NCBI GenBank assembly: GCA_040357565.1
Contig: JBDODJ010000126.1
Length of the DNA stretch: 32,324 nt
Direction: 5' to 3' (one strand)
Origin: Cercozoa sp. M6MM
Taxonomy: Eukaryota; Protista; Endomyxa: Ascetosporea
Under the pieces are notes generated by a model, which did no database searches, was not told the DNA's origin, and saw only the letters and a program-made list of their open reading frames with translations. The translations under genes and the position numbers were made by a program. Shown one piece after another: positions 1-32,324 of the stretch (position 1 is the first letter of the stretch; each line of letters starts with the position of its first letter).

Positions 1-579
1 AAAGCCAGCCCCCCCCCCCCCCGAATATACTTCTCTGAACTCGACTACCGGTCACAGTGACGGACAACGTCGTGTGTGCCGGGCCGTCGCCCTTGGAGGG
101 CCCGAGAGGCGAAGTCGGCGGCACGCCCGACGTCGACAAGTCTCCCAGAGCATGCGCGTTCACCGAGGCCACTGTCCGTCTGAGCAGCAGACAGGTCACA
201 TTGCACTCAGCGACATATCTGTAGGTTCGGGTCGCACCTCGACGGCGGCAGAGTGTCAAGGAACTGTGCAACTTTGGCACCCGTGAGAGACGTGCCTTCC
301 CACAGCAGCACCGAGTGCGCCTGGTAAAACTTGCCTGTGCCAGCCATCAAGATAACTTTGCCCAGTAAACCCGCCAAACCATTCGCAAACTACATACCGC
401 ACTCGCCCCTCTGGTAGTCGAACGCGAAGTGAAACAGCTGAGCAAAATGCCGTGCTTGTGCTGCCCACAACTGTATCGCTTATGTGTATGTGTCTCGGTC
501 CACAAGCACAACTCAAAGTGGCAGAAGGGCACTGTACCTCCAACTCTTCGTTTGAGTGTTGTTGGATTTGGCCGCTCAT
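1..579 (-). CDS. NTF2-like nuclear export factor (NXT1/p15-like), 3' end runs off the window
   Basis: Spliced translation MSGQIQQHSNEELELWAAQARHFAQLFHFAFDYQRGECGKFYQAHSVLLWEGTSLTGAKVAQFLDTLPPSRRTVASVNAHAL...TTLSVTVT matches the NXT1/NTF2 pattern (F..YY..D..R..L...Y...A.L.WNG....G....FF..LP.S). GT-AG introns are phase-consistent. Confidence 0.75.
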
Positions 580-794
580 TCCCTGATCGCAGCTATCTAG
601 GCAACTATTTCGTTTTGAATTCTCGTTTTGCACCCCTCGACTCCTGCCTACAATACGTACGGTGCACAGTGTGCACGCAGCCTCAAGGCTTTTATTGTGA
701 GCCGTCGCCAGGCGCTCCGGACACGCAGTGGTTGCGATTCTCCTGTACTGTAGATCTTGCAGGTAGCGTGTGCTAGCTGCTGTGTAGTGTTAAA
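580..794. promoter_or_regulatory. Putative bidirectional promoter (NTF2-like / twinfilin)
   Basis: 215 bp between divergent start codons; inferred from gene layout only. Confidence 0.45.
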
Positions 795-1604
795 ATGGCT
801 AGTCTTAGTGGCATTAAGTGTAAGTTGCATCGTTGTCTTTTCCTTTATCCAAACACGTATTGTTTTGTTTTGTTGATTATAACGAGTCACGTTTCCTTTT
901 GTCAAAAACAGTGGCCGATGCGGCTCTAAACGCTGTTTCCACCGTTTGCACCGGTGAAAATATCTTTGTTCAGCTGCGCATCAAGGACGAACAGTTTGAG
1001 GTCCTGCAGCAGCACCCGTACCCCATCCTGCTGCACCTGGTGGGCGTTGTCATTGATTTGTATTGCTTGCAGGGGAGAGGCGAACGCTGCCGCGGATTTC
1101 GCTGCCCTCGCCACGACCTGCACTGGTAGAAGACTCGACACTGGCACAGATACACCTGACTAATGAGCCATGCCATGGGACTGCAGGCCGGGAGCCGTGG
1201 CTGGCAGTGCTGCGTAACCGCGCCTCAGTGACGCCGCAGAAGGTGAGTTACTTGCCTTTGTGTGTGTGTGTGTGTGGATGTGTGTGCACGCCTTAATGTG
1301 CATGGTCCTGCAGACGCTACTGCTTGTTGCATTTGTGCCGACCTCTGCCAAGGTATCAGAATGCATGTGCTTTTGGTCTGGCTAAGTTAAACATGGCTTC
1401 TCTAGGTGTCGGACCGTATGATTTACGCCTCGTCGCGCGACGCTGTAAAGAGTGCCGTCGGCGTATGTTTCTTGAACAGAATTGAACATTACATTTCTTT
1501 TCCGACTGGTGTGTTCGTAGGCCTCGCAATTCGAGCCGGATCTTCAAGTGGAGACCGCCTCAGATTGCTCGCTCAAGGAATACCTGTCTTGGCGTGATCA
1601 TGCG

Positions 1605-1650
<46 letters not shown>

Positions 1651-2796
1651 CTCAGTGCTTCCCAGAAAGGTGGTTTACCTTTGTTTTCATACACAGAACG
1701 CCAACACGGACCTGCGCACCGACGCCGAGAAGGAAAAGGCCGAGGCTGACCGTGCCCTATCGCTACCTTTGCTTAGAGAGTGCGTGTGCTCAATGTTTGT
1801 TTGTGTTCTCAGGTGCCTCCAAGCTCGAACTCGGCGGTGGTTCACAGGTCCTGTTGTCCTGGACTTGCGTGCATGGTGTGTGTGTGTGTGTGTGAATGGT
1901 TTTGTGGTTGTGACTCTACAGGGAATGCGCTCTCTTCCCGTGCAGCCTGATGCCAGTAGGCTTGGCTTGTCTTGGGAAACATGCCTCGTGTACATGTGTA
2001 CATTTATATGTGACGTTAGGTTCCACGAGTGCCTTGTCGCAGCTGAAGACGACACCGGCTTCGGTCGCTCTGGCGCTGTTCTCCCTGGTGCGTTGGACAT
2101 AACCCTTTCCGTCACCTTGTCTGTCTGCTATGTGGGGTGTTTGCACAGGACGCGAACGAAACGATGCACGCAGAGACGGTGAAGCAGAACCAGCCGCTGT
2201 CGCCGTCGGAAGTGGCGTCGCGCCTGCCCCAGGATGAACCACGCTTTGTCGTATACCGCTGGTAAGATAACGCTTTCAGGTAGATGTTGATTAATGTAAC
2301 GAGTGTGCACGCAGGAACTCGCCTAGTAACGGCACCAAGTACATTTTCTTGTACTGGTGTCCTTCGGGCTCCAACCCGCGTCAGCGCATGTTTTACTCGC
2401 TCGTCAAGCAGGTACTCGCACCGGCAGTCGTTGTCCGCTGTCAGTGTTACCTTTTTGGGCGTGTAGTCGCTGTCGGCGGCGATGGAGGAACTCGGTATCC
2501 AGATCGACAAGAAGATGGAGATCGATTCAACACAGGAGATTGCCAGTGGTACTTCTTCTCTGGTGGAGGGTGGGTGTGTGCTCCTTGTACAAACACGCGC
2601 ATACGATGCCTGTGACCACAGACGCAGTGCTGCAAGCGGAGCTGTTCCCCAAGGCCGTCGCTGAAACCACCTCATTCGCCCGTCCCAAGCGACCTGGTAC
2701 CGCATCCCGTTGATACGTCGAACTATGCTTTGATACGCAGTTGGTGTAGGCCGCCCGGGTCGTGGACGTCGCTTGCCCAAAAAGGCTACGTTTTAA
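795..2796 (+). CDS. TWF: Twinfilin (two ADF-H domains + C-terminal tail), 16 exons
   Basis: MASLSGIK start; AFVPTSAKVSDRMIYASSRDAVK (ADF-H1); LPQDEPRFVVY, YIFLYWCPSGSNPRQRMFYS and IDKKMEID (ADF-H2); tail FARPKRPGRPGRGRR resembles the twinfilin FAKPKGP tail. 15 phase-consistent GT-AG introns; TAA at 2794-2796. Confidence 0.93.
1607..1649. repeat. (CA)n microsatellite in twinfilin intron
   Basis: Perfect CA run starting directly after the GT donor. Confidence 0.95.
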
Positions 2797-3202
2797 AGGT
2801 CAAGCGTCATGGTTGGTAAAAAATCGACGGTACGACACTGCGTCCGACCGTGACTCGGCCAACCCTGACCACTCGGAAATTCGATCAGTGCCGTGCGCCG
2901 CCGGACCCTGCGCTGATCATGAGGCGCGTTGCGTTGCATTGTTACGTTACTGTTAACCTACGTTACCGTAGGTCGCGTACACGACCGACGCGATCGACCG
3001 GACCGGGCATTCGAGTATGCGAAACAACCGAACTGAGCGGCAAGTTTCGTGCTCATTCATTTGCGTTGTGTTTTGTTTAGTTGAATCAACTGAATAAGCT
3101 AATCGAATATAGTACGTAGACTAAACCAGTTCGTTCATCAAATTGTTACTGCACACTTTCAGTCGTCATTGCTCTGACCCGTCCGCGTGGAGGTCATAAT
3201 CC

Positions 3203-3624
3203 ATGTCTCAAACAAGTTTGAGACTGGAGAGAAGTTTAAGAGTGTTTTGGCGTGGTACCTTGCTCTGAGACCTAACTACTGACTCAGTGGATTGCTGTTG
3301 CTGTAGATCTTGCCTGGACAGAGTCCTTGCAGAGAAGCAGAAAGCTCCGTTACGGCTTCAGCCTGGTCAGTTAGCTCATTGGCTGGTTTCCATTCCACTC
3401 ACTTCGTCGTGTGTTCACAGGTGGAGTTTTTCTTAAACGCATTGTTCCGACCAAGGACGTCTTCCTTCGGTCGAGATCCAGTGGGATCACTTCGAGACCC
3501 AGTAGGGGTAAATTTATTTCACCTTCAGTTCTAACGTTGACTCAACTGAGAGACGACTTATCTAACTGACTGATTTATTTAGTCTCTCCTTTCCCTTACT
3601 GATTGGGCCATGGAGCCGCAGTAA
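3203..3624 (+). CDS. Hypothetical 79-aa orphan protein, 4 exons
   Basis: Exons 3203-3254, 3307-3365, 3421-3507 and 3583-3624 join in frame: MSQTSLRLERSLRVFWRDLAWTESLQRSRKLRYGFSLVEFFLNALFRPRTSSFGRDPVGSLRDPVGSLLSLTDWAMEPQ*. Introns carry CTAAC/CTGAC/CTCAC branch-like motifs. Confidence 0.5.
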
Positions 3625-3806
3625 CAAAATCCAATCATGTCAGTAACTATCAACGCGCGGTGCGTGTGTAGGTAGGTTCGCATCGTATCCCGTTTCGTTT
3701 ACGCAACTGAACGCATTGGCACGGCAGCTCGACTATTTTCATTTCAAGAGATCGTGCCGACGACCATCTAGATCCACGGACCATCCCAGACTGTCAGCGA
3801 ACTCGA

Positions 3807-5334
3807 CTATAAGTCGCTGTGAACGTCGGGCGTTTCTTGGCCCAGAAGGGCGCACAAGCGGTGCATCCACACATCGCGCAGCATCGGCGTCGGCAAGGCG
3901 AGCGCCACTGTCTGCGTTGTTTTGCCATGCGTGTCCTGAGTGTAACGAGCATATCAGTGATCTATCGTTTATGCATGCATGAGCTAGTACTAACCTGGGC
4001 CGTGAGGGAAAACACGTGTTTGGACAGTGTGCTTGCCTTGGTGCGCGACATGTTGCTACGCACAGTAGGCATGCTATTTTTAGTTTCGTCGGACTCGCAT
4101 CATTAGCGGAGAAAATACCTGCTCCAGACACGCACGCCACAGAGACGCATCTGATCGCTACGACGCGAGCCCCAGCATAAAGTTGCCACTTCTGCTGCGT
4201 GTGCACCAAAGATCACCCACCAAGAACGTCCATACCCCTACTTGCAACACTGAGTAAGGAAGCAGGTACCATCGGCATCATAGGCGCGAACGATGCGCAG
4301 CACGCCGAACCTGGCCGAAGCAAACCGATTGGCTGGCAGTCGTGCGCAAGCTGACACGAAGTCTTCTGCACAAGGCACACGGCCAGTCCACATGCCTACA
4401 GTAACATTCCACCCCACGGAAGAAGCACTCGACACCTGTTTGGTACAGGTTCTCCTTCGTTTGCATGTTCATGAGTCGACGCAGGATCTGTGCGTACACA
4501 CAGAAAAATTATGGCTATTTCTTACTCTATGTGTGAACATGTGAGCAGTCACACATGAAGGCACCTTGTGTTGTGCAGTGGGCGAGCCGCTGTACACTGA
4601 CGGGGAATACGTACTAGAGTCGAAAGTCGTTCCGAGCGTGGTGCTGCCGATGCTACTGGCGCTCACTGGCTCCTCCGTCACAGTGCACAGCGAGGGCTGT
4701 GGTCACACAACACACACACGGAAATAAAGAGTGGACTACAACACATACACGGAATACGGTATGCGGGGTCGACAGTCGTGGCCGCGACCGTCGTCGGAAG
4801 TCATCGTGCAAGTCATCCTGTTCAACAAGGATCCCATACTCAGTCCATACCACCCATGATACGCTTAAATACGGACAGGTACCAGGTCACTCTCGAGGTA
4901 CTGCGTGAGCGTTAGCGATGCACCTGTGTCGACACTAAGGTGCGATGTCTTGCTGCTACTAAGGGTGACTGAGGCATAGCGTTTAAGGTCGTTGCTGTCC
5001 GGCTCGGCATTGCTGCCTTGCAGCCTCTGAATCAAGGCGGTAACCTCATTGTCTGAGGATAGCACACTGGCATTCAGCTCCTCCGAGATCCACTGAACAC
5101 AGGCACCCATACACACACGCACGCACACGCACATACGTACACACATGGAGTGGACAGGAGCAATACCAGTCTGGTGCAGCCAACCACAGTGCCGCCAATC
5201 AAAGTCACGGCAACCACCAGACCGGCGTGTTCGACGCGACCGAGTGTGACGGCATACCTCCCTGATCCAGACGGTTCTATTCTCACGTGTCGACACCGGT
5301 GCTGCTCCCGCAACTCCAGCGTGCCCGATGACAC

Positions 5335-5383
<49 letters not shown>

Positions 5384-5393
5384 NNNNNNNNNN

Positions 5394-5441
<48 letters not shown>

Positions 5442-5724
5442 CACAGTATAGACAAATCGCCAGGTTGACACGTAGGACACGTAGGACAGCGTACCAACTC
5501 AGGTACTGGCACAGGTCCGTACACGCGTACTTCTGCCTGTCCTTCTTCAGCTACAGCAGACACATACATGGCAGGCAGACTGTTTGAACACAGACATATA
5601 AAGACACCTTGTTCGGAAGTAAGAGCGACAGTGAAACGGATGCGTTTGCGGCGCTTCTTTTTGCGAGGCGTGTCGTCGGCGCGACTCGTGTTCAGCACAC
5701 TGTCGGACGACACATTGAGCAGAC

Positions 5725-5766
<42 letters not shown>

Positions 5767-6003
5767 GGTTGTTGTTGTTGTTGTCGTCGTGATTGAACAG
5801 TGCTGGTAGCAGAGTCGCCGGTAGCACAAGAGAAAAAGAAACCGAACGCGACGGCAGCGCCTGCAGTAGCGAGAGTGACGTCATGTGCGGCGACACCTCG
5901 GAGAAGGACACCTGTCGTCCCGTCCCATGTCGCAGTGGTTTGTACTCGAGCTGCACGACTCCTCTCGCTCGCGTCGCACTGTAAACACACTGTCATGCTA
6001 CCA

Positions 6004-6055
<52 letters not shown>

Positions 6056-6065
6056 NNNNNNNNNN

Positions 6066-6149
<84 letters not shown>

Positions 6150-7888
6150 CGATACATAAAGGTACAAGAAGAAGGGCGAGCACGAGAACTCTCGGTTGGC
6201 GTAGAACACGCGCAGTGCAAAGACCGAGGCACGAGAAGCGACCTGCATTGTCGCCACAAAGCAACCCGCTTCCTGCACAGACAATGCACCTGACTTCTGC
6301 CGTGTCATCTGTCATGGGAATACTGCGGTACCGACGCATGGACATCGACTGCTTTCTGCGAAACATCTGCATCATTGCCCACGGCGTCTGTCAGTGGCCC
6401 ATACATGATCGCGTTGAGCTGTCATGACATAGCAAGATAGACCCTCACAAAATAGCAAGAAGACAGTGAGAGACGCAGGGGTACCCTGTCGCTATGCTCA
6501 TCATTCGAAGCCAAGAGGGACTCGCGCGACGGGTCGATACGCACGCTAACACTGCGCGTTCGTTCCGAAGCGTGCAAAATCTGCAGACGCTGCAGTAAGG
6601 ATCGCCGTCGCTGTTTCAACGCGTGCTCCAGGCTAGGTGCAGGCGGACTCAACTGCAGCACGGACGGACCTCCTGCAGTTGGCTGGAGCGGCGACAGGAC
6701 CGGCGACTCGGGCACCTTGTTGCCACCGCCGACTCCAGGACCCGAGTCCGAGAACGAGCTACTTCGCGGCAACGTGAACTCTCGCTACAAATCGAGCAAA
6801 CAAGAGTCAGCGAATAGACAGCTGTACACAGATAGACAGAAACAGAGAGATAGATGGGGAGAGAGATGGGGTCACCATCGAATGCACAAGCACAAAGTCG
6901 CGAGAGGCAGGACGGTGCCGCATCCAACGCACACGCATGCCATCGAAGAAGAACACAACTGGCGAGCCTGCTTGCTCTCTAAGGGGAGGCAGAGAGATAC
7001 ACATACAAATATAAATACATATACGTATTCGTACCGTCCTTCAATGTAGACAGACACGGCGTAGGCACCAATCACATTGCGAATTTGCTCCAGCTGTGCG
7101 GCCGACAGAGAGCGGTTGGGCGACGTTATGGCGCGAGACAGCTCCTCGCTGATAGACGGCGTCACCAGCGCCGACAACGAGGCCGGTTCGTCCTCTCTAC
7201 AAGTAGGGCACAGGGGGTAGGACAGAGGGTGGAGGGTAGGTTAGAGGATGGGTTGGAGGGACAGACATGGGTTGAATTATACCCCGGAGTGTAGACGAGA
7301 TCAATGCGCTGCGGCTTGCGCGCACGCATGCGACTCTGCAGCGACGCCGCGCGCACCTCGGCGAGGTTATTTAGCAGCGAATGACGCCGACTGCCGCGCC
7401 GCGCGTTGCCGCTGCCGGACTTGGCACAGGCCAGCGAGCCAATGGTCGTTGCTCCGAGGCCGCGTCGCACGGTACTGCTGCCGGTGCGGTCCCTACCTCG
7501 TCTCGTATGCGATGTGTCCTCCTCCAGTTCTAGCGGGTCCACCAGTGCGTCCAGCGTCGACCGGATCGGTCCGTACACGAGAATGGAGACGCGGCCGCCG
7601 AGTGCCTTCTGAGCCAGTGCACTGAAGGACGCAGCGTCCTCGTCGTTGCCTGTGCAGCTGATAGGCTGCACGGGTGCACCACCTTTGGAGAAAGAAGCTG
7701 TACTGATGTCGCTGCCGAGACTCGAGGTGCTCACGGCACGACGAAAGTTGAGGTTCGCGGCACTGCTGGCAGGCACGACCGTCAGGTTCGACGCGAACGT
7801 GAAGCCACCGCTGCTGACGCTGCTGTTCTTGGGCGTTGTGTTTGGCGTGACTGTACCATAGAATAGGCATGTACACACACACACACAC

Positions 7889-7919
<31 letters not shown>

Positions 7920-9079
7920 GATATACACACAAGCACGCACACACACGCACAGACATACACACAGACACACAGATACATAGACACACATGTACGCACGAGA
8001 ACATACGCTGAGGAGAGCTGCGCCGACTCGGACTCTGACTCGACGCCTGGCGCAACGACACGCGCAGTCGCAGTGCCAGCTGCTTGTGTCGTCTCCTCTT
8101 GGACTGGGCTGCACTCGCACAGGAGGATGGCACATCAACCCGCCCACAGGCACCGCGCAAAGAGGCAAGTGTACATGCACCGTCATTGACCGAGGAAGAC
8201 ACACTCCACTCCGACTCGGACGCCGACTCAAATGACGTGCCTGCACAACGACTCTACTTCGAGACACGCAGACAGCGAAGCAAAGTCAGCTGATCCTACC
8301 AGAAGCGTTACTGTTGACGGAACTCGACGACCAGCGGCGTATGTCAGCGGACACAGCAGTCGCTGGGGGACCGAGACTCAGTGCCACCGGTCCTCGAGGC
8401 GTCGAAACCTTGAGCCGCGGCGACGGCACTTTAAACTTGGGCGACGGCACTCGGAACTGCGCGCGCGGAGGCGACGGCGGCAGTAAGTCGAACGGCGTCT
8501 GCGACGGCGACGAGGGGACCACCTGTCCCGCCGAAGCAGGCGGGTTCGAGTTCCAGGCCAGGAGGTCCTCGCACGCCGTGCGCATCCACTCGCTCACCTG
8601 CGTTTCCACAAAGTCGGCCAGATGGCGTCGTCTCTCGGCGTTCACCACACTGCGCTCAAGGACACTCATACAGACATACATGCATGCATACATACACTAC
8701 ATAAAGCTTGGTAGTAAACTAGTCAGGTACGAGCTCGGGTCGTCACGTCGCACCAGGAACTCGCGGTTCTGTACGCCTGCTGACGAAGCGGCCGGTTCAA
8801 GCCACTGCACCGTTGAGCCAGACAACGTCGGTGTCAGGCAGAGGAGGCACAAGGAGGGTAAACAACGCACAAAGTACCTTGGTGTCCTTCTGCCGAACGG
8901 CAAAACCTAGAGGCGAGAAGGGCGCCTCCTGGTCGCCGTAAAACACGGTGATTTGGTAGACTCCGCGACTGCGCGGACGGGCTCGAGCCACGTAGCGCCG
9001 GATGTTGCGTGTGACGCCCGTCTTTGGTACTTTAACTGCCGGTCAAACAAACGCTGGTACACACACACACACACACACA

Positions 9080-9120
<41 letters not shown>

Positions 9121-10464
9121 ACACACACACAGACACACAGACACACAGACACACACAGAGTAAGACATACAGCTGTCATCGTCGTTTGTGCTCTCTCTGA
9201 TGTCGAGCACACGCTGGACTGTGGTGTCTTTACCTACACACATACACACAGTATGCACACAGCTGAAGAAGGAACGGAGGCAGTTAAGAAGAGGTTAGGA
9301 AGAAAGGCACCGTCATCACGAATCGGACCCACGAGATGCACACGAATCTCGTCGAAGGGTACATCAGTTTGCAGCATCAATGGCACCACCGGCACTCTAG
9401 CCTTGTTGCGCACCTCCTCGGACTCCCGTCTGTTGGCGTTGACACAGGTACACCAGCAAAGTGGTACAAGGAGAGTACCTGTGTTGGATTTCGGCAGCAC
9501 GTGCTGTGGCCCACTGCTTAAGCTGTCTCTCCGACTCTATTGCCCACAGGCATACTTTGTGCGCACTCATATATGCTTCCAGAAGGCAAATGCGGCGGTA
9601 CCAGCGCGACGTCGCGCAACGAACCGCATATCACGCGTTAAACGCAGCTTGCGCGGCAAGGGCTCGCGCACGTCGACGCATTCGCTGCGATGCCACTCAA
9701 AACGGTACCTTACCCTGGCATCGGTAGTGTCGATAGCTTCCACCTTAAGACACAGCGGCGAGAATGGCAGCATTCGTCCGCTACAAACACAGACAGATGA
9801 TACCAATGGGACAAAAACATTATAACGCGGTACTTGTGTGACACTACCAGAGCGAGATGTGGATTGCAAAGATGCCAGCACAGGGCGGCTCGAACACAAC
9901 GCGAAACGTGTCGCTTCTGGCATCTGTCGAATCGCAGAACCGACGCATCGTGTATCACACATCGCGTGTTTATTTGTTCAAGTGACTGAGGTACCAACAG
10001 GCACCGAACTTCCATCACCAGCGTCGCAGGATTCGTTCGCACTGGCGTCGAGCACAGCAGAGATGTCGCTGATTCGCCAGGACGCCATTAATGGGGTACT
10101 GACCGAATCCGTGTTCTTTGCTGTCGCTGTGAATGCATTCAAATAGCACAACACAAATAGAAACGGTAACGGTTGAACTTAATTGCCTGTACCCAATGGT
10201 AAGAACGGGCCAGCATAGGACACTGCGGCAAAGAGGGCAGGTACAAGTAGTAACAGGAAACGGCCCCTCCATCATAACAAAGTACCTGCAACTTGATCAC
10301 GCGTTAAACGGGCACCGCCAGTGCGAACGACAAACGAAATGTTGTCATACATCGCTCTGATATACGACACATCGGGCAATTCACCCCAAGCAAAGGAGAA
10401 AAACGACATGTACGCATTCGTACGAGTGCTACACTGGCGAGCCGACGGTCCCCACGTGGAGGCA
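3807..10464 (-). CDS. Large multi-exon protein: ~5 divergent filamin/ABP280 Ig-like repeats, Ser/Pro-rich linkers, C-terminal PH-like domain; start codon uncertain (may extend to ~10730)
   Basis: Repeat motifs include VSYAGP...FRVVFEPPCAGIFAIHISLCGRMLPFSPL, IRVHLVGP...RGVYQITVFYGDQEAPFSPL, ILVYGP...GAYAVSVYIEGREQAGSP, IMYGP...FALRVFYANREFSCSPF and VRVYGP...IEPSGSGRYAV. C-terminus ATLCWGS...VFSLTAQ...VALALPTPMLRDVWMHRLCALL. TAG at 3807-3809. Confidence 0.7.
5337..5440. repeat. (CA)n/(TG)n microsatellite with 10-N scaffold gap (5384-5393), intronic
   Basis: Seen directly; the (TG)n tract on the minus-strand transcript runs up to the 3' splice site. Confidence 0.95.
5725..5783 (-). repeat. (AAC)n trinucleotide repeat, apparently coding poly-Asn in the filamin-PH gene
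   Basis: (GTT)n on plus strand; in frame HDDNNNNNHNNNNNNNNNNNNNSLL continues into KRIRFTV. Confidence 0.75.
6008..6148. repeat. (CA)n microsatellite with 10-N gap (6056-6065), intronic
   Basis: Seen directly. Confidence 0.95.
7873..7988. repeat. Imperfect (CA)n microsatellite, intronic
   Basis: Seen directly. Confidence 0.9.
9059..9158. repeat. Imperfect (CA)n microsatellite, intronic
   Basis: Seen directly. Confidence 0.9.
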
Positions 10465-10898
10465 CTGTGCACGGATTGCACGCACACGCACACCAGCACC
10501 CTAGATTTGGAACAAGCGCGGCACGGTGTCAGGATTTGAGGAATCAAAAAATGGATCGATGACTCTCTGTGACAGGCAGTAGGCTTCAATCCCGTAGGAG
10601 GCGACTGCGATCCCAGCCTCAGTATAATAGGCTATAGATAGTAGAGTTATGAAACCACAAGGCCTACAGACACCTTTTGCATACTGTAACTCCCGACCAC
10701 TTTGGCTCTGATCAAAACCATGATATGGCATTAATTGGCATCAAATGACCAGTGACGCCAGCTGCCAGAGTGTCCTCTGTGTGCGGTGCTGTGCCGATCC
10801 GACTGTCTGCGGTGGTTGATACGCGCTAATTTCATTTCGTTCGGGCGGGCATTGAATTGACAGTAGGATAGCGACCGGATGAGTGATGTGTGAACGAA

Positions 10899-12476
10899 CT
10901 ACGTCGTGGCGTCCGCGACTGCGCTTTGGATGTCGCCCGTGCATTGGCCGGCCTGAATGCCAAGGTACATCAGGTGCTGGTCGAGCGAGGTTTGAATGCC
11001 GCCTCGGCCTAAGAAATAGCAATCCGATCCGCAGTCAATGAGAATGGATAGCTCATCGTACTGCAGTTTTTATCCTCGTCGTCAGAATCACGGCAGAGGC
11101 GGTACTCGCTCGGGTCACGCTTGTTGTGGTACCAGACCTCTTGCGCGCCGTGGCGGAATCCAAAGCTGCGAAGGGGCAGCCCGGGAACGGAATCCCTAAC
11201 AACGCAGGACACAACCAGGTAGAATGCTCTGAGTAGTGGAATAAAACTTGGGACAGCAAAGACACTACCTGCGGTGCACAACACGGAAGATGGAGTCAAC
11301 AACACCCGGAATGTCCTGGTTTCGAAAGATCGGGTCTCCCACTGCATTGTACCATCACAAGTAACATTAATAATTAGACAGACAAGGCTCACACCTCTGG
11401 GCGAGCCAAACGTAATCACACGCGTCATCATGGAGTCAGGGAGGTCCTGGCCAATGTCGACGGCACTCAGCTGCGCCAGGGCGCCTCTGCACACGACCAG
11501 TAAGGCAATATCAACGAAATTTATGTGCACGCATACCAGAGGTACCCAAGCGAATGTCCAGTGAAGGTCACTGCACGTGCTTTGAAACGACGCGCTACAC
11601 CCAACAATGCGCAATCTAGCAACAACACCAGGCATGACTGGAATTGGCACCGGTGGTTTCGACGAGGTGCCACAGCTGCTCCTGGAGAGATTCCGAATAC
11701 CCGCGCAGGAAGCCCTGTTTAAGATGCATAACAGTGACAGTGCATAATTATAAGAGAGGAGAAACTACCTTGTGCACGCGTCCTCGGCTTCTCTCCCAGT
11801 CAGTCTTGACAGTGTCCAGACTGCATTATCACATAAAAATCTTACACGCACATGTGCGTCCATGCATGTGCATACGGTACTTGTTAAACCAATTCTGAAG
11901 GTTCTCCGAGCCGCGAAACACAACAACGACCTGCCCATCAGGGAGTGGAGGGAGAAGTGTGACAGACAGGCCAGAGGCAAGGAAGCGGCAGGGCCCTTAC
12001 ATCGCGCTCCTTGGGATCGTAGCCAACGTAACCAAACGTCTTCTGTCGTTTGTCTTCAAAGTCGCTCTAAACGTGCATAGTTCGCATAACTACAAAATGA
12101 ATCAACGCTGTCGATACCACAAAAATGAAATTGCGCAACTCTGGCTCCTTTGCATAACTAGAACTCCAAAGTTCGAGCAACTGAAAGAGCACACGACAAA
12201 GATCCAGGTGCGCGTGGCAGAAAGACAGCGACACAACGTACATCGCCGCAGAATGAGTTAAAGGAGTGTTTAACCAAACGGCTGCCTTCGGCGTGGGTGT
12301 ATCTGACGGACAAAAGATGTGACCTCTCACATGCGCCATCACATTCAAAACAATAGTGGGTGCGGGTACCTGTAGTCAGACTCACTCTCCACCGCTGTGA
12401 CTAGCTCTGAAACTTTCGCGTGAACGTCAAACGCCAGTGCTACAGTTGATACAAGCGCTAGCAGTATCAGTTTCAT
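10899..12476 (-). CDS. Secreted class 3 (fungal-type) triacylglycerol lipase
   Basis: Signal peptide MKLILLALVSTVALA; VVVFRGSENLQNW; VHKGF; nucleophile TFTGHSLGGALA; TFGSPRVG; RVVHRRDSVPGLP (Asp); EVWY; DQHLMYLG (His). Triad intact; TAG stop. Confidence 0.93.
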
Positions 12477-12766
12477 TGCGGTCCGAGTTTTTGGTATCGA
12501 TACTGCACACAACATTGTATCGAACGATACGTCTTGCGATCCGAAAATCCAAAGAAACGCACAAATGATAGGTGCCAACCAACAGCTAAGGGCTGCTGCA
12601 ACAGCTTTTTGGACAAGCAAACTGTGCCAGGAGTGCTGGTGCGAAGAACGCTCGAAAAAATTAAAAAGGTGATTCCAGGAACGTCTCTGCTCCGTGCGTG
12701 CAGTCGTTCTAACACGCACTACTATTGAGAAAGCTAATTAAAAGTGCCAACGAGACTTTTCGGCCG

Positions 12767-13314
12767 ATGAAAAGTGTAGTATTATCTACAGTCGCGTTCG
12801 TAGTTGGAAGGTGTCGTTTTGTTGAACTTTGCTTTGGGAGCCTCGTCGAGTTCTGGAGTATTCTAGCTTTTTAAAGTTTCAAGAAGTACCAATGAAATTG
12901 ATATTGCACCTTCCGTTTAGGGCTAGCGTTGACGAGGCAGGTGACGGTCATATTGATGCTGGCCATTTGCTCCGTTCTATTCTTCGTTGGTGGTAGCCTG
13001 TTGGTGTTGATGCAGTTCTAGATGTGTATCGATTACCCATTGTTTTTTTTTCGCAGTATACACTGCGAACCGGATTGTTGACAAAATGCAAGAGGGTACT
13101 GTTTTATTGTAAATTTTACGTTCTTTTCTTTCAACTGCTCGATGCTGTTATTGTTCGGCAGTTCACCAACGAGATTTGCACTCCCATGCCATCTCCAGAC
13201 ATATCTCGTTTGGTATAAACTGTGTCTCTTTTCGCTTCGTGATTCCTGTGTTTACAACAAACAGAAGTAAAAAGACGGCTGCCGACCCCGAAATATGCCG
13301 AGCATATACAATGA
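12767..13314 (+). CDS. Hypothetical 84-aa small membrane protein, 6 exons
   Basis: Five phase-consistent GT-AG introns give MKSVVLSTVAFVVGSFLKFQEVTVILMLAICSVLFFVGVYTANRIVDKMQEVHQRDLHSHAISRHISFEVKRRLPTPKYAEHIQ*, with two hydrophobic segments. Confidence 0.55.
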
Positions 13315-13776
13315 GCGGAATTTGCTACAACCTCACCGTCACAGCCTGGGACGGGGCAGGAATCCTCAGTCCGTCGGCACAACTCAACTCGGCGCACGTG
13401 TGTTGTAGCGTCGGCAGCAGTGAGTGTCGTGCGGCGTGCGGTGGTTTCGTGCAAGTTCATGCGACGGTTCAGTCACAGTAAACGTACGATACTGTACTTG
13501 AAGATACCCACTTCGAGGTTTAGAAAATCTTAGAACGGAAAGTATGTATGTATGTATGCGCTCTAAGATTTCCGTGATTGCGCTCTCTAAACTAAATGTT
13601 CTACGCATCAGCATCACTTAGAACGCTGCAAAAATGGTGTAACGGTCGAGCAAGCGCTTCCTCTGAGGCGAGCGCTCCTTTAAAGATAAAAATAGTACAG
13701 TACGTTGAAATGAGCTCCAGAGTATCTAATAGGCGTGAGCGTATCTCTCTATGCCACAGTGGTCCACACAAGCAAA

Positions 13777-15396
13777 ATGGTAAAACACACCGTATTGATC
13801 CGCTCTTCTTCATCCCCACACAGGATGAACCACCAGCAAAGCGTGTGTGTCGTCCGCGGCGCGCTTGCCGCGACCGTGCTCCCCCTGGTACATAAACCCG
13901 TGTTTTCTGCGGCTGCCTCACGTCGGACGTACAATAGAAGACGTCAGGCTGCTGAGGCGGCCTCGGCAACTGCGAGTCAATTGGACGTCGGAAGGTTTGA
14001 TGTCTCGTGAGAGCATCGAACGGGTTTGTTTTGTGCTTGTGTGGTTTTGTTTTGAGGTACGCTCTCGCACGCTTGGGCAGGCACAGCAACTGCAGAAAGA
14101 ATTTGCCGACCTACAGACTTCCTACGTTCAGCATTGTCGAGAGCACCAGCGGTACCTACACGTGCTTTTAGGTTTTCCTTACTTTGTACACGTTTGTCAT
14201 TGTGGTTTCAGAGGAAATGACAAGCTGCACCAGAGTCTGCGAGAAGTTTCTTCTGAATTGTGCATTTTGTACTGCCGCGTGTTCGCATCTCACTGGGAGT
14301 AGTGCATACATTTTGTTTTTGAAACACTGCGTTGGGTGTTCTTGGAATGTGTATGTATACATCTAGAACGATAAGCGCCGATTTGCGGCCCGGCTACTTA
14401 CATCCCCATGCGAGAGTGTACACTTGTTTTTATTTCTGCTACTGTGTTCCTCGTACACGATGCTGCTTGCAGTTGCCAACAATTGAGTCCGCATGACTGT
14501 ACCAGTTTCTGTCTCTGCACATGCGTATGTGTAACTTGCACATGTTTGCGCAGCAAGAGGCAGTGCGTCCGTGGTGGCCGTTGCTTCTATTCCAAAGGGC
14601 AGCATCGTGCTCTGCTCGTTCGGCTGCGTGGTGTCGCAGGACTGCGGTGCTGCCATCCAGGTAAGCATGTGTTCGAGACAGTGGCATCTATAACTTTGTC
14701 GTGTTGCTCTGCAGAAGTACGAGAAGGGCACTGCCAGCTGCTGCGATTGCGGTGCCGGGTACATTCGTTGCTTTTTACTTTGACACCTTGTGTATTCGAC
14801 TAGTGTAGTTGCTTCATGTTGAGTGACAAGCAAACCTGCCCTGTTGCTTGGCTGGTACACCTACAGTTTCTTTCCCTTTCCACCTGAATACCTAGCCCTG
14901 TTGCAGAACCACCGCTGCAACACTGCCAACACAAAGGCGAGTGTCGCCGAGATCAACTTGTTCCAGTACGAGCAGGATGGAAGCAACGAAAATTGCGATG
15001 CTGGGGATGAAAGTGGCGAAGGCTGCGATGCTGTGGAGCAAGGCAACGCAAGTAACGATGCTGAGGACGAACAGGCTGAGCATACACGTGCTGTCAGACT
15101 GATGTGGCGTGATGTGCTGCCGCGCTGCCACTCGTTCATGGTGATTCGAATGGAGGCAACGCGCGACATTGCCAAAAATGAAGGTACGAAACATCGCTGT
15201 GAAATGACAACCTTAACCAATTAGGTTGTTTTTTTTTTCGCAGAGATAACTGTGGACTATGGCGAGCCCGAGGATGATGAAAACGAAGGTATCTCACTTG
15301 TTCCATATGTCTCTTGTTTGCAAAAATATAATAGACGCCTCGCCAACAGGAATTGCCTGTCATTGCGGAGACGAAAATTGTCGTGGACGCTTCTAA
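13777..15396 (+). CDS. SET-domain lysine methyltransferase-like protein with post-SET Cys cluster
   Basis: GSASVVAVASIPKGSIVLCSFG (SET-N), AWLNHRCNTAN (NHxC), ATRDIAKNEEITVDYG, post-SET IACHCGDENCRGRF*. Start modelled as aaaATG|intron|DEPPAKR. Confidence 0.88.
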
Positions 15397-15832
15397 ACGT
15401 GAAAACTGTCGCACTGGCCGGAGCGTTCAGGTCAACCAACTGAACGCTTGCATTGCACCACATTATCGCGCAAATGTCATCACATATCCGATCCGATCTG
15501 ACTTCACGGCCGTGCTCTTGTGACCCACCCCAGACTGGTGCAGGGGACTACTTCGTTGGTTTCCCTGTTATAGCATGATCTGCTGTATCCGCGCGGAAGC
15601 CACTTCTACTTTCTCTTCTTTACTTCACGCCAACTTACGTTAAGTACTTCCGAATCCTCACAACTCAGTTGCCTTTCAGTCTCAAGAATCCTATTACTGA
15701 CTGTCCTTTCTACAGCAACAACATCTGACGAATATCTTTCCCGTCCACCAGTTCGCTGATCCTTCGGAAGAGGCGTCCCTGTCGTCGGTGCGTATCAGCA
15801 GACTCGGGGTCCTGGAGGTGCTTTATGGATAT

Positions 15833-15902
15833 GACCCGTCTTGAAACACGCACCAAGGAGTCGAACGCATGGGCATACCCGGAGGCGCAATGAAAGTGAA
15901 GG
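15833..15902 (+). pseudogene. Isolated degenerate LSU (28S) rRNA fragment (conserved core just 3' of D2)
   Basis: GACCCGTCTTGAAACACGCACCAAGGAGTCGAAC differs at two positions from the conserved GACCCGTCTTGAAACACGGACCAAGGAGTCTAAC, and is followed by CCCGGAGGCGCAATGAAAGTGAAGG. The intervening helix appears shortened. No other rDNA is recognisable in the window. Confidence 0.85.
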
Positions 15903-16131
15903 TAGTGAATAGGCACTACAGAGGTATGAGCAGGTGGGTATCTCACTCTTTCAAACTTACACTTGGCTATTCTCTCCAAGAACAGACTTTCTTACGTTCC
16001 TTAGTTTCTTTGTATGGCAAAGTAACCTCAATTACCAAGGCCTGATCCCTCCCTCCTATAATATAAGACTCAACTAACTAACAAAACTCTAGTCAACCGA
16101 TCGATCACATCACCGACGGAACGGCGTGCCG

Positions 16132-16206
16132 TACAATCCCGTCTCCAGGTCTCCAATCGAATTAGGCCTCCTACAATCCCGTCTCCAGGTCTCCAATTAG
16201 GCCTCC
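16132..16206. repeat. Tandem duplication (40 + 35 bp) overlapping the annexin stop codon
   Basis: TACAATCCCGTCTCCAGGTCTCCAAT...TAGGCCTCC occurs twice, with a 5-bp insertion in the first copy. Confidence 0.9.
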
Positions 16207-18236
16207 TCACCTGCAAACAAAACCATCATTTATTTTGAGTTGCCCGCCCCAATCGTGCTGTTGAAGACATACCAGCAAAGATCTTCAGCAACAGGCGCTT
16301 GTAGTCGCCACTTGTCTCGCTCTTAATGACCTTACGCAGCGTGCGTCCTACCCAGCAGCAGCGTAATTGACATGGCAAAACACAGAAAAGATTACCCTTG
16401 GAGAGCTCGCCAACACGCTGATCGACGAGGTGGAGATCGATTTCGCTGCGTGCCACAACGACGCGGATGAGCTTGGAGTCCTGTGTGCACATGACTCAGC
16501 ATAAGAGAGGGGAACAAGGGCGGCAATGGGACTGTGCGTACCGAGGTGCCGAGACGGTCGATGGCCTCAAACAGACGCTCGGCGAAGAGCTCGTGCGGCG
16601 CCTGAGCGTATTGCACGATGTAAACGAGGGCGTCCTCCAGGTCGCCGCGGAACTCCTTCTTGATCGACTTCACAAGCGAGTAGTCGGCGATCTGCAACCG
16701 ATATATCCAATACATCCAATGTATCCTATATCCTATATATATATATACATATATATATTGTGGCCTATACGTAAACCTAAGCGAAAAGGCCCACCTTGTT
16801 GTACTCCTTGGTGATTTCACGCAGCTGCTTGAAGGAGCGCTCCGACAGGATGCGGATGAAGGTCTCCTCATCGGTGCCGAACTTGTCGAGACCGGCGGCC
16901 TTGAGACGCCGTGCGTCGGCCTTGCATGCATTCACATCGACCGGCGTGCTCTCCGGCACACGGGAGCCTGATCCAACGGGAGGGTAGGGGTAAGGATGCT
17001 GGGGTAAAGGGGGGTACCACGCGCAATGTTGCACACGAGCGTCTCCATGCGACTGCGGAACTCCGAGGCCAGGTCGTTCACGAGGTCGCGCTGGAACAGA
17101 CGCGAGAAGGCCTGCTTGAGCAGCTCAATCTGCGCATTGGTCTTGGTCAGCAGCACCTCGCACACGGTCTTGTGCTTGGTGCCGATGCCCTTCATGGCCT
17201 TGCGGAGCGACACGGCATCGAACTGGACAAGCACAATATACATAAGTCTCAAAGGCACAGCGTCTCTGGTTCCAGTACCTCGACAGGCGTGTACAGAAGT
17301 GCCACAAGAAGGTTCTCAAAGTTTCCACTGGTCTCCTTCCTGCATGACACAGTAGCAGATACATTCCCCAGCTGTACAGTTCTTAGATATCGTGTTTACT
17401 TGATGTCCTTGACGAGGTCGCGGTTGAACAGACGCGAGAAGGCAGCCTTGATCTGCTGGCGCTGAGCGTTGCTGCGGGCGCCCTACAAATCCACACATCC
17501 GCATACCCAAATAACCTGCATGTATATGTATGCGAGGTACAATGATGTCAATAATCGCACGCTCGTTGGTGCCAAAGCCCTTCATGGCCTGTTGAAGCAA
17601 ACACACACTCACTCACTTCAAGTGTCCTTGACCTGATGGCACTGTGGTATACCTGACGCAGAGCCTGAGCGTCGCGATCGGCGTCGAAATTGGCCGCTGG
17701 CGCCACCGTAGGCGCAAACTGTCCGCATGAAAGCACCGGGGGTAGGGAGCGGGTGAGGTACACACGAAATATACCTGCGTGGTGCAGTCCGCATAGCCGC
17801 CGCGCTGCTGCTGCGGCACGGCCGTGGCCGACACAGTCGCCGAGCCGTACGGGTTCGTGCTCTGCACCGGCACAGGCTGCTGCACCGGCATGGGCTGGTG
17901 GGTCGGCATGGGCTGCTGCACCGGCATTGACTGGTGGGTCGGCATAGGCTGCGGCATTTGCTGCTGCTGCATGCCAGGCATGGGCTGTCCAGGCATAGGC
18001 TGCACACCCATTGACGTAGTCGGCATGCCTATACAAACATGTCCTCGATACTCACTGACGTGCAACACAGCCTGTGCAACGCTTTACCCGGCATAGGCTG
18101 GCCGTGCATTGGTTGGGCACCCTGCAAGTATCAAGATGCAAGGTGACTATAATAGACTGGGTGGCTGGGGAGGGGGGCACCATGCTAGAAGCCATCGTCA
18201 TCATGTTGTTCGTCATGTTCATTGCGTTGTTCATCA

Positions 18237-18325
<89 letters not shown>

Positions 18326-20162
18326 GTGGAACGCACCGTGTTGGTCATGTTGGCCATCTGTTGCGACGACATGCGCATCTGGTGACGCTGCATGCGCATC
18401 TGCACACACACACACATACACACACACACATACACACACACACCACACGCACACGCACACAGGTAATACAAAATAAGCAAGACAGTAAGGGTGACAAAGC
18501 GCTACCTGCATGTCCTGGTTCATCTGCATCATGTAGTGCTGCTGCTGCTGCGGGTTCTGGAACGTCACCTGCACCGAGAACTTCTCCCTGCACACATGCA
18601 CACACATGCATAGGTAAATCCAGGGAGGTACATCCGAGTCTGGCCTACCAGCCATCGAGGTTGTCACGGTTGCACGTGGCCATGCCGTTGCTCTCGGCAC
18701 ACACTACTCTCGCAGTGCGGTAACATCACGATCAGACAGGAGGAGGAGCGGTGGTACCGAACTTGCGATGCGCGACAGACTGCAGACCAACCCGGCCACC
18801 AGGCGCAAAGATCAAACGGAAGAGCTCCCACCTGCACAGATACACACATGTGTGGACACGGAATGTGTTAATACAAAAAGACGTACTGCTGGGCCTGTGT
18901 GCGGTTGCCGACAAAGTTACCAGTCTGCTCGGCACAGCAGTAGCGTCCGTGCGCGTTCAACCTGTGGCACAAAGATCAGTCGTGATGAAATATGAGTACA
19001 ACGGGGGAGGGGTAAAAAGAGGGTACAGGGCGAACTTGTTGTTGCCAAAGCACTGAAGCTTGAAAGTCTCCCACGCCTGCGGCACCGGACGGTTCACGAC
19101 CTGCAGAAGAGCAAGTGTAGGTGTAACAGTACACAAATAAGTGAGTGGTACCATCATGCCGTTAGCCTCGGTGCAGAGCCACATGCCATTGTGACCCTAC
19201 CATGTGTAGTATGTATCTACATACCAAGTTTCCTCTGACAGGTACCTGCATACGCAGGTTGCGCGGAGCACCGCGATCGCCACACAGAGAAAAATGCAGC
19301 GGTCCTACACAAGCACATCACATAAACATACACCCATGTGGACATGTTCTTGTGTGCACAGGTTGCTGCCTCCATGTACCGCATACGTCCGGCTCGAGGG
19401 CGTTGGCGATGTCCACCAGGTCGTATTCGTTGTTCACACCGCACTGTACACACACAGACACACACAGACACACACACAAACATACCACATGTACAGTGCT
19501 CACGCAGTGAATCGAGTCCAAGGAAAGTACGATCTCGAACTCCTCCCATTCGCGCAGCCACTTGGAGCGGCACACGAGCTGACCGGTCTGGTCGGCCGTC
19601 ACAAAGGCGCCTGTGCCTGTACGGGCATTGCAATACAAGGCACGGATATGACAAGCAGCACATATCTGAGCAAAGTACCAGCGTGCATGAAGGCGACCTT
19701 GTTCGGCTCGGTCGGCGAGATCGTGAACTGGAGAAACGCCAACAGCACATCAAAAGCACCTCGTACATAGCTAAAGTCTATATATAGTCAGTGTTACGAG
19801 CTCGTTCGGACCGACACTGCCGCCGATGAACTGCAGCACGCCGTTCACGTAGCTCAGGTAGCGACCAGTCGCCTGCGAGCGCAGGCCGAATTGCAGCGCG
19901 CCTGTCCTCCGCCGCAACAGTTTAGATACCGGAGACACAAGAGACTAGTTAGATATACTGCAGGGAGTAAGACACCCTTCGGTTCAATGACCAAGTGATG
20001 CGCCGGGGTCGCCTGCATCGCGTCCTGCATCGATGACATGCCGCTCACAAAGCGACCGTGCGCGCTGCACACAAGTTCAACGTCAAGCGGTGATGGTCAA
20101 AAGCAAACCCAGCATCGATACCTACGAATCACGACACGCGGCTGAACTTGCTGCGACATCAT
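16197..20162 (-). CDS. Fusion protein: 2 fascin-like beta-trefoil domains + Met/Gln/Asn/Pro-rich linker + 4-repeat annexin core (~750 aa, 27 exons)
   Basis: Continuous phase-consistent splicing from ATG 20162 to TAA 16197. Trefoil repeats e.g. MQGHNGMWLCTEANGMMVVNRPVPQAWETF, LLNAHGRYCCAEQTGNFVGNRTQAQQWELF, QSVAHRKFVCAESNGMATCNRDNLDGWEKF. Annexin repeats AMKGFGTNE, AMKGIGTKH, LDKFGTDEETF, IDRLGTSD, and IKSETSGDYKRLLL. Confidence 0.9.
18239..18321. repeat. (TG)n microsatellite; (CA)n on the transcript, ending at the 3' splice site
   Basis: Seen directly. Confidence 0.95.
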
Positions 20163-20426
20163 CCTGTGCGGTCGCTTCCTTGACGGTGAACTGCGGAACA
20201 ACGCAGACAGTCACGAAAACCACGGGGAAAAACAGACACGCGACACAAGGCAATTCCTGCAAAAGCAACCGAAAAAATAACAACCCGAACCAGAATCGCG
20301 TCTAGTAAATCGAACGCTGTGCTACTAGGTGTACACACTCTAGTAAATATGAAGCTGAGACCTTGCTTCTAGGTGAGCAAGAGCTTTCTTGACGGCTACA
20401 AAAAGTCGTCAAACGAGCGTCAATCA

Positions 20427-22067
20427 ATGTGCGCAGAATCAGGGACGGCCAACCTTGTCGGTAGGAAAACTGTTGACCGGTTGAACCATACGCTATCTCC
20501 GTGCAATCAGCCATAGCAGAGAATGTACCAAGCGCTGAAGACTTCGTGGCCGAAGGTGCAAAGAATCTGTCAGTTTTCAGTTGCGGAGATTGTATTTATG
20601 TTTCTTTATCCGGTCTGCTGTCTCTACGCTTTGCTGCGTCGTATGACTGGGTAATGTCGTCGTAGTGGCGATCGCTCATACGAAAGACAGTGCATGTGCT
20701 CTTGGATGCGCATGGAGAACCTCGCTTTGTGCTAAACGTCGTCGGCGGTCTCATTAGCTTGTGGACATGTTCCAGTTGGAGGAATATACTGGCAACTGAC
20801 GAGGGTGCTCGCGCTTTGGGTGACATAAACAAGGTGACGACACATCTCTCGCATGCCGTGATTTGCATGCTTTTCGCCCAGCTTTGCCAAGCACTGCGTG
20901 TGCCGCTGGTGTATACCCTGTTGATCACGCTGCTGTCGATCTGCAGCACTCCTAGCTCTATGTTCGACACTCATGCCTCTGGCAGTCCCCTCGTGGACAG
21001 AGCAAAAGAGTTGCTTTTGTTTGCATGGCTGCTTTGTCTGGCGCGACGCTTCTGTGGCACTGCCACGCTCCTTTTAATCGCGTGGTGTACCTTCCTTGTA
21101 CCGTTTTCTTTAATGCCCCCCCCCCCCCGGTGGTCTTTAGTATTCTTTGCACACTGTTTGATTGCATTCAATGCAGCCGCCTTTTTCGGCTGTGTGTGTG
21201 AGTTTCGGTCACCTCGCAGTACTGTGGCAGCATTTACGGTCGAAGCTGCCAGCGGGACAACAATGTGGCGTTGTGTCTCTGTACTGTGGATTGTCTCTTT
21301 GGATCACATATCTTCTGGCCGGTCTTTTCTCGCAAACTGGGTACAGCATGCTTTCTGAAGTTGTTTTGGTACTAGTATTGACACCCTCTGTGAATAGGGA
21401 CGCGTCGACGCAGTACTTCGACTGTATACCAGACAGTGTGTCAACGTTGCAGCTGCAGCTCGTGATGATGTTGGTGGCGGCACTGGTGCTTTGTGTGTTT
21501 GCTTGGCGACTTCTCACCGGTGCAAGGTCGGAACATGCTCCATGTAGATGGTTTCTCGCTAGTAAGTGCCTTCGTCTTGGATCTAGATGTATGTATATAT
21601 AAATGTATACGTACACCCTGTGATTCACAGAAAAACCGCATAACAACAGAGAGTTGGTGACGGTGCCTCTTGTAGTCGCTTTCGTTTCGATTATCTGGGC
21701 CTCCCCCGTGCCAGTGTTATCGCGGCAGTACGCCACGCTTACTCTGCCGGCATCGTGCCTGTTGCTGTGGATCACGTGCGACCTCTACCGTGTGCCTGGC
21801 TTGCTTCGGCTCGGTTTCACGGCGCTACTGCACTCGCTCGCGGTGGCGACGTCGCATTGCTCATCGGGTGCCTTGTTGTGGCTGATGCACCTGACGCTCT
21901 TGGCCGTCGCTCTCGATGCGCCTGTGATCCCTTTTCGCTCAAACGACTCGATAGAGGAAGCTACCAGTGCGGGACATAGCGACGCACTTGACACTGTCAA
22001 GGAGTGCCAACGGCGGCAACGACGACACTCAATCTCAGTCGTTAAACACATCGCTGTTGATCAGTAG
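20427..22067 (+). CDS. Hypothetical multipass membrane protein (family not recognised; 5' exon structure uncertain)
   Basis: Successive hydrophobic exons (ORFs 20690-21358, 21162-21602, 21654-22067) linked by GT-AG introns; many Leu/Trp-rich TM-like segments; TAG stop. Confidence 0.55.
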
Positions 22068-22156
22068 TTGGCTGTGGTTGCAATTTAGCTGCATCTAAGC
22101 CAGGGAAAGTGCAAGAAAATGAGTAAACACAAGTACACAAACGGTGTACCGCTTAG

Positions 22157-22243
22157 TCAACGTAAGGAAACCGCTGTTCAAGAAACACGCTCAGTCCAAG
22201 ATCAACGTAAAAACCGCAGTTCGAGAAACATGCTCAGTCCAAG
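22157..22243. repeat. Imperfect ~44-bp tandem duplication, intergenic
   Basis: TCAACGTAAGGAAACCGCTGTTCAAGAAACACGCTCAGTCCAAG versus TCAACGTAAAAACCGCAGTTCGAGAAACATGCTCAGTCCAAG. Confidence 0.85.
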
Positions 22244-22770
22244 CGGCACTTCGTCACGTCATCCACAAGTTGGGTGACAAAGAAAACTTGGGTAGTGGGG
22301 AAACTGAGATGAAAGCGTCGAAGTGCTTCGATCACTTTGTCTGCCAACATGCGCACGGTGTTCTGTCACGTCACGGTAATTTAGTAAGTTTATACAGAAT
22401 AGCTGAAGGCAATTGTTTCAGGGAAATTCTATAAATTAATTTTAAGTTTACCCCGAGGGGTCTTCGTGCAACCGTCCGAGCAAAATCAGAATCTTGCTAC
22501 TCCTCCAACTGGATATGGCCGAACACGCCAGCAACGGCTTTGACTGTGTTTTGATTTCAAACCCTAGTCCCAGACAAAAGAAGCAGAAGCTACCGTCTCA
22601 GCTACAATAGGTGAAACCAGATCTTCTACAGTAAGCAGTCAATGGAGAGATAGATTATCATCCACTGTAAATTTACAGCCACTCTGCACTGGCTACGCAG
22701 CATTAAATTTATTTTCTTTTTTTCAGCTAACGAAGCAGTGCTCACTGGAAGTCGCATAATCCACAACAAA

Positions 22771-23477
22771 ATGAGCGCTTTGAAGGTGCTAATGGGCTTT
22801 GTGACCGCCCCCTCCAACGAGGTCGCTCTACGGCTTGCGAAGGTATAAGTATTGTATAACTTTCGGTTCCACTGTTTACTTGTACTGAGTAAATTTACCA
22901 GTATCGCAATTTTCTGTGGCAGGGTTTGGTCGAAGACCAGCTAGTTGCCTGCGTCAACATAGTTCCGACAATTCAGTCTGTCTACCGGTGGCAGGTATCG
23001 ACACTTTATCTTTGGAGTCGTTTGCTTTGTCTGAAATGTACAGTAACGTAAAGTGATAAGCAGGGAGAAATCCATACTGACAATGAAAGCTTACTCGTGT
23101 TGAAAACCACAGAAGCTCGCGTCGACGAGGTCAAGAGCTTCGTGTCGCGTCACCACCCATACGATGTGGTACAGATACTGTCGACTTGGCTCCCTTCTTG
23201 AGTCCTTGTACTGTAATCAACTGAACGGTTTTGGAGCAGCCCGAAGTGATTTTTTCGCACATCACTGCGGGAACGGATGCGTATTTGAGGTATTATACAT
23301 TTTTCATTTTTGTAGCATTGGTAAATTAATGTGGTCAGCTTTAAATATTGTCGGAGCACAACTTACCTATCGATACATGTATCAATATAATTTCAGTTTG
23401 ATGTTTTCTGTAGCTTTGTGCGAAAAAGCACACAGCTGGATCCAGCGGCAGCCGAGCAGAAAGAGTCGAACAAGTAA
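22771..23477 (+). CDS. CUTA: CutA divalent-cation tolerance protein homologue, 5 exons
   Basis: MSALKVLMGFVTAPSNEVALRLAKGLVEDQLVACVNIVPTIQSVYRWQGEIHTDNESLLVLKTT...HHPYDVPEVI carries the CutA motifs (LAACVN, S.Y.W.G, E....KT, HPYE/DVPE). Confidence 0.95.
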
Positions 23478-23772
23478 CGACCCTAGTCCAACACAAAGCG
23501 ACGCTACAGCTGGCTATGGTTCGTTTTCACGTCAGTGAAGTTAAAACGATAATTGATAAGCCTGCCTTCCAGGTTCTCTGGCAGTTTTCGTGAGGTCAGC
23601 GGTCACGGTCAAGGGTCAGCTTGTAGTTCCTGCCCATCGAGTTTGCCATGCACTCTTTATCCGTATCGGTACATAAATACACTCTGTCGCGAGGCGATCT
23701 TAGTGCATCTTGTCGATCTCGGCGCAGAATCTTAGCGTTCCTCACGGACCGGCAACCAACATTCCATACGTG

Positions 23773-24854
23773 ATGTTGTTTGCGCTGTCGTTTTTTCAGT
23801 TTGTCGTATCAGCTGTGCTTGGATCTGACTCGTACTGCTTTCAGTTGAAATTTCTTTCTCTTTGTGACCTTCAGCTGTATTGCGAATTTTGTCAGCGCGT
23901 GTTTGGCTCAGTTTGACTACCCGCACGAATGGGACATCCGAGATCTGATCCAACTCTACGCGGACTATTTTCCGATACCCGTCCAAATCGGTCCGCGTTT
24001 TGAAGCAGCTACTGTCTCGGATGTTGACACTTTGCTTCTGAAGATTTCCCCTGCGTCCTCACTGGTCGACTCAAACAAACACATTGAGCGATTTAAACTG
24101 CCAGGAGCACCTCTACTGCACCTTTTTGCGAACCGCCATTCTAACGAGTTGACTTGGAAGAACAAGCTCAATGCATTTGCACGACATTGCTTCGGTGCGC
24201 GCAATCTCGCAGCAGTCAGCATGGAAGTTACCTTCTTGGGAAGTTACAACTCGGAAAGGCTTTCGGTAAGCATGCCCTATATGTTCCGTTGGAAACCTCT
24301 GAGCTTTAGCAACTCAATCTGGGATCGGGGATGTCAACTCGTAGCCACACCCGTCAAACTCACCACGCTTGCTTGTGCCTCTGATTGGCGACATAGACTT
24401 AATCCTGCCAGGAGAAGGTTTTTACGAGCTTATTTCTGGTGTCAACGCCTTGTACTTGCCGCCCGAACAGACGGCATTTCTGTACCCACAATCCACTTGG
24501 GCAGTGTATGCAGAAAGTAAGTTTAAGTGTTCTACTGGAGTTGGAGGGTTTTAATTTTATACATCTGTTAACGGTATACAGTGACTTCTTGTTTCAGTAC
24601 TTGTGGACCTATCTGGCGCATCTAAAACCTCCAGTCCAACCATGTATAAGCACAAAGCCGTAAATTTACTGGAAGCATTATCGGTTGCTTTTGTCTGCCT
24701 GGGCAGAGCAGAGTGGACGATCTTGGTTCTTGCTACCGGTCTTCTTTTGTGGATCTTCATAGCGGCGTTGTGGATTGACCACAGGCGTCAGGCTGTGCCA
24801 GGCCCAGAAAGACTCAACTTCCCACGAGGACAAACCACTGTAAAACTAACTTAA
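23773..24854 (+). CDS. Hypothetical type-I membrane protein (signal peptide, luminal domain, C-terminal TM)
   Basis: MLFALSFFQFVVSAVLG signal; long exon FDYPHEWDIRDLIQLY...; LLVPLIGDIDLILPGEGFYELISGVNALYLPPE; TM WTILVLATGLLLWIFIAALWI; three phase-consistent introns. Confidence 0.65.
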
Positions 24855-24923
24855 ACTTACTGGGATACCTGGTTTCGTCCGGTTCATGAGTTGTCCTCAC
24901 AGTTGACGATCCCAAGCCATGTA

Positions 24924-25285
24924 ATGAAACCAGAAGATGCCGAAAGAGGAATGCGACGGTGTCTAGCGGATGTGGATCCTATGTCCAGCAACCACCCTGA
25001 CAAAAATCAAGCAAGAAAACACAAGTTCAGGCTCGATCATTGTCAGTGTTTGATATGGTACGTGTGCTGCTGCAATAACCGCACCCCGATAATCGACAAC
25101 CCACTGCTAGTATGAATACTTCGCGGTTTTAGTTGGGAGGATTTGCACGTCAACAAATCTGAGGTTGCCAGTATTCAGGTGGGTCTCTGTTGATTCCTTA
25201 TCAGCTGCAGTTCCAAGACAAATTCATGGGGTCTGTGTTCAGTGCTGTCGAAGCGCAATAATGCATGCTGACTGGTACAACACAC

Positions 25286-25339
<54 letters not shown>

Positions 25340-25349
25340 NNNNNNNNNN

Positions 25350-25403
<54 letters not shown>

Positions 25404-25707
25404 TACACACACACACACACACACATACACACACGCACACACACGCACGCACGCGTTTTTGCAAATTCACACAGCTTTGCGCGTCATCTTTCCTTGAGGT
25501 ACCAATACCAATATCAGCACTGTCGATTTCTAGATACGTGGTACCATCCATTATGCGCTTGATGCGATTTTACCGACAGTCAAGACTTTAGGTACAATAT
25601 ATTTGCCAAGTTATCTCAAGTGCGACAAGTACACCTGACACCTGTGATTTCACAGATGCGTCTTGTGCCGGCAACCTGTGCCAAAAGAGTGGTTTGGGAT
25701 AGAATAA
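24924..25707 (+). CDS. Small RING-finger protein (RING-CH/C4HC3-like variant), 6 exons
   Basis: Spliced CLICWEDLHVNKSEVASIQCCRSAIMHADCFARHLSLSQDFRCVLCRQPVPKEWFGIE* assembles all eight putative Zn ligands across exons. Confidence 0.75.
25280..25452. repeat. (CA)n microsatellite with 10-N gap (25340-25349), intronic
   Basis: Seen directly. Confidence 0.95.
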
Positions 25708-26181
25708 GGCACTTTCGTTCGCACTTGTTTAAAAAAACGCGAAAAACGAAACACTCTGTTCTTATACGTCCACCACCAATCCAAAGAAGCGGACATTGCG
25801 ATAAAAGGTGCGACCGACGCATGAACACCGTCAGTCGAGTTTCATAAGTTTGCATGGCTGCCAGCGACAAAACTACAGCGCAGTATCGCGTCGTGCATAC
25901 GCTTGTCTCAAACCAGGCATATTAACCATCCAAATGATGGTTTATTAATGCCTTTAAGTGGTTTAAAAATCGCTTCTCAACTCCAAATCAATCTGAAAAA
26001 CAGAACCCATAGCTTTTTCTCGATCTCCGACGGACACTTTTGAATTGAATTGCCCGCAATTCATAGCCGTTACACGCACACGACACAACAGTGCTGGGTA
26101 CCGGAGAAGTGCCAGTGGACGCGAACCTCACAGTTCCCAAAATATACATGCTTAAACAGCGCAGACGGACGGGACGGGGCT

Positions 26182-29100
26182 TTACTGACGATGCATGCGC
26201 ACTGGCGGCGCCTTGGGAGTCACGCGTCGACCACCACGGATTGGAATGACCACATGTCTGCGCTCGGTCGACATAGCGCGCCCACGTCCACCACCCGACT
26301 GCTGCAGACGATGCACCTGTTCAAAGCACACACCGTTTTTCGCCTTATCTGTCAAAAAGCCAGCATGATTGTTCGCACCTGCTTTTGCAGAGCATCGATG
26401 CGATCCTGCATTTCCTGTCGTTTCTGGTGGTTTAAACGTGCCGTTTCCAACAAAGCCTGCTCGTGCAGGGTTGCATCTTGCCGCATCTCTTTAACCTGCG
26501 CGCACATGTCTTGATAGCTCCCAAAAAGGCGATAACACTCAGGGCAAGATACAAGACGCTGCAGCCGTCGACGTTCGGTGCGCGCAGCCAACATGCCATG
26601 ATCGAGCTCTGCCCTCATAGGAAACAATAACACAATCACAGAGCCAGAGTAGTCAAGAGCACCTGCGAACTGTTGCTGCAGACGCACGTGCTGATCGATC
26701 TATAGGGAAAAGTTGGGGGAGATGAAAGAGACATCATCAAAAGTGACAGTGCGATTTAAAAGCACCTTAATCGACAAAGAATCCATGAGCAGTTGTAACT
26801 CGAACTGCAGCTCGCGTTTCTCCTACAGCAACAACAGACATCCCACAGGAGGAGGATGGACGAACAAAAACACAAGACACCTGAATCCACGCCTTTGCAC
26901 CTGCTGTCGAGGCCTCTTGTTCCTACGAGTAACATGCGGACCCTCTTAAACACACAAGGAATCAGGCAAGCAAAAATGAAACACACAGCAGCCTCGTCGC
27001 GCTTCATTTCGGCAATAAGCCGTGCACGTGCTAGATAAAAAATGTGCAGTGCATGCATCGGTTCAAAGGCAAGATTGAGTACCTTGCTCCTTGGCTGCCA
27101 GTTCATCGTTAGCACGTTGCAACGACTCCTGCAGCAGCTTGACCTGTGACACACATGCACATGTGTACACAACAAAGTCCTTGTATCTGCCTGTAGCAAG
27201 AGTAACCTGGTGTTCAAGTTTCTCGGAACGTTCCTCATCTTCCCTCTGCTTGTCTTCGGACTACTCAGGGAAGAAATCCTCGCGCGCGCGCGCGTGTGTG
27301 TGTGTGTATGTGTACCTGCTGCAAGCGACTCTCGAGTTGCGGGATGATGTCGTTAATCTTGGACTGCGCCACGACTAGCGACTGCTCGATCTGCACACAG
27401 ACACACACAAGTATACACCACAGGACATACACCACAGGACGAACATTGAGACAGAAACAATACGTTTTCACGCTGCAGTTTCGCTTCACTCGCCGAATCT
27501 CGAAGAACTTCGTTTTCGTCCGCTGCATCAGACATACATGCACAAATACATATTATGAATACACATACATGAAAAGCAAACACAGGATACACAGCTGCTG
27601 CATCTGCTGCTCAAGTTTCTGAGAGCGCTGCAGTGCTTGTTCGTACTGTCGTTGCAGCTGCACGACGACTGCCGCGGCGCCGCTGCCCTCTGCTGCAGTC
27701 TATGCCCAGCCAGTCACATAAAATCATATGCACACTGTCGTTTAGTAAAAACGGAGAGGGCAATACATCTTGGGCACTGCGCAGCGCAGCCGTGTCGGCA
27801 ACCTCGACGCGGTCCATTGCTGTTACCGAGTCCACATCTGACTCGGGCGACAGCGGACAAGACCGCGTCTTGGATCCTGTGTCTCCCTACACAGTGGTGT
27901 AGCCTCCTCTAGAGTAACTGTGCGAAAGCAGACAGAGGAGGTACCAGATCAGTCTGTAACGCCTCGATCAGTTGCTGCTGCTCGCGCAGTTGCGATTCAA
28001 GTTTGCGGACGATTCGTCTGTTAACACAGAGATCACGTAGATACATGCAAAGGTCGAACAAGCACGGTGCAAACGTACTTGTACTCAGCAACAGTTTTCT
28101 CGGCATTGATGCGCGCCTTGTTGGTCACTGCACGGACATGGATCTCCAAACATGCAACAACACACGCAAGGAGAGTCCAGGATTAACACTGAGTGGGTAC
28201 CCTTCTTGGCACGCTCACCGAACCTCATCGTCGATATCGTCTCTATAGGTAGACAAGTCAATCATAGAGTGTACAATCAGAGTACGAGTACCCTCGACAT
28301 TGAAGGACATTGGCGAGGCACACACGACTAGCGACGTCTTGGCGTTACCACCCAGCGAGTCCTGCACCCATACCGACACATTGAGAGTGTGCACACAAAA
28401 CACATGCAAGCACCTGCAGCAGACGCGTCAGTTTCGAGTCACGGTACCGTACGTGCGCTCCCTGCACACATACACAGACATACATAGATACTCACACACG
28501 CAAACACATACATAAGGGAAGCGTGCAAAACTACCTTTTCGGAGGAGAGAGCGTTGATGACATTGCCCAGCGCCGAGAGTGACTGGTTGATCTTCTTGGC
28601 CTCTTCAAGCAGCTGACCCGAGGCGCCTGTCTTGCGCACCTGCAGGGACACAGCCTCGTCTTTTCCCCGACTGACCTCAACCTGTCGAGACAACAATGCT
28701 ACCTTTTCACTGCCGGCAAGATCGCACAAGGTGATTTTACTCGTCGACTTTGCGTTGGTAGAAGTGTCTGCAGTGACGTACACAGTGTACAAAGTGCAGG
28801 CAATTGTACAGTAACTGGGGAGGGATACATGCCTACCTGTCTTGGTGAGACGCATCAGCAACACAGCATGCGAACGTGAAGAACCGGCATTCATCTAAAC
28901 CGACACACAAAGTAAATAACACGCGCACAAGCAGTACACGAGGTACCTTGGTGGAAGATACGGCACGGTTCTCCTGCCCGAGCTCCATGACATCGAGCGT
29001 CTCTTGCACGCTGGCCACCGATGTCATGGTCACTCCGTCCACTGCAGGCACACAGACCCAAGTAAATCAAGACATCAACATCGGACACAGATAACCAGGT

Positions 29101-30168
29101 GGACACACCGTAGATTCCACGCTTGGGATCCTCGCGGACGCGAAGGTTCTGCTTGGTCGAGTCCAGTAGGTCGCGAATACGCTCGCAGTAGATCTCAACG
29201 TAGCTGACCTAAAGGAAGGCAAGTGCAACAGGCAGTACATTCTGTGTTGTCGAATTTGAAAAAAAAAGTACCTGCACTGTAAATTCAAAGGTGTCGGGCG
29301 AGTCGGCGATTCGCTCAAAGATAGTCTCACTGAGTAAAGCAAGAGCAATTTGTGTTCCTTGAATTGCCACAGTTGAGGCACAAAAAGACGTCAACTCACA
29401 TGGTGCGAGGGATCAGACCGCGCAGTTCCGTGTGGTGCACACCTTCCTACCCACAGGGAAATGTATATTCACCCAGAACACACACATCGGGTACCATGGT
29501 GAAAGTCTTGCCTGCACCCGTCTGGCCGTACACAAAAATTGTTGCATTGTAGCCACTCATGACGTCCTCCACACTACGCACATAATATAAGCAGCAGATA
29601 GTATACAACCCTTTGATAAAGTAGATAAAGCAGCAGAGATATACATGGGCAGTGCGGTGTGTTCAAAGACACCGTCTTGTGTGGAGTCCGGCCCGAAAAC
29701 GTGATCGAACTGTGCAGGCACACGTGGTGTACTCCACCTTCCCGGTTTATCCCCTCCCCTTAGCCCTTTACCCCTATGCACACGCTTCAGGGAAGTACCG
29801 AGAAATTGCGCGTCGAATCATCACTCATCCGCAGCGACAGCGACCGATTGTCCTGAGACTGAAAAGTGCCATAATATACAGCTTTTTTTGTTTTTGTTTT
29901 GTTAATCAAATGATTCAATACCAACGACAGCACATCGACGGAGCCCTCATCAATTTCTCGCTGGTTTTGTGGACGGCTGCAAACGTACAAAACTGCTTTC
30001 TGTGTCAACCGAGGGAGAAAGAGGAAGGGTAGAAACTAACAACGTACAATCGTGCGAACACGCGAATCGAGTCTCCTTTCTTCTTCTCACCCCGACTGCC
30101 CGATTTAGAGAAGAGAAAAGGTGTGAAGCTGTGCGCAAGGGAAAGGGATTATGACAAACATACGGCAT
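26182..30168 (-). CDS. KHC: Kinesin-1 (conventional kinesin heavy chain)-like motor
   Basis: [34 protein letters not shown] (P-loop), [22 protein letters not shown] (switch I), [13 protein letters not shown] (switch II), [39 protein letters not shown], coiled-coil stalk, and an IAK-like tail HVVIPIRGG. Confidence 0.95.
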
Positions 30169-30345
30169 CTTGGCGCAGCAATGGCACCACAGAAACTAAA
30201 TAATCAGTGCACACACGCCTACACGGACGTCAAACGATGTTGCGCGGCGCCTCTAGCCCCCTTTAAAGATACAACATGATTTTTTGTTTTGGTGCGGTGC
30301 GGTACGGTACACTACAATTGTACAGTTGTAAGTTGTACTGTAACG
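30169..30345. promoter_or_regulatory. Putative bidirectional promoter (kinesin / F-box gene)
   Basis: 177 bp between divergent ATGs; contains CCTTTAAAGATA, which also occurs ~90 bp upstream of the SET gene start. Confidence 0.45.
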
Positions 30346-30919
30346 ATGCGACTCCACGAGCTACCCAATGATTTGCTAGTACATGTACCATTCATTCATT
30401 GCTATTGTTTGGCGCGGAATTTTGTGTGGAACTGCAGGTGGCGAAATTTTTGCCGATTCGCCAGTTGTATTCGGTTTGCGCAAGAAGGTACTTGTACGTT
30501 GCGGAAACGGTGTAATTGTGCAGTGTTTGTAACTGAGTGGTGGCTGTGTGCGTCAGCCCGTGGCTGCGCCGTGCCGCCGACGGAGCAAAGGTTTTGTGGT
30601 GTCGTCTGTGCCCTAAAATAGGTGATTGCGTGTAGGAGCATGTCTTTCGGCAAATTCCGCTTCCTTTATCTCGAATTTTGTCTGCTTCGGTATGATTCCG
30701 CTCTCCTCGACAACATCGGGGGTGTATCTGTTCCCTTTGAGTAGGGAATAAAGCACATCAAGCTTGCCGATTTGCAACGAGCTGAAGATGAAAAGTGCGT
30801 TTTTGTCTTTGTTGTTTAACAGAGGTTGATGTTTGTGAGCGTTCGCAGACAAAAGGACTTACCAGAATTACGCCATGAAATCTTGCGCTCTCTGGTATCG
30901 TCTGATCACCCAGTTCTTG

Positions 30920-31016
<97 letters not shown>

Positions 31017-31284
31017 CATCTGCCACCTGACAGAATGTGCAGCAGAAGCGTCAGTTGCACGATTACGTTTTCTCACTGTGGTACGTTTTGGCTTAAGCTC
31101 ACGTGACAGGTGAATTTATGTCTGTGCACGCTACAGCGAGGAATGTCTCCGTGCTCCGGGGAATAAACGACGGGTACGCCGCATGCAGTTGCCGGGCTTG
31201 TCGGTCCAGCTGTGCCACTCGTGCTCGCGAGGTCGCAAGTACCGCTGCTGTTCCCTGCAACAAGCAAAAAAGATGGTACGATTA

Positions 31285-31340
<56 letters not shown>

Positions 31341-31350
31341 NNNNNNNNNN

Positions 31351-31410
<60 letters not shown>

Positions 31411-32266
31411 CACACACGCACACACACACACACGCACACGCACACACATGTAGGGAGTGCCGCGAAACGTTTTGATGATGCTCGAAGCAGGCCAGTGTGC
31501 ACACTCTCCGCCGTGCTTTCACGACGACACCGTGGTGTATCTCATGCAGGATGTCGTGCGTGCACGTGATCGGTATCGTTGTTGCGATGTATCCTAAATG
31601 TATTCATCTTCATACGAAACCAAATTGGAGTCTAGACCCGGGAGATTTCTGACGCACATCAATTGGAAAGCAGAGCTGTTGCGTGACGCGATCGCTAGCT
31701 CTGATGCTGAGGCTGCGCGTCTCTTGTACGATCTCCTTATTCCACGGTATGTGTGTGTGTGTGTGGGGCAACTGCCTTCCGTATGTCATAGGAGCATTGA
31801 AGACGAACGAATAATGCAGTTCGTCAGTGTACGATGTGTCTTGTCGCACTCTGGAGTAACGCTTGTATGTACGTCCCCATGTGTCCGCAGAATAGCGTGC
31901 AGGCGAGCGCCGTTGTCAAAGTCGCTAAAATTTGTGCCTGGGCTGATCGGTACCCTCTCTTCTTGAAACCCGTGTCGACACAGATTGTTCGATTGCAGTG
32001 CAAGTACGCACGTGGAGACACGACTGACAGAGACGTGGGTCACTGAGTGGCACCGTCAACTGTCCAGACAACAGCCGACCCGGAATACCGAGAGTGACCC
32101 GAGTGGGAAGAACGAGGACGTCGACGCCAAACTTGAGCGTGCTGCACGCCGTTTCGTCTCGTCGTTGTCGGTTGCAGCGTCGGTAGACCGTGTGCTCAGG
32201 AGACATTTTCAGCAGTGCCGACGTGACATCCGGCTGGCTGTCGTAAGTCGAAAAGGCTGCTGTCTT

Positions 32267-32316
<50 letters not shown>

Positions 32317-32324
32317 CGCACTAG
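30346..32324 (+). CDS. F-box protein with XPA-like C4 zinc-finger/helical domain; 3' end beyond the window
   Basis: MRLHELPNDLLVHVAKFLPIRQLYSVCARSPWLRRAA (F-box); LCEECLRAPG...QLCHSCSRGRKYRCCSLQQAKKMG...DTVVYLMQDVVRAR. Confidence 0.75.
30923..31012. repeat. (TG)n microsatellite, intronic
   Basis: Seen directly. Confidence 0.95.
31287..31448. repeat. (CA)n microsatellite with 10-N gap (31341-31350), intronic
   Basis: Seen directly. Confidence 0.95.
32269..32315. repeat. (TG)n microsatellite, intronic
   Basis: Seen directly, between a GTAAG donor and the terminal CTAG. Confidence 0.9.

Follow-up and report, generated by a model that had tools for sequence, protein, structure and literature searches.

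A gene of Cercozoa sp. M6MM is predicted to encode a protein in which two beta-trefoils (T1 and T2), a 156-residue Q/M/P-rich linker and a four-repeat annexin core follow one another in that order. We tentatively take this protein, with somewhat less than even confidence, for a membrane anchor that is switched by Ca2+ and bears a trivalent head of the lectin type; it would then be a lectin-annexin cross-linker and not an actin linker.

Gene structure and the two-gene alternative

The window analysed here is a stretch of 32,324 nucleotides from contig JBDODJ010000126.1. Cercozoa sp. M6MM is Lemnamoeba sinaloensis, a little-studied marine amoeba of the Rhizaria. On the minus strand of the window, 27 exons, each placed by coordinate and checked by script, gave a coding sequence of 2265 nt with no internal stops and a protein of 754 residues (Table 1). 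This reproduced the stop-free splicing reported in a preliminary description, including its quoted N-terminus. All 26 introns, of 48-106 nt, are of the GT...AG type, with GTAC at 12 of the donors, and an in-frame TGA lies 48 nt 5' of the ATG. An alternative exon 7 donor at 19225 was ruled out, as its use requires a 28-nt intron and adds seven residues that disrupt the gapless trefoil alignment; exon 7 was accordingly ended at 19246. Joined gene models were assembled by local scripts, and Pfam, PDB, fold and database searches used single exons or stop-free stretches of the paralogs.

Table 1. Features of the trefoil-annexin gene in the window.
Feature	Position	Strand	Basis or remark
Whole coding region, 27 exons, 754 aa	16197..20162	-	ATG 20162-20160; TAA 16199-16197
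Exons 1-9 (high-low)	20162-20122, 20064-19976, 19901-19798, 19727-19679, 19616-19531, 19443-19380, 19304-19246, 19196-19152, 19100-19027	-	
Exons 10-18 (high-low)	18961-18887, 18831-18758, 18703-18649, 18587-18506, 18399-18337, 18237-18181, 18121-18088, 18028-17775, 17718-17653	-	
Exons 19-27 (high-low)	17588-17541, 17482-17400, 17339-17279, 17222-17018, 16967-16795, 16691-16542, 16480-16396, 16347-16273, 16210-16197	-	
Beta-trefoil T1, aa 9-123, exons 1-5, degenerate ligand pockets	19531..20138	-	Local trefoil HMM 42.6 bits, HMM positions 4-121
Spacer between T1 and T2, aa 124-157, exon 6 plus start of exon 7	19267..19443	-	Between both HMM envelopes; no family match
Beta-trefoil T2, aa 158-279, exons 7-13, three intact Arg/Trp/Glu/Phe pockets	18566..19266	-	Local HMM 127.7 bits, gapless, positions 2-123
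Q/M/P-rich low-complexity linker, aa 280-435, exon 13 end to exon 17	17775..18565	-	Composition; no Pfam family
Annexin core, four repeats, aa 436-754, exons 18-27	16197..17718	-	PF00191 on exons 20-26; six-frame genome search
Annexin repeat 1, ~aa 447-513	17303..17685	-	Canonical K-G-x-G-T loop and distal Glu
Annexin repeat 2, aa 522-586, exon 22	17028..17222	-	PF00191 59.2 bits, profile positions 1-65; canonical loop and distal Glu
Annexin repeat 3, ~aa 606-671	16620..16920	-	Loop first Gly replaced by Lys; distal Glu kept
Annexin repeat 4, ~aa 681-747	16283..16592	-	Loop first Gly replaced by Arg; distal Glu kept

By these gene models, trefoils, linker and annexin core are one gene and one polypeptide. 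The fusion is present in three paralogs, namely the window gene and the genes on contigs C46 and C181, called C46 and C181 below. C181 has the domain order of the window protein and likewise two trefoils, and C46 has one; the annexin core of the window protein is 85% identical to that of C46 and 55% identical to that of C181. Exon 3 of C46 (L001:2733-3300) contains the trefoil end, the entire linker and the annexin start within a single open exon, at the end of which Pfam matched Annexin, and this places the domains in one gene. In the window itself, T2 passes into the linker within exon 13, all splice junctions between exons 13 and 18 follow GT-AG and preserve the reading frame, and the linker exons share the odd composition of the C46 linker. 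These observations, together with the common layout of the three paralogs, bear out the single polypeptide proposed earlier. That the splice model falsely fused two adjacent genes, one for trefoils and one for an annexin, is highly improbable against this evidence, even though in C181 the trefoil frame reads into a TAG (L007:3804-3806) if a 61-nt intron is retained, and an annotated fused protein was not found among the listed matches from the public protein collection. For C181, a 31-nt intron was dropped in favour of this 61-nt GT...AG intron.

Trefoil fold and ligand pocket

T1 and T2 are, as judged by profile and model comparison, genuine beta-trefoils of the fascin/FRG1 clan. The two window domains were scored by a local trefoil HMM only, against which shuffled controls reached at most 4 bits; single window trefoil exons are too short for Pfam and gave nothing usable there, and the Pfam and structural evidence comes from the single trefoil of C46, with which T2 aligns. 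The C46 trefoil scored above the Pfam cut-offs for both FRG1 (34.3 bits) and Fascin (26.3 bits; cut-off 23.1). Its AlphaFold model had a pLDDT of 93.6, and Foldseek returned beta-trefoils for it, with TM scores of 0.82-0.85 to fascin and CBM92 (fascin 0.83-0.85) and an rmsd of 1.4-1.6 A to CBM92. A PDB sequence search matched CBM92 (7zoi/7zoh) at E 2.4e-12 and fascin at E 1.1e-9, so that CBM92 combined the top sequence match among solved structures with the lowest rmsd. The proposed N-terminal trefoil fold was thus confirmed. Two three-fold repeat domains sharing one signature had also been described; both domains exist, but the signature is complete in T2 only.

That signature is, on residue alignment, the Arg...Trp-Glu-x-Phe pocket of the CBM92 modules, a family that binds beta-1,6/1,3-glucans. 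CBM92 modules ("bacterial fascin-like domains"), such as CpCBM92A/B of Chitinophaga pinensis (7zoi and 7zoh), resemble T2 in being beta-trefoils of ~125 residues in which all three subdomains close with Trp-Glu-x-Phe, preceded by an Arg. In CBM92 the Trp of WExF stacks on glucose, the Glu bonds O3/O4 and the Arg flanks the site, and Trp-to-Ala mutants lose binding (PMC11039641). T2 reads RWEF at these positions in all three subdomains, and the C46 trefoil likewise carries R-W-E in three of three. T1 has instead AAHL (alpha), GNEF (beta) and SWEF (gamma), that is, one W-E pair and no aligned Arg. Intact trefoils elsewhere in the genome keep the pocket (P0001 in 6/6 subdomains, P0014 in 3/3), and across the family retention by domain is 90-92% for Trp, 97-99% for Glu and 79-89% for Arg.

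When human fascin is aligned with the motif, the Trp positions are occupied by Asp, Gln, Ala or Pro. The Glu and Phe are common in fascin too, and this part of the motif may have a structural role. The HMM recognises T1 as a trefoil despite the loss of pocket Trp residues, which suggests that the pocket Trp is conserved for a ligand rather than for folding. Three-fold symmetric conservation of this kind is typical of multivalent lectins.

The resemblance to CBM92 has its bounds. Identity is ~27-33% (Foldseek 27-29%; best phmmer stretch ~33%), which is lower than the values of at least 37% reported for pairs inside the family. The CBM92 modules known to date are appended by short linkers to bacterial glycoside hydrolases and are secreted, whereas the trefoils here belong to a eukaryotic protein whose partner domain is an annexin rather than a carbohydrate-active enzyme and whose linker spans 156 residues. 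Inspection of the N-terminus by eye revealed no signal peptide, and the trefoil starts directly there.

Annexin core, linker and family context

Exon-wise PF00191 scores were 59.2, 43.1, 28.6, 25.0 and 22.5 bits, with four exons at or above the 25-bit cut-off. Repeats 1 and 2 have the complete type II Ca2+ site (K-G-x-G-T plus a distal acidic residue), and in repeats 3 and 4 the first Gly is replaced but G-T and the distal Glu remain. The exon-by-exon profile and the residue check agree with the earlier account of four annexin repeats that all keep the distal Glu. We infer that the core is of the Ca2+-dependent type, and it is predicted to bind acidic phospholipids when Ca2+ is present.

Of the linker's 156 residues, 32 are Q, 30 are M and 21 are P; its low-complexity character was also upheld, and it is taken to be disordered. 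In vertebrate annexins A7 and A11 and in Dictyostelium annexin C1 (synexin), a four-repeat core follows a long Gln/Pro-rich disordered N-terminus, a layout comparable to that found here. Those proteins lack a folded N-terminal domain, in contrast to the trefoil-annexin protein, and relative to their N-termini the present linker is unusually Met-rich. The cassette of trefoil and Q/M/P region occurs in at least eight genes of the genome, where its partners are annexin, DUF4476 or a transmembrane protein. In the sister protein P0014 the trefoil lies apparently on the cytoplasmic side of the membrane.

In close relatives the trefoil is paired with a tectonin lectin propeller or a GH16 glucanase. 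Annexin was absent among the best 150 of 2530 trefoil relatives, in agreement with Pfam on 108 of these. Word-based searches from P0014 and P0001 did not find the fused protein among the matches listed, and a search with linker exon 17 gave no match. A metagenome scan with an annexin exon likewise gave no match, and the 29 nearest named ESM Atlas clusters with a Pfam family carry Annexin only. Length filters and limits on the matches listed make these negative results weak evidence. The combination of trefoil, linker and annexin is not described in the accessible annexin literature, including a 2014 survey according to which no further domains had been reported in eukaryotic annexins (PMC3894181); this agrees with the earlier remark that the combination was not known among characterised annexins.

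Candidate ligands and biological meaning

In the lectin-type reading, a rise in Ca2+ would cause the annexin core to bind acidic phospholipids, and the trivalent head would then be tethered to the membrane by ~150 flexible residues. Pockets of this kind hold terminal glucose in CBM92, and a glycan or glycoconjugate would therefore be the most likely ligand, for instance a sugar on the cytoplasmic membrane face, or a luminal or surface glycan bared by a torn phagosome or plasma membrane. An endogenous beta-glucan is an unlikely ligand, since FKS-type glucan synthase, KRE6/SKN1 and GH16 were not found in a six-frame, exon-by-exon search of the draft assembly, a search that leaves absence unproven. 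Binding of carbohydrate had been raised before only as a caveat to actin binding; the CBM92 pocket motif and the best sequence match among solved structures make it the better-supported of the two.

Several observations weigh against a glycan ligand. Annexins are cytosolic and the protein has no apparent signal peptide, whereas known CBM92 modules are secreted and bacterial; sequence identity to the CBM92 structures is low; and the apparently cytoplasmic trefoil of P0014 would suit a sugar and a cytoskeletal ligand equally well. A precedent for an amoebal, cytosolic protein with lectin activity that links membranes is Dictyostelium comitin (p24), proposed to connect vesicle membranes bearing cytoplasmic-face sugars to another structure (PMC2148174). 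Comitin differs in having another lectin fold, in binding membranes via sugar rather than via an annexin, and in its demonstrated actin binding.

It is conceivable, though rather unlikely, that the protein is instead an adaptor for a ligand that is neither sugar nor actin, the pockets holding some other polyol-like or protein ligand such as an inositol head group, or that it is a condensate tether like ANXA11 or ANXA7, with the Q/M/P region driving self-association or partner binding. A tether logic of this type is known for A11, and the long low-complexity region before the core, the use of the trefoil cassette with differing partners and the failure to detect beta-glucan enzymes are all consistent with this reading. 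The exact sugar-binding triad is, however, conserved three-fold, and nothing points to a specific alternative ligand.

The preliminary description had favoured a Ca2+-gated actin-membrane tether, in which the trefoils bind F-actin in the manner of fascin, FRG1 or hisactophilin and the annexin binds the membrane as Ca2+ rises. This is a possible but unsupported reading, and we consider it unlikely. The actin-bundling fascin (PF06268) and FRG1 (PF06229) share fold and clan with the trefoils here, and the C46 trefoil matches both by profile and fascin closely by fold. The trefoil-annexin proteins look cytosolic, P0014 apparently hangs the same trefoil on the cytoplasmic membrane face, and eleven actin genes mark the amoeba as rich in actin (PMC13746701). 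Comitin provides an example of a lectin-type domain able to bind actin too (PMC2148174). Against these points, CBM92 is the best sequence match, and the conserved residues form its sugar pocket, which has no counterpart in fascin. Fascin needs four trefoils to build its two actin sites. That tandem arrangement is found in none of the three paralogs: the window protein has two trefoils, one of them degenerate, and C46 a single one. Actin-binding residues, moreover, could not be mapped. Fascin-type actin binding was therefore not borne out. Pockets that match glucan-binding modules and not fascin make a sugar-like ligand likelier than actin.

If the lectin-type reading holds, a more specific role can be imagined, although we regard it as a long shot. 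Entry of Ca2+ through a rupture in the plasma membrane or a phagosome would recruit the annexin core, and the trivalent head would grab exposed luminal or surface glycans and so either cross-link and seal the wound or flag the compartment. Such a damage sensor, if true, would join in one protist protein roles that in animals are divided between galectins and annexins.

Descriptions of eukaryotic annexins speak of a conserved core and a variable N-terminus that is not folded; here a folded and apparently ligand-binding module is placed on that core, and the fusion has survived two or more duplications in this rarely studied rhizarian. Should the pockets bind sugars, a module known from secreted bacterial enzymes would be at work in the cytosol, and Ca2+ signals at membranes would be coupled to glycans in a new way; should they bind actin, the protein would form a minimal bridge from membrane to cytoskeleton. 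In either case the trefoil-annexin protein offers a clean test case for the function of WExF-type trefoils inside eukaryotic cells.

Gene model and annexin core

Every exon border of the window gene was checked by coordinate with a script, which bore out the stop-free splicing of 27 exons claimed in the preliminary description: the 2265-nt coding sequence contains no internal stop. Each of the 26 introns is GT...AG and measures 48-106 nt, with 12 of the 26 donors reading GTAC, and the frame meets a TGA 48 nt upstream of the ATG. The sole ambiguity of the model is the donor of exon 7. Use of the GT 21 nt downstream, at 19225, would require a 28-nt intron and add seven residues that break the gapless trefoil alignment, and 19246 was chosen for these reasons. 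The lengths of exons 14 and 15 are multiples of three, so the frame would survive the skipping of either. Of the two introns flanking exon 14 (63 nt), one contains a (TG)-rich tract and the other a long (CA)n tract. A tandem duplication of ~35-40 nt begins at the last codons and stop, so that the coding sequence is followed directly by a second copy of its 3' end.

Joined models of the window gene and its paralogs were built and scored by local scripts only; remote database, family and fold searches took single exons or stop-free paralog stretches as inputs. Applied to single window exons, PF00191 gave scores of 59.2, 43.1, 28.6, 25.0 and 22.5 bits, jointly spanning four annexin repeats. The distal Glu that had been described for these repeats is indeed present in all four. 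The K-G-x-G-T loop is canonical in repeats 1 and 2, and its first Gly is replaced by Lys in repeat 3 and by Arg in repeat 4.

Coordinates of the window gene, its paralogs and neighbouring features
Feature	Reference	Position	Strand
Window gene	window	20162-16197	minus
First trefoil (T1)	window protein	aa 9-123	
Second trefoil (T2)	window protein	aa 158-279	
Rejected extension of exon 7	window	19225-19245	minus
(TG)-rich tract	window	18403-18460	
(CA)n tract	window	18241-18322	
Tandem duplication	window	16133-16207	
C46 paralog	L001 (C46:22500-28500)	2275-4675	plus
C46 exon 3	L001	2733-3300	plus
C181 paralog	L007 (C181:1-9000)	2473-5540	plus
C181 trefoil-linker intron	L007	3781-3841	plus
TAG within this intron	L007	3804-3806	plus
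Run of N	L012 (C60:46500-53500)	~5400-5500	

Trefoil fold and pocket residues

The beta-trefoil fold ascribed to the N-terminal domains also held, by a local HMM for T1 and T2 and by Pfam, AlphaFold and Foldseek for the trefoil stretch of a paralog on contig C46. The HMM, built on 375 domain instances from the closest relatives (best 150 of 2530), scored T1 at 42.6 bits and T2 at 127.7 bits, compared with at most 4 bits for shuffled sequences (200 each). The stop-free 101-aa C46 stretch matched Pfam FRG1 (34.3 bits) and Fascin (26.3 bits) above cut-off and DUF7910 (28.8 bits) under it. Its top matches among solved structures were the CBM92 modules 7zoi (E 2.4e-12) and 7zoh (1.6e-10) of a Chitinophaga pinensis GH18 enzyme, followed by fascin at about 1e-9. 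The AlphaFold model had a mean pLDDT of 93.6, and Foldseek retrieved beta-trefoils only (designed Symfoils, fascin, CBM92, FRG1 and FGF), with TM-scores of 0.83-0.85 for fascin and 0.82-0.83 for CBM92 (rmsd 1.4-1.6 Å, 27-29% identity).

CBM92 modules, which occur almost only in bacteria, bind beta-1,6- and beta-1,3-glucans and have a WExF motif closing each of three subdomains (PMC11039641). In crystals Trp stacks on the glucose, Glu bonds its O3 and O4, and the site is supported by an Arg close by; beta-glucan binding is lost when Trp is changed to Ala (PMC11039641). At the Arg, Trp, Glu and Phe positions T2 reads RWEF in all three subdomains, the C46 trefoil RWEV, RWEF and RWEF, and the second trefoil of the C181 paralog RWEF, RWEF and KTEF. 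T1 reads AAHL, GNEF and SWEF. Because T1 still scores as a trefoil with Trp residues lost, the Trp of T2 looks retained for a ligand and not for folding. In the domains of the trefoil relatives, Trp persists in 90-92%, Glu in 97-99% and Arg in 79-89% of cases. Multivalent lectins conserve one pocket three-fold, and T2 resembles them in this respect.

Candidate ligands

The window protein could be a lectin-annexin tether, that is, a Ca2+-switched membrane anchor with a sugar-binding trefoil head, a tentative reading of its sequence to which the three-fold pocket, the CBM92 match and the pairing of relatives with a lectin propeller or a glucanase point. Counting against it, the proteins look cytosolic and the identity of the C46 trefoil to CBM92 lies below that family's own range. 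Endogenous beta-glucan would moreover be an unlikely ligand, as neither an FKS-type beta-1,3-glucan synthase nor KRE6/SKN1 nor GH16 turned up in a six-frame search of the M6MM genome, although a blank of this kind counts for little in a draft assembly so rich in introns. Comitin is an amoebal precedent for a membrane-linking cytosolic lectin (PMC2148174), and in Saprolegnia an annexin has been reported to associate with a glucan synthase (PMC4656261).

That the trefoils bind some other ligand, or that the protein is an annexin A11-like scaffold driven by its linker, seems rather unlikely. We consider the actin-membrane tether of the preliminary description improbable: the fascin/FRG1 clan membership of the trefoils and the cytoplasmic setting would suit it, but the window protein lacks the four-trefoil geometry of fascin, and human fascin, when aligned to the motif, often has the Glu and Phe but carries Asp, Gln, Ala or Pro at the position of the pocket Trp.

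Paralogs and distribution of the fusion

A Pfam Fascin match lies directly upstream of the C46 annexin locus, and the paralog there (8 exons, 585 aa) joins a single trefoil to an annexin core through a Q-rich linker. Its exon 3, open throughout, runs from the last trefoil strands across the entire Q/M/P linker to profile position 24 of annexin repeat 1; because the junction lies inside this single exon, the C46 fusion is independent of any splice. The C181 paralog (16 exons, 624 aa) runs from a degenerate trefoil through an intact one and a poly-Gln/Glu linker to an annexin with a canonical G-x-G-T loop in repeat 4, its trefoil-to-linker join requiring a 61-nt intron of normal type. A wrongful joining of two genes, one trefoil and one annexin, is very improbable: without this intron the C181 trefoil frame stops at a TAG, leaving room for two genes there, but the C46 fusion is unspliced, window exon 13 spans the border between T2 and the linker, and C181 has a like domain order.

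The window annexin core is 85% identical to that of C46 and 55% to that of C181, and the window gene and C46 have five intron positions and phases in common in this core. Five introns are shared, yet the exons number 8 and 27, and many introns must therefore have been lost in one copy or gained in the other. Given three fused paralogs, these core identities and the shared C46 introns, the fusion is older than at least two duplications.

The M6MM genome contains ~7 annexin loci, and no trefoil was found near the four others. Trefoils occur in ~10 genes, mostly beside a Q/M/P-rich stretch and with differing partners: DUF4476 (P0001 on C836 and a C273 gene), a preceding multi-pass membrane protein (P0014 on C1) or, in a stand-alone tandem pair on C63, a second trefoil. 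C60, C31 and C264 also carry trefoil genes. A run of Arg follows the last membrane helix of P0014, so by the positive-inside rule its trefoil tail should be cytoplasmic. Beside the C60 gene a run of N (X in translation) breaks the open frame and marks either an assembly gap or sequence that was withheld.

Strain M6MM comes from fish gills and is a marine amoeba assigned to Apofilosa (Rhizaria); its draft genome comprises 23.7 Mb in 2244 scaffolds with 52.8% G+C (PMC11069148). Now described as Lemnamoeba sinaloensis, it has a transcriptome under SRX22918777 (PMC13746701). Annexin and fascin go unmentioned in both papers. According to a 2014 survey, eukaryotic annexins had not been described with any additional domains (PMC3894181), and another survey knew of only one rhizarian annexin. 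No annexin accompanied the trefoil among the best 150 of 2530 relatives (E up to 0.001), the 29 nearest named Atlas clusters with a Pfam family had Annexin alone, and the literature searched held nothing relevant on annexin combined with fascin or trefoil. We hold our claim to the combination being not described, because the searches for relatives were length-filtered and covered best matches only, with InterPro outside their scope.

In close relatives elsewhere the trefoil is paired with a tectonin propeller, EF-hands, a C2 domain, peptidases or a GH16 glucanase. As the EF-hand fusion (P0064) and the C2-domain fusion, found in one relative, involve the same trefoil, annexins may not be the only Ca2+-binding or Ca2+-dependent membrane modules to have been joined to it.
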